A stretch of 63,980 nt of DNA, filler included, from Sphacelaria rigidula (taxonomy: Eukaryota): assembly GCA_964200075.2 (NCBI GenBank). It is 3 parts of 3 records of this genome, joined end to end, with 100 filler letters (N's around TTAATTAATTAA, not from the genome) between each part and the next. Parts side by side here need not be neighbours in the genome. Positions count along the whole stretch, not along the records: positions 43,569 to 63,980 come from CAXNAA020000531.1; 2 more parts are not named here. The stretch is one strand, 5' to 3'. Below the pieces are notes generated by a model, which saw nothing but the letters and a program-made list of their open reading frames with translations, searched no databases and was not told the DNA's origin. The stretch's first letter is position 1, and every line of letters starts with the position of its first letter. Shown piece after piece: positions 1 through 63,980 of the stretch. A program made the translations under genes and the position numbers.

Positions 1-865
1 CCGTTTGGGGGGGGGTGCGGCGCGGTGGGGGGGGGGGGGGGGGGGGGGGGGGGGGATTTGTTTGGCGGATTTGTTTGGCGGATCTTTTCAGCGCCGTCTG
101 TAGTTCAACACGAACACGAGTGTACAGTAAGAAGACACCCTAGTTTTGTACAGCAAAAATACTGAACTAGGCACGAGAACTGCGCATGGTGAAAACGCTA
201 CCGCCGCTGCTCTAAGTAGCAAAAATACTGAAATAGGCACGAGAACTGCGCATGGTGAAAACGCTACCGCCGCTGCTCCAAGAAAAGAAGACAGGCGAGA
301 CACTCGGGAAAATAGGTCATACAGCAAAGACTTGAGGGCTAGTGTTAACGACGGGCGTACCTCCTGCCCGCCTTCCACCTCGCTGTGTTTGGTGGTGACT
401 ACACGAGCTTCGAGGGATGACTGCCACGCCACTGGCACGGATAGATGGCGCATGGTAACAGCGGGTTCCCGAAAGATCGATGGCGGATCCAGTTTGGCTA
501 ACACGAGCCACTGGATCACAATGTGTGACACGCTAGATGCCATACAACAGCCCCGTGTCGCTTTAACGTGGAATATATCCATACCCATTGTTCCTTGAGC
601 TTGAAGTGCGAAGTCTTCAAGTACTCAGTTTCGCGATCGACCCATCACTATCGGCTTGGCATGAGCCGTGGGTCGACAATTGTTGTATCAAGCCACGTAA
701 GCAAGGGGGAGGGAAGGGGGGGCGTGTGGGCACCCAAGGTCACGAAAAATTATAGATGAGTGCGAGGCCTCCTTGCACCGGCAAATATTTCCCCAAAAGC
801 GAAGAAACGAAAAGGAAACCACAGGCGAAAATTATAAAAGCTGGCGGTAATTCCACGACTATCAC

Positions 866-1046
866 CTCCTCGTCGTCAGTGACCTCGACCTCCTCGTTGA
901 CCCGCTTCATGTAACCCCCTTCCATGTACGTCCTAGTCTTTGTCACGATCTTCGTTCGCTTTGTCCTCACCCCCGGCTCGCCACCACCATCACCATCTCC
1001 ATTTACCGCCGCCCCGTTCTTGGAAGTAAACTTGTCCATCGCACCG
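866..1046 (-). CDS. POLD3: POLD3-like C-terminal exon; terminal PIP-box exon expected beyond the window start
   Basis: gtcag|CGGTGCGATG ... GAGGAG|gtgat; RTKRTKIVTKTRTYMEGGYMKRVNEEVEV resembles the conserved KRVLKSKTYLDGEGCIVTEKVYE-type motif of POLD3. Confidence 0.75.
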
Positions 1047-2219
1047 CTGACATTTGTCCATAGTAAAATAAAAGACGACGACAAAAGACGAACCGAAAAT
1101 GGCTCGATTAAATCAAGCAAGTTGCTGCAACCACATTTTTTTTTTTAGTTCATGGAACGAAACTACATAATTTAAAAAAAAAATTGCATTGACCGACCCC
1201 GGAGGACTTGATATTCGACACCCGGGTACGAGGTAGAGCTGTTTTCTTTTTGGGACAAAATTCCCACGGAAGACAGGTCCGTGAACAAAGCTTAAACGAC
1301 GCATTTCTTGTCGGGGGGAGGGGGGTGCAATACAGAGCTGCAGACACATGACCATGAGCCGAAAACACTTAGTGTTATTGCGGCATGCTAAGGTGTCAAA
1401 ATGTCAAATCTCTGGGTAGCCGACAAGAAACAACCTACGTCAACGGTGTTTGTGTGTGCTTGGGGGTGTGTGCTTGGGGGTGGGGGGGGTCATGGGTGAT
1501 ATATGCAATTCGCTACGTAAAATACTGCCAACAACAGCAGAACTTTGCTCAGGAGAACGTGCGCCCTCACCGCAACTCCAGGCAACCTGATCTAAAAAAC
1601 GAAACAGCCTGCTATTGAATTTGCCGCTTGTCGTAGCCCTGGAAAAAAATACGGAAGTCATGAAACGGTTTGGTTCTACCATGTTACTCGGAGGAAATCG
1701 ACAGCTAGCTCGCCGACGGTCTCCGACATACCCGAGTAGCAAAGCCGCTCCTGTTTGCTTCATCTTTCACGAAACCTAGAGGGGGAAACACTGGAATTTT
1801 CGGCGAATTGTTGAAAAATGATGGAAAAATGAACGACACGGATTGACCAGGCGGCTGCGACCGCCCGTAGCTCTCATCCATTCAGCTTTCTAGTTTTGTT
1901 CCGAAAATGATCCAAAACATGATCAATTGATGTAATATCAACGAGTAATCCATACCGTGGACAATAGACTACGTTGTCAACAAATGTACTGCGTACAGTA
2001 GGGGATATTTTCCTTAGCACGGTCGGACAAAATCACAGTTAATACGGGTTGACTCCCCTTGAGTGTTGAATGCGAATCGTGTACCAAAGAGACATCCAGT
2101 ATAAATCACGGACCGTAAAGCTGTTTATTCAAGGTCATACCGCACGAATCACAAACTGGAATGAATGTGTACACTTCAAGTAAATTCCAGGCAGGGCGTG
2201 ACATCCAGGCCAGACGTCA

Positions 2220-4140
2220 AGGGTTCGGAACCTGCTTTACTAAAAACAATATATATGTGCTATAGTTGTTTCTCGAACTCAGATAAGGGTAGCCGCCACT
2301 GTGGTTTGAAACTGTTGGCCGTGTAAAGAGTCTTGCCGGCGGGACGTCCGGGGTCGAACCCTGCTCTACCAACTTTTTTTTCAACTCGAGATTGGTTTTT
2401 CGAGCTCGGATAAGGGTAGCCGCCATTATGGTGTGAAGTTGTACGCCGTCTAAGGAGCTTCCGGGCAACACGTGACCTCCGGGCGCTTCGTCCGGGGTTC
2501 GAACTCTGCTCTAGCAACTTTTTTCTTCACTCGAGATTTGTTTTTCGAGCTCAGATGAGGGTAGCCGCCATTGTGGTACGAAGTTGTGGGCCGTGTACAA
2601 TAGTATTCCGGGCGGGACGTGACTTCCGGGCGGGTCTGTAGAGTAGTCCACCTCTAGTACACGTACAGATGCATGAGGAGCTGCAGGTTGATCCATGGAG
2701 GTTTGGATATGAACTTCGAATAATGATATTAGGTCATGATATTTTCTCTGGAGTATGCCCTTGACTGCTTGACAGTTTGTGTTCAAGGAGGTGCAAGGTT
2801 ACTTCCGATAACGAAGACTGCGTGTTTGTGAACAACACCTGTCCAAAAGTCTCCCAGCCCTAGTGAGGGAGGAAGCCCTTGGAGCAGTCTTGTGACCTTG
2901 CTCTGAGTCCAGGAGGGGTCTACAATAAACGTTTATTCAGGGATCCCGCTCGTTTCTGGCAAAGGTTTCTTTCAGCTGCGGAAAGTCTCTGCAAAAATAT
3001 TCTTGTATTGTACACAGACAGGTGTGCAGTCTGTAACGTGAGGCAGCTCGTTGAAGCTCGTTGAGCAGAGGGACGGCTACGTTGGCTGGAAGCATTGCGT
3101 GAAACTCAGGAAGAATGGCAGCGCGCACGAAAGGAGGTGGGAGCGATGCAGGCGATGAGGTGACGTTTGAATTTACTGAGCTCATGTCAGGTGGATCGCT
3201 CAAAGCACCGGAGTACGGACGGCATTTCAGCGAAGATCCTCCAGACGGTTTTCTTCAAAAATATAGGGATTCCGAAGAGAGCGTACAAGTAAGCAATAAG
3301 GGGAGGACAGTTCAGGCCGCTTTATTGACCGTGACAGAACTCGTGCCCAAGCACATTCGCGCGGGTTTATCACGTACAATACTTGACGGGTCGGTACTCT
3401 ATGATAAACATCTGAAGGAGGCACTAGGTTTGAGTAAGCCACGACCGGAAATTGCCGTTGACTGAGTTATGACTTCACTGAATTCGATTGAGACGCTGTC
3501 TTCAAGTGTCGTTGTTCAGCGTTTTGCAAATCATCATCTTTGTCAACATGGCATTGCATGATCGTGTGTCACGAACAGGCGGACAAAGGTAGCAGGAACG
3601 TGATTGTCGGTGTCTACTGTTTGTCAAACTCGCCTTCTACTTTGAGTAGTGCGGAGTTTGGGGGGGGGGGGGGGTGCTGTAGAGTAGTCCACTTCTAGTA
3701 CACGTACAGATGCATGAGGACCTGCAGGTTGGTCCATGGACGTTAGGATATGAACTTTGAATAATGATATTGGGTCATGAGATATTCTCTGGAGCATGAC
3801 CATGACTGCTTGACAGTACATGTGTTCAAGGAGGTGCAAGGTTACTTCCGATAACGAAGATTGCGTGTTCGTGAACAACAACTCTTTTGAAGTCTCCAAG
3901 CCCTAGTGAGGGAGGAAGCCCTTAGAGCAGTCTTGTGACCTTGCTCCGAGTCCAGGAGAGGCCTACGGGTCGAACCCTGCCTCACCAACTTTTCCTTCAA
4001 TCGAAATCTGTTTTTCAAGCTTCGACGAGGGTAGTCGTTTCAGTGGCTTGACGTTACAGGCCGCGCAAAGAGGCTTCCGGGCGGGACGTCCGAGATTCGA
4101 ACGCTGCTTCACCAGCTCTTCTTCTCAACTCCAGAATTGA
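2220..4140. repeat. Diverged tandem repeat, ~125-145-bp unit, interrupted by the LTR element
   Basis: Recurrent GGGTCGAACCCTGCTCTACCAACTT...GAGCTCRGATRAGGGTAGCCGCCA at ~2221, 2350, 2494, 3967, 4090. Confidence 0.75.
2637..3966 (+). mobile_element. Small non-autonomous LTR retroelement (TRIM-like)
   Basis: Direct repeats 2637-2924 and 3678-3966 (TGTAGA...CTACA / CTAC), 5-bp TSD GGGTC (2632-2636, 3967-3971), poly-G polypurine tract just before the 3' LTR, ~750-bp internal region with 116-aa ORF 3115..3465. Confidence 0.85.
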
Positions 4141-4169
4141 AAGTCGAGCTAGATCAGACGAACCAAGGG

Positions 4170-4560
4170 TTCAATGTACGTACGATTCATATATCCTGTA
4201 TGAATCATGGGTGGGAAACGTGTACGTATGATCCATTTCGTATCAATGGAAGGTGAGGAACATGTGCATATGCTTCATGCTGCATGAATGGATATTGGGA
4301 AACATGTGCCTGTGGTTCACTTTGTATGAATGGAAGGCGAGAAACGTGTGCCTGTGATTCATACTGCATGAATGAAGAAGGGAAACACATGTACGCTTGA
4401 TTCACCTCGTATAAATGGAAGGTGCGAAACAGGTATCCATGATTCATGCTCACGAACGCAAGGTGGAGAACATGTAGATGAATCACGTGATTCATGTTGT
4501 ATGAATCAAAGTGGAGAGAATACGGCATGTAGCTGTGATTTATATGCCGTATCAATCGAA
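4170..4560. repeat. ~41-bp minisatellite, block 1
   Basis: Repeated GAAACRTGTACGTATGATTCATGCTGCATGAATGGAAGGTGA-like units. Confidence 0.8.
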
Positions 4561-5128
4561 GGTTTCGTACTACTGTTGTCTGCTGTCCGCTTTACAGATT
4601 GTGCAGTACTGCGCTGTGCCGTGCTCGCTGTCCGCTGGCTGCAGTGGGCGCTGCCGGAGTGTTTCCGACAACTCAGGCAAACATGCGGGGACGACTCTTG
4701 GAGAACTAGTGCAGTCTAAAGCAGTCCTTGTACTGTTTCATACATTAAGACCAACCATACCGCAGAACAAAACATGAAAGGCTGGAAGGCTGTCAGTAGC
4801 TTAGCTCGGGAAAATAAACAGCTACAAGAATCACTCTAGGCGCGCAGACGCGGGTTGTGCCGTGTTGTACCTTACTGTCCGCCGACTGCGGTGTACGCTG
4901 CCCAAGTTTCCCCGAAAACTTCTGCAAACATGCGAGGACGACTCGTGCTGGTGCTGTGTTTTTCGCAAGTATTCATGATATGGCGTACAGAACGTTCAGG
5001 TCAACTGCACCACAGAACACATGAAACCACAACGGCTGTCAATAACATAGCTCGGGGGGAAAAATGGCTAGAAAAACCGTTCTGGGATCGCAGACGCGTG
5101 TGTTGTTCTACAGTTCATCTGTCACGAG

Positions 5129-6127
5129 TAGTGTTGTGAACTGGTTTGGTTAACCAGCTAACTGGTCGCAAATACTATAACCAGTTACAGTTTTCAGCTA
5201 AAACTGGATAACTGGCGGCGAAACCGCCCCGCGACGACTCCGCTAGCGCTGCCTGGCAAGGCAACGCAGCGGAGTCGCGTAAGCCCCCCCCGTGGTCAAT
5301 GGTCAAACGGAGGCAAGCAACAATTGAGTACGCCCCCACCCCACCCCCCGGGCTGGTGAGGAGGCCGCGCCGGAGGCCAGAAAAATACGCCATTTGGCTC
5401 CACATCTCTTCAAAATTGCGCGGTAAATTCTAGCCGCCTAGCGCCAGCAATTCGAGCACGTAATCGGTGCACAAATAAATATGTGTAACTAGGGAAAAAA
5501 GAAATATCACTGAATCTTGTGACGTGAATGAACAAAACGAAGCGGTGAGCCTGTAGTGCAGCATACATCGTGTTCCACGTATACCACCCAAGCGCCTCGA
5601 ACTACTGGTAGCACGACAACTTGGTGATGTTTTTGAGTGTGACTTCATGAGCCAGGAAAAGTCTACAGAAATCTCGACTCTTCATCATTCTTCAGTATCA
5701 CATTGACCGGCCACCACTAAACGCTCAACGCTTGATGCTGACAGAATAAAGCAAGGCGCACACAACAACGCTACGAAACGCACTCTAGCTTCACATCTCA
5801 GGTGCGTTCGATCAACAATTGGCCGTGCCCAATCTCTATTTTTTATATATATTAGAATATATTGCCTGCGATATTCGTGTCTACGTGTGAGGTCTGTGCG
5901 CTGTGCGGTCATGTACTCGCCTCTGTAACAGCGTCCCCACGGTCATTGTAGTACAATACCCCAAAAGTATCCACTTGAGTATGACACATTTGTACACAAC
6001 ACTTCGGAGTATGACATATTTGTCGGGTAAAAAAACTGGTTCAACTGGTTGCAAAGCCGATAAGGTAACCAGTTGTACCAGCTGCCTGTAACTGGTCAGT
6101 TAGACTGGCAGCCAGTTCACAACTCCA
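5129..6127. mobile_element. hAT-type MITE / non-autonomous DNA transposon
   Basis: Imperfect 16-bp TIRs (TAGTGTTGTGAACTGG 5129-5144; CCAGTTCACAACTCCA 6112-6127), 8-bp TSD GTCACGAG/GTCACGTG, clustered subterminal AACTGG/CCAGTT motifs. Confidence 0.8.
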
Positions 6128-6269
6128 GTCACGTGATACAAAAATTGAAATAAGGTTACAAAAATTGAAATAAGGTTAATTGCATACTTGGCTCTTGAGA
6201 GGTTTGCGACCTGTAAGTTCTCATTTGCCTTCCCCGCCAGCAAAAGGCCGCGCCAACGAAGAGTTGCAC

Positions 6270-6800
6270 CCCATAAAATGATAGGTGGGAAACAACATGT
6301 CCCAATGATTTAGATCATATGAACAGAAGGTGGTGAACATGTACGTATTATTCAAGCTCCATAGATGAAAGGTGAGAAACATGTACACTTGATCCATCTC
6401 GTATGAATGGAAAGTAGGGAGCATGTACGTATGATTCATGCTGCATGAATGGAGATTGAGAAACGTGCACTCTTTATTCATCTCGTATGAATCGAAGGTG
6501 AGAAACGTGTACGTATGATTCATGCTGCATGAGCGGAAAATAGAAACCATGTACGCTTGATTCACCTCGTGTGGATGGAAGATGCGGAAGTGTGCATATG
6601 ATTCATGCTGAAAGACAGGGAATTGGGAAACATGTATCTATGATTCACGCCATCCTAATGGAAGGTAAAATACGTGTACCTTCGACGGTGTGTTGCATGA
6701 GTTTCGAAGTGGGAATGTGCACACCCCAAGTAGTGTCGTATGATTCACGAACCGAAAATATGTACAAATCACAACTTGAGCACGAATCGTGTGATTGATC
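6270..6800. repeat. ~41-bp minisatellite, block 2 (same family as 4170-4560)
   Basis: Same GAAACATGTAC..TGATTCAT..GTATGAATGGAAGGTGA units. Confidence 0.8.
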
Positions 6801-8389
6801 CGTCCAGATATTGAAAATGAGACGAATCACGATTTTAATCGTCCGAGCCATGGTCTATTTCAATACACGCATCAGCCTATACTGTACGCAATACACTTTT
6901 CGACAATGTCCCTTGTCCAGGGTGTGAGATAATCTAAAATAAAACGTGTTAGCCCTGCGAGCGTCCACCCGCAGACATCCGAGTCCGATATTAACTCGTC
7001 AAGTGAACAAGACGCCGGTTCAACAACAGATGGATACATTTCACGGTTAGGACAAATTATCACGACTCAAAATCACAAACTTCACGATGTCTTTGGCCTG
7101 ATTGCCCAAAAGGGAGAAAAAAGTTGATCGCTGGTCCAAGGGGTATCCACGCAACTTTTGCTCCATTTCACGTGTCTGGGCTGCGTGTACCTCGGTTGCA
7201 ACGCTGAAATAAAGCCTAGGGATTGCTTCGTCACAAGTCGACTCATCATACTAAAACCAAGTGATTTTCATACGAATCAATATTCGTCCGACCCTTGATA
7301 CGCTTGGGCGCCCAAAGGTTCAACAACTTGAACACTGCCGCATTCTACTGACATACAGCACGGAGTCATGGAACGTTCTCCAGAACCCGAAACTCTCCAG
7401 TACAAAAAAACGATGCTGTACTCGTCGGGTGCGGGGAAAAGAACGTTCGAGAGGAGCTGATCAAAATCCGACCAAGACAGGGAAAAAGGACGCTCGAAAG
7501 CGCGCATGGCAACTAGAAGGACTTCCACATAGAACCTCTATGACACCGTCAGAGCTACGAGCTGGGCCAGCCAGCAGTAGGTGGTTTTCTCGCTCAGGCG
7601 ACGCACGGCGTGATATTAGAAGTTGGACGCTGAAATTTTGACAGCAGCTTTTTATGATCGACATGAAGAATATCACGTGAGCAGCAGAAAAAAAAGGGAG
7701 GTTATGGGGATTTGAAAATTCAGCAAAAAAGCCCAGGAAAAAAAATGAGACGCTGCAGCTGCTCACGGGATGTATCATTTCCTTGGGTGCAGAAGGTCTT
7801 CGTGAAATTTGAGCTGAAGAGTCATCGAATTGGGTCGTGCGTGCAGCGTTTTGCGTGACGCTGCTGCACCCCTATAATTCAAGTGATGGGAGACTCCGAT
7901 TAAGGAGGTCACGATTTCGAACCCCGACAGATTATTTCTTGTTTTTCGTCCGTCGTTGAGGTTATATATTATGCAGTGCATTTTTCTTCATCTCTTTCGG
8001 TGCCGTGTGTTACCAGGTTAGTCTGGACTTCACAGTGATATGCTCACCTCGGGTTTTTTCGGGAAACTGGGAAAGCTGTGGTGTGAGCAACTTTGAGCCG
8101 CTTCAAAGCTGACCCAGCTCGTAGTAAGATACTCAACAGAATTTGTAGCAAGGCAGAATTATACCAAGGTCGCAGCTTTGTTCCAGAAAATACGTTCCAC
8201 ATTGCGGACCAATTCACGACGTATTTTAATCTGAGACCATTACAACATCCGACTCGTGCGTTGTCCTGGTGGTTTTCGTGGAATCGTCGAGCACGAATAA
8301 AAACGACCGAGGCAGAACTCGATAGGATGACAAACCAGATTCTTGCTCCTTTCAGCGATACTTTCACGAGCCAAAGTATCCCCCTCCCC

Positions 8390-9870
8390 TCAAGGAATTG
8401 CACAAGGATGTACATTATCACCCACTCTATTTAAGGTGTTTATTCATGACCTGATATTTGCGATAAAAGCAGGAAAGCAAGGAGTCAAGGTGGGTAAAGA
8501 TATGGTATCAGGATTGACGTTCGCGGATGAGCGCGGATGATTTTGTGGGGATTTCAGGAACAGCAGAAGGGTTACAGCAACAGATAGACAAGACACTAGA
8601 ATACACTAGGAAATGGAGAGTGACAGCGAATGTTGACGAATACGCGGTACTCGTCTGTAGCGAAGATAAGTATCATGTATAGTTCAAATGGAAGTGGGGA
8701 GATGAGGAACTTTCCATCGTGAACCAGTATATATACCTTGGCGCAGATATCTCAAAAACCTGTTCTTGGGATACACACATAAATAAAGTAACACAAGAGG
8801 GTAAGGAACAAATAGGGTGGACGTGATCTTCAGATATTCGCATCTAGACACTAGGATCAAGCGATGTATCCTGATGAACGTGATTGTACCAAAGCTGGAA
8901 TATGCAGGAGAACGATGGGAGGGGTACGTGAAGTTGGTGACGAAGTTGGAAACAGTACAGATGGCAGCAGCTAAGAAAATACTTGGGTGCTCGAAAACGA
9001 CGAGTAATACAGCATTGAGAGCAGAGTTGGGAATGTACTCGCTTAAAACAAACATAAACATGAGAAAATTGCGATGATAATATAGCGTAAAGAACATGCA
9101 GGTGAAAAGATTTCCAGCTATAGTTGATAAGGCTGTATGGAAGAAGATTATAAAAGGGTAGGCTGGATTAGGGTGGGATAGAGAAGTCGAGAGAGTATGG
9201 AAGGAGATAAGAGGAGACCAAGATGAAGTACTGTCCAGGTGAGTGCCCGGAGTACAAGACAAAAGTAAAAGGCATGATGGAAATAAGGGGAAAAGAAGCG
9301 CTCAGACGCAAAGTAGACAAACAAGAACACCTGAAAATATACGGGGGATTGAGAAAGGGGATAAAACGAAAACATATCCGCGTGGCCTAATGGACGAGGC
9401 GCAAAATTGAAGCTTCGATTTCGGGTTGGGGACCTGGACCTGCCAGAAAGAAGAAATATGTATACCAGTAGTCGAAAGGAGGAGGGGGTAGATGCACAGA
9501 ATTGCCCCTGTGGCGAAGCAATAGAGAGCAGAGGTCATAGTGGCAGAATGTGAACTGTACAAGGAGTAACGGGACGGGTTAGAGGGGTAAATGCGGGACG
9601 TGAACGCAAGTGGCATGAAATCGTTGATGCATTAGACAGTAGCGAAAAAAACGATGGCTATACTAGGGGATAGATGGTGGCCGTAGACAGCGAAACAGGA
9701 CGAGGATAGGGTAAGGCTTTTGTGTAGTGTATAGAAGAAACGTAATGGGCACCTAAATGTTGGACACGTCTCCATTAGGAGTAGAAACGGTGCTCCGTCT
9801 CAAAAGAGATGCGTGGTTAATGGTCAAACGGCTAGTGCAAGCAACAAATAAGTACCCCCCCCCCCCTCCC
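8390..9870 (+). mobile_element. 5'-truncated, decayed non-LTR retrotransposon (LINE) reverse transcriptase
   Basis: QGCTLSPTLFKVFIHDL, GLTFAD, YIYLG, VIVPKLEYAGERW, TALRAELGMYSL motifs with stops/frameshifts; 3' tail also seen as short copies at ~5290-5350 and ~35590-35870. Confidence 0.85.
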
Positions 9871-10045
9871 TCCCCTCCGGCTTGTCCTCGTTCCGCTTCA
9901 CCTCCCCATTTCCACATCCCCATGGACACCCGTGTTGGTGTTGCGAGCAACCGATATTTCAGAACAGTTTATTGATGCCGTGTCCTGCTCCCCCTTTCCT
10001 CCCCGGAAACGCCTCCACGCACAAGACACACACACACACACACAC

Positions 10046-11117
10046 CTGACGGGCTTTTTGGCCTTGTCCTCGTCTTCCTCATCTTCGCTTTCGTATCGAC
10101 CCTTCCTCTTGCCGCTAACTCCCTTCTCGGCCCTGTCCACCTCTTTGTTGTTTCTCTTCCTTCGCTTTTTGCCGTCCTCACTAGCACCGTCCCGCTCATC
10201 GCTTCGTTTCTCCCCCTCGCTATCGCCCGCCGCCCCCTTCTTCTTGCTCGCCGACGAGGCGGCCGTCTTTTTGCTCTTAGAACCACCGCCGTTGTCACTT
10301 TTACTTTTTTTCGCTGTTGGTGTATCTTCCGCAGACTTCTCATCATCGTCTTCTCCAGATACTGACGGTACCGTCCCGTCGCTCGACCGCTTCTTGCCAC
10401 GCGTATTGCCTCGTTTATCGGCAGACGGAGCACCATCACCAGACCTCCCCTTGGCAGCAGCAGCCGCCGGCTTTTCTTCTCGTTTGCCTCCATCATCATC
10501 TTCATCATCGCTACCGCTTTCTTCGGCAGCGGCGGACCTCTTAGACTGGGTCGAGTTTGCTTTTATCTTCGATGCCTTGGTTTTCGCGGCGGCGTCAGCG
10601 GCAGGTGTGGCACTGTCGCCATCATCGTCATTCCATTCTTCCTCGTCGTCATCGTCATCGCTCCCGGCCGCGACTCGGCTTCTGCCAGCGGAGTTCTTGA
10701 TCAGCTTTTTTCTCGCGCCATTTTGTTGCTTTTGTCGTTCAGTTGCGTGATCGCTGCCGCCGTTGATCTTCTCGGCAGCAGCAGCAGAAGCAGCACCTTC
10801 TCCTTCCCCCGTGTCCCCGCTGGTCTGTTTCCTCTTGTGCTGCTTTACCTCCGTCGCCGAGGCTTTCGTCGACGACTGCGAAGGATCATCGTCCGTATCG
10901 ACCCCATGCTCTTCCCCCCGATCGTCCGCCTCTTTATCAGAAGATGTCCCATCGTTATCGTCATCACCAAAATGGTCGCCGCCGTCTTCCCCCTTCTTCT
11001 CTTTCGAGGCAGCCACAGCGTTGGTGTTCTCATTGCTGAAGCTGCTGTTGTTGCCACTGCTCGCACTACTAGTAGCCACGCTTGCCTTTGCAGTAGTCGT
11101 TGTTGGTGCTGCTGCTG
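10046..11117 (-). CDS. POLD3: POLD3-like large low-complexity charged exon
   Basis: Open K/E/D/S/A-rich frame (ORF 9898..11079), ctgacag acceptor (followed by further CAGs) and AG|gtgtgt donor; phase 1 in, phase 2 out. Confidence 0.75.
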
Positions 11118-11529
11118 CTGTCAGTATTCAACGTCATGGTGTTTGGCGTGGTTGTTTGGCGTGCCATGCGTGCACACAGCGTGCGAGCACGAGAAACGCA
11201 GCAATTAAAAAGCACAGGCGGAAGACAAGTCAGCCCAAACGCAGGAAAAAAGGCGCCGTAGTAGCAACAAGAGGCACAAGATGAGGCACGCAGGCATCAG
11301 GGAGAAGGAAGGAATCCATCACTCGACTACAAGAAGCAGCCAAGATATTGACCAAAGCAAATGGCGCAGCTTTTGGCATCACACAGCAAAACCGTCTGCA
11401 CGTCGGTACGTGCGTGTGCGTACGAGATCACGGTATGGATGCGCACGCCGCCGACAGCATGAACACTCTTGCCAACGGTGTTACCTAGCTTTGGTACATG
11501 CATGTAATCGGGACAAAGTGTAGCAGGCA

Positions 11530-14500
11530 TGTTCACCGCTGGTTGATGGATCGCAGGTCTTGGGATACGTACAATTGGTGGACTCCGTGAGTGTTTCATC
11601 TTGATGGTCTGAATTTGATCATTCCTCTGTGGGAAGGGCAGCTGGGATGCTGCTATCGGGTATAATGAATAACTGGGGTTATTGTCGAATAAACTGCAGC
11701 GGCTGAAGTCTACGTGTCCATCAGGGGAGGACTCCGCGTAGCTGAGCGGTCTTGGGTGACTGAACTCCACAATGAATGTTTATTGGGTCCGCTATTTAAC
11801 GGCTGACAGATCAAGCCGGGGGTGAGTCGGCAGGATTTATCAGCTTGCAGCATGTAATACCAGCTCGAGACGTGTCTACGAGTACGTCGAGAGGAGCTGG
11901 TTGGAGTAGAGCCCAGGAGATTTTGGGGCAGTGTAGGGCGGGCTGTGGTATCGCTGGTGCGGAAGGCGCGGTGGGTTGATCAACAGCTGGCATGCCCAGA
12001 TAGCCTGTCAAAAACGCGGCGCAATTCCTGCGCGTGAGGGTCGGGAGGATCGCACGAGGGTTGGTTCAAGGTTGTCCCGCCGCGGTCAGGAAGAGCCTGA
12101 GGACTTCAAAACGCGGTGAAAACTATGTAAGGAAGAGACGCGGTGGTCATTGTATGGTTGCAGAGCGCGTCTTGGTGTACGGGGAAGAGTTGATTCTGTG
12201 ATTGAGAAGTAGCAACGGTTTCTAGAAACGCTGTCGACGTGCTGCATTGTGATGGTTTCATCATGTCTGCATGGCGTGGTGGTTCGGTGCTTAGTGAGAT
12301 TCATGGAGTTCGAGGCCAAAGCTTGTTCGACTGCTCAAGGTGTCGCGGTGCCGCAGTGTGTGGTCATCGATGGCCGTGTCGTCCGTGTGCGGGTGCTGGG
12401 TATGCCACACTGTAGTCGTATGTTTTCTTGTGGGAAATCCACCGAGTTCTTACGGCAGTATGGGGATTATGTGCATGAAGTACAGCAAGTGAACGCGCGT
12501 GCGATAGACTGGAAGGCTCAACGTGACGCCGTGCAGCAGTATGTAGTCATCGATGGTCATGTTGTCGGTGTGCGAATGTTAGGAATGCCACACTATGCTT
12601 GTATGTCCTCTAGTGAAAACTCTGCCGAGGTCTTATGGCAGTATGAGAATGATGTGCGTGGCGTACAGGAAATGAACGCGCGTGGGACAGACTGAAGCGT
12701 TCTTGAGGTGCAACCGGTTTCTGATCTGATACCCGCGTATATCGGAAGATGTCTGTGCGCGGCGTTCTTGAATCATGCTCGTGATGTCGGGCACGAGCAA
12801 GTGCTATTCGTGTTGCGCAAGACTGCGTCTTCGGGGGCGGTGCACGGCACTGGGTCTACAGATAGTGGTAATCGGAATGTTTTTCGTCCCCGGAAGCGCA
12901 AGCAAGGACACGGGGCTGCTGTCTGTACTGCTGTTGAATAGAGCGAGAAGGTCAGATAGCACATGAGAGTTCGAGTGGACGCGCACGAAAGAGCTGAACA
13001 CCGCACAGCTGCCGCTGTCTCCGTCGAGGATAAAGCCGGGCAGGAAATGGCGGCTGAAGCGAGTAGGATTTATCCTGCTTGTGCTGCCGCTATTGTTGAA
13101 AAGACAAAGCCTCCATGGGCCGATGAGCAAGCGCTGAGAGGCGAAGGTCCCAGTTTCCTGTTGCCGTCCGACCAGCGCGCGGCTCACAACACGCCTTGCA
13201 TGCTGAGAGCTGTAGGGATGTTATATGCGTTATGCGAGAGAGCAGAGCGAGCTTGGGGTTCGCCATGCTCATGGCGAATCTATCTGCCACACAAATACGG
13301 CGGGAGATCGTTCGGATGATTTGCAGGGGTAACTGCTTGAAGGAGAGGTGGATGCCGGGTTGGTGGATATAGATTCGCTGGACCGAGTTGCGATCGACGG
13401 GCAGCATATAGGTGGGGACCCCCATTGCGTGCTTGAAGCTCCAGGGGAGTGTGACCCGCGTGAAGCAGACAGGCAGACCGAGCTTCAGGCTTGTGATTCC
13501 ATTAGCGATCACGATTACCACGGCGGCGTAGGGCGATGCGTGATGTTGAAGTGGTCGTATACATTACTGGTTACATGGACAGCTTTGACGGGTCGGCAGA
13601 GATGATGGAGGTGTCTCTTCTGTTGCGATGTGTGGTGTTCAGGGAGGATGGTGTAACGGCATCGAGAGGTTGCTGTGCGGGACTGTGCGACTCCTTCTGT
13701 TTCGCCTCTCGTTGATCGGCAAAACTCACTGAAGAACGAGTGTTCTGGGCTGCGCAAGTATTTGTGAGGGGAGGTGGTCTGTCGCATTGGCTTGACGGTG
13801 CGGTCATACCACCTAGTGGCGAGCTGGGCGGCACTTTGAGGGTGGGAGCTGTAGCTGTACTCATGATGCGAGAACGATTGTTCGGGAGAAAGCGTTGCTC
13901 TATGGTATGCAGGAGATTGTGGTTCGAGTGCTGCTCCTTCTCAGGAGCGGGTTGGAGGACTACAGGAACAGTATCACTGAAGGTGCTTGAAGTTGTGGTG
14001 AGCATGGGGTTAGGTAATTGTAAAGCAAGTGCTGGTGTGATTGAGCGCTGGTTGAGAATGAGGAAACACACCATGAATTATATTTTCGAATCGCTTTGAG
14101 GACGAACGAACCTTGTTGCGGTGTGACTTGCAGTCATGTTTGCTGCTGTTTGCGCATACAGCGTGGTAACTGAGCGAGTATGACCGCTTTGCGTGTGCTG
14201 GGTAAAATACTGGCGTGCCAATAAATATTTGGATCTATATGTTGTACTGCCTCGGTGAGCACGCATTATGCACGGTGGTTTCTGCGGCACAAGTCGCATT
14301 GCACGTGCTTGTTGAAATGCTGGCATCCACACGTGAACGTTTCGCTACAGTATCTTACTGATGTGCATGGCGGCTGGCGAAGCGTCAGAGTGCGTCAGTT
14401 TGCAATGTTCTGCTGTTTGCTGGATGAGGTGGAGCCCACATGCTCCTATCCGCACAGAAGTGCAGCGGAATCGTGTTCGTGCGTTTGCGCGTACTGACTT

Positions 14501-15900
14501 CAAGAGATGCTCATTGCAGCTGTCAGCGTGGATACAAGCGGAGAGTGCGAAATGCATAGGGTCGTATGTATGTAGGTTGTACACGAGTGTTTCTTGTGGT
14601 TGAAGATTGAAAATGTGTGCGCAGGCGTCAGTGATCTTTGATCGTGAATCGTCCAGTCATGAAATGTCACATGTTTTGGACAGGCGCGCGAACGGTGTTC
14701 CGCTTCTGTCTGAAAGAGGCATGTGGGTGGTGCGTCCATTTGTCTGAAAGGAGAGGTGCAGGTAAGCCGCAAGTCGTTCAAGATACCAACTATATTTGAC
14801 GCCTGGGTTGATGAACGGATAGGATATTGCGGTCCTGAATGCAAGTGATATATCATATCTGGAAGTATTCTGGGGTGTACTCGATAAGTCGAGTTCAAAA
14901 ATGGTTGTCACTACGGGGGGTCAATGATGGCGGACGTCACGGTCCGTTTGCCGTTGTTGGATTGGTATGCATGGCTTGAAAAACGGTTTGAATCATGGCT
15001 TTCTTGAAGATTTGTCTTCATGACTTGATTGACGAGGTAAGGCTTTGAAGTTTGGACCAAGAAGAGGTGTGCGATGCACACGTTTGTGCGGAGTTGAACA
15101 ACCAAGAGGCCAGCTGCGTTTTAGTCCTGTTGGATATTTCTAGTTTCAGGATGATGTATCGATTGCGTGTTACCCTCCGATGCACAGGTGCTGGACGTCA
15201 AAGATGTGCATTCTGTACGTTCGAAAGCACCTTGCCACGAATAAGGGAAACGAATATTCACGAATGCTTTGGACTTTGAAGTTCGTTAACGTTTGACGCT
15301 TTATTTCCCGGCTTCAAGTCAGGAGAACTTGTTTTGGTCAATGATATGGGAATTTGGCGTAAGCTATCGCTCCATGACTTGAAGTGGTGTAAACATTGAG
15401 ACTATCGGGTGACTGCATGTTCATGATGAATATTTCACATCTCTTGCGAGTTGTTCGAAATTGGACAAGCTTGCATGAATCTCTTGGCGTACACAAGGGC
15501 AGAAGTTGTGATTTAGGGTTAAAATGGCGGTAGTACTAGCCAACAGCGATATCTCAATTTATCAAGGTCTATTTCGACTACTGGTCGGTAGTAAGCGAGC
15601 TCCCAGGATGCTGTAGACTCTGGTCAACTTTTTCCACCCAAGTTTGGTACACGAATGCAATCTGGACAACGTGTGGTAGGCATGGGTACGGCTGGTTGAT
15701 GGATCGCGGGTCTACGGATCTGATCGGTGGAATTGGTTGATCCTCCCTCCATGGGAGGAGCAGCTGGGATGCTGCTCTCCGGTACTGTCTGATGAAGAGC
15801 TAGAGTTCATGTAGAATAAAAACAGCTGCTGAAATCCACGTTTTGATCACGAAAGGAGTCCGCGCAGCGGACTTGTCTTGAGTAAAAGAACCCGTGACGT
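11530..15900 (-). mobile_element. Highly degenerate element, possibly Ty3/gypsy pol remnant
   Basis: Diverged direct repeats at ~11535-11720 and ~15690-15845; faint minus-strand resemblance to RNase H (QLRTNVC) and integrase zinc-binding segment (HSDAS..HISKIL); no intact ORF. Confidence 0.35.
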
Positions 15901-17843
15901 TCGGGGTCTGCGGTTGCACTCATGAGCGCCGGTGGCGGTTGTCGGCAAGACAACAACTGGACTGTGGCGTTCCGGTCTAACGCCAAATTAAAAAGCAAAA
16001 AATATACGTGAGAGCCCACAAAAAAATATCACGGCACTTTTCAACACCGACTTTGCTCGTGGAATTCTCCACCGTGGAGGAGTAGCCAGTCGTAAAAGTT
16101 GGCACACTAGTTGGACACTAGACAGGCACCATGTACGCCAATCAACGGCACGTTTGGCCCATGCGCAAAAAGTAGAACAGCGATCAGCGATATGTTGGCG
16201 ATAAATCGATACGCACGGCTTTCCCGCAGACCAAACTTCATGCCCCAACCCTTGATACGTGTCTCGACACGCTGGTGCACCAGCTTCCACACCATGTGCA
16301 GCTGGTCAGCTGCTGCGCTGACAAACAGCATAGATAGGTACTGGGAGACCCTGTGGATGATCATCATCAATACAAAACTCAGTCATACATCGCTGGTAGA
16401 GGTACTCAGGCCGTGTCTCATCAAAATTTCTTCGACTCGAACGAGTTCGTGCGGCGGAGCTGATTCATTTCGCTTTGCAATGTTTGAGTCCGAGCGAATT
16501 TGCACGCTTTGAATCGAAAAGGCTAAGCGAATTCGTGAAGCGGTGCTTCTTTACTTGTATTTAATAGACACTACAGTACAGACAGTACAGACCGTACAAC
16601 AACGGTGGCGACCTGTACTGTCTACTTCGTAATATAGATGGTGTGTGTTTCTCGCACAGCATGCAGGCGCGATGTGGAAAGAAGAGGGCACCGCGACATA
16701 CAGACAGCACAGCTTTCTGACTCCCTGCATACAGGAGGATGCGAAGCAGATTTGAACCACGAGCGGTTTTGCACCGCCCTACTGTCCATGAGCCAGTTGG
16801 CAATTCGACCACCCACCCAAACACGCAACTCAGTCGGTGAACCCTGCCACAAGATTAGATGCCCAAGTTTTCGCCAACAAGAAGAACCACATCATGCCAA
16901 AAGTGCGGTGGTGTCGGTTTCCTATCACCGCAGTTTATGTATCCCTGCGCTTAGTTCGTGATCTATGCCGCAGGGTTGAGTAGGTAGCTGCGAATGAACC
17001 ACATGGGTTATGCGTATTTCTGTGAAAGGGTTGTATCTGGCACGGTTGTCTGCAACACAGGAGTTCCGTGCCCCTTCGTTCATTCCGTCGCTCGTTTCCC
17101 TCAAAAAAGATAAGCTTCTCTATTCTTGACCCTCCCCGTCGCGCGCATCTAATTAAAAAATGGACTTGAAGTCATCTGAAAATATATATGCCGTGGACGT
17201 ATCTGATACGGCCTCGTAGCGACCAATTCGATTCCACCGCATGTTTTCGAGTCAATTTTTTTTATAAGACACGGCCTCAGTTCGGGAGGTATGGCACATG
17301 CGCAGTCGGCGCTGCAACGCTAAACTTCGGCCACACGTCATGTAAAGCACAGCCAATAGGCCCGTATCGCTGAATCTGAGGATGAGCACTGCAGCAGCAC
17401 GCAACGGGCTGACAAGAGGTCAGATTGTCTTCTGAAAATATCCACATAAATATATTGGCGTATGATTGGTTTGTCCTGTAAAAACGGTATAAAACACAAA
17501 AAGCAAGAAGATACAACTAGTGTAATTTGAGGCCACATTCCGCATTTGAAACACAGCGTGGGAATGCCATCAGAACGTCCACCATGAACGCTGTGGGGTG
17601 ATGGAACAGGGATCCATAACTCAAAGTCACGCACAAAGCCAGTGCACGGAGAGCATCGCCTCTGCAGCTCCCTTGAACATGCAAAAACCGAACAAGACGA
17701 AAAGACAAATCGAGCGTCAACCACACACACAAACACACACAAACACACACACACAAGCCGTGAGTAGGTTGAGTGACATGCAGCAGAACGCACACAAAAT
17801 CATCAAGCCCCCCTCCCGCCTTCCCCCAGACATGCCAACTCAC

Positions 17844-18217
17844 CTCTTTTGCCAAAGAAAGATCCTATCCCTCCCTTGGCTCCCCCGTTCTTGACCCCTC
17901 CGCCCTGGTTACCTCCACCGGCACCGGCTTTTTCAGCACCAGCCGCGGCAGCAGCAGCAGGAGCAGCCCCCTTTCCTTTCCCCCCCTTGCTCCCCTTGCC
18001 CGCGGCACCGGCAAAGAAATCTTTGGGGTCGATTGCCTTGCCCTTGGGTTTGTCCGGTTTCGCTTTGGTGCCTCCGTTTGCGCCGCCGCCTCCGCCGCCG
18101 CCGGTGGTGGTGCTACGACGCGGGGCGAACGGTGATTCTTCCTGCACGTGGACGGGAGGGGTGGGTGCTGCGGGGGGTGGGACGTCGTCCACGGAGGCAC
18201 ACTTGACGCCGCTTAGC
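17844..18217 (-). CDS. POLD3: POLD3-like exon (end of N-terminal domain plus G/K/A-rich linker)
   Basis: caacag|GCTAAGC gives RLSGVKCASVDDV (cf. FSAIQC in POLD3); ends GIGSFFGKR G|gtgagt; phases consistent. Confidence 0.75.
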
Positions 18218-19595
18218 CTGTTGCGTGGAGCAATAAACGACAGACAATACCATGAAGAAAACAGGGTGTGAGGGAAGGGGGGGTAAGGACGAAGGAAGGG
18301 AGGATAAGCAGGAGGGTGCTACGAGTGTAGATATGTTGTGTCTTTGGGAAGACGCCGCGCGGGTTGTTTGCAACAAAAAATAAATGATCACGATCACAGA
18401 CGAGAAAAAAAAGCGGGGGGGAGGGGGGAGGGAGTAGTCCCCCTCTTGGACAAGGAACTGAGAATGAGAACGAGAGGGACGAGCCGCGACGTCACGATCA
18501 CGACAAATCATTCACCTGTTCTACCGACGGCAAAGATGATGAAGATGAGAATGCGACAACACGCCAAGAGATCAGTGCGTCACACGTGAACAGTGCCACT
18601 GCCACTGATGAAAAAAGCTGCTGCAGCCTTTTGGTCAACCATGTTACCGTTTTATTTCAAAATATTATCGGAATTGCTCTCGCAAAAAAAGAAAACAGTA
18701 GAAAAATATCAATTTCGATGCGAGCTATTTTGAGGGCGCTGATTATGGAACAACTCTCCACCTAGCAGGATGGGAAAAAGTACGTTGACCCTCAGGCCGC
18801 GAGGGTAAGTCACCTGCTGAATCGACATCACTATCCACTTGAAAAAAGTATGCCCGATCCAGGTAGAGTAGCCGAACCGCGGTGCAAGGGTCAAACTGCG
18901 AGTCCTGTTCTGATTCTCACAATCTCATCCTCACTGTTTGTCTCGATACTGCGGGGCCTAAATAAATGCTCCTCCGATGTCCAGGTATCGTCTCGTGATC
19001 AAAACGGGGTGTCATAAATAAATTGAAAACAGTTGGGCGGCCCTGGTTTTGCCTCAATTTGGTGGTAGCCGCAGAGTTTCTGATGTAAGACATGATGTAC
19101 GGGAGCTAGAGTAGACGTTTCGTGAGAGGATTAATCACTCCCACGCACCTTGCACCTCTTACGCACGGCAAGCGTGGGGAACATGGATGTGCGTGTCTGT
19201 GGGAAGAGGGGACGAGGGGAATAGGCTGAAGGGGATAGAGGGGGCGAGAATCGATCATGTGGCAAAGTGAGCGGGCCCCTCAGGCGAAATTAAGGTGAAT
19301 GCGGACCTCCCGAGTAGAGCCGAATGTGGATATGTGATAGTTATCATGAGTTTTTTCTTTCTGTGTAAGTGGGAAGTGGGGGGTGGGGGGTGGATGGAGA
19401 CTTGAACCATGTGTTTGAGCCACCAGGCAGAACAGTCAAGTCGATTGGTGGTAGTGTAGTCTGTATAGACACTACTCGTCTTCTTGTCACCAGGTATACG
19501 ACACTCAGCACACAGAACGTGCGACCATCTGTTCGGTATGTCGCTGACAAACTAACCCCGTACGATTCGAGCTCAACTGTGTGATCCGGACTGAC

Positions 19596-19675
19596 CTGTG
19601 TGATCGTAGGCTGGTCCCTGCGTCCGAGGATTGATCCACCATCTCCCTGCAGTGCTCCGAGTCGGTCGCCCACAA
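19596..19675 (-). CDS. POLD3: POLD3-like exon
   Basis: tgcag|TTGTGG ... CACAG|gtcagt; LWATDSEHCREMVDQSSDAGTSLRSH(R); phase 0 in, phase 2 out. Confidence 0.7.
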
Positions 19676-20138
19676 CTGCAAACATAAAGGACACACGCGC
19701 GTAGTGCGTACTGTACAGTGAAGTTGACCGGAAATTTACCACGAACGAAATACCTCGTAGCTCGTGAAGCATCGTGAAGCGCGTATTTTCGATCACCTGT
19801 CACGACAGAAACGAAAACTTTGAAAGGCGGTTCGTGGGGAGGGGTACAAACCTCAACCTCATGAGCAAATGAGAGGGAAACATGAAAATGGAAAAAATGG
19901 TGAACATGAAAATAATGATGAAAATCAACATAATAATGAAAATCAAACTAGTAATGAAGCGAATATAATAATGAGAAAAAAAATAATGGAACTAAAATGA
20001 AGTTAATTAGTATCATGAAGAGGAGGATAGTAGTTGTAGCATCACGAGCGGTGGTGGGTAAATGATACAGTAACAATAACAACAATAGTGACGAATAGCA
20101 ATAACCACACAGCAGCGCCACACAAACAACACCTTCAC

Positions 20139-20261
20139 CTGAGCACCCACGTCAACGTTCGCGTTAGAGGGTTTCGCCTGGACGCTGTACACATGCACCG
20201 ACGTCACGGAGGCGAACGATTTTCGAGTGCTCTCCAAAGCCTCAGATGGGACCAACTTCAC
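20139..20261 (-). CDS. POLD3: DNA polymerase delta subunit 3 (p66/Cdc27)-like, internal exon (N-terminal domain); 5' exons not found in this contig
   Basis: ag/gt-bounded 123-nt exon VKLVPSEALESTRKSFASVTSVHVYSVQAKPSNANVDVGAQ resembles the POLD3 segment ..VVREDKLEAVKSKLAVTASIHVYSIQ..; splice phases chain with the next four exons. Confidence 0.8.
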
Positions 20262-20472
20262 CTGCCACCATTTTTTGCACGGGGCAAGGGGGATGGTAAT
20301 GGAGCACAGTATACTACTCGCCGTAAGTTGTTCGATTCATTTATTTGAGTAATTACCGTTTACCATCACTGCTACATTAAAGTATACGTGATGGCACAGC
20401 AGTGTTAGTATCACATCATAACGGCATTTGTTCTTGTGTGAGTTATCTGCTCGTCACTACCGGGTGAGAACG

Positions 20473-20850
20473 GTCGCCCCGGTGGCTCGGTAACCTCGAC
20501 ACATTCTGACGGTTGGGGCGTGGGTTCGAATCTAGGTGAAGTCACACGGTCGAGGACACTTCCTGGTGTCATGCCCACCAGAGGAGAGCGACTGTTTCGT
20601 GAGTACACGAAATTCGACTTCACGGTGGACTAGGAAAAGATATCCCTGAACCCCCATCTCGCGATAAAGAGGCAGGGAAGTACCGCAGGAGAAAGAGAGG
20701 TAGAGAACTCTAAACAAGAAAAAACAAAAAAAACTCCGGTCTTGACCTTCCTCCTGTGCGACCCCGGCTGTCACGACCACATATATCCCAAAAGCTGAAA
20801 GCTTAGACTGGCGTCCAGAATAGATGAGACGGCAACACACATATCGACAC
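20473..20850 (+). mobile_element. tRNA-derived SINE-like repeat
   Basis: A-box-like TGGCTCGGT (20483) and B-box GGTTCGAATC (20523) followed by non-tRNA body; no cloverleaf. Confidence 0.5.
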
Positions 20851-21687
20851 GTATCTCTCGGCGTGTACGTCGAGACACTGTTGCATCACAGCACATGTGC
20901 TACACCTCAACGAGTGACTGATTGGTTGATTGTCTGCGCTGACTGATTCGCGACGAGTCTAGCCGCGGCGGCACCCACACCCATGTAACGTGAATAAATA
21001 CAATGGTCTCGCGAATCTTCGCTGGTTTGAACCACCCAAATCAACGATTCCTGGGGTCTGATTGCTCGACAAAAGAGGAAGTAATTGTAGGCGGAATCGA
21101 AAAAGTCTCCACGTAAACTTTACGCCACGCCACCTGCTTGGGGGGCGCGTACCTGGAGTGCAACGCTGAAAACATATCCCGAGGATTGATTTGTACCGTA
21201 TGGATTCTTTTTAAAAGTAAGTAATTATCACACGAATCGTTATTCGCCCGACTCCTGAACGAATGGTCAAGTGCTCGCTCACGTAAAACTCGAGAGGGAA
21301 GTATGCGACAACGAAAGGAACAGAGGACGAACAGAGTGCACTGAAAACGACAACGACACAAAAAGAGGCATGAAAAATGTAGAGAAGGAACGGAAGAGAG
21401 GGAAATGAGAACAACGCTAGACTAAGATCTAGTACGAGCTGGGCCAGCCTAAAAACGGATTTAAGCTCTAAAAGCAATATCTCATCGACACAGACGAGTT
21501 GGGCCGTGATCTGCATATCGTGTTAACTCTTTTGGGATGTGATGCCACTGTAAAGATCGTGTGGGGCCCTATCCCTGGCCCAGATAAGCCTTCGCAGGAT
21601 TCCAAATGCAGGGTGGTCGCAGCTCGGTTTTATGGTATTACTTGCACTCAGTATACCGTTCCCGAGATTTTCCGGAGCGTTTTTTGG

Positions 21688-21787
21688 NNNNNNNNNNNNN
21701 NNNNNNNNNNNNNNNNNNNNNNNNNNNNNNNTTAATTAATTAANNNNNNNNNNNNNNNNNNNNNNNNNNNNNNNNNNNNNNNNNNNN
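21688..21787. other. Artificial contig-joining spacer
   Basis: 100 nt: Ns around TTAATTAATTAA (stops in all six frames). Confidence 0.97.
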
Positions 21788-22068
21788 TTGAAGGGTGAGC
21801 TGCATCCTGCTAAGATTGTTCGGCCCGAAGTTTACTGAAATATCTTGCATTTGGATGACAGCCTACAATGAGTTGCTTTATTTTCTGGTGGTATCGCCAC
21901 TTCCCGAGACAGCCACGACTATTAAACTGCCTCATGGGTCTAACCAGGGGGGGGGGAGTTATCAGAATGTCCAGTCCGACTAGCAGAAGCTCAACTTGAC
22001 TTTTACGCCCCGTTCCACCCCGCCCCGCCGCTCCCCTGCTTTAATACTTCATGTGTTGGCTTGGAAAG

Positions 22069-22221
22069 CTACCCAGCGTAAGCTCCCTTCAAAAGTTCTT
22101 GAAGTCCAGGCTCCCCCCCTATGCAGTGCCCCACGTGTGCATCCTACTCGACGCTATTCCGCTCAACATGGCGAGCGGAAAGGCTGACAGGAAACGCCTA
22201 CCGAGGAGCAGCGACGCCGAG
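22069..22221 (+). CDS. NRPS-like exon: adenylation domain C-terminus
   Basis: LKSRLPPYAVPHVCILLDAIPLNMASGKADRKRLP (A9-A10 region with catalytic Lys); aag|CTA ... GAG|gtac. Confidence 0.85.
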
Positions 22222-25200
22222 GTACTATGTCCTTCATACATATATGTCAGATTGCGTAGGATAACACCCCCCAGGTGTGGCGTGTTCGGACCCCCGGGGG
22301 TGTTGGTTAAGGGAGATATATTTCGTGTCCCGTTACAGCACTGCTGATGCCGAGACTGACAGGAAACGCCTACCGAGGAGCAACGACGCCGAGGTACAAT
22401 GTCCTTCATACATATATGTCAGATTGCGTAGGATAAGACCCCCCACCCAGGTGGGGCGTGTTTGGACCCCCGGGGGCGTTGGTTAAGGGAGATATATTTC
22501 GTCTCCCGTTACAGCACTGCCGATGCCTACATGGTGCCGAACAATCGAATGAAGTTTATACCGGGATACTGGGGGGGGGTGTTTTTCAAAGTCCGGCGGC
22601 ACACGAGGTACCGGTGTTGTTATACTGGTGGGATAATCAGTAACATGGATCGTCGGTACCCCATGGTATAGAGTTACTGCGAATCATTCCGAATACTGCT
22701 CTGTATCGTTGTTGATATATATATATCTGTGTGTGAAGATGTCATTTCCTCGACGAGCACTTGTAGGAAGTGTCCTTCGCAACGTTGCTGTTCGCGATTC
22801 TGTCGCTTGGTAGTTCTTCTCTCCCTCTGTTTCTCCTTTTAAGATGTTGAGTGCTAGCCAGGAAAAACACCGGGCGTAACTCGGCCGCCGTTTCGTTGGT
22901 GTGTCCTGCACCGACTGTACCGCCTGCAGGTGCGTTTTGCCCCCGTGAGCACGGTCGAAGACGACCAAAATGATAAGCACCGGGCTGCGGTTGGTCAGAT
23001 TGGAGCGCAAGAGGAGGAAGAAGCCCCAACATCCACCGTTTTCACGCCTACGGAACGGTACGTCGAAAAGGTTCTGTTGAATTTGATCGCACCGATAACT
23101 GTTCCCCGGGGAGCAAAAGAAAAAATGGTGGAACCAAAAGCGCGAAAATAATGAGAAATAGACAAAGTACTGTAGTACGAGCTGGGCAAGCAGTAAATCC
23201 CGCACTCGCTTTGCACACCACAACTTCTCATTTCCTGAATCAGCGCGACTTGAGCATATCGCTGTCAACTGCAGACCAACCTGGTGACGCACGGCACCGC
23301 CGCTGAAAAAAAAAAGGAGAAGAATGTACTACATAATATGTAACCTGAACGACGGACGAAAAAAATAGAATCTATCGGGATTTGAACTCATGACCTCCAT
23401 AACTGGAGTCTCCGGTATCACTTGGATTCAGGGGGCGCGGCCGCGTCACACGAAAAGTGCGATGCGGCGCCCTATTTTAGGAATGTGTGGCCGAAATTTT
23501 ACCAGGATGTCCTGGACGCGAGTGCCCCCAACGTTGTTCGGGGTGCAGCCGTTTTTATCGATTTATCACAGAGTTATAGCATTTTCCCTGTTTTTGCTGA
23601 CACTTCAACTCCTTCTGACTTCGTGTTTTTCCTTTGTTTTCCTCTGCACCCCCAATGGCGTTGCGCGGGTTGATGTTGAAAATGTCGTGTCAAAGTTTCA
23701 GCGCCCAACTCTTCGAATTACCAATCGCATCGCCATTCTTTTTTATTATTAATCACCGTCAGCTGTCCCAGCTCGCACAAGACACATTCTCTCCACTCTT
23801 GGATAATGGACTATCAGAAGTTGCAATGAGGAGAAAAATATGATGCGTAATGTTTTGGCCTGATACTGCAATAGGCAGTAGGCACTGGGTCAATACTTGA
23901 ATCGGTACAACCTTCTATTGCAGCTCTTGATTGCCTGGTGTCCAGGGTCCAGGGTCCAGTTGACCCAGCTTTAAGGACACCAAAATTTAGGACACTTTCC
24001 GCTTAAAACACACTATTTTTTTTAAAAGCAAGGTGCCCCGCAGATCGTAAACATACAGGGGGGGGGATAGAAGACAAACCGCAGAACCCCCTAAAGAATG
24101 AAAAACTTGCCGTATGCGAACGTCAGCAGTAGATTTGATACAGTAGCCAAGGCACTAAAATCACAACCTCATCGCTGAGGCAAGCGCCTGTCTGGACTGC
24201 ACCACAAAAGTATGAGACTGGCGCAAAGGATTCATATTCGTATGGACTGATGAGAAGTCGACAAGAGTTTTGCAATAGCCACATAGATTCACGACGGTAA
24301 AATATATCAACAAAACATCATGTTTATAGCCTTTGTTATCTTCAGCAACATGACGTGATTTTCCCAGCAAATCGTCTGCCTTTCTCCATGTCCTACTGAT
24401 ACCCCTCCCCAAGACGCTTAATTTGACCCATTGCACGCCTCCATTAACCCCGTGGATGGTGGGCTATGGTCCCCCGAACCGTAATGGCACGTCCATGGGA
24501 TAAGAACACCTTTATAACAGAAGCCCGTGTGTCCTTAAGACGGGGTCGACTGTACATGCTCGCGCTTTTGTGTAAGATGATTGACTGGCCTATGTTGCTC
24601 CTCGTGTTTTTTCCCTTCGTCCTTCGGAGGTGTTTGCGATGCGTGTCGCTCTCACGTCTTCTGCTGCATGTTGTGGTGGTTTGATATTTGGTATTCAACA
24701 GTGAACGATTTCCTCATACATATTTTTTTCTTCCCAGATAAAGGTCGCAAAATACCTTGTTTCGCGTTTTTTTCACCTGGTGGTGACTTGCTGATGGATG
24801 CAACCGCAGCGGAGCACTCGAATTGAGGCACCGGGCCGATTCACGGCTAGCGCTTGATTTATGTAATGTCTCCCGCCAATACTCATGTGTCCTGAGACCA
24901 TGACTAGATTCGTAACATATGTGTTATTGCGGGATAAAATTTTGGCAGTGTGGGGCATTCATAGTTGAAGGGGGCATTCGGAATGTGAGAATTGAATAAA
25001 TATACCAACGTTTATAAATGTTTTTGAAAAATAGATGTTGGATGGGCTGATTAGTTGCTTGATTTGGTGCATGCTTTCGAGTGAAGCTGCGATAGTCCCC
25101 CCCCCCCCTCCCCGCATACCACACATACCACACACAAACCAGCGCCAAAACTGCCTCGAAGGACATGGTCATACAGTGCGTAATGGGTGGTTTCAGCCTG

Positions 25201-28200
25201 CATGAAGCTCCTCAATGGGCGAGATTGGCGTAAACGATTCCAAGCGTGGGAGTTCCCCGCCACTTGGTGTGCTCGTTTCCTGTCATTTTGATTCGCGTGT
25301 AGATTTTGCCTCCTGAATCCAGCCTATTTTTCAGGAGAGTGCGATCGCGATATCACTCTTCCNNNNNNNNNNCTTCGTTTTGTTCGTGGGGATGAGTCTT
25401 CCGGAAGCTTCTTTTCCTCTCGACAAATACAAAGGTTTTGAAGAAAAAAAAAGACGCGTTCGGAAAATGACCACAAGCCCCTTCTTTCTTCAAGTTTTCT
25501 GCTATACTTTACGCCCATTCATACATTTTCAACAAATGTTCTCACGAAGTCATGGCATCGGAGCCCTTGAATATCCATGGTGAGTTTTCCCCCGAGACAT
25601 TACCGTTCCTCACAGCTCTCGATGACCATTTCCTCTTGTGCTACCCGTTCCACCTCGATTACTTCCGCAAACATATATTTGTCGCAGGCTTGTTGCTGGC
25701 CTGTGGGCCCGCCTGCTGAAGGTGCCCGAATCCACGATTGTGCCTTCGTCCGACTTTTTCGATATGGGTGGACACTCCCTCCTATTGGCCAAGATGTCGG
25801 CAGGCCTGCTCAAAGACGCGGGGGTTGTCGTGTCCATACCGACGATCTTGGAGAATCCTACGTTCCGCGAGCTGGCTGCTCTGGTCGACGAGGAGATGAC
25901 TCATGCCGAGAAGGGGCTCGCTTCGACTGGCGTTGACCTGCTCACACCCACGCAGAGGTGAAGAAACTAGTCAATTATGATAATCGGCTGGAACGCCTGC
26001 AGCAACCGCATCACTTGGCTTGTGCCTGTGTCGCGCGTAAGGGTTGTCTAATCATAGATCGAATATACTGATGTTTGGGTGCACTTGAAATCTTGCTTCG
26101 TGTGGTGAACATCAGAAATGATCACCACTTGGTGCGCAAAGAAAATTATACTCTGATAGTGTTTTGTCCTGGCTTCGGAAGAGAAGACGTTGCTTTTATT
26201 CTGTTTTTGTTCTCCAATTTCGTCCAATACGCGGTGATTTATCTTTTTTGCCTATTCTCGCTCGCTTGTCGCATTTATGCGGCGCCGATGGCACCATGGC
26301 TCGATTTTTACCACCTGTGGTCGCGTGTACATGGGGACGGAGGGTGCTGCCGTGGCACACCTTAACCAAAGACGCATGATTGTAGGGAACTATGCAAGTC
26401 ACGGAGGGAAAATAATAGTATGATTACCCGTATTTCGTCTTGAATTTCAGTCATTTCCTAGGTACAGTGCCGGTCCCACCACAGCGAAGTCCTCTCAAAG
26501 TGCGATGTCCTGCCATGGTCACAGTAGAAATTGTTTTTCACAAGTGTAAGCCAATACATCGCCATAAAAAAATTACCTGCTGCCAGTGCAGAGGAAAACC
26601 CCACCGTCCACCTACCGTATTCGTGCTGTGTCCCTCGCTGTTGTAGTTTCTCCATGTTTACAACGTCACGTGAGCCTGCCTCCTCCCCTCACGCTTCCAT
26701 CCTCCCCGCCCCCTTTCCGATCACGCTCAATTTGACAGAGCAATCGTGCGAGCCTGGATGACGGTGCTAGATACCAGCGTAGAAAGCAGCCTCGATGCTA
26801 CATCCGATTTCTTCGACGTGGGCGGACACTCGCTCCTGTTGGCCAAACTCGCCTCGGCCATTTCGAAGGAAACGGGCGTTGCGATCACGATCCCCGAGTT
26901 ACTCGAGAGCCCCACCGTAGGTGGCATGTCCCGGGTTATCGACGAAGCCATCGGGGCGCGGAGCGATGCCACGCCGACTGTTTTCGCGGGATTAACCAAA
27001 GATCGCACACCGACGGCGCTTGCTTCGAACGCGGAGGCGATTGCTCTTGTTTTGCAGCATGGGGCTGATGGTGCGGTGGCCCATGAGCCTGCTGAAATGG
27101 CGTCCGCAGACGGCGACGGGGATGCTGTTGCGGTTACTGGCGATGCTGCTGCATCTTGTTCGAGTGAGTTATACTTGTGTAACTTGACGTATTGCCATTT
27201 TCCGTTGGTACGTGTGTATGTATACATTATATATCGTCCGATAAGTTCACCTCTGATCAGATCATATTCAGCCACCGTTGAACGTCTTTAGCTCCAGTCG
27301 TCTGTTGCTGCTCGTGGTGATGTTGCTCTGCTATTGTCGCCTCAAGTATTTCTTCATTTTTTTTGGGGGGGGGGGGAATGGGGAAGGAATGCGTTTGATA
27401 GCTGAAGTGGCATATCTGTGAACCCCCCCCCCCCCCCCCCCCCCCACCCCCCCCCCACCCCTCTCCCACCCTCCCCCCCTCCCTTCNNNNNNNNAATTTT
27501 TTTTTGTTTTGGGGGGGGGGGGGGTGGGGGGGGGGATTGTTTTGGGTGGTGGAGTGGGATTTTTGTTGCCCCCCCCCCCCCCCCCCCCCTCCCTCTCTTT
27601 CATTTTGTCACCTTCAACTTATTCCACTGTCACGATATATCGCGTGCGGAGGTGCCGGTCATTCTCCGCAGCTGCTGGGTGTGTGAAGGTACTTCCAGTT
27701 AAACATGGACCCGAACAAGCTCAACGTGCTCGCGCAACGAACAAGAGCAATGCTTCCTGTTGGCAATTCATGATTACCTCCACGTTACACCAAAAATGGG
27801 GCGGTCTCATGGTATCACACCGTGCCGCCCCTCTCATGAGAAACAGCTGTTTTGAGCGAGTCTTTCAATCTCACTTTGGCACCGACATGAGCGTTATTTC
27901 TGTTTGAATCATTTCTCATGTCATGAGACCACGGCTGGACCCCGGGGGTGTCAGTTATTCGTGCGACAATAAAAAAAAAATCAATCAAAATCATGTCTGG
28001 CCGGGAAAACTGCATCTATTTCTTATTTTGATAATTTCTTATTCCCAGCTCAGCAGCTTCTTGTATATTTATTACGCCACGATATGGACCGATTTCCTGA
28101 CGCTCCGTGTCTTACTATTTTCCCATCTTTTGGGCCCAATTTCTCATGGAAAATTTCTCAGTTTTTCCAAAATCCGAAGCTTAATTTCTTAATGAGACAC

Positions 28201-31200
28201 ATCTTGTGAGCGGGTCGGTACTGTAGCGGTACAGTCTATCCACGTTTTGTGATGTGTCCGCGTTCAAAGCAGGCACCTCGGGAGCGACAGGCGCAACAGT
28301 TGACCTCGCCGCGGAAGCCCGGCGTCTGGACAGCTCCATATATCCGGCGAAGACACGCAAGATGGGGTACGTGCACAAACGAGCGGACTCCGCTTGCCGC
28401 TCTCCTTTCCTCGCTTCCCGGCATGCTTTTTGCCTTTGAGTTACCCACGCCAAGACGGCAACATTTGAGTGGTTCTTGTCTCATGTGTCGTGTTTGAGCT
28501 TGCTTGCCATTGCCTCTCACGCGTCCCCACTCTACGATGTGGCGCCATCTTCCGCATGGAGCAGGTACTCTCGTTACCGCAAGACTCTACGGCCACCGCA
28601 ACGGATCCTATTGACGGGCGCCTCCGGCTTCCTCGGTGCTCATATCCTGGCATCGCTGCTAAGGGACACCGCCGTCGATGTTTTCTGCCTGGTGAGGGCG
28701 AGCGACGAAGACGATGGGATGGCCCGCTTGGAGAAGTCTTTGAACAGGTTTGTCAGTGTTTTGTTGCTGTTGCTGCTGCTGCTGCTGCGGCTTTTGTTTT
28801 TGTTGGATGGTGATCGCGATATTCTCTGCACCGAATCACGCCACACCGTCCGTCTCAACGTACGTGTCTTCGGTCTATGTTATTATTTTGCTTGGTGTTG
28901 TAGTTCTCACTTTCTGTTGGCTCTCGTGTTCATGCTCTTGTATCTTTTCGTCTCAACCAACCAAAAAGATACAACCTTTTGGGCGACCAAGACGTTGCTT
29001 CGGCAATGGATAGGGTGTTCCCCGTGCCTGGAGATCTCTCCGCCCCGCTTCTAGGACTGGATAACTCCGCCTTCAAGGTAAAAAGTGCTTGGTACCCTTG
29101 GAGTCAAAGAGCGATTCAGCACTACTCTACAGCGCTTGCCCTGTCTACTTTGAGTCCATTTCGGAGACTCGAACCACTTCTTCAGCTTGCACCACGACGC
29201 GCCTGGGCCACCGGTTCCGAAGATAACGTTTCATGACTGAGGCGGCGCGTTGCTGAACGGCACAACGGACGTGTTCTGCGCATGCCTGGTTCCGCTCACC
29301 CTGAGAATCGCGTTGAAACATGACCATGTCGAGTGGCTCGACGCCGTTCTCTCGCAGAAGGGTGCGTCAGCAACCCACCCGCTGCTTCTCAGTAGTCCCA
29401 GGCATCTCACGTTTTTAGCGGTCATGATAGTCTTCACAGCTTCACTTCACGTAGAGGTACTCGGTTTAGTCACCATTCCAAGTAGGAGCCAGCGCTTTAC
29501 GGTACCGGTATACTAGCTTTAGCCCTCCACAGCCCCTGCACTTGCTGCATCACCATCACCCGCACCAGCACTCACGCCTCCGGCGCTGAGCACGGTGGCA
29601 CTACCCTCGTTGATATCGTGTGTAGCCTCGATCGATTACCTGCCTTCCAGTTCGGCTGCTGCTACACGCTCAGGTATGGCCGCTGCGACTTGCCGGTCAT
29701 CAAGGCCTTCCCACAGCTCGAGTACGATGAACTTTTGAAATTCCCAGGTCACTGATATGTGTGACTGAGCCGCCTCAGCTGACGGATGATCGCTTGCAGC
29801 TTGGGTGTCGACAATCCCGTTCACGTCCTCCACCATACGTTCTGTGTCGTACTGAGTTTCGTGCCGTGCTTGATACCCCGTGTACTACAATAGTAGCGCA
29901 GGCCGCGGGTTCTTTGGGGACGAAAAATCTCACCGTAACTCACGGCGATGCACAGCTTGGACCCGAGCGCGGGATGTCCAGGGAGACAAAGCACCGTGAG
30001 ACTTTTCGGCGTTTTCCATAACCTCCTGTCTATGCTGCCCCATCGCACGGGTTGTCGAGCATGCCGGTATCAGCGGGTACTCGGCGCTGAGTAGAACAGC
30101 ATAGTGGAGGAAGTAGAACAGCCCTCTGTCAGCCCAAATCGTGGCGTACGCGTCAGCTAGGATGAATCAAGTATGGCAAATCCTTGACCTTGGGAGAACA
30201 AGGGCCCACCGTACTCCAGCTGTGGAAGCCTTTCATGGTCGAGAAGGACCAGCAGTCATACCTCAGAGTGTGGCAGTAGCCAAACAGGAAAGCGAACTCC
30301 AACCGAGGTAATTCACCATATCGGTGAGCGGACTGCCAAAGTGCCCAGCGCTGGAGGCGTGGGTGCTGGTGCGGGTTAGGGTACTGCAGCAAGCGCAGCG
30401 GCCAAGGAGGGCTACGGCTAGTACACCGGTACTTCGGCTTCTAGCTGGAATGGTGATGACCCCCACGAATCCACACACCGAGTGGATCTGCGCAATACCA
30501 CCAAGGCAGCTAGAAAACCTTGTTGCTCATGATGGGCGAACAGAAGCGGGAGGATTGCGCTCCTTCACCATGGGGGCAGCATAATTGCTTGACTCCTGCC
30601 GCGCCGTCCTTTCTGCCCTGAGTCACATCAATCGCTCATTTCTCGTGTTTTTGTTTCTCGTGTATTGATACCGATATTTCTGTTTTTATATTTAATTTGC
30701 GGTGGGCACGCGTTTATTTGTTGTGGTGATGTGTGTTTGCTGCAGATGCTAGCGGGTGAACTGGACGCCATAATTCACGGCGGAGCGTCGGTGAACCTGG
30801 TGCGATCGTACCGCTCCCTCAAGCCCGCCAACGTTCTCGGAACTCAGGTAGGCCCACCGTGTGTCTGATCGAGTAGCCCTGCGGCCAGAGGGGGACGTTT
30901 GTTCAGACGAAACGCTATCCGTTGCTTCAACTTCAGCAATGTCATTCGTTTGGGAATCGTTGGGTGACAGGTCAGCGTTCATGTTTTTCGTTGAGGGAAT
31001 GTCGATTGTAGAACGGGGGCTGTGCGAAATTCAAAGGAAATAGGTCCCGTGAAGAGCGCTGCCGGTGAACTGGTAGAATTTACCGGCGTTGGGCCACAAA
31101 TGTCCATGGTTGATATTACGTGATTTGGGTCTGTACAACGAAAATCGGATGTTTAGTAGGGCTAAGAGTCCCGTGTGCTCCTCGCGTGCGCAGAACACGT

Positions 31201-32125
31201 TTTCGCTGAAATCGGCGCCTGTGGCGCCGATTTGGAGTCTACCAAGGCCGAACTTTGCCTAGGGAATTCATGTATCGCCCTTGCCCGAGGGTTCTCGGTG
31301 TGCGTTGGGTTGGGGTTCGGGTTAGGGGTAGCGATACTTGTAAAATTGTGTGAACCGTGAACATTAGTAGCCCAACGCTGGCAAACTACCCTCCTGTAAA
31401 CCATCATGATACTGGAAATCGGTGTTAACAAAGGCGGTATCTTTTCCGGGGTCTGGTCGTTGTTCACGTCCTGGTTTGACGTGCTGGCTAAGTGAGGAAC
31501 AAAAATATGTCCTCACTCTGGTGCAGACAGAGAGATTCCATCTCCTCAGGTCGGCGAATCAATGCCCCACGAACATTTCATCCAAAACATGAACGCAGAA
31601 ATCATTGATATGCCATGGGCCGCATGTTGACAGCTCTTCGCTCCTGAAGGTCTATCGGGCTTTGCTTTTGTGCTGACCATGCAACGTCGTCCATGCGGTC
31701 CTCAGGTGTCCACAGCACATACCCATGGATTTTTTTTGTGGTAACGGTGATGGAGAGTCTTCTTTGTCTCTTCACCGCTTGCCTCTCTTCGAACTACGCC
31801 TTTGCTTATTCTTTTTCCTGTGCGGGGGGGGAATGGGGGGATCCCCGCTCTCTTTTTTTCTCTTGTCGTATCTGTGCTTGGACTTCGCAGGAGGTGCTGC
31901 GTCTTGCCGTTACGAACGCTTTCGGAACTCGACCTAAGGCGGTTCACTTTGTGTCCAGCAACGGCGTCTTCCCCTTCGATTCCGGTACGTGACTTTACTC
32001 GTATTCGTACTCATGGGTCGGTCTGAAGAGTATGGAGCACCTCACTTTCAACTATCCAGCAAGGGCAAGGGCAAGGGCAAGGTACAGCTTGTGACCCTTC
32101 GCTTCTTGAGGATACAGTGGTCAAT

Positions 32126-32193
<68 letters not shown>

Positions 32194-35100
32194 CCCCCGT
32201 TTTTTCGCCGCGGGTACGTCCATGTCGTGACAACTGCTGATACGTAGCCGATCAATTGCTGTGCGATGATCAATCAACCATGTCAGATGGGTATAGACAC
32301 GGAACGAACGTCCAGTGGTCCTCGATCGTACGTATCTCGCCACTTATTTCACACGAGAATTCGCCGCCGTACATGTTGTTGTGTTCCCCTTCCCTCGAGA
32401 GCTATCAGGTGTCCAAGTGTCCCGCATCCTGTCATTTCTCCATGTTTCATCAACCTGGAGTACGCCCGTCTGTTTTTTCCTCTGCCCCTCGTGGAACACG
32501 GACAGGATCCAAGATCTTCATGGAGACAGCAGACATGCGCGACATGTGGTTGAGGCTATCCGATGGCTACGGCCAAAGCAAGTGGGTCGCCGAAAGGATG
32601 TGCGTGGACGCGGGGTCCAGAGGTCTCCCCGTCAGCATCCTTAGGCCTGGCAATCTCAGCCCTTCCTCGAAGACCGGCGTTTGGAACAAGTCCGACTTCA
32701 TTTACATGCTTCTGCAGGCAAGTTCGTTTTTAGTCAGTGCTCGCCCTTTTTCGTTCTGTTTTTTTTTTTTTCCAATATCCGCGATGGGACAACAGCAGGA
32801 TGTAGCACTCACGTTGGATAACATCCCGCCTCTGGTCTTTTTGAGACTGGAACTTGGGATGTATCCATATTCATCCACATGCTTCTGCACGCCATCTTGT
32901 GCGGCGTTTTATCTGCTATTTCATGAACTTGACGTGTTGGCCTCCGCAACGCAGCCGCATCGACGGAGCAGTGTACAGTTCATGCAGGGCAGCATCACAG
33001 AGCACTGGACTGTACACCAGACTCCGGGCTGAATCAGTAGAGACTACTACAAGATGAACAACGGCCAATGTTGCATCAGTTTTGTTCATCAAATGGATGA
33101 TGACAAGCGCTATCACGCGAGCAAGTGCCCCGACCTTTGTGCAAAAGCCGCGGTACCGTTTTCTGAGGTACGGTTTCGAAAACTGTGTTCATCAAGATGA
33201 CTTGTTCGGATCATGTCACCGCCCGAACTTTCCCCGAGAGGATTTTTCCGCATCAGAATAAGCGGGCTAGTGGGCGGGAAAAATATTAGTCGTTACGGTG
33301 AGGATTACGGTAAGGAATGAAGGGAAATGAAAAAAAAAAAAGTACTTCATCAAAACAACGTGAACTCTACAAAAACGCCCTCACCTGCATATTTATCCCA
33401 TGTGTTGTCACTTATTGACGAGCAATACTGAAACACCTCCGGACACCCACAGAGGATTATATTCGCTCATCAATAAGCAACCGAGGGACTCTCTTCCTTT
33501 TTCTTCCTCTCCGAGAGGAAGATATGTTAATGCATTCGAACAAGACCGCTGGAGAACAGGCGTTAGCACCCTGACACCAGAAGCAACGAATCTCTTACAT
33601 TGTCGGTTACACACGGTGATGCTGGTCAACAAGCACGCCCCTGACTTGCATATCGCGTGCATATAGGGAGACCTGAGAGTAGCTTGAGCGTTGGCCAAAG
33701 CGTTAGACCGGCCTCGGTATCGCGATGCCTTTGGTCGCTATGAGAAGGCGTCGCGGAGGGTTTTTCACCATACACATGCTGCTGCCGTTTTTTCATGTAT
33801 ATATGACTTGTACAGTGCTCTGTCTGCGCTACCGTCAGGGTTGCGAATTGGGGGGGGGTGTTAGCCTTCGAAAAGTGCTCGGGCCGTTCGACGACATTTT
33901 TCCAGCCATAGACAACTCATGTTCGTTTTTTTTCCCCACGTGGATACACTTGATATAAAACTAACGATTTGATTCCCGAGCCGATGACGGTTTTGAAGCA
34001 TGTGGAGATTGGATGAAAATTGGACTTGGAGTTCGTAATTTCGATGTCGGAACAGTTTGACGGGCGCTGATTGGTCTAAATACCTTTTCGCCCTTAGCGC
34101 TACCACTGTGGTGCTACACATGAATCCGGCTATGTTACGCTCTTCAGCTGTCCATGGCGGTCAGTATGATGTCATGTATGCGGCTATTGGGTAGGTATTG
34201 CGAAAGGCATTTGCTGATGACACAATTTCGTGCGATAAGCGTGAACCAGCTCGTACATTCTGTTGATTTGAGAAGTCGTGCGTCCAGGCGACATCCCCCC
34301 CTCCCCCCCTTGTTCGGACGCTACATACACCTTCACACCCCTGATACAGATGAACTGATGAAGTCAATCCTTACGTCTCTTCAAGAGTGCCCTGAAAATC
34401 TGCGAAAAACTGGCAATTTCCCGTCTTTTCTGCCGAGCGCGGAACGTTCCCTGAAGGGGGCTGAATGGTCTTGTGCAGTGGTCAAAGGGTTCGCTTATAG
34501 AGCTGGTGGCAGGATGAGGTTACGCTCTCCAAAGGTTTCTTGTACTCTGATCCTTGTTGGTGGCCATACACAAATGGAAGGAATGCAGCGGGGGGAGGAG
34601 AGGGGAGAGAAGATACACCACAGTGCATTGCATCGCACTGTGCTGTGCGTTGTACAATAGTTCGACGTCATCTATTAACGATCGCCTTCAGGGTGGATCA
34701 TGCATTGACATGATGTTGACTTGGAATATGGATGCAAGATCCGGATGACTCACCGTGGCGGTCCAAGGGTTAAACTTCATTAGAGCTGGCGGGGGGAAGA
34801 CGTGACGCTCTCCAAAGGTTTCGTGTAATCTGACCGTTAGTGATACCTATGGACAGAGGGAAGGAACGCAGCGGGGGAAGAGATGGGACAGCATGGTACT
34901 GTACTGCATTGTACTACTGTACTGTGCGTTTTAGTTTGGCTTTGTCTATCGATAGTCACCCCCAGGGTAGGTTATATGTATTGCATCGGTAATTTTTACT
35001 TGGGAAATAAAATTTGATGTATATACAGACAGTACGGCTGCGATCAATAGTGACGTTATGTGCGCTGAAGGCCTTGTAGGTTTCTCTTGGAACCGACCGG

Positions 35101-38100
35101 ACGGATCCTTCGCTTCTGACCGGCTAGCTTGATTTTTCCACCAGGAAGAGCCGGTACACCTCTTTGAGGAAGTTTCCTTCGCGTTTCGTGAACGATTCGC
35201 ATCCTTGACTGTACTGCACGTACCAAGTCCTGAGTTGCTGCCCTTTGTGCATGCAGTCTATAATGTTCCACAGCGGTACTGTCTGTATTGTACTGCTGCT
35301 TCACTGTACAACGTGTCCTGTCTGTATTGACTTGTCTGCAGAGCCACTTGCAACCCGCTTGATGGGAGGCGTTCTTGATTACCCTCTTATTCGACGAACT
35401 TTAACATCTCCCAGAACGGTCTACTTTTATCGACGAGATGCGCGGGAAAAAGCACCTCTCCGGGTAAACTATTTTACCGATCTCGGAATTCAGGGGCCTT
35501 CATGCTCGCAAGGGTCCACAAAGAACGGTTTCAGAAAAAGTATCCGGACACCTCCCCCCTACCCTCCATACCCTCTGCCTGGTCGTCGGTGCTCCGTCTC
35601 GAAAGGGATGCGTGGTCTTGTCGAACGACGAAGGCGAGCAACAAATGGGTACGCCCCCCCCTGGCCATGGGCGGCGAAATAGGAAGAGGATACGATGTGT
35701 GGAAGATTTTGTGTTCTGTACGGAAGAAACGTGATGAGCGCCCAGATGTTTGATATGTTTCTAATAGGGTTGGAAACGTTGCCTCGGATTCGAAAGGTAT
35801 GCGTAGTCAATGGTCAAATGACCAAGGCACTCAACAGATGATGAACCCTCTCCCCCCCCACCCGCCCGTTCGTCCGTCCTTTCAACTTTTGGAAAGAGAT
35901 GCTCCTCGAATTTCCGAAATACCACGTGATGGAGCCAGTTTTTGCTAATGCAAGTGCCAGTACTGTACTTTTTTTTCGCGGCGGAGGGTGTCGTCAGTAA
36001 TTCTAAAAATGGCGTGCACTTTCTTTGCGATTAACACGTTATAGTGGAAGGGTATCCCCACTGTATTTTCATTGCGCCGTGTTTTATCGTACCCCGATCA
36101 GTGCTCTCTTGCTCAGCGTGCCGTACACCCAAGTAAACCCGCGAAGATATCAACTTAGGAGACACTGGGATATCAGGCTCTAGCGGAAAGAAGCCCGATA
36201 CTCGTATTATCCTTCAGTCAGAGAAAGGTGCGATCGATACCTCGCAAGTACGTAGGAGTCAAACGCGCCGCCGGGGTGGGTCGGCTGGGGGTGGGAAACG
36301 TCATGGCCTCCTTCACTAATTAAGAAACGTACAGCACACAACACACACCACGCTGCGGCGATAATCACGGACACGCTAGCGTGGTGAAAGCCTTGGCGAA
36401 TGTTGTAACTGCTCCGGCTTTGGCAACATACCCCTTGTTTGGAGCTTTCAAATAGGTCGCGAGAAAGGATTCTATGAATAGCAACCTTTGATGCGCATCA
36501 TGGACTCCGAGGTAGTTGTGACAAAAGAAGATGAACAATACAGCACTGTACACTAACTGCAGTGTGTTGAGACGCTACAGTCGCTCTTTCCCGAGGAAGA
36601 TATTTTTTCTTCTCTTCTCCCCCACCACACGTTAAACCCGTCCCGTTGCTCGGGACGAGTGCGTGGTCGCAAGAGATTATTTCACGTCCTCTTCCCCGAT
36701 AGCTGTACTGCCTGGAGTAATGTTCACGTTTGCGACGCGTGTGACGGTAGCTTCTGGAATGCTGCACGAAGTCCAGCGAAATCACGCGTTGTGTGCATAT
36801 CTCTTTTGGGATGGGTCTTGGATCCCGCACATCTTTCACACAGTCTATACGGGGGACACGAAGCCAAATGTGAAACCCGACTGGTATATGCATATATCTA
36901 TTGTCAGGACTTAGTCTGCTATGTCGTTCTGTTCGACCCCTCTTTTTTTTCTGTTCCTTTTTTTTTTTTTTTCCTTAGAGCGTGTTTGAATTCCGTTTTT
37001 AGTACGTCTATCAGGAGACCACGGCTGGACCCGTGCGGGGTCAGTTAAAGTGCGACAATCAATCAAAATCAATCAATATACAAACATGTTTTTTGCGTTT
37101 CACGTTATTTTTTTTTACCCTCTATATAGGCTATTTTTTTCAACCTGGGCTGTAGGCTTGAGAATACACAGGAGAACCTGACTTTGCAGTGGTTTCCCCT
37201 CCGCGTACCGCAACCGTCTCGACTGTGCCCGAATACCTCCTGTGCTCTAGGGATGCCTCGAGCTGGGATGCGTACCGGAGGGAGTGTCGTGGGAGCTAGA
37301 CATGACCCCCGTGGATTTTGCCGCTCGTTCCATCGTTCACGTAGCCGTGGAGCAACCGCAGAAGGCTATTGGCAAGGTATGAGTAAGTGTCCAAATGTCG
37401 GACAGCTCATGAGCTCAGAGCTGGGTCAGCCGTAAATCTTACAAACGCACATCACATAACAACTTCTTGAGTTTCCCGAATCAGCCAGATTTGACCATAT
37501 CGCTGTGAATTGCAGACCAACCTAGTCATCCACGCCCTGCTGCTGAAAAAAGAATGTAGAAGAAAAATGCGTAATATATTACCTCGACGACGGAACGAAA
37601 ACAAGACGATCTGTCGAGATTGGAACTCGTGACCTCAATTACTGGAATCCCTTGTGTCACTTGGATAATGGGGGCGCCGCGGTGTCACACAAGGAGTGTC
37701 AGGCTGGGCCCAATTTTGAGACTTTTTGGCCGATTTTTTACCAGGATCTCCTGCACGCACAAGTACGTACAGCATCTCTGGGGATACCGCCGTCTTTCGT
37801 TCTTTTCACGTAGATATGACATTTTTCCACTTTTTACTGAAATTCTTGATCGCTTTAAGGTCCATTTTTTTTTTCTTCTTGGCATACTGAGAAATGTTGC
37901 GCTTGGTGACGATAAAAATGTCCTGTCAAATTTCAGCGCCCTACTCTTCAAATTCAGCACAGCTGGACGCAAAAACATTAAAAAATCACTCGTCAGCTGA
38001 CCCCTTTTTTCCTTATTTGCTCCCTACAGCGCTTGACACCGAGCACCCAGAGTATCGCAAAGGTAGCGCTTCGATTTTTTGGACCCCGCTGTCACGTATT

Positions 38101-40194
38101 TTGTGTCCGGGGGACAACGAATCTGAGAGTCCTCTTCGATTTCGTGGTTATTTTAAGTAGCGTAGTTCATGAGCTATCCGACCTGTGGAGGTTTCTCCGG
38201 CTTGTTGTACACAGGGCTAGCGTTTTTCTCGTGTGGTTTTTCACCGGTTTCCTCGAAGCTTTTCATCATGCAAGTGGTTGACCACCTCTCAGTGCGCTGA
38301 GATTATTGCGAAGCCGAGTAGGATCAAAGTATTTTCGTCAGTGTTGTACACACGTTTTTTTATCCCTCGCAAGTAAACGAGAGCTCAGTTACCTAGAGCC
38401 GCACAAGCTAAGTCAGAAGTCGCGGCCGGTGATTCAACACTCTGACAATTACGGGCTGTACATGACTCACACGCAAGTACTAGTTGATTGAGGTTTTGCA
38501 CGAAGGCGGGGGTTGCACAAATGTGATGGGTTCTCGAAAGTGGTTGGTTGATGGCACCGGACAACTTGTTGCTTTGAAGCGACGGGTTGCCCCGAGGCAA
38601 TCGGTCAACTTTTGCTCACTGAGGGAGTTGGTTGGTTACACTGCGGCAATGAATTGCATCCAGGTATGCGTGCCAAAACGGAGGGAAACTGAGGCAATAT
38701 CTTCATTTTCAAAACTCGGAAGTACGCCCCCAACCGTTTTACAACCCGACGGTCACTGTCTTCGTGCACGTGGTCGCAACGTCCCTCCTTCTTGCTGTGT
38801 CTGCAGGAAGTAAAATCAGAAGTGCTTCCATGATGCCATGACATAAAACACTAGAATGGAACACCCAGCATTTGGGGAATCGGGCGGATAGCAGTTGTGA
38901 GAGATGTGGCAATTTGAAATATCATTAGACCGTGCAGGGTTGGATCAACTGGTGGCATTATGTCGGAATTATCCAAACCCTCGATGATGACAACATATGG
39001 TCAATAAATGCAACAGACAAAAAAATGTCCTGGGTAAAGTGTAGACCAACTATTGTCGGCCGATAATAGTTGCAATAGATCTGTACGTGACCGAGTACAT
39101 TTTGGTCTAATACAACTATTGACCTTATATTGTTCAGAGTGTGGCATTGTCCGTCTGGCGACTTTCGGTTAGCGTCTTTTGTTTGCGGAATGTACTCATT
39201 CCGCATCCTATCAAGTTACTCTGTTGGTCATATTTCCGCACATTTGCCCGATCCCTCGGACCCGTGGTCACAACACGTATGGTCACCTTTCCAGTGTCGT
39301 CACTACTATTCCTTACATGTGTTAAAACAATCAATAAAAAGCCACCCACACCAATAACGTGTTTCCCTTTCTGCAACATAGGTTCTTCATGTGCAGAACC
39401 CCGGGCAGATGCGCAAGTTCGAGGACGTTGGACGTTGGCTGCAAGAGACCAGCGGGGCGCATCTAGAAAGCGTTTCTTTAGATGAATTCCGTGAGAGAAT
39501 TCGCGTGGCAGTGCTGGATATGAAAGAACCCGCCGGCGTTTTACCACAGGTAAAAGCCGGACCGTTGACCTCTCCCGTTGAGGTTTTGGTGATTTGTGTT
39601 CAATTGTTTCGGTGTAGGGGGGGAGGAGATATTTAGTCATTAGTCCATCATGTTGTGCTCGTATTTTGCTCCACAAAAGAAATCCGAAGGTGTTCATGCT
39701 CCAACACATACTTTTGTTTTGTAGCAGTCTTTGCCTTGTAAAACAGCTGGTAAACGAACGCTTGCAAGTCTTGCGAGCAGTGTCCAACTTGTTCTTTCGC
39801 CAAACGTCGGCTGTAGTTTCCGGCGCAAAAAGCCAAGCCTGTCTGCTGTACAAACCCTGCACCGTACCTCGCGCGCATCCACTCTTATTCTACTTCGGTT
39901 TTCCAAATTCCTGCTTCCTAACCACGCCTTTGAAACAAGCATGAGCGCATACAATCCGCTCCTTGACCCCCTTGTTTCAAACGCTATTCTCCGGAACGCT
40001 CTCCTTGCGCCCTTCGATGACAAACTCAGCTTGAGGCAGGACTAGACAGCTTCACCTACTACCTTACCGATCCGGGACACCTGGACTGCGTCGAGATGCA
40101 AGCGGCTCTGAGTGGCACTGGTATCGACTGCCCCGTTATTGACAAGACGCTCGTTGGTACATACGTATCTTCGCTCGCGGCAGGCCGCGAATAA
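22069..40194 (+). CDS. NRPS-like multidomain reductase, A(partial)-T-T-R; 12 exons: 22069-22221, 22930-23057, 25688-25957, 26739-27163, 28270/28273-28366, 28565-28747, 28969-29077, 30746-30847, 31891-31984, 32506-32717, 37251-37376, 39382-39549, plus terminal exon 40030-40194
   Basis: A-domain end (LPPYAVP..PLNMASGKADRKRL), two carrier motifs DFFDxGGHSLL, thioester-reductase motifs TGASGFLG, GDLSAPLLGL, ANVLGT, GYGQSKWVAE, RPG, DMTPVD; all splice phases chain to TAA at 40192-40194; 5' part missing at contig edge. Confidence 0.9.
22184..22520 (+). repeat. ~173-bp tandem duplication spanning an exon/intron boundary
   Basis: CTGACAGGAAACGCCTACCGAGGAGCARCGACGCCGAGGTAC... at 22184 and 22357. Confidence 0.9.
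23200..23790 (+). repeat. Dispersed intronic repeat, copy 1
   Basis: Similar to 37440-38000 (ATATCGCTGT..GCAGACCAACCT..GAACTCRTGACCTC..GGGGCGC..). Confidence 0.7.
25688..25957 (+). CDS. NRPS-like exon: thiolation (PCP) domain 1
   Basis: LWARLLKV..SDFFDMGGHSLLLAKM..SIPTILENPTFREL. Confidence 0.9.
26739..27163 (+). CDS. NRPS-like exon: thiolation (PCP) domain 2 plus linker
   Basis: AWMTVL..SDFFDVGGHSLLLAKL..TIPELLESPTVGGM. Confidence 0.9.
28565..28747 (+). CDS. NRPS-like exon: reductase domain NAD(P)H-binding motif
   Basis: RILLTGASGFLGAHILASLL..VFCLVRA. Confidence 0.9.
32506..32717 (+). CDS. NRPS-like exon: reductase catalytic YxxxK
   Basis: SDGYGQSKWVAERM..GLPVSILRPGNL; ends CAG|gcaagt (GC donor). 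Confidence 0.88.
37440..38000 (+). repeat. Dispersed intronic repeat, copy 2
   Basis: Similar to 23200-23790. Confidence 0.7.
40030..40194 (+). CDS. NRPS-like terminal exon
   Basis: ctcag|CTT.. LEAGLDSFTYYLTDPGHLDCVEMQAALSGTGIDCPVIDKTLVGTYVSSLAAGRE*. Confidence 0.8.
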   Translation, partial: LEAGLDSFTYYLTDPGHLDCVEMQAALSGTGIDCPVIDKTLVGTYVSSLAAGRE

Positions 40195-43100
40195 GGTCTG
40201 CTGTTGAGGCGGCGGCGTCTGCTGCGCTTCATTCCACAACCCTTCGGGGGTGGAGAAAAGCAAAAGCTCCAACTGTCGTTTTTTTCGGATATCAATTTCC
40301 TTGTTACTCGCTTGAAACGAAATCTCTCTCTGTATATATATGTGTGTGTTGATTATGATATATTTTGGCATGATGCACGCGTTGCACGGTAGTAGTTTGA
40401 TGCTTCGACCTAGAGTGTGAAGGTCATCGCTGTTCTTCGCATCCAGAGAAGTCGAGGTTATTGACTTTCCGGCGTCCGAGGGAGTTCATGTGCTTATCTG
40501 TTGCGTAGGGTGAAGCGACGTTCGCGAGAGAATCCAGAGTTATTTATTGAGGTGACTTCGTTGCCAAGTGGCCCCGAGGCGCTGTCGCGTTATCGAACAG
40601 GGCAAGACGTGGCGCTCGTGGATTAGGGGCTTCGGAAGATGTTGGATGATCACTTTTGCCTGATTCCGCGTCTTGTGCGTCCGTTAAGGCCAATTCAGAC
40701 TCAGCGTTTTATTTTGTCTTGCTTCATGTCTCCGTTTTAACGTAACCTCGGGGTACGTCTAGAACAAGGGCAGCAAGTAGACACGAAATTGGGCTAGGAT
40801 ACCCATATAATCGTAGGATACGGATTGCAAATTGCGAGTCAGATCAACCATATTTTAATTCATGGGTGCGTGGGGGGCAGGGGGTTATGTGGGATAATTG
40901 TACGATAGGCACACAAAAGCAGGAAAAAATAGTGCCCTTGGTCATTTCGATCGCCCACATCATGGTCACGCGTCTTCACGCGTTTGTAGTGGGGATGATC
41001 TGTGTACGAAAGGAGCCACGTGGCCTTGTTTTCGTTCTATTCGCGTTTTTTCAAGCAGAGCGCGCATATCCAGTGCCTTCAATTGACATGCGAGGTGAAC
41101 GGTACTGGAGGATTTTCGCACGTTATGCCGTGTGGTCCCTGTTTGTGTGTGTTTGCATGTTTTTGGAGATGATCTCGTGTGGTACATGTGCTAGGCACGT
41201 GCTACTTTACAGAGTATTATGGCATTGCGTGCCATGCAGAGGGGGGAGGACCTCGGATTCTACGTCTCGACGCTGCTCGCATAGCGTAGAGACGTGGACC
41301 TACGGTGAAAACAACATCGCCATGGCGCGCTTGCTTAGCGTCGACACGTGGTGTGCACTGTGTAGCATAGTCAAAACGACCTGTTCATCCTCCTCGGTGG
41401 GAAAACACATTTCGACACATTTAGGGAGCAAGAGGGTTTGGTTCACCTCGTATGGAAAAAAAAGGGGGAAAAGGTAATCTCGCTGATGAAATCTTGATAG
41501 CTGAGGTAATCACATACAATCAAAAGCGCTGCTGCTGCACCCATAAATTGGGCCGGTCGGCTGCATGCTGGGGGGATGCGGTGGTGGGGTGGGGGTGATG
41601 TTTCGTCATGCCTTGAAACTATCGGACGGTCTTGACGATGCGTCCTTGAGAGGACAGAGAACGGCGACGGGGCGGTACAAGTCTTTGTGTACCGTTAGCT
41701 CTGAGGCCATCGTTCAATTGCTGAGAAAGGCTCGGAGGTTGTGATCTGGTCGGTTGTTTTTCGCCAGGCCCAAGGCGCGCGTGGTAAGTAAGGTAGGTGT
41801 GCATCGATGTGTTGCGAAGAATGTGAAAGGTGGCGTTGACGATTTTGTTTTATGCGTATGATCCCGTTTATTTGTTGGGGGTCTATCGGCCACTCCCAGG
41901 AAGGACTGGGCATTTCCGGTTGTGCTACCGTTTGTGACGGTACAAATAAGCTGCTGGCGTCGTGAACGACTTCAACTCGAGAGAGTTATGCCATGCGCAC
42001 AGTTTGGGGTCCCAAGCGCAGTGCGATATTTCTCGAGAGGGGCCATGAGCAGGGGCAGGCAGCGATTCGGTCCGATTATTTATCCAGTATTGCCATCGGT
42101 TCGTTTTCGAGCGGCGGGGACGGGGCTTATCCATAGGCGTGGCTGGTTGCTGTTGCAATAATCCCCTTTGGTGACTCGACACTCGCGACTGAACGGACTC
42201 GTTTTGGTGTGCCGGGTGGAGTTGAAATATATATTATTTCATCTATATCGTTAACCCGTGTTTGAGGTCTACCCGGCACTGACCACAAGGAGCTGGATGA
42301 TCATGGTGGGTGTGTTTGGTTGGTCTCGTCTGTAGTGGACCAAGGAGCAGCTGTTGGCGCTATGAATGACTGCAATTCGTGGAATTTGATTGTCGTGCGC
42401 ACGTTTTGTGGTCAGTTTACTGCCCATAATCCTTCGAGGGAGGAGATAAGTGGGTGCAGATGGGAGCGATTCCGTCGGGCAATTTATCTAGTATCGTCGT
42501 GGGTTTACTTTCGAGTGAGAGGGAAAGGAAGGGCAAGTTTAGTCCGCGCGCGGGTCTCATTTTTGAACGATTGCCGCTGCCAAAGGGTCCTTGCATTTGA
42601 TAGATCTACGCTCGCGAACGAGCGGACCATGTTTTGTTTTCGAGGTGGAGTTGAAATTTTGTTTTATCCGTAATTTTCACCATGTTTCGAGTCGACCCGG
42701 TGCCTTCCGGGAAGAGTTGGACGATTTCGGGTGGTGGTACAGTACTTCTTATTGTGGACAAAGGTGCTGTTGTTGGTAGCGTGGTGAACGACTGACTGTA
42801 ACTCGAAGAATTTGATTCTGCGGGCACGGCTCCTGGTCGATGTGCTTTCCGAAATCTTTTCGAGGAGGGAAATGAGTGGGTGCGGACAGCAGCGATTTCA
42901 TCAGGTCATTCTTGTGGGGTGTTGTCGTTGGTATGGTTGCGAGCAACAGGAAGGTACTGAAGAGCAAGGTTAACCCGTGCTCTGGTCCTTTGTATTCAAT
43001 TAATGTCATAACGAAAAATATGTCTTCACATTTGATCGGTCAACTTTCGCGAACGAGAGTACGCTTCACTACTTTTCTCCCCATGTTTTTCATCTCGTCT

Positions 43101-43468
43101 CGCGGAATCACTTGTGTCATTGAGGCGATCATCTCCTCTGTCACAGTGGTCACTTGATCTATCAGACCCACCGGTCGGAACTCTGGATCCCTCATGGCCG
43201 TGTTATATCCCAGTCGTTCATGAGCAAATGACAGAGCACGAATATGTCCTCCATACTTCGGAGGGTTGCGAGAGGATTATGCCGTGCGTTACAGACGCGC
43301 CGTCCGTGCCAGTAAGAAACGTTACTCGAGACATGGTGTAGAACATTGACGCCTCATGTAGTGACACACAAGAGCTCAAGAGGAGAGGAAAGTTGTGGAA
43401 TGAGTTGTGTGCTGGGCCCTGTGACGCTAGCCAGCGCTAGAATGACAGCGTCAATATGCTTGTTCGAG

Positions 43469-43568
43469 NNNNNNNNNNNNNNNNNNNNNNNNNNNNNNNN
43501 NNNNNNNNNNNNTTAATTAATTAANNNNNNNNNNNNNNNNNNNNNNNNNNNNNNNNNNNNNNNNNNNN
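43469..43568. other. Artificial contig-joining spacer
   Basis: 100 nt: Ns around TTAATTAATTAA, identical design to 21688-21787. Confidence 0.97.
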
Positions 43569-43920
43569 TCTCATTCTCCGAAACCAAAACGAAATATTTA
43601 CTAAGAGTAAAATGAGGTTACGCGAGGCAAGTTTCGCTTTCCGAGTGTCCAAAACCAAAATGAAATATTTACTAAGAGTAAAATGAGGTTACGCGAGGCA
43701 AGTTCGCTTTCCGAGTGTCCAAAACCAAAATGAAATATTTACTAAGAGTAAATTTAGGTTACGCGAGGCAAGTTTCGCTTTCTCATTCTCCAAAACCAAA
43801 ATGAAATATTTACTAAGAGTAACATGAGGTTACGCGAGGCAAGTTTCGCTTTCCGAGTGTCCAAAACCAAAATGAAATATTTACTAAGAGTAAAATGAGG
43901 TTACGCGAGGCAAGTTCGCT
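43569..43920. repeat. ~71-bp tandem repeat, about 5 near-identical copies, cut by contig end
   Basis: CCAAAACCAAAATGAAATATTTACTAAGAGTAAAATGAGGTTACGCGAGGCAAGTTTCGCTT repeated with 70-71-bp period. Confidence 0.95.
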
Positions 43921-44243
43921 TAATATTCTTTAACCGTCACTTTGTAAGTCCCCAAGACAAAGGTGTCCTCAGGAGAGTACGAGGTTCCTCCGGATGTCAC
44001 CTGATTGTTGATGTCATCGTAAGTAACCACCGCTGTCGATGTATCTGGGAGGAGTACCGTGGTGAGAACCGCATCGGAAACGTTCGAGGCAACGAACGTC
44101 CCTGTGTTGTCGATGAATTTTGCTGTTCCTACTGGGGTGATTACGATGTCACCTTCGGTCAAGACGTTTGGAAGATGATCCTCAATATCTGCAATGTACA
44201 AAGAGCTAATAAGGGTCAGGTTGTTTCCCAGTCTTTCCATCAA
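43920..44243 (-). CDS. Hypothetical beta-rich viral protein, probably a 5'-truncated fragment
   Basis: 107-aa T/V/D-rich ORF ending VTYDDINNQVTSGGTSYSPEDTFVLGTYKVTVKEY; homologous C-terminal motif in the divergent ORF at 44271. Confidence 0.6.
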   Translation of the reverse strand: MMERLGNNLTLISSLYIADIEDHLPNVLTEGDIVITPVGTAKFIDNTGTFVASNVSDAVLTTVLLPDTSTAVVTYDDINNQVTSGGTSYSPEDTFVLGTYKVTVKEY

Positions 44244-44270
44244 CGATCCGATATATAGCTTGAAATCGGC

Positions 44271-44450
44271 GTGTATAGCTTCCCATTCTCAGCATCTGCA
44301 GGTGCAGGTCAATCTGCATCTTTAGGTACCTCGAACATAACGTTCGATGAAGCGAACGACTCAATTGTCATTGACGGAGATTCGTACACCGATGGAGATT
44401 CCTTAGTTCTCATGGGCAAAATTGTCACGTTTTTTCAGTTCGGAATTCTC
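44271..44450 (+). pseudogene. Fragment of a paralogue of 43920..44243
   Basis: ITFDEANDSIVIDGDSYTDGDSLVLMGKIVT aligns by eye with VTYDDINNQVTSGGTSYSPEDTFVLGTYKVT; no ATG start, frame runs on into unrelated sequence. Confidence 0.5.
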
Positions 44451-44996
44451 CTACGAAAACCACTTTGCATTTCTTCCTCAAAAGAACTTCTTTTTGCGCG
44501 TCCTGAACACGTCGTACGTATTAAATTCAAATTTGTCAGTTACCAATGAACTTTCGATTCTGCGGAGCCCCTTAAAATTGTTGAAGTAGAAATCTTTTCC
44601 AAAACATGGAACTAACATGCACCACAAACATTTCATCTTGCCCTCCCCCGCTCGTTCACAACCCCGTTCGCCCTCATTCCTAAGCCCACGGTGAGTAATT
44701 CTACACTGATGATACTCTCCCACTACTTTCGATTTTCTTCAAACGTGAATTCGCCTACGAAATGCCAACACCATTCATAGACTTCCCCTGATGACAACAC
44801 CATTCATATCTTTCTGCACGTGTTCTGCCCGTGTTCAGATGGACCATGTTACGTCGGCTGAAATCGCACGGAGGATCAAATCTGTCATGCGTGTGGTTTC
44901 TGAGGAGTCCGAAGACGGCGGTGGTCGGGTCATCAACGACGATCTCCGTACCAAGCTGATGAGAATGCTTTCTCTTCATCAAAGAAGTATTCCACC

Positions 44997-45908
44997 ATGT
45001 TGGACGTCGTCGACTTGTTGTTCAAGCAAAGGTGCAACTTGCCCGGACCCACCGACGTTTACATCGAAGCAATTGTTGGTCTCTGTGACGCCGTCACTGA
45101 TGAGCCAATGACCGACAAACCCGTGGCCAGCAGCGAATCCGGGTTGGTTTTGATGGACGACGTTAACCCGGCGGAAGGAGAATCTTCTAGTGCGGGAGAC
45201 GGAGTCATCGACCTAGTAGAGGAAGTAAACCCCGGAACTGTGGAGAACGACGACACTGGAGAAGACGATGACACGGAATCGGAGAAGGAAGTAACTTTCG
45301 AAGACCCGGGAACATCACCTGACGACTCGCAAGACGTAAGCCAAGACTTCAGAAAACCTTTTAAGGAGAACTTCAAGACTTTGTCAAGGAGAAGGGGACC
45401 GTTGTTTCTCGGAGCGATGCCGAGAGCGCCGCTTGAAGTGGTCGACGAAGAATCCCAAGTGGTGTCATTCCACCCGTGGGACGTGAAAACGTGGATGTCT
45501 GAGAGTTTGGTCGACTTCCGCGTACCCTCTACAATGAATGGGCTCGAGAGTCACAGGCGCGACGCAGTTTTGCGAAACTATAGGGATGGAAGGATGTACG
45601 CTCTTCTGAAGACCGGACAGATAGCGAAAACTCCAACATCCGAAATTCAGCGATACGTTGACGAATTCACCAAGGACCGTGGGAGCAAAATCACGTTGGA
45701 CAGGTATTTGGCGTACTTCAAGGTCGCCATCAAGAAGAAACAAAAGAGCATAAAGAGAGGTGCTGCTAAGAAACGCAAGGCACACGGCCCCCGCTTACCG
45801 GATGGCAAGCTGAGGAAGAAGTACAAAGCATTCAAAGTTGAGGAGGACCCGTTTGATATCGAAAGAGCGTCAGATGAAGAAACCGAGAAGGATGTTGACG
45901 TTGGGTAG
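44997..45908 (+). CDS. Hypothetical protein, acidic middle and basic NLS-like C-terminus
   Basis: 303-aa ORF, KKKQKSIKRGAAKKRK; upstream overlapping ORF from ~44839 may be a frameshifted N-terminus. Confidence 0.75.
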   Translation: MLDVVDLLFKQRCNLPGPTDVYIEAIVGLCDAVTDEPMTDKPVASSESGLVLMDDVNPAEGESSSAGDGVIDLVEEVNPGTVENDDTGEDDDTESEKEVTFEDPGTSPDDSQDVSQDFRKPFKENFKTLSRRRGPLFLGAMPRAPLEVVDEESQVVSFHPWDVKTWMSESLVDFRVPSTMNGLESHRRDAVLRNYRDGRMYALLKTGQIAKTPTSEIQRYVDEFTKDRGSKITLDRYLAYFKVAIKKKQKSIKRGAAKKRKAHGPRLPDGKLRKKYKAFKVEEDPFDIERASDEETEKDVDVG

Positions 45909-46347
45909 GGTTTCACGGTTGAGGAGGACCCTTTGGACATCAATACATCGACAGAGCGTGAGTTTCGGAAACCAAGAGAAGCTGGCTACGTCTGAGTCGG
46001 GTTTTATTATTTCACAAATTCCTGAGCGACAAAATTATCGTTTGTCGTCGCTAAAGAATTTGTGTTAAAGGGAAACCCCACTTTGACGCAGCGAGCTTTT
46101 CTCGGTTTCCAAAATTAGCTAGTAAATGTTGTTGCTGAGGAGTTTTTTTCGTGTTTCAATAACTTAGGGTTAGGGTTACGCTGAGGAATTCGTTTTTGGT
46201 TAATGGACGATACTGTTATTGCTGATAGATTCCCAACATTGACGTTTGTCGTTGCTGAGGGATTCACGACAGTAAAACCCTATTCGTGGCCAGCTACTAT
46301 TTTTTCGGTCACATGGACGACAATGTTGTTGATGAAGAATTCCACAT

Positions 46348-49300
46348 TTACAACCCGCGGTTAAGCTCTGATCTGAAGACTTGCCCACCTCTTGTGCGTG
46401 AAACACGGCTTCTGGTCTGCATCGTGACGCCACGTGGTGTTCGCGTGATGACTGGTTGCACCTGCGACATGTCGTTGTCTAAGGCTTCCATATCTTCCTC
46501 AATAGTAGGTGTGATAGGGTTGGGGTCATCAATACCCGCATCGTCGTCTTCTCTACGTGGTGTCGTGAACAACCTTCTCGGCGCTGAGTTACTATATCCT
46601 GCGGTTTTCCTTCTGGTTCTCGGTGTACCTGTGGCAGCCAGCCCAAAGAAGTCTCGGTTGGCAGCATACACATTTTTAGCATCTAAATTTTCAGCGTAGC
46701 TGTACCTAGGTGTTCCTCGGCTTGGTGTTCCTCGGTTAGGTGTTTGGGTTAGGCTTGCGTCAGCATCGGTTTGTGACACGAGATCATGGTTGATGGTTCC
46801 TCCTGTGCCCACCATTTTTTCGATTTGCTCCGTTGAATGGAGGTCGGGCTTAAAGTTACTTATTTGATGATTCAAAGCGATGGTGAGGTCGTCCAGGTTC
46901 GAGGACATGTAGTCCCTGCCTTGGATCGGGGTTGGACTCAAAACGACCGGGTGGCGGAGGGTTTTGCAACCGTTGTCAGACCACTTTATCGCGGCATTCC
47001 TTTTCGATTCGATGGTCTTGCTTGCAAAATAAGAGAATGAGAATGCGGCAATTTTTGACCACACGACGAGTAACCTTGTCATCTTGTCATCATCCGACCA
47101 CTGCAGCCGTGTCCTCCAAACAGATTCGATGATAGGTTTGATCTTGAAATGGAAAGCGAAAACAACAACTTCGGAGACTGCGCGCTGGTCTTCTTTCACC
47201 GCGCAGTGCTGTTTGACGTCTTTGACTACACCAGAGATGAGGTCTTCTTCCTCTGAAATGTTTTGTCGGCTACCGACATACTTCACGAAAGTTTCGAACG
47301 ATGACGCTCCTCGGGCCTTGAAGGCCTGTGAAGCGGCTTCTTTGCACGAGAGTGAGGAGGCAAAGTGCAGCAACGACTCCAACAAGTCCAAGTCGATGTT
47401 GTTGCTTAGTATTCTCAGTGCGTTGCACATCTCTCCGATGTCTTCGCTCATCTTTTCGATCTCAGTACCGTCGTCGATGCCGTGTGCTTTCGCCGAGTAC
47501 ATCGCTGTGGATATTGCCACACCGGTCATGATGTGGTACACGGCACACCACGGTTCCTCCAGATCGGTGTTCCGATACTTTTCGATGAATCCGTACGTTC
47601 GTGCGAGGGCTTCTTCGAGTCCAATAAGGCCGATGTTGGACGTAACTTGTTCCAACATAGCTTCATCGAACACGCGGAGTTCGACCGACGGTGACTCTTC
47701 GTCGTATTCGTGATGTTGGACGTGGAGCCATCCCTTGAAGTGGTTGTTGAGCCATTTCGCCAGTGCGTAGTGTGGCTTCCTTTCCGCATCCCTCTCGTCT
47801 TTTTCGATACGATCCATTTGGTGGGCGACTGTCGAAATAATCCTCTCTACACTGAACTCAGAGTAGGTGCGTTGGCCGCATATCCTCCAGTACACGTCCT
47901 TGAAGAGGAACACCATGTCCACGTTGTGTTGCAGGAGTTGGTGTACCACCGAGGAAACATGCCACCATCGAAACGTTTGAGAGCAGTGAACGCTCCAAAG
48001 AATCGAGCGCCGGTCGTTGGAGCTCGTCTGTGCATACAATGGGTTCACGGTCATGGTATCGGCAGGTTCAATTTCAACGATGCCACACTGACTCTTCCTC
48101 ACACCAGAAACGATTTGAGTCCGGAATTCGTCTCCTTTCTCGTCGCACGAAGGATACTCCGTGCGAATTCTGAGTACTCCGTGAAGCGAATGTCTGTCGG
48201 AGGTTGCAGACACGATGCCTCTTAAGATGGACACAACTTTGGCATTTAATGATGGGAAACCTAATTCTTCGTCCTGGTTCGACAACGGTGCCTCGAATGT
48301 ACTGGGCGAATTCCTTCGGAGTCCATCGACGTCAAACTGTACTCTGTTTGAGTTAGGGTAGAGCTGAGCAACAGAAAGGTCATTCTGTCCAGTGTTGGGA
48401 TTCGGTTCTTCCCCGGTCAAGTTACGAATGTTCTCAAGGGACATTTCAACAGGATTGTCTGATTGGTCACGCGGGGAATTTGGGACATCAGCCGAATCCA
48501 TGTCACTTGGGGAATTTGGGACGGAATCCTCGTCTTTTTGATCCATGGGGTATCCATGATTTACACCAGGTATACTGGCGATGCTTTCGTCGGTTGATGA
48601 TGGACGTGATGGCACTTCATCGTCGTCGTGGAACCTTGGTGGTGGTGGAGGTCTGCTGATTGATGTCGGGGAATCCACTTCATGATCGTCGTGGAACCTT
48701 GGTGGTGGTGGAGGTCTGCTGATTGATGTCGGGGAATCCACTTCATGATCGTCGTGGGACCTTGGTGGTGGTGGAGGTCTGCTGATTGATGTCGGGGAAT
48801 CCACTTCATGATCGTCGTGGAACCTTGGTGGTGGTGGAGGTCTGCTGACTGATGTCGGGGAATCCACTTCATGATCGTCGTGGAACCTTCGTCTATTCGT
48901 GTGACGTGAGCGCGGTGGTGGAGGTCTGCTGATTGATGTCGGGGAATCCACTTCATGGTCGTCGTGGAACCTTCGTCTATTCGTGTGACGTGAGCGTGGT
49001 CGTGGTGGGCGAGGAGCTTCCGTCTGGGTGGTACCATCGGAAGTTCGTGCTGGTAGTCGTGGTGGGCGAGGAGCTGGTGTCTGTGTTGTACCATCGGAAG
49101 TTCGTGCTGGTAGTCGTGGTGGGCGAGGAGCTGGTGTCTGTGTTGTACCATCGGAAGTTCGTGCTGGTAGTCGTGGTGGACGAGGAGCTGGTGTCTGTGT
49201 TGTACCATCGGAAGTTCGTGCTGGTAGTCGTGGTGGGCGAGGAGCTGGTGTCTGGGTTGTACCAGTGCCAGTGGAGACTCGTGGTGTCTGTGTGGTACCA

Positions 49301-49743
49301 GTGCCAGTGGAGACTCGTGGTGTCTGTGTGCCTCCTGTGCCGGTGGAGACTCGTGGTGTCTGTGTGCCTCCAGTGCCAGTGGAGACTCGTGGTGTCTGTG
49401 TGCCTCCTGGGCTAAATCCTCCTGGGCTAAACCCTCCTGGGCTAAATCCTCCTGGGCTCAATCCTCCTGGGCTAAATCCTCCTGGGCTGTCTGGGGGTAT
49501 GGAGTAAAATCCGTCCATGGAATCATCATCATCTGGGAAAGCTAACCCTGAGTCTGCTAGACGCACTAGTTTTCTCCTCTTTTTCGTTTTCTTCATGGTT
49601 TTCTTTCCGGATCGTATCTTGGCGAGATACCTTTTGGAAACGCATCTGTTTGTCCTTGGGTTTGTCGCTTGATCCTTTCTACAGGGTTTTTTGCACCTGT
49701 TTGTCTTGGGATTTCGGCGTTGCGGTGGTTTGCACTTCTTCAT
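46348..49743 (-). CDS. Large repeat-containing viral protein, paralogue 1 (Cys-RNPxT-RC N-terminus, SPGG/TQT/PPPR repeats, ~500-aa helical domain)
   Basis: 1131-aa ORF; N-terminus and central-C-terminal domain clearly homologous to 50981..54367 (e.g. LFKDVYWRI, LDDxTxALNxQISN, SRTRGG). Confidence 0.92.
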   Translation of the reverse strand: MKKCKPPQRRNPKTNRCKKPCRKDQATNPRTNRCVSKRYLAKIRSGKKTMKKTKKRRKLVRLADSGLAFPDDDDSMDGFYSIPPDSPGGFSPGGLSPGGFSPGGFSPGGFSPGGTQTPRVSTGTGGTQTPRVSTGTGGTQTPRVSTGTGTTQTPRVSTGTGTTQTPAPRPPRLPARTSDGTTQTPAPRPPRLPARTSDGTTQTPAPRPPRLPARTSDGTTQTPAPRPPRLPARTSDGTTQTEAPRPPRPRSRHTNRRRFHDDHEVDSPTSISRPPPPRSRHTNRRRFHDDHEVDSPTSVSRPPPPPRFHDDHEVDSPTSISRPPPPPRSHDDHEVDSPTSISRPPPPPRFHDDHEVDSPTSISRPPPPPRFHDDDEVPSRPSSTDESIASIPGVNHGYPMDQKDEDSVPNSPSDMDSADVPNSPRDQSDNPVEMSLENIRNLTGEEPNPNTGQNDLSVAQLYPNSNRVQFDVDGLRRNSPSTFEAPLSNQDEELGFPSLNAKVVSILRGIVSATSDRHSLHGVLRIRTEYPSCDEKGDEFRTQIVSGVRKSQCGIVEIEPADTMTVNPLYAQTSSNDRRSILWSVHCSQTFRWWHVSSVVHQLLQHNVDMVFLFKDVYWRICGQRTYSEFSVERIISTVAHQMDRIEKDERDAERKPHYALAKWLNNHFKGWLHVQHHEYDEESPSVELRVFDEAMLEQVTSNIGLIGLEEALARTYGFIEKYRNTDLEEPWCAVYHIMTGVAISTAMYSAKAHGIDDGTEIEKMSEDIGEMCNALRILSNNIDLDLLESLLHFASSLSCKEAASQAFKARGASSFETFVKYVGSRQNISEEEDLISGVVKDVKQHCAVKEDQRAVSEVVVFAFHFKIKPIIESVWRTRLQWSDDDKMTRLLVVWSKIAAFSFSYFASKTIESKRNAAIKWSDNGCKTLRHPVVLSPTPIQGRDYMSSNLDDLTIALNHQISNFKPDLHSTEQIEKMVGTGGTINHDLVSQTDADASLTQTPNRGTPSRGTPRYSYAENLDAKNVYAANRDFFGLAATGTPRTRRKTAGYSNSAPRRLFTTPRREDDDAGIDDPNPITPTIEEDMEALDNDMSQVQPVITRTPRGVTMQTRSRVSRTRGGQVFRSELNRGL

Positions 49744-49922
49744 AATGAATCCCTCTTATGAAATATGCAACAAATTAAAACTCGTGAACCACTCTTAAAT
49801 CGTCTCGAGATGTAGTCGGAAACAGGAAAGCAGGTCTTCCCAGATGCTTCCACGATAGCAGTTTCATATGACGAGACGACGGGTTACTCCGATGGAGATC
49901 TAGTTTTTAGTACTTATATATT

Positions 49923-50132
49923 TCAAGTTCCCAAGGTACAGTAGTTGCTGTACTCATCTTCGTCGTCCGCTTCGTCGAAGAGCCTATCTATTCTATTTCT
50001 TTCTTTCAAAAAGGAGTTTTTCGGGTTGTACGTCAGCCAACCTTTTGCCCTCTGATGCCTGGGCATGATGTGACCTAAGCCCAGGTTAACGGTTTGAGAC
50101 AGAAATGTCTCGAGGATCTTCGTATACGACAT
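49923..50132 (-). CDS. Small hypothetical protein
   Basis: 69-aa ATG ORF filling the gap, co-oriented with neighbours. Confidence 0.55.
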   Translation of the reverse strand: MSYTKILETFLSQTVNLGLGHIMPRHQRAKGWLTYNPKNSFLKERNRIDRLFDEADDEDEYSNYCTLGT

Positions 50133-50174
50133 GACTCAATCAATCAATCAATCATTCTACACTCTAAGCATATT

Positions 50175-50798
50175 TTATTGTGGTACACAGCAAGATTGGA
50201 GTTTCTTCCAAAAGGCGAAGACTCCCGACAACACCCCCTTCACTCTCTGCTTCTTATAGAACGCCTTCATGCCGGGAAGTCGGCTCCGCATTGTTTCCTC
50301 TAACCCTACCAACCCTCGCAGGAAGTAGACTTCGACACGACTCCCGTTCGTGGCCACCAGAGTGAGACTAACAGTTTTGTTGGCGTCGCTTTTTCCCGTC
50401 CCGGGGATGCAGTATACGTATTTGTTGTAAATTCTCCTTGTTTTTTCTGACTGGTGTTGAAGCATCTCTCGCAAAATCTGTTCCCCGGCTGCAGCGAAGG
50501 ACCTGACGTCGTTCAGGCTAACTGCAACCTCTCCACACATCTTGTAAATATTTCCGATCGTGTCCATCTGCAAGAGTCCGATCAACTTGAACGCTCCCCA
50601 GTCTTCCATCGGCACTGCCAGAGGCAGGAAGTTTGATGGCAGTCCGTACTTGCCGTACCATGAAAACTGTTCTTCGTCAACGACCATGTCTCGAGGGCAC
50701 GTGAAGTAGTGGCACGAGCCGCCGATTTCCGTCCACCTCCTCGTCCACTCGGGCCTGAACTCTCCCATGTAAGAACTGATCGGGAATTTCTTGGCCAT
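50175..50798 (-). CDS. Hypothetical protein
   Basis: 207-aa ATG ORF with globular composition. Confidence 0.8.
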   Translation of the reverse strand: MAKKFPISSYMGEFRPEWTRRWTEIGGSCHYFTCPRDMVVDEEQFSWYGKYGLPSNFLPLAVPMEDWGAFKLIGLLQMDTIGNIYKMCGEVAVSLNDVRSFAAAGEQILREMLQHQSEKTRRIYNKYVYCIPGTGKSDANKTVSLTLVATNGSRVEVYFLRGLVGLEETMRSRLPGMKAFYKKQRVKGVLSGVFAFWKKLQSCCVPQ

Positions 50799-50832
50799 GA
50801 GAAGAATTTCCCTGAACCCTGTATATTATCCA

Positions 50833-50955
50833 TAGATTAAATGCCGTTTGTGTTGTACCAGTGCCAATGGAGACTCGTGGGCTAAATCCTTCGGGGCTAA
50901 ATCCTCCTGAACTAAACCCTCCTGCGCTGAATCGTCCTGGGCTGTCTGGGGTAAG
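50833..50955 (-). pseudogene. Relic of the SPGG/TQT repeat region of a third paralogue
   Basis: Reads PDSPGRFSAGGFSSGGFSPEGFSPRVSIGTGTTQT, matching 49370-49495; flanked by 32-bp direct repeats 50801-50832 and 50956-50987. Confidence 0.75.
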
Positions 50956-50980
50956 GAAGAACTTCCCTGAACCCTGTATA

Positions 50981-53900
50981 TTATCCAGAAGTTAGGCCAC
51001 CGAACAACTCCCTTCTCACTGCTGTTCCTCCCCTTGTACGTGAAATTTTGCTCCGGAGTATCCTGCCTGTTCGCACTAAGTGTGTCGTATTCGGTACCAT
51101 GCTTGGGGTACGAAGAGAGCTTTGTCCCCGCCTTGTGCCCGCCCTCGTGGTGTTGGGTGGTCTAGGGCTGTAACGTCTACGAGGTGTGCGCGTCGGTGGT
51201 GGCTGTGGTTCCTGTGATTCCGGAGTACCTGAGTTTTGTTGTTGCGTTCTTCCTTGTGTATCTCCTTGGGTATCTCCCTGTGGTCCTTGTGGTCCTGGTG
51301 TATCTCCTTGTGCTCCTTGTTGTTCTCTTTGTTGCCCGACTTCCCTCGGGGGTTCCGTAGAAGAGATATTTGTTTTACTAATATCTGGGTCGTCTTCGTC
51401 TACAGTCTTCGCCCACGTCAGCAAGTTGTCGTCGTTGTGGACAAACGGCCCATCCCCCACCATTGCTATGAGTTCTTCGTCTTGGTGAAGCTGGAACTTC
51501 AGGTTGCTTATTTGGTAGTTCAAGGCGACGGTGATGTCATCTAGATACGAAGTTTGGAATGTTTTAAACATCGTCTGGATGGGGGTTGGGTTGAGCATGA
51601 TCGGGTGATCTATGCCTTCACACCTGGCGTTGTTTCTTGACCACACGACGCCTTTATTCCTCTTGTTCGGCCCGATGAACTTGGATGCGCAGTTGAAGGC
51701 GGCAAACGCCGCTATTTTGGACACCATGATGAGTGATTTCTCCATCTCGGTGTTGTTCGCCCAGTCTATCTTTTGCCGCCAAATGGATTCCACGAGGGGC
51801 TTGATCTTGGTCAGAAAGGCAAACACCACGGCGTCCTTCACCTGTCCTGGGTGTAATCCCACCTCGGTTTCATTGTCAGGCAGACGACGCTTGGCGTGTC
51901 CCAGCACATCCTCCACGAGTTTTTGTGCTTTGTCCTTGTCATCGAGGTTGTTGAGATGGATCAGTACATCACCAAACGATTCCGCTCCCTTGACCTTGTC
52001 CTTGTATGCCTTCGCCGCGGCCAACTGTGCAAGTTCAGAGGGAGACGAGATCAAGTACAAGAGCTGCTCGAAAGACTCGGTTTCCACCCTGTCCAAGACG
52101 TTTCGCAGCATGTTGCACATGTTTGCGATTTCTTTGCTCATTTCATCAATGGTTTCTAGCCCTATGTTGAAGGCTAGCGCAGACTGCTTTGCGGAGGAGA
52201 TAGCAACACCAGTCAGGACGTGCTTTACAAGATTGATGGGTTTCTGGCTCTCGGTGTTTCTGAACTGGTCGGCAAGAGAATAAGCTTGTTGCAGCGTTGC
52301 CGTCATGGTACGGAGGGAAAATCCAGAAGCGAGATTTTCAAACCACGGTAGTTCGTGGTCAGGAAGTTTGACCGACGTTGCCGGGGCGTCGTAGTCGTGG
52401 TATTGGACATGAATCCACCCATTGAAGAAGTGGTTTAGCCACGCCTTCAAGGGTTCATTCGGTGCACTCTCCTCCTCGTGGTATATTCGATCCATGTTGA
52501 CCGCGATGTTGGAGATGATAGGTTCCAGGCTGAATTCCGGGTAGGCGCGTTGTGCAGATATCCTCCAGTAGACGTCTTTGAACAAAAACACGGTGTCGAC
52601 GTTGTACCGTAGCACCTCGTGCAGGACCGAGGAAAGGTGCCACCATTGGAGCGACTGTACGCAGAGGGCGTTCCACGAGATCCAATTCGGGGCAGTGCTA
52701 AGTATTCTGGAGTGCGCCGGGTTGAACGCGTGTGTTCGAACATATTCCACGCTAAGCAGCTGACACTTTTCAACTTTCTCAGCGTCACGAATTTTTCGTT
52801 GTACGCTGCGGGTTTCTGGGTCGCACTCAGGGTTTTCCTCTTCCAACACCAATACTCCACGAACTTGTTTATTGCCGTTTTGCAGAGCATGCATGATGCC
52901 CTTCAAGATGCCGGTGGCGCTTTGGCTGAACTCGGGGAACTCTCTTTTCCTTCTTACAAGGGTGTCGTCGTCCTCGGAGGTCGTGGGTGCTGTTCTTCGA
53001 AGGTGTTCCGTATCAAACAGACCGGGATGCTGAAGATCGGACACAAAATGTCTGAAGTTTGTACTGTCTGCGGTCTGGTCGAGGAAGCTCGTGTCGTTTT
53101 TCTCTTCTTCACCTTGCGTGCCGTCTAACAAATCTCTCAGATTTGCGAGGTGTATATCGTGGTAAGACTGGCTTGGAATAGGCGAGACGTTCACGTCGGG
53201 GAAGCCCGACGAATCCTCATTAAAATCGACATGTACTTCTCTGTCAGCGTATAGCAAGTCGTAACCGTCTAAAATATCCTCGTCGTTGCCTGGAGGGAAA
53301 CGTGGTATATGGTAACGTGGAGTCATGAGTTCGTTGTCCGTCTGAGTACCACCAGCGGAAGTCTCAATGCTCACAAAGTCCGTCTGCGTTCCACCAGTGG
53401 AGGTCTTATTGCCATTAAAGTCCGTCTGAGTTGCACCAGTGGAAGTCTCCAAATTAGCCCTTGTGTCGTTGTCCGTCTGAGTTCCACCGGTGGACGTCTC
53501 ATAGTTTGTCTGAGTCTCACCAGTGGAGGTTTCATAGTTTGTCTGAGTCTCACCAGTGGAAGTCTCAAAGTTTGTCTGAGTTCCATTAGTGGAGGTCTCA
53601 TAATTTGTCTGAGTCTCACCAGTGGACGTCTCAATGCCATCAAACTCTGTCTGAGTTCTACCAGTGGAAGTCTCAACGCCATTAAACTCTGTCTGAGTTC
53701 CACCAGTGGAAGGCTCAACGCCATCAAACTCTGTCTGAGTCTCACCAGTGGACGTCTCAATGCCATCAAACTCTGTCTGAGTTCTACCAGCGGAAGTCTC
53801 AACGCCATCAAACTCTGTCTGAGTTCCACCAGTGGAAGTCTCAACGCCATCAAACTCTGTCTGAGTTCCACCAGTGGAAGTCTCAAAGTTTGTCTGAGTC

Positions 53901-54367
53901 CCAACACGGCTCGTCTGTCGTGGAGCGGGTGGCGTTGGTGGATCAGATGGGGTAGGGGGAGCAGGTGGAGTAGGATTTTCGCGGGCTAAGTCATTCCAGT
54001 TCACGTTGAATTCGTGAACGTCGCCATCGAAGCCATTGTAAGTATCGAAGAACTCTTCTTCTTCATCGGAGTTGAAGATATCGTCGAAGTCTTGGAAGTC
54101 ATCGATGGAGTCATCGGACGAATGGTAGTCAGCGTAGCCAGTAAAAAAGTCATGTGTTGATTGCGCAGACTTTCTTGGTCTCGGTGCTCTGCTTCTTCTT
54201 GGAGGTGTAGTCCTTTTCGAGGAAGCCTTCTTCTTCGCAAGTTTTGCAAAATACTTTTTCGAGACGCATCTCTTCGTTCTGGGATTAGTGGCTTGGTCTT
54301 TTCTACAGGGCTTTTTGCATCTGTTAGTCAGTGGGTTTCTTCGTTGAGGTGGCTTGCACTTCTTCAT
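50981..54367 (-). CDS. Large repeat-containing viral protein, paralogue 2 (15 TQT repeats)
   Basis: ORF 50981..54388; start placed at MKKCKPPQRRNP (54367) by homology with paralogue 1. Confidence 0.92.
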   Translation of the reverse strand: MKKCKPPQRRNPLTNRCKKPCRKDQATNPRTKRCVSKKYFAKLAKKKASSKRTTPPRRSRAPRPRKSAQSTHDFFTGYADYHSSDDSIDDFQDFDDIFNSDEEEEFFDTYNGFDGDVHEFNVNWNDLARENPTPPAPPTPSDPPTPPAPRQTSRVGTQTNFETSTGGTQTEFDGVETSTGGTQTEFDGVETSAGRTQTEFDGIETSTGETQTEFDGVEPSTGGTQTEFNGVETSTGRTQTEFDGIETSTGETQTNYETSTNGTQTNFETSTGETQTNYETSTGETQTNYETSTGGTQTDNDTRANLETSTGATQTDFNGNKTSTGGTQTDFVSIETSAGGTQTDNELMTPRYHIPRFPPGNDEDILDGYDLLYADREVHVDFNEDSSGFPDVNVSPIPSQSYHDIHLANLRDLLDGTQGEEEKNDTSFLDQTADSTNFRHFVSDLQHPGLFDTEHLRRTAPTTSEDDDTLVRRKREFPEFSQSATGILKGIMHALQNGNKQVRGVLVLEEENPECDPETRSVQRKIRDAEKVEKCQLLSVEYVRTHAFNPAHSRILSTAPNWISWNALCVQSLQWWHLSSVLHEVLRYNVDTVFLFKDVYWRISAQRAYPEFSLEPIISNIAVNMDRIYHEEESAPNEPLKAWLNHFFNGWIHVQYHDYDAPATSVKLPDHELPWFENLASGFSLRTMTATLQQAYSLADQFRNTESQKPINLVKHVLTGVAISSAKQSALAFNIGLETIDEMSKEIANMCNMLRNVLDRVETESFEQLLYLISSPSELAQLAAAKAYKDKVKGAESFGDVLIHLNNLDDKDKAQKLVEDVLGHAKRRLPDNETEVGLHPGQVKDAVVFAFLTKIKPLVESIWRQKIDWANNTEMEKSLIMVSKIAAFAAFNCASKFIGPNKRNKGVVWSRNNARCEGIDHPIMLNPTPIQTMFKTFQTSYLDDITVALNYQISNLKFQLHQDEELIAMVGDGPFVHNDDNLLTWAKTVDEDDPDISKTNISSTEPPREVGQQREQQGAQGDTPGPQGPQGDTQGDTQGRTQQQNSGTPESQEPQPPPTRTPRRRYSPRPPNTTRAGTRRGQSSLRTPSMVPNTTHLVRTGRILRSKISRTRGGTAVRRELFGGLTSG

Positions 54368-54422
54368 GTTGTTGATACACAGCTGCACATAAATAAATTA
54401 GGACGATGCGTCACATGACATT

Positions 54423-55133
54423 TTAGTCTAAGGCTGTCTTTAGCATCTCGCCGATTTCGTCACTACACTCTTCTACAATCTCGTGTGCTAAGTTGACAAT
54501 GGCATCCCTGTACCCCTTACGGTCACGCCAGACTTTGTAGTCTCTCTCGTAGTCGGATCCGTACATCGTCAGAAGCTCGTCTCCTTTGTCAACATCGTGT
54601 GGGATAACGAGGAGAGTGATTGGAAGAGGCTTCTTTGCTCGGTATGCCTTAATGATGTCTTCTTTCGACAAGCAAACGTTGTTCACGAAGACGCAATTGG
54701 GGGGTGACTTTGAAGCCTCGTTCACGTAGGATGCTGCTCTTAGTTGTCTGGGCAGCTTCTTCAAGGTCGGCATCGTAGGATTCCCGTCGGCCACCATGGA
54801 CTGAATGTTTCTCGTCTTGTCTTCGTCGTTGACGTATGTAACGGACATGAAGTATGTGTCGTCGTCTTCGTCCTTCACCTCCGAGACCTTTTTCACTACA
54901 GCGTAGTAAGGCAAGATGGTTCCAGCCTCGATGTCTCTCTTACAGAAAACCCCTTTTCCGGCTCCTTCCATCTCGGAGTTTCTTAGGGCGACGTCTTCTT
55001 TGTCGATGAGGCGTGTAGTTAGTTCTTCCTCACTGTCGTCACTGTACGGTTCGCTCTCGACGTCTTCCGTGCGAATGCTGTCGGTGTCGCTCATGTCGTC
55101 AACAGGGTTAGAGACTGTGTTCCCCTTCGCCAT
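54423..55133 (-). CDS. SET-domain lysine methyltransferase-like protein
   Basis: SEMEGAGKGVFCKRDIEAG (motif I), AASYVNEA..PPNCVF (NHS-equivalent), DVDKGDELLTMYGSDY (ELxxxY). Confidence 0.85.
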   Translation of the reverse strand: MAKGNTVSNPVDDMSDTDSIRTEDVESEPYSDDSEEELTTRLIDKEDVALRNSEMEGAGKGVFCKRDIEAGTILPYYAVVKKVSEVKDEDDDTYFMSVTYVNDEDKTRNIQSMVADGNPTMPTLKKLPRQLRAASYVNEASKSPPNCVFVNNVCLSKEDIIKAYRAKKPLPITLLVIPHDVDKGDELLTMYGSDYERDYKVWRDRKGYRDAIVNLAHEIVEECSDEIGEMLKTALD

Positions 55134-55297
55134 GTTTTCGTTTTAGTAGTCTTACTGTTTCTCTTACAAATTTTTTTCCTGCTGGCAAACGTGAAACGAA
55201 ATTGCAAGAACCAAAAAAAATATTAAAAAAAATATTTTTTTAGGAAGAGTTATTTTTTGCGATCTTGACCCCACCTTCAATCATTCTTCACGAGGCA

Positions 55298-55861
55298 ATG
55301 TCTTCTAACGGGAAAGGAAAACGCAAGGCAACAGTACCAAGCCCAGGACTCCGGAGGTCACCAAGGAACCCTCGTGTCCCGCCTGTGGACGATGACTCCA
55401 ATGCTACTCCTGTTACCACTGACGACGACTTGAAGCCTGCAATGTTACTGACGGCCATCGACAAGTATGGCTTGGTCAAGGAGTTCTTCTGCGACCACCC
55501 TTTGTTGGCGGAGTACAGGGGGAAGCAAAGGCCTATCGGGAAGTTCTTGACGATGGCAAAGGTGAAGGCGCTTTCGGATGCCGTGGGGACTTCAGTTTCG
55601 ACCACGCACGACAAGCAGACAGACCGCAACGACTACCGTTACAAGAAAGAGCCCAACGGCGGAGACTTTTACAAGCGCTACACCAACGACAACGGAGTGG
55701 AAATCACGGAGTCCGATGAGGAGTTCGCCGTTGATCTGCCAGCCGATGGGCGTCGCTTCGCCTGCGCCCTTCTACTGGACTTCGTTACCAATTTCGGGCG
55801 TAAGGCAAAGACGGGGGATGTCTCTACATCTCAGGCGCACATAGTCGTGTATCGTTTCTAG
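55298..55861 (+). CDS. Hypothetical protein with basic N-terminal tail
   Basis: ATG at 55298, MSSNGKGKRKATVPSPGLRRSPRNPR; divergent from SET gene across an AT-rich spacer. Confidence 0.8.
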   Translation: MSSNGKGKRKATVPSPGLRRSPRNPRVPPVDDDSNATPVTTDDDLKPAMLLTAIDKYGLVKEFFCDHPLLAEYRGKQRPIGKFLTMAKVKALSDAVGTSVSTTHDKQTDRNDYRYKKEPNGGDFYKRYTNDNGVEITESDEEFAVDLPADGRRFACALLLDFVTNFGRKAKTGDVSTSQAHIVVYRF

Positions 55862-55912
55862 TGGGGTTTCTAAAATATATATTTTTGGTAGTGTCTTTTT
55901 TGTATTCCCGGT

Positions 55913-56845
55913 ATGAGCGAGGTCGGTCAGGTTGTTTTTTGTCCTAGGAAGACTGGGTCTTGGTCGATAGCTCGTAGTTGGGGTTCGTTGCGAACTCCCG
56001 TGCTTCACACGCACAACCTGTACCACTTTGTCGTTTTGGACGAAACAGGTTCTAGCTTTCATGACTTTGTGCTCAAGTATTTCGAATTGATGAATCGGGT
56101 CGACCTTGGTTCAGGAATGATACAGTACGCGATTGAGATCAAAGAGAGAATCAAGGTTCGGTTTCTGTTTCTGTTCTTCAACTCGTTGAAGTTTGTCACT
56201 ACTGTGAGAAATCCGCTGTCAAGAAGAATTTCCGAGTTCCTTCAGTCCATCACGGTTGAGCAAATAAACGCTGTGATGGACAGCATGTACCCGGAGTGTA
56301 AAAGGCTCACGCCTCAACGCCCGGATGTCGCCAAGCTCTGTCACTTTCGTCAGAAGATGAAGCGCGGCTCTTCTTGCCCTATAATCCTCGACGCTCTGGA
56401 TGTCGTTCTCAGGAACTTCCGATTGCTCACCGTCCTCGACATGTTCAAGAGTTTTGAGAAACACTTCGTACACACCAACTTGTCGGAATTCACCGAGTTT
56501 TTCTCTTTTATGCAAGAGTTTGTGACACCCGACTTCGATCTCGACAACGTACAAAAAAACGGATACGATCAAATCTCGTATTCCTTCTGCGGCATCGATG
56601 CTCGCCATCTTCTGATCAAACTGGAGAACATTGCCGATCCCTCGGTGAAGTCCGAGTTGGAGAAGCATACAGGAAGAAAAGATCTTTGTCGCGAGCACGA
56701 CTCAAACGCCTCGCACCACCTATTCTCCTACGGCGTCAAGGACGTGCAAGACGTGCTGGTGGAACATTATAGCAACGTCATGAAGTGTTTGTCGTCGGAC
56801 AAGAACTCCATCGAGAGTCAAATCGTGTCGGGTCTCGGATATTAA
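55913..56845 (+). CDS. Sulfotransferase-fold protein (resembles putative capsular polysaccharide synthesis family)
   Basis: 5'-PSB-like PRKTGSWS, VLHTH, 3'-PB-like KFVTTVRNPLSRRISEF, LLIKLEN. Confidence 0.65.
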   Translation: MSEVGQVVFCPRKTGSWSIARSWGSLRTPVLHTHNLYHFVVLDETGSSFHDFVLKYFELMNRVDLGSGMIQYAIEIKERIKVRFLFLFFNSLKFVTTVRNPLSRRISEFLQSITVEQINAVMDSMYPECKRLTPQRPDVAKLCHFRQKMKRGSSCPIILDALDVVLRNFRLLTVLDMFKSFEKHFVHTNLSEFTEFFSFMQEFVTPDFDLDNVQKNGYDQISYSFCGIDARHLLIKLENIADPSVKSELEKHTGRKDLCREHDSNASHHLFSYGVKDVQDVLVEHYSNVMKCLSSDKNSIESQIVSGLGY

Positions 56846-56852
56846 AAAATTG

Positions 56853-57611
56853 AATTACTTGCCACAACCCTCCGAGGCACCAAAGTATCTCAGCCCATGG
56901 GAATCTTTCTCTTTTACAGTTTTTGTTTTTGAATTTCGATTTTGAGGCAATCCTCGAACGCGCGCGGACGTTTCAAGTTGATACTTTCCAATTTTCATGT
57001 CGAAACTGTGTCTTTTGCCTCGTGAAACAGCTTGAGGTTTCGTCCTCTTTCCAGAAGTATCAACTTGATCTCAGGTGGACACTTTTTACAGCGTGCAGAC
57101 TGGGGCAAATCACCTAGTGAAGACAACACTATTAGGTTGACTCAAACCGCCATTTTTGCAAGTATCATCTTGGTTTCAAATCGAAGACTCTCGTCAGAGG
57201 CTGCAAGCCTCTCCCTTCAGCCTCGAACAACCTCTATCCACAGCAAACATTTTGAGACAGGTATCATCTTGAAAATCTCTGACTTTTCAAGTTTTCAAGT
57301 TGATACTTGTTTTGGGTTAGGTGTACTTTCTGAGATACCCGATCAACACGACGATGTTCTTCGTGTGTTTCGTTTGGTATTTGCTTGCTACGACATAAAC
57401 GTCACGAACAAGCTCTTTGACCATGACATCAACGCTGATGAAGAAGCTCCTCATTTACAGTTACTTGCCGTCGTCGTGGAGGCACCAAAGTATCTCAGCC
57501 CATGGGAATCTTTCTCTTTTACAGTTTTTGTTTTTGAATTTCGATTTTGAGGCAATCCTCGAACGCGCGCGGACGTTTCAAGTTGATACTTTCCAAATGT
57601 TGTGTCGAAAC
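56853..57611 (-). repeat. ~606-bp repeat, left arm (about 1.25 copies), inverted relative to 63067-63980
   Basis: GGCACCAAAGTATCTCAGCCCATGGGAA at 56876 and 57481; reverse complement at ~63520-63545. Confidence 0.92.
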
Positions 57612-60110
57612 ACATTGTGGTCAATGTCATGCAAAACGATCCCTCAACAAGAACATGATTGTCCATGTGATATGTTTGTTCACTCCGAAAAAAAACAGCG
57701 TTCAAATGCGACCCCGGACGACGGTTTGGGTCGTAAGAGTTTTGAGATTGGAAGTTGGGATTCCCGATCCCAAAATTACAAGAGTAAGTTATCCAATAAT
57801 GGTTCTATACCAGTACATTGTGGTCCATGTCATGCCAAACGATATTTCATCAAGACCATTGTGGTCCATGTCATGCTAAACAAATCCTCAGCAAGACCAT
57901 TGTTGTCCATGTCATCCAAAACGATTCGCACAAGAGATCATTGTGGTCAATGTCATGCAAAACGATTCCCCAGCAAGAACATGATTGTCCATGTGATATT
58001 ATGTCATGCAAAACGATTCCCCGGCAAGAACATGATTGTCCATGTGATATTTTGTTCACTCCGAAAAAAAACAGCGTTCAAATGCGACACCGGACGACGG
58101 TTTGGGTCGTAAGAGTTTTGAGATTGGAAGTTGGGATTCCCGATCCCAAAATTACTAAAGTAAGTTATCCAATAATGGTTCTATACCAGTACTGAAAAAA
58201 AAACAGCTTCAAATGCGACACCGGTCGACGGTTTGTGTCGTAAGAGTTTTGAGATTGGAAGTTGGGATTCCCGATCCCAAAATTTCTAAAGTAAGTTATC
58301 CAATAATGGTTCTATACCAGTACCGAAAAAAAAGCAGCTTCAAATGCGACACCGGACGACGGTTTGTGTCGTAATAGTTTTGAGATTGAACGTTGGGATT
58401 CCCGATCCCAAAATTTCTAAAGTAAGTAATCCAATAATGGTTCTATACCAGTACATTGTGGTCCATGTCATGCCAAACGATATCTCATCAAGACCATTGT
58501 TGTCCATGTCATGCCAAACAACTCCTCAGCAAGACCATTGTTGTCCATGTCATGCTAACAAACTTCTCAGAAAAACCATTGTGGTCGATGTCATGCAAAA
58601 CGATTCCCCAGCAAGAACATGATTGTCCATGTGATATATTTGTTCACTCCGAAAAATAACAGCGTTCAAATGCGACACCGGACGACGGTTTGTGTCGTAA
58701 GAGTTTTGAGATTGGAAGTTGGGATTCCCGATCCCAAAATTACTAAAGTAAGTTATCCAATAATGGTTCTATACCCGCACAGTGTCGTCCATGTCATGCT
58801 AAAAGACTTCTCAGAAAAACTATTGTGGTCGATGTCATGCCAAACGATTCCTCAACAAGAACATGATTGTCCATGTGATATATTTGTTCACTCCGAAAAA
58901 AAAACAGCGTTCAAATGCGACACCGGACGACGGTTTGTGTCGTGAGAGTTTTGAGATTGAACGTTGGGATTCCCGATCCCAAAATTACTAAAGTAAGTTA
59001 TCCAATAATGGTTCTATACCAGTACATTGTGGTCCATGTCATGCTAAAAGACTTCTCAAAAAATCCATTGTGGTCGATGTCATGCCAAACGATTCCTCAA
59101 CAAGAACATGATTGTCCATGTGATATATTTGTTCACTCCGAAAAATAACAGCGTTCAAATGCGACACCGGACGACGGTTTGTGTCGTGAGAGTTTTGAGA
59201 TTGGAAGTTGGGATTCCCGATCCCAAAATTACTAAAGTAAGTTATCCAATAATTGTTCTATACCAGTACATTGTGGTCCATGTCATGCTAAAAGACTTCT
59301 CAAAAAATCTATTGTGGTCGATGTCATGCCAAACGATTCCCCAGCAAGAACATGATTGTCCATGTGATATATTTGTTCACTCCGAAAAAAAAACAGCGTT
59401 CAAATGCGTCACCGGACGACGGTTTTTGTCGTGAGAGTTTTGAGATTGGAAGTTGGGATTCCCAATCCCAAAATTACTAAAGTAAGTTATCCAATAATGG
59501 TTCTATACCAGCACATTGTGGTCCATGTCATGCTGAACGATTTCTCAGCAAGACGTTGTCCATGTCATCCAAAACGATTCGCACAAGAGATCATTGTGGT
59601 CAATGTCATGCAAAACGTTTCCTCAGAAAGAACATCATTGTCCATGTGATATATTTGTTCACTCCGAATAACAGCGTTCAAATGCGACACCGGACGACGG
59701 TTTGTGTCGTAAGAGTTTTGAGATTGACATTTGGGATTCCCGGTCCCAAAATTACTTGAGAAAGTTTTTCAAAAATGATTCTATGTCATGCCAAACGATT
59801 CATCAGCGAAAACCATGTTGTCCATGTCATCCAAAACGATTCGCTGGAGAGATCATTGTGGTCGATGTCATGCAAAACGATTCCTCAGCAAAACCATTGT
59901 TGTCCATCCCACACCGCTCTTCTACCCTTCTCAGTAAAAGAATACTTAACCCTAGGCCTCAAAGTCACTTTTCAGTGAGGCTAGTTTATTACATTAACTC
60001 CGAAAACAAACAGCGTTCAAATGGGATCGACACCGGACGACGGTTTGTGTCGTGAGGGTTTTGAGATTGGAAGTTGGGATTCCCGATCCGAAAATTTCCA
60101 AAGTATGTTA
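57612..60110. repeat. Modular tandem array: 10 copies of a ~131-bp hairpin module A separated by variable numbers of a ~41-bp module B
   Basis: TTGGGATTCCCGATCCCAA at ~57755, 58131, 58262, 58393, 58719, 58964, 59208, 59453, 59731, 60074; B unit CATTGTGGTCCATGTCATGCNAAACGAT..CAAGA. Confidence 0.95.
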
Positions 60111-60959
60111 TTCAATTACCAAGTCCTTGCGTGTTACGACAATCGTAGATGGAGCATTCCCTCTCTGCGACAGTATGACACGTACTTCTTTGTGGTCAAT
60201 GTGGCCCTTCTGTACGTGCGTGTCCACGACATCCTCGTAGAAGTTGGCCTTTAGCCCGGCATACTTTTGTGCCAGGGGAGTCAAGTTTTTTTCGTGAAAG
60301 CTTCTTGCGTGAAGGACCTTGTTTGAAGTTAGTCCTTTCAGGATCTTTTCCTTTGCGCTATAGGGTGGAAACAACATGGGTGAGAACACCTCGGCGATGT
60401 ACTTGACGCCAAATTCTCCCGCAGGGATTCGTTTGTCCGGGTTTGCGTGTCCTCGATAGATGACTTCTAGCGCCCACTCCGTTAGCTCCGTTTTTTCGTG
60501 CAAATTTGGGCCAAACCCCATGAGTTCGTCCATGTACAACGTGACCTTGCCTGTCTCGTTGGAACTAACGAGTCCTTCATTTATTCGTTTCTGAACTTTC
60601 TCTGTGACGTTGATTTGCTTGTCTTTCCTGTTGAGGATAGCGGATACAATCTTGACACTCTCCGCGATGTTTCTCGGGCAGTCCACCGAGGCGTTTTCGG
60701 ACAACTTGAAAAACCAGTCTCCGAGAGGTCTTAAAAACGCTGGAGTCTTCCGGCGGTGTTTCCATCTGTACTTGGACCTGGCTTCTGCGTAGGCCACGAA
60801 TACGGTTGTAACGCCACCAACGAAAAGCTCCTTTGCGATCTTCGACACGGTTGGGGCTACCACCATACCCGATGCTACCAAGAATAAGACACCGCTGGCA
60901 ACTAGAAGTCCCTGTCTGGGTTCCTCGACATTTCCGGAGAGCATTTCAGAAACATCCAT
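60108..60959 (-). CDS. Hypothetical protein with N-terminal hydrophobic segments
   Basis: 283-aa ATG ORF; LLVASGVLFLVASGMVVA and LFVGGVTTVFVAYA. Confidence 0.85.
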   Translation of the reverse strand: MDVSEMLSGNVEEPRQGLLVASGVLFLVASGMVVAPTVSKIAKELFVGGVTTVFVAYAEARSKYRWKHRRKTPAFLRPLGDWFFKLSENASVDCPRNIAESVKIVSAILNRKDKQINVTEKVQKRINEGLVSSNETGKVTLYMDELMGFGPNLHEKTELTEWALEVIYRGHANPDKRIPAGEFGVKYIAEVFSPMLFPPYSAKEKILKGLTSNKVLHARSFHEKNLTPLAQKYAGLKANFYEDVVDTHVQKGHIDHKEVRVILSQRGNAPSTIVVTRKDLVIE

Positions 60960-61013
60960 TTTTCATTCAACCTTGCAAAAGTTTTTTTTTGGTCCGTGAG
61001 GGACGCAAAATTC

Positions 61014-62522
61014 TTAAGCGTAGTACTTGACGTAAAATCCTGCGAATCTTCGAATCTGTTCTCCGAACAGCTTAATGTTGTCGTGCATGCAGACCTCCAA
61101 CGAAATCTTCAAGTCTTCTGACTTGTCCAAGAGTTGGCCAATAGCTCCGCACACGCCACTATTCACGAGCCGTTGGTAGTCTCCGTGTTTCATTGGGTTT
61201 AGCAGGGCGTTGCTGATCTGAATGTGCGCGATCCCGTCCTTTTTCTCGGGGAGCCTGTCCTTTTCCATGTAGGCGTTCCCCGTGTCGTAGTTGAGGAAGA
61301 ACTTCCTTCCTCCCCGGATGTCGACACACTCGTCCAGAGTCGTCCCCGCGCAACACCTGTAGGCCTTGGAGTTTGGTTCGAGGCAGATCATGACGTTGGT
61401 ATCCTGGCCGCTTCTCTCGAGGAGGTCTGCAAGCGCTCTGCGGTCCCTCACGGTTGGGCTCCCCATTACCACGACTTCCGCTCCGACGGCTTCGCAGAAT
61501 TTCACGACTTTTTGGAGGTGTTTCTCGATGTTGTCGTCGCCGAATTCCCCTTCTACACCGTGGAAGACGGACTGGACAGAGTACACGCTGATGCCGTACT
61601 CTCGGAATACGTTTAGTTGTTCCTTGAGGTTGTTTTGGAATACCTCGTCCCAGGGAGCGAGCTTCGTCGGCAGGATCTCGAGGCGATTGATCCCGTACCT
61701 GTCCATCAGGAACGCCACGTGCTCGTTGTGTTTCCATGCCATGTTGGACACCACCATCCGGTTCAAGACGTTTTTGTTCTTCATGGCTTCGAGTAAGATG
61801 TAGTCCGTCATGGCTTCCAAGACTTCTTTGGCGCTCCTCCCGCCGTACTTGGACGACTGGGAGTAGAATACCCTGGTGCCGACAGTGAGAGAGCTCGCGA
61901 GATCGGGGAACAAGGTGTTAACGATATCGTTGGTCTCGATGGACTCGGTGTAGAGGTTGACCGTTTTCCTCCCGTCTTCTTGTGCGACCCGGATGTCTTC
62001 CCAGAGCCAAGAGAGGGAATACCACTGGAAGCTAAAGTTGATGTTGACGTTTTCCAGGTTGTTCTTGTTCATGAGATCGTGCAGGTAGTTTTTCTTGAGG
62101 CCTACGCCGAAGAGCGCCGGGAGGCGTACGATGACGAGCTTGTCGCCAAAGTGTTGTCGTAGGAATACCTCGAGGAAGTATCTATTTTTCCCGTAGGTTG
62201 CCGTGGCTGGCACGACTTCGTCCTCGACTTGATCCAAGACTTCCGGGCTGTGGATATCGATCGTGCTGATGTGGAAGAATGTGTCGCACTTGAGCGAGAC
62301 GAGGATGTTTTTTAGAGTATCGATCTCGACCGCGTCTTGATCGGGATTGGCGTTGCCTCTCCACTTGACGGCCGGCGCACACGCAGAATAGACGCATCGA
62401 AATTCTTTTCCAACGATATCTTTGATATTCTCTGAGTTGAAGTATTCTGTTTGCGAAGGACACAAGTTTTCACGAAGGTGTGACCCGACAAACCCCGTGT
62501 ATCCCAGGAGCGCGTCCGTCAT
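61014..62522 (-). CDS. Fusion of NAD-dependent epimerase/dehydratase (SDR) and xylose-isomerase-like TIM-barrel sugar isomerase/epimerase
   Basis: MTDALLGYTGFVGSHL, ACAPAVKW, HISTIDI, YGKNR, VRLPALFG then VSNMAW, LEILPTK, VMGSP, ICLEPN, NYDTGN, HIQIS, ISLEV; start set at ATG 62522. Confidence 0.88.
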   Translation of the reverse strand: MTDALLGYTGFVGSHLRENLCPSQTEYFNSENIKDIVGKEFRCVYSACAPAVKWRGNANPDQDAVEIDTLKNILVSLKCDTFFHISTIDIHSPEVLDQVEDEVVPATATYGKNRYFLEVFLRQHFGDKLVIVRLPALFGVGLKKNYLHDLMNKNNLENVNINFSFQWYSLSWLWEDIRVAQEDGRKTVNLYTESIETNDIVNTLFPDLASSLTVGTRVFYSQSSKYGGRSAKEVLEAMTDYILLEAMKNKNVLNRMVVSNMAWKHNEHVAFLMDRYGINRLEILPTKLAPWDEVFQNNLKEQLNVFREYGISVYSVQSVFHGVEGEFGDDNIEKHLQKVVKFCEAVGAEVVVMGSPTVRDRRALADLLERSGQDTNVMICLEPNSKAYRCCAGTTLDECVDIRGGRKFFLNYDTGNAYMEKDRLPEKKDGIAHIQISNALLNPMKHGDYQRLVNSGVCGAIGQLLDKSEDLKISLEVCMHDNIKLFGEQIRRFAGFYVKYYA

Positions 62523-62662
62523 CTTGAAATGAGCTTGTGTGTGTGCTAATACAAATAGATAGTTCAACCAAAAAATAACCAACTCTTTTGGACGAAAACA
62601 AAGCAAAAAACGGTTTAATAATATTTGCTATATGTTAATCGAATAAGGAGAATAATCGTAGC

Positions 62663-63103
62663 ATGCACAAGGACAAGATAGCGTTTTTGGCCACGATCGG
62701 GTTGGTTTGCACAGCCCTCTCTCAGCTACGTAGCGACGACCCCATGCAGCAGTTCAAAGTTGGCCCCCTGACCGCCTATCAAGCGAGTCATTTCCTCATG
62801 TACCTACTCGTGGGATACGTTGATTTCCTAGGTGTAGAGGAAGTCATTGGCGCTTCCATATTGTGGAAGCTTTTTGAGTTCGGCTTCGGTAAGGCAAGTG
62901 GCCAAGAGATGTACTGGACTTCCGGGGGTGCAGACGGTCAGTTCAAAGACATCGGCTTCAACATGAGTGGGTACATTCTTGGTGTTTGGCTATCGAGTAA
63001 GTTCCCGTGTCGATTGAACAACTGTCAGAGGAAACTAATCCGAGGATACGGGTCCTCTGCCTTGGCCGTCGTGTTGATCGGGTATCTCAGAAAGTACACC
63101 TAA
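62663..63103 (+). CDS. Small multi-pass membrane protein; last 11 residues encoded by the 606-bp repeat
   Basis: 146 aa; SHFLMY..ILWKLFE..DIGFNMSG pattern; ends VVLIGYLRKYT. Confidence 0.8.
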   Translation: MHKDKIAFLATIGLVCTALSQLRSDDPMQQFKVGPLTAYQASHFLMYLLVGYVDFLGVEEVIGASILWKLFEFGFGKASGQEMYWTSGGADGQFKDIGFNMSGYILGVWLSSKFPCRLNNCQRKLIRGYGSSALAVVLIGYLRKYT

Positions 63104-63980
63104 CCCAAAACAAATGTCATCTTGAAAACTTGAAAAGTCACAGTTTTTCAAGATGATACCTGTCTCAAAATGTTGTGCTGTGAATACAGGTTGTTCGAGG
63201 CTGAAGAAAGAGGCTTGCAGCCTCTGACGAGGGTTTTTGCTTTGAAAGCAAGATGATACTTGCAAAAATGGCGGTTTGAGTCAACCGAATAGTGTTGTCT
63301 TCACTAGGTGATTTGCCCCAGTCTGCACGCTGTAAAAAGTGTCAACCTGAGATCAAGTTGATACTTCTGGAAAGAGGACGAAACCTCAAGCTATTTCACG
63401 AGGCAAAAGACACAGTTTCGACACAAGATTTGGAAACTATCAACTTGAAACGTCCGCGCGCGTTCGAGGGTTGCCTCATAATCGAAATTCAAAAACTAAA
63501 TTAGCAAAAGCAAAAGTTTCCCATGGGCTGAGATACTTTGGTGCCTCCACGACGACGGCAAGTAATTGTAAATGAGGAGCTTCTTCATCAGCGTATATGT
63601 CATGGTCAAAGAGTTCGTTGATGACGTTTATGATGTAGCAAACGAATACCAAACGAAACACATGAAGAACATCGTCGTGTTGATCGGGTATCTCAGAAAG
63701 TACACCTAACCCAAAACAAATGTCATCTTGAAAACTTGAAAAGTCACAGTTTTTCAAGATGATACCTGTCTCAAAATGTTGTGCTGTGCTATAAGTTGTT
63801 CGAGGCGAAACAGGGCTCTGTGCATGATTGTGAAAAATCTTCGATTTTGAAACCAAGATGATACTTGCAACAATGGCGGTTTGAGTCAACCGAATAGTGT
63901 TGTCTTCACTAGGTGATTTGCCCCAGTCTGCACGCTGTAAAAAGTGTCAACCTGAGATCAAGTTGATACTTCTGGAAAGA
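63067..63980 (+). repeat. ~606-bp repeat, right arm (at least 1.5 tandem copies, runs off window)
   Basis: CGTCGTGTTGATCGGGTATCTCAGAAAGTACACCTAACCC at 63067 and 63673. Confidence 0.92.

Follow-up and report, generated by a model that had tools for sequence, protein, structure and literature searches.

Two neighbouring genes of the analysed window (the whole stretch of 63,980 nt from Sphacelaria rigidula), here called P1 and P2, form a tandem pair of paralogues from a protein family of the phaeovirus-type large DNA viruses that is rare and unnamed, and both contain long arrays of T-Q-T motifs. The plan of the family consists of a 36-aa Cys/basic module, an acidic-aromatic stretch, a disordered linker of ~400 aa, a domain of ~520 aa and a basic C-terminal tail. 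The arrays lie in the linker, and the reading we prefer, to which we give about an even chance, is that they are lineage-specific slippage expansions in a hypervariable region. Multivalent recruitment of the dynein light chain LC8 (DYNLL) by the TQT arrays, as proposed in the first-pass annotation, seems to us possible but doubtful. The main features of the two genes are:

46348..49743, minus strand: P1 (paralogue 1), intact ORF of 1131 aa (ORF call)
49636..49743, minus strand: 36-aa Cys/basic module at the P1 N-terminus, containing the NPxTxRC motif twice (BLASTP against P2)
49021..49401, minus strand: P1 TQT array with nine TQT, five units of 12 aa (RVSTGTG[GT]TQTP) followed by four of 19 aa (APRPPRLPARTSDGTTQT)
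46774..48336, minus strand: P1 conserved domain, aa 470-990, an alpha/beta subdomain plus a helical bundle (AF2)
50981..54367, minus strand: P2 (paralogue 2), intact ORF, 1128 aa counted from the ATG (ORF call)
54260..54367, minus strand: P2 N-terminal 36-aa Cys/basic module (BLASTP against P1)
53339..53899, minus strand: P2 TQT array with 15 TQT, units of 14 aa (ETSTGxTQTEFDG[VI]) and of 11 aa (ETSTGETQTNY)
51443..53020, minus strand: P2 conserved domain, aa 450-975 (BLASTP, AF2)

The description of two proteins of ~1130 aa with a near-identical N-terminus and a common domain was borne out: 34/36 N-terminal residues are identical in BLASTP, and residues 369-987 of P1 align with residues 350-979 of P2 at 35% identity (231/651). 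A GTG-start extension takes the P2 ORF to position 54388. Each paralogue has its own genomic orthologue, L003 and L004 being the two found for the family. P1 matches L003:496-3615 with 54% identity over 730 columns, in the domain, and P2 matches L004:2099-5260 over its full length with 42% identity. The DNAs encoding the two N-terminal modules differ at many synonymous sites, and we therefore conclude that the module is maintained by selection and not by gene conversion, which is ruled out as the source of the near-identity by these differences and by each DNA being nearer to its own orthologue. AF2 models the N-terminus of P2 with a pLDDT of 74-87 for residues 1-40 and of 70 for residues 41-50, placing short strand pairs at ~9-10/17-18 and 25-27/34-36 ahead of a helix at 37-48. 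No family was matched by the module in a Pfam search. Its NPxTxRC motif resembles what we take to be the signature of the 2-cysteine adaptor specific to viruses, PF08793 (2C_adapt), and this profile gave no match to the 50-aa N-termini of P1 and P2 (E up to 10), to the L003 ORF when its genome (G001) was searched in six frames, or to 14 homologues (E up to 0.1). A word search with the module found a single protein (P0005), and in IMG/VR the first 50 aa had two weak matches, L001 (20 residues, 55%, with a score as weak as that of the other) and L002, which was dismissed as a chance match inside an exonuclease-like ORF.

The conserved domain was modelled in P1 (AF2, pLDDT 82.9, pTM 0.85) and found no match among the solved structures of the PDB using Foldseek (best E 0.19). 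Among the viral models of BFVD, the best fold match was EsV-1-200 of Ectocarpus siliculosus virus 1 (E 1e-4, probability 1.00), yet this protein covers only part of the P1 domain, with a TM of 0.55 on the target and 0.29 on the query over 245 columns, at 13% identity. Cytomegalovirus IE1, the best VIA match (Z 6.6), falls within what the tool states to be noise for helical models and was rejected. MPN chains (Rpn8/11, CSN5, BRCC36, JAMM1) aligned to model residues 18-217 at Z 4.4-5.3, below the level that the tool treats as meaningful; the MPN/JAMM fold has a conserved metal-binding His pair, and the invariant and near-invariant columns of our 13-sequence alignment contain no His. A profile of the domain retrieved 15 representatives at E <=1e-3 among 1.84 billion proteins, seven of them at <=1e-30, while scans of IMG/VR and of JGI metagenome data returned no relatives of the domain and a search of the ESM Atlas no usable match.

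The repeat content of both genes was confirmed by counting and with Tandem Repeats Finder. P2 contains 15 TQT (aa 157-341) in units of 33 and 42 bp: 42 bp x2.7 (53336-53449), 33 bp x4.8 (53475-53633) and 42 bp x6.7 (53606-53886). P1 contains 10, nine in the array (aa 115-239) in units of 57 bp x4.7 (48999-49264) and 36 bp x4.4 (49246-49407), and an isolated one at aa 999. Units match one another at 92-97% of DNA positions in P1 and 82-91% in P2, high values that mark the arrays as young. A DNA pattern of three TQT occurred 20 times in the window versus 0.00 expected from 100 shuffles, and the remaining ATG-ORFs of >=100 aa contain one TQT in 8242 residues. The excess is thus real, but it stems from tandem duplication, and the independent events are therefore a few unit types and not 24. 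Contigs of the sequencing runs span the region, are interrupted at the arrays and display no variants. The P2 array retrieved only unrelated repeat proteins in a word search, of the LETSTGELK and ETQTELNETQLELE types.

Two elements of the first-pass annotation have to be revised here. It had taken TQT alone to be common to the paralogues, whereas the shared core is longer, S-T-G-(TG)-x-T-Q-T, and extends to the DNA (TCCACTGG...CAGAC); because of this longer core, the independent expansion of the two arrays that it had assumed is not demonstrated. The core is kept although the flanking residues have opposite charges in the two paralogues, those of P1 being basic and rich in Pro and those of P2 acidic-aromatic. 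The distinct 8-mers around the anchor number 10 in P2 and five in P1. Within the core the T-Q-T anchor is invariant (24/24 units), and its codons show four distinct synonymous variants and no non-synonymous one, as compared to 10 and 42 in the flanks; Fisher's test gives p = 0.0027 for the pooled units and 0.054 for P2 alone, values inflated by the lack of homology between unit types at positions +3 to +6.

An invariant anchor with solely synonymous variation is what LC8 recruitment would lead one to expect, and several further positions agree with it. According to the published motif analysis (PMC6607443), LC8 prefers Pro, Asp or Glu at +2, binds motifs with a side chain at least the size of Val at -3, and accepts at -4 a polar residue but no large hydrophobic one, with no internal Pro. 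The anchor at -1/0/+1 is present in 24/24 units; position +2 is P, D or E in 19/24 (9/9 in P1, 10/15 in P2, where the other five have Asn), and position -4 is mostly polar (T16, D4, A2, R1, P1; T or D in 20/24), the first P1 unit being the only one with Pro there. The arrays had been faulted for Pro at +2, which is the wrong way round, Pro being favoured at this position in the same account (PMC6607443). The parallel objection to Gly at -2/-3 narrows to -3, where the size rule fails in nearly all units (Gly in 22/24, Val and Asn in one each). Position -2 is the one that LC8 tolerates best, and in P2 it is the most variable before the anchor (G8, E4, R2, A1). Single units resemble binders listed in Table S4: SDGTTQTP of the P1 19-aa unit is close to AMOTL2 RDGSTQTE, and STGETQTE of P2 to ATMIN SDTETQTE. 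The P2 motifs lie in a segment predicted by AF2 to be disordered (residues 50-404, pLDDT <50, block means 24-36, with 25-36 for the segment that holds the array), and the P1 linker is probably disordered as well, judging from its composition. Periods of 11, 12, 14 and 19 aa leave linkers of 3, 4, 6 and 11 residues, which is feasible and within the range of ASCIZ; dASCIZ shows binding whether the linkers have 3, 6 or 9 residues, those of 6 and 9 giving homogeneous complexes, and multivalency is known to let weak motifs bind.

Against LC8, Gly at -3 was counted by eye in 1/79 binders and 2/32 non-binders of Table S4, none of its peptides having Gly at both -3 and -2 by the same count, and Asn at +2, present in five of the 15 P2 units, in 1/79 binders and 3/32 non-binders. 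Gly at -3 belongs to a residue class that is disfavoured for LC8, which would speak for a spacer. Several TQT peptides rich in Ser, Thr and Gly are moreover proven non-binders, namely MUC2 TPTGTQTP, ITGAX PENGTQTP and POU2F1 GNTGTQTN (Table S4). The checks made on the sequence are split for and against LC8 recruitment. A search with PF01221 for LC8 itself had no match in genome G001, nor in the control genomes.

The comparison with relatives bears on both readings. P1 residues 43-432 do not align to the L003 orthologue, whose linker is made of (QPQ)n and SEHPEY-type repeats with 0 xQT. In the L004 orthologue, the array is short and in decay, with approximately three units that are homologous to those of P2 at the DNA level (common CAGAC.GA.TTTGA). 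It has eight xQT, namely three TQT, two SQT, one NQT and two AQT, so the position before Q is free to change there; the sites homologous to P2 motifs read SQT, NQT and SQT. None of 16 distant database homologues has a TQT array, and their linkers carry other repeats, such as PVNPV (P0004), QAQGQ (P0012) and GGPGG (P0007). Homologues with repeat regions lacking TQT, which the first-pass annotation had named as evidence against its own proposal, hence exist in the P1 orthologue and in 16/16 database homologues, and in part in the P2 orthologue. By eye, the latter also offers sequences that look compatible with LC8 at the same place (PQVHTQTG, YNRRTQTG), as well as AGSQTD, similar to CDAGSQTD of the binder WWC3 (Table S4). 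Further repeats in the two genes are:

49403..49488, minus strand: P1 15-bp array x5.7 of SPGGF units, without TQT (Tandem Repeats Finder)
48613..49005, minus strand: P1 63-bp and 84-bp arrays of RPPPP..RFHDDHEVDSPTSIS units, without TQT (Tandem Repeats Finder)
51251..51334, minus strand: second low-complexity region of P2, after the domain, of GDTQG/PQG units (Tandem Repeats Finder)

The start of the 63/84-bp arrays aligns by eye with the stretch SRHTDRTRF..DLDSP of the L003 ORF. At the post-domain site of P2, the L004 orthologue has VQD repeats instead, and we count this repeat-prone region, which differs from its orthologue, in favour of a spacer.

TQT arrays are also frequent outside this family. 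As a control, the three-TQT pattern matched at least 119 loci in IMG/VR, many with an open stretch of >=40 codons that contains >=3 in-frame TQT, and among the matches listed most were (T-x)n or PT-type Thr-rich linkers. The contigs that bear them are, by appearance, mostly taken to be of phages, whose hosts have no LC8, which weakens the case for LC8 recruitment. Such linkers of phage and bacterial proteins are similar to those of P1 and P2 in their tandem Thr-rich units and recurring TQT, but consist mostly of alternating T-x dipeptides, whereas the P1 and P2 units have 11-19 aa with one TQT each and an S-T-G prefix.

Slippage expansion of a spacer has its observed basis in the architecture, the predicted disorder, the orthologue turnover and the high unit-to-unit DNA identity. 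Each lineage would fill a hypervariable linker with different tandem repeats, and the TQT arrays would be expansions, by slippage or unequal recombination, of a Thr/Gly/Ser-rich unit with the core S-T-G-x-T-Q-T. This unit may be old in the P2 lineage and would have been strongly amplified in the two paralogues of this virus. The arrays would mainly act as a disordered spacer of adjustable length, with TQT as a passenger in the amplified unit, and we infer that no specific partner reads it. A precedent is found in ascovirus P64 and its iridovirus relatives, where N-terminal Cys-adaptor motifs are likewise followed by rapidly evolving tandem repeats (PMC6163548); the P64 repeats are Arg/Ser-rich and DNA-condensing, whereas those of P2 are not basic. 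P1 and P2 further differ from P64 in that they do not match PF08793 and have a large globular domain after the repeats. A pure spacer leaves unpredicted the invariance of the anchor, the core kept between flanks of opposite charge, and the variable -2.

Known multivalent LC8 clients are ASCIZ/ATMIN (7-11 motifs), Nup159 (five), Chica/FAM83D and BSN. P1 and P2 are like them in that a disordered region holds several TQT anchors, the linkers between motifs are short and the single motifs are weak. Unlike these clients, they have 9 and 15 near-identical units with strict periods arising from recent tandem duplication, a Gly at -3 (22/24) that is nearly absent among LC8 binders, and a motif that appears not to be conserved across the protein family; LC8 binding is known for the clients and putative here. 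ASFV p54 (E183L), listed among the binders of Table S4, provides a precedent from another nucleocytoplasmic large DNA virus, but its one motif has an SQT anchor, and it is an unrelated protein from other virus and host lineages. If LC8 does bind, its dimers might engage TQT units of two chains in register, zipping up the disordered linker of ~400 aa as a stiff ladder and dimerising the protein, and a role as LC8 sink or as dynein link is conceivable to the same limited degree. Slightly less probable still is the bolder version, in which P1 and P2 would be the first giant-virus proteins to act as multivalent LC8 clients, their linkers zipped into a rigid rod by up to 9 and 15 dimers. It is with the same reserve that we suggest that such a rod could dimerise the protein and fix the distance between the Cys/basic module and the globular domain. 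Sequestration of host LC8, or the coupling of incoming virus material to dynein for transport to the nucleus, would be an alternative that is no less speculative, and expansion in both paralogues of one virus would, just as tentatively, be a recent adaptive gain. Among the papers listed by our literature search on LC8, TQT or dynein light chain and giant viruses, none described TQT arrays in such viruses. The term 'LC8' in giant-virus titles retrieved by this search apparently does not denote the LC8 protein.

Two other functions were considered for the Thr-rich units. Clusters of SQ/TQ are commonly defined by >=3 S/T-Q per 100 residues, and with nine TQ in 125 aa (P1) and 15 in 185 aa (P2) both arrays lie far above this density. 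They might accordingly be dense substrates or decoys of ATM/ATR-type kinases during viral nuclear replication or integration, which we hold to be very improbable. ASCIZ/ATMIN is an example of TQ clusters that coincide with LC8 motifs (Table S4), and the Q-T pair is invariant in the P2 orthologue (8/8), with Asn and Ala among the residues before Q; kinase targeting would, however, leave the invariance of the second Thr unexplained, and three of these eight sites (NQT, AQT, AQT) have no phospho-acceptor before Q. Hardly better placed, though a shade less improbable, is a mucin-like stalk, extended and protease-resistant, made of Thr/Ser/Pro/Gly-rich units that are O-glycosylated or heavily phosphorylated. 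Its composition would fit, as in P2 Thr is the commonest residue (10.6%) and three of the top four in P1 are Ser, Pro and Thr, similar to the PT-type linkers of IMG/VR and to mucin-derived TQT peptides (Table S4). It is at odds with the lack of a signal peptide, the N-terminus being the basic Cys module, and with the P2 units, which are acidic-aromatic and not Pro-rich.

If the arrays bind LC8, they would form the densest natural LC8 array known to us, a first for algal-type giant viruses, and would give a handle on the use of a universal host hub by such viruses. Should they not bind, a perfectly conserved TQT array would be insufficient ground for naming a protein an LC8 client, given how easily Thr-rich repeat linkers give rise to such arrays. 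The locus would even then define a virus protein family that is rare and uncharacterised, with a domain for which solved structures offer no match. As its closest relatives mostly lack the motif, LC8 recruitment could at this stage serve as a testable idea.

P1 and P2 appear to sit in a virus-derived block beside eukaryotic exons, in which no capsid or polymerase gene was recognised among the ORFs scanned. Their neighbours are:

50175..50798, minus strand: 207-aa ORF between P1 and P2 (ORF call)
50829..50949, minus strand: relic of a P1-type linker, non-coding, lying between the 207-aa ORF and P2, one frame reading PDSPGRFSAGGFSSGGFSPEGFSPRVSIGTGTTQTAFNLW
54423..55133, minus strand: SET-domain ORF upstream of P2 (Pfam and comparison with L004)

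The 207-aa ORF resembles L004:5294-5914 by eye and agrees with it in length and order, and the SET ORF of L004 (1320-2015) occupies the same position relative to the P2 orthologue. The linker relic is flanked by 39-nt direct repeats (50801-50839 and 50956-50994) that are 90% identical. Besides the SET-domain ORF, the window contains an AP_endonuc_2 ORF, and a hybrid histidine kinase is encoded on a related contig.

The two paralogous ORFs with TQT arrays, P1 and P2, are intact and, as the first-pass annotation had described them, share a near-identical N-terminus (34/36 residues identical, BLASTP) and a large domain (231/651 identical, 35%, between P1 369-987 and P2 350-979, BLASTP). The features considered are:

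46348-49743, minus strand: P1, intact ORF, 1131 aa
50981-54367, minus strand: P2, intact ORF, 1128 aa
49636-49743 (P1) and 54260-54367 (P2), minus strand: N-terminal modules, 36 aa, two NPxTxRC motifs, four Cys (compare L003:496-800, on a contig with a P1 orthologue)
50829-50949, minus strand: P1-type linker relic, non-coding, with GGFS units and one RVS.GTGTTQT unit

The N-terminal module is 94% identical between P1 and P2, against 35% elsewhere, and in the database homologue P0005 it is 84% identical, versus about 26% in the domain. Its DNA differs at many synonymous sites between the paralogues, so this module is under strong selection; it is present in duplicate in the P1 orthologue. Searches of Pfam gave no match for either P1 or P2, and none for the module itself, 2C_adapt included. 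In the full-length P2 model the module folds confidently (pLDDT 74-87 over residues 1-40, 70 over 41-50) into short paired strands and then a helix. Residues 50-448 are predicted to be disordered (pLDDT block means 24-36 over 50-404) except for a short helix at 407-414, and the domain (450-975) is followed by a disordered tail. The domain model is confident (pLDDT 82.9, pTM 0.85) and has no match in the PDB (Foldseek); in BFVD it comes closest to EsV-1-200, a protein of Ectocarpus siliculosus virus 1 (E 1e-4), with prasinovirus and pithovirus proteins and ASFV F317L next in rank. An alpha/beta subdomain (P1 aa 495-690, window about 47674-48261) matches MPN/JAMM chains consistently but weakly (Z 4.4-5.3), and the P1/P2 family has no conserved His; should the resemblance be genuine, the fold would be MPN-like and inactive.

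C-terminal to the module, at aa 69-85 of P1 and 70-125 of P2, is an acidic-aromatic stretch (D/E/S with F/Y); it is present in most family members (also P0004, P0005, P0009 and the L004 ORF), conserved in composition, not in sequence. The basic tails end in R-S-x-[VI]-S-[RK]-[TL]-R-[GS]-G-x-x-[VI]-R-x-E-L (46348-46440 and 50981-51070, minus strand), a motif that also closes the L003 and L004 ORFs and P0009, whose tails are otherwise unalignable, and that could be a processing site or docking peptide.

The family is small: when 1.84 billion representatives were searched exhaustively with a profile, only 15 relatives came up at E <=1e-3, and none was found in IMG/VR or JGI metagenomes. Among prokaryote genome contigs, scanning picked out L003 and L004, from a single bin titled bacterial; the two carry members of the P1/P2 family, a hybrid histidine kinase and a SET domain, and both are probably mis-binned contigs of eukaryotic-virus origin. 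Since this bin has exactly two family members and L004 keeps the gene order around P2 (209-aa ORF, SET ORF supported by Pfam, P2-like ORF, 206-aa ORF), we assign, from these and the identities, L003:496-3615 as the P1 orthologue (54% over 730 columns) and L004:2099-5260 as the P2 orthologue (42%, whole length).

The array counts of the first-pass annotation hold, and its unit lengths were upheld by Tandem Repeats Finder: P2 has 15 TQT (aa 157-341) in units of 42 and 33 bp, and P1 has 9 (aa 115-239) in units of 57 and 36 bp, with one more isolated TQT at aa 999 and further arrays devoid of TQT (15, 63 and 84 bp). At the DNA level, a pattern of three TQT matched 20 times versus 0.00 expected from shuffles, and across the window's remaining ORFs there is a single TQT in 8242 residues. 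The excess is real and produced by tandem duplication, the independent events being a handful of unit types rather than 24. Units of P1 and P2 have in common an S-T-G-(TG)-x-TQT core and the DNA TCCACTGG...CAGAC, with 4/7 codons identical, which does not tell common descent from convergence. A P1-type linker relic lies just downstream of P2, between its stop codon and a 207-aa ORF, bounded by 39-nt direct repeats (50801-50839 and 50956-50994, 90% identical) of which one overlaps the end of P2; this arrangement shows that linker DNA has moved ectopically within the locus. Given the shared core and such mobility, the claim that both arrays expanded independently is not established.

The likeliest reading, to which we give about an even chance, is that a Thr/Gly/Ser-rich unit was multiplied by lineage-specific slippage in the hypervariable disordered linker of a phaeovirus-type protein family. 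The retention of TQT in homologues, at issue in the first-pass annotation, is absent in most and partial in one. TQT arrays are lacking from all 16 database homologues (a lone TQT stands elsewhere in two of them), whose linkers are filled by other repeats (PVNPV in P0004, QAQGQ in P0012, GGPGG in P0007). The P1 orthologue has (QPQ)n and SEHPEY-type repeats with 0 xQT, and P1 residues 43-432 cannot be aligned with it. In the P2 orthologue there are about three units, roughly R.TQTGNT.SAG[SN]QTDFEP, with eight xQT sites (3 TQT, 2 SQT, 1 NQT, 2 AQT). Because these units are homologous to those of P2 in DNA (CAGAC.GA.TTTGA in both), a QT-[DE]-F unit is older than the separation of the two viruses; in the P2 orthologue the position before Q has drifted, and the large expansion is specific to the window's virus.

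Multivalent LC8 binding by the arrays is a serious and cheaply testable rival, if the less probable one, and best explains the invariance of the three anchor residues across oppositely charged flanks. We applied motif rules from PMC6607443 (sections 9 and 12, Table S4; tallies of 79 binders and 32 non-binders counted by eye), and drew also on PMC10046861 and PMC12057147. The T-Q-T anchor is present in 24/24 units, position +2 is P/D/E in 19/24, -4 is polar (Asp in the four 19-aa P1 units), the region is predicted disordered, and the linkers between 8-residue motifs (3, 4, 6 and 11 residues) are all in the range that binds in dASCIZ, a multivalent LC8 client. Pro at +2, earlier called non-optimal, is favourable by these rules. 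The same doubt about Gly holds for -3 and falls for -2, a tolerant position there and the most variable one N-terminal to the anchor in P2. Gly occupies -3 in 22/24 units, against the LC8 rule: in Table S4 it occurs there in 1/79 binders (AMOTL2) and 2/32 non-binders, and Gly at -3 and -2 together is found in none of its peptides. The Asn that 5 P2 units have at +2 occurs in 1/79 binders and 3/32 non-binders, and the non-binders include Ser/Thr/Gly-rich TQT peptides of mucins, ITGAX and POU2F1. For the Thr/Gly/Ser-rich units themselves, a modified mucin-like stalk is improbable, and an S/T-Q kinase-substrate cluster marginally more so. ASFV E183L in Table S4 provides an LC8-motif precedent in a large DNA virus, with a single motif; among the papers listed by the literature searches, none describes TQT arrays in giant viruses.

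Codon variation bears on the anchor as well. Distinct variants of the TQT codons number 4 synonymous and 0 non-synonymous, those of the flanks 10 and 42 (Fisher p = 0.0027; 0.054 for P2 alone). Since unit types lack homology at positions +3 to +6, this contrast is inflated; limited to -6..+2 in P2, the counts (2/0 vs 6/11, from the codon-variant table) are not convincing. No units are lost to ascertainment, as TQT is present in every one that the repeat finder located. Selection on TQT is suggestive only. Over IMG/VR the three-TQT pattern matched at least 119 loci; among the matches listed, many have at least three TQT in one frame that stays open for 40 codons or more, and most of these are Thr-rich linkers, of (T-x)n or PT type, on contigs phage-like in appearance. 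Though rough, as coding frames are unchecked, this control shows how readily TQT arrays arise in the absence of LC8. Among its loci, L094 has three KETQTE units with a 15-aa period, resembling canonical LC8 motifs, and L050 a long STQTAG/SIQTAG array with 8/16-aa periods.

Phaeoviruses encode hybrid histidine kinases of the kind found on L003 (HisKA + HATPase_c + Response_reg, beside a PhyH protein); this kinase and the EsV-1-200 match of the domain point to a phaeovirus-type virus as the source of P1 and P2. The left 44 kb of the window looks eukaryotic, with few long ORFs and, at about 26.8 and 32.5 kb, exon-like matches to PP-binding and NAD_binding_4; from about 44 kb ORFs are dense, among them one with a SET domain and one for an AP_endonuc_2 protein. 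Two 44-N runs (43469-43512 and 43525-43568) lie exactly at this transition and make the junction unreadable. On L004 three more ORFs (411, 385 and >457 aa; 5926-9793) follow the 206-aa ORF, and L003:1-375 is the end of a similar ORF just before the P1 orthologue; if the contigs adjoin, these would part the two orthologues. In the window the gap from the 207-aa ORF to P1 is only about 430 bp (49744-50174), which suggests a deletion here in the inserted copy.
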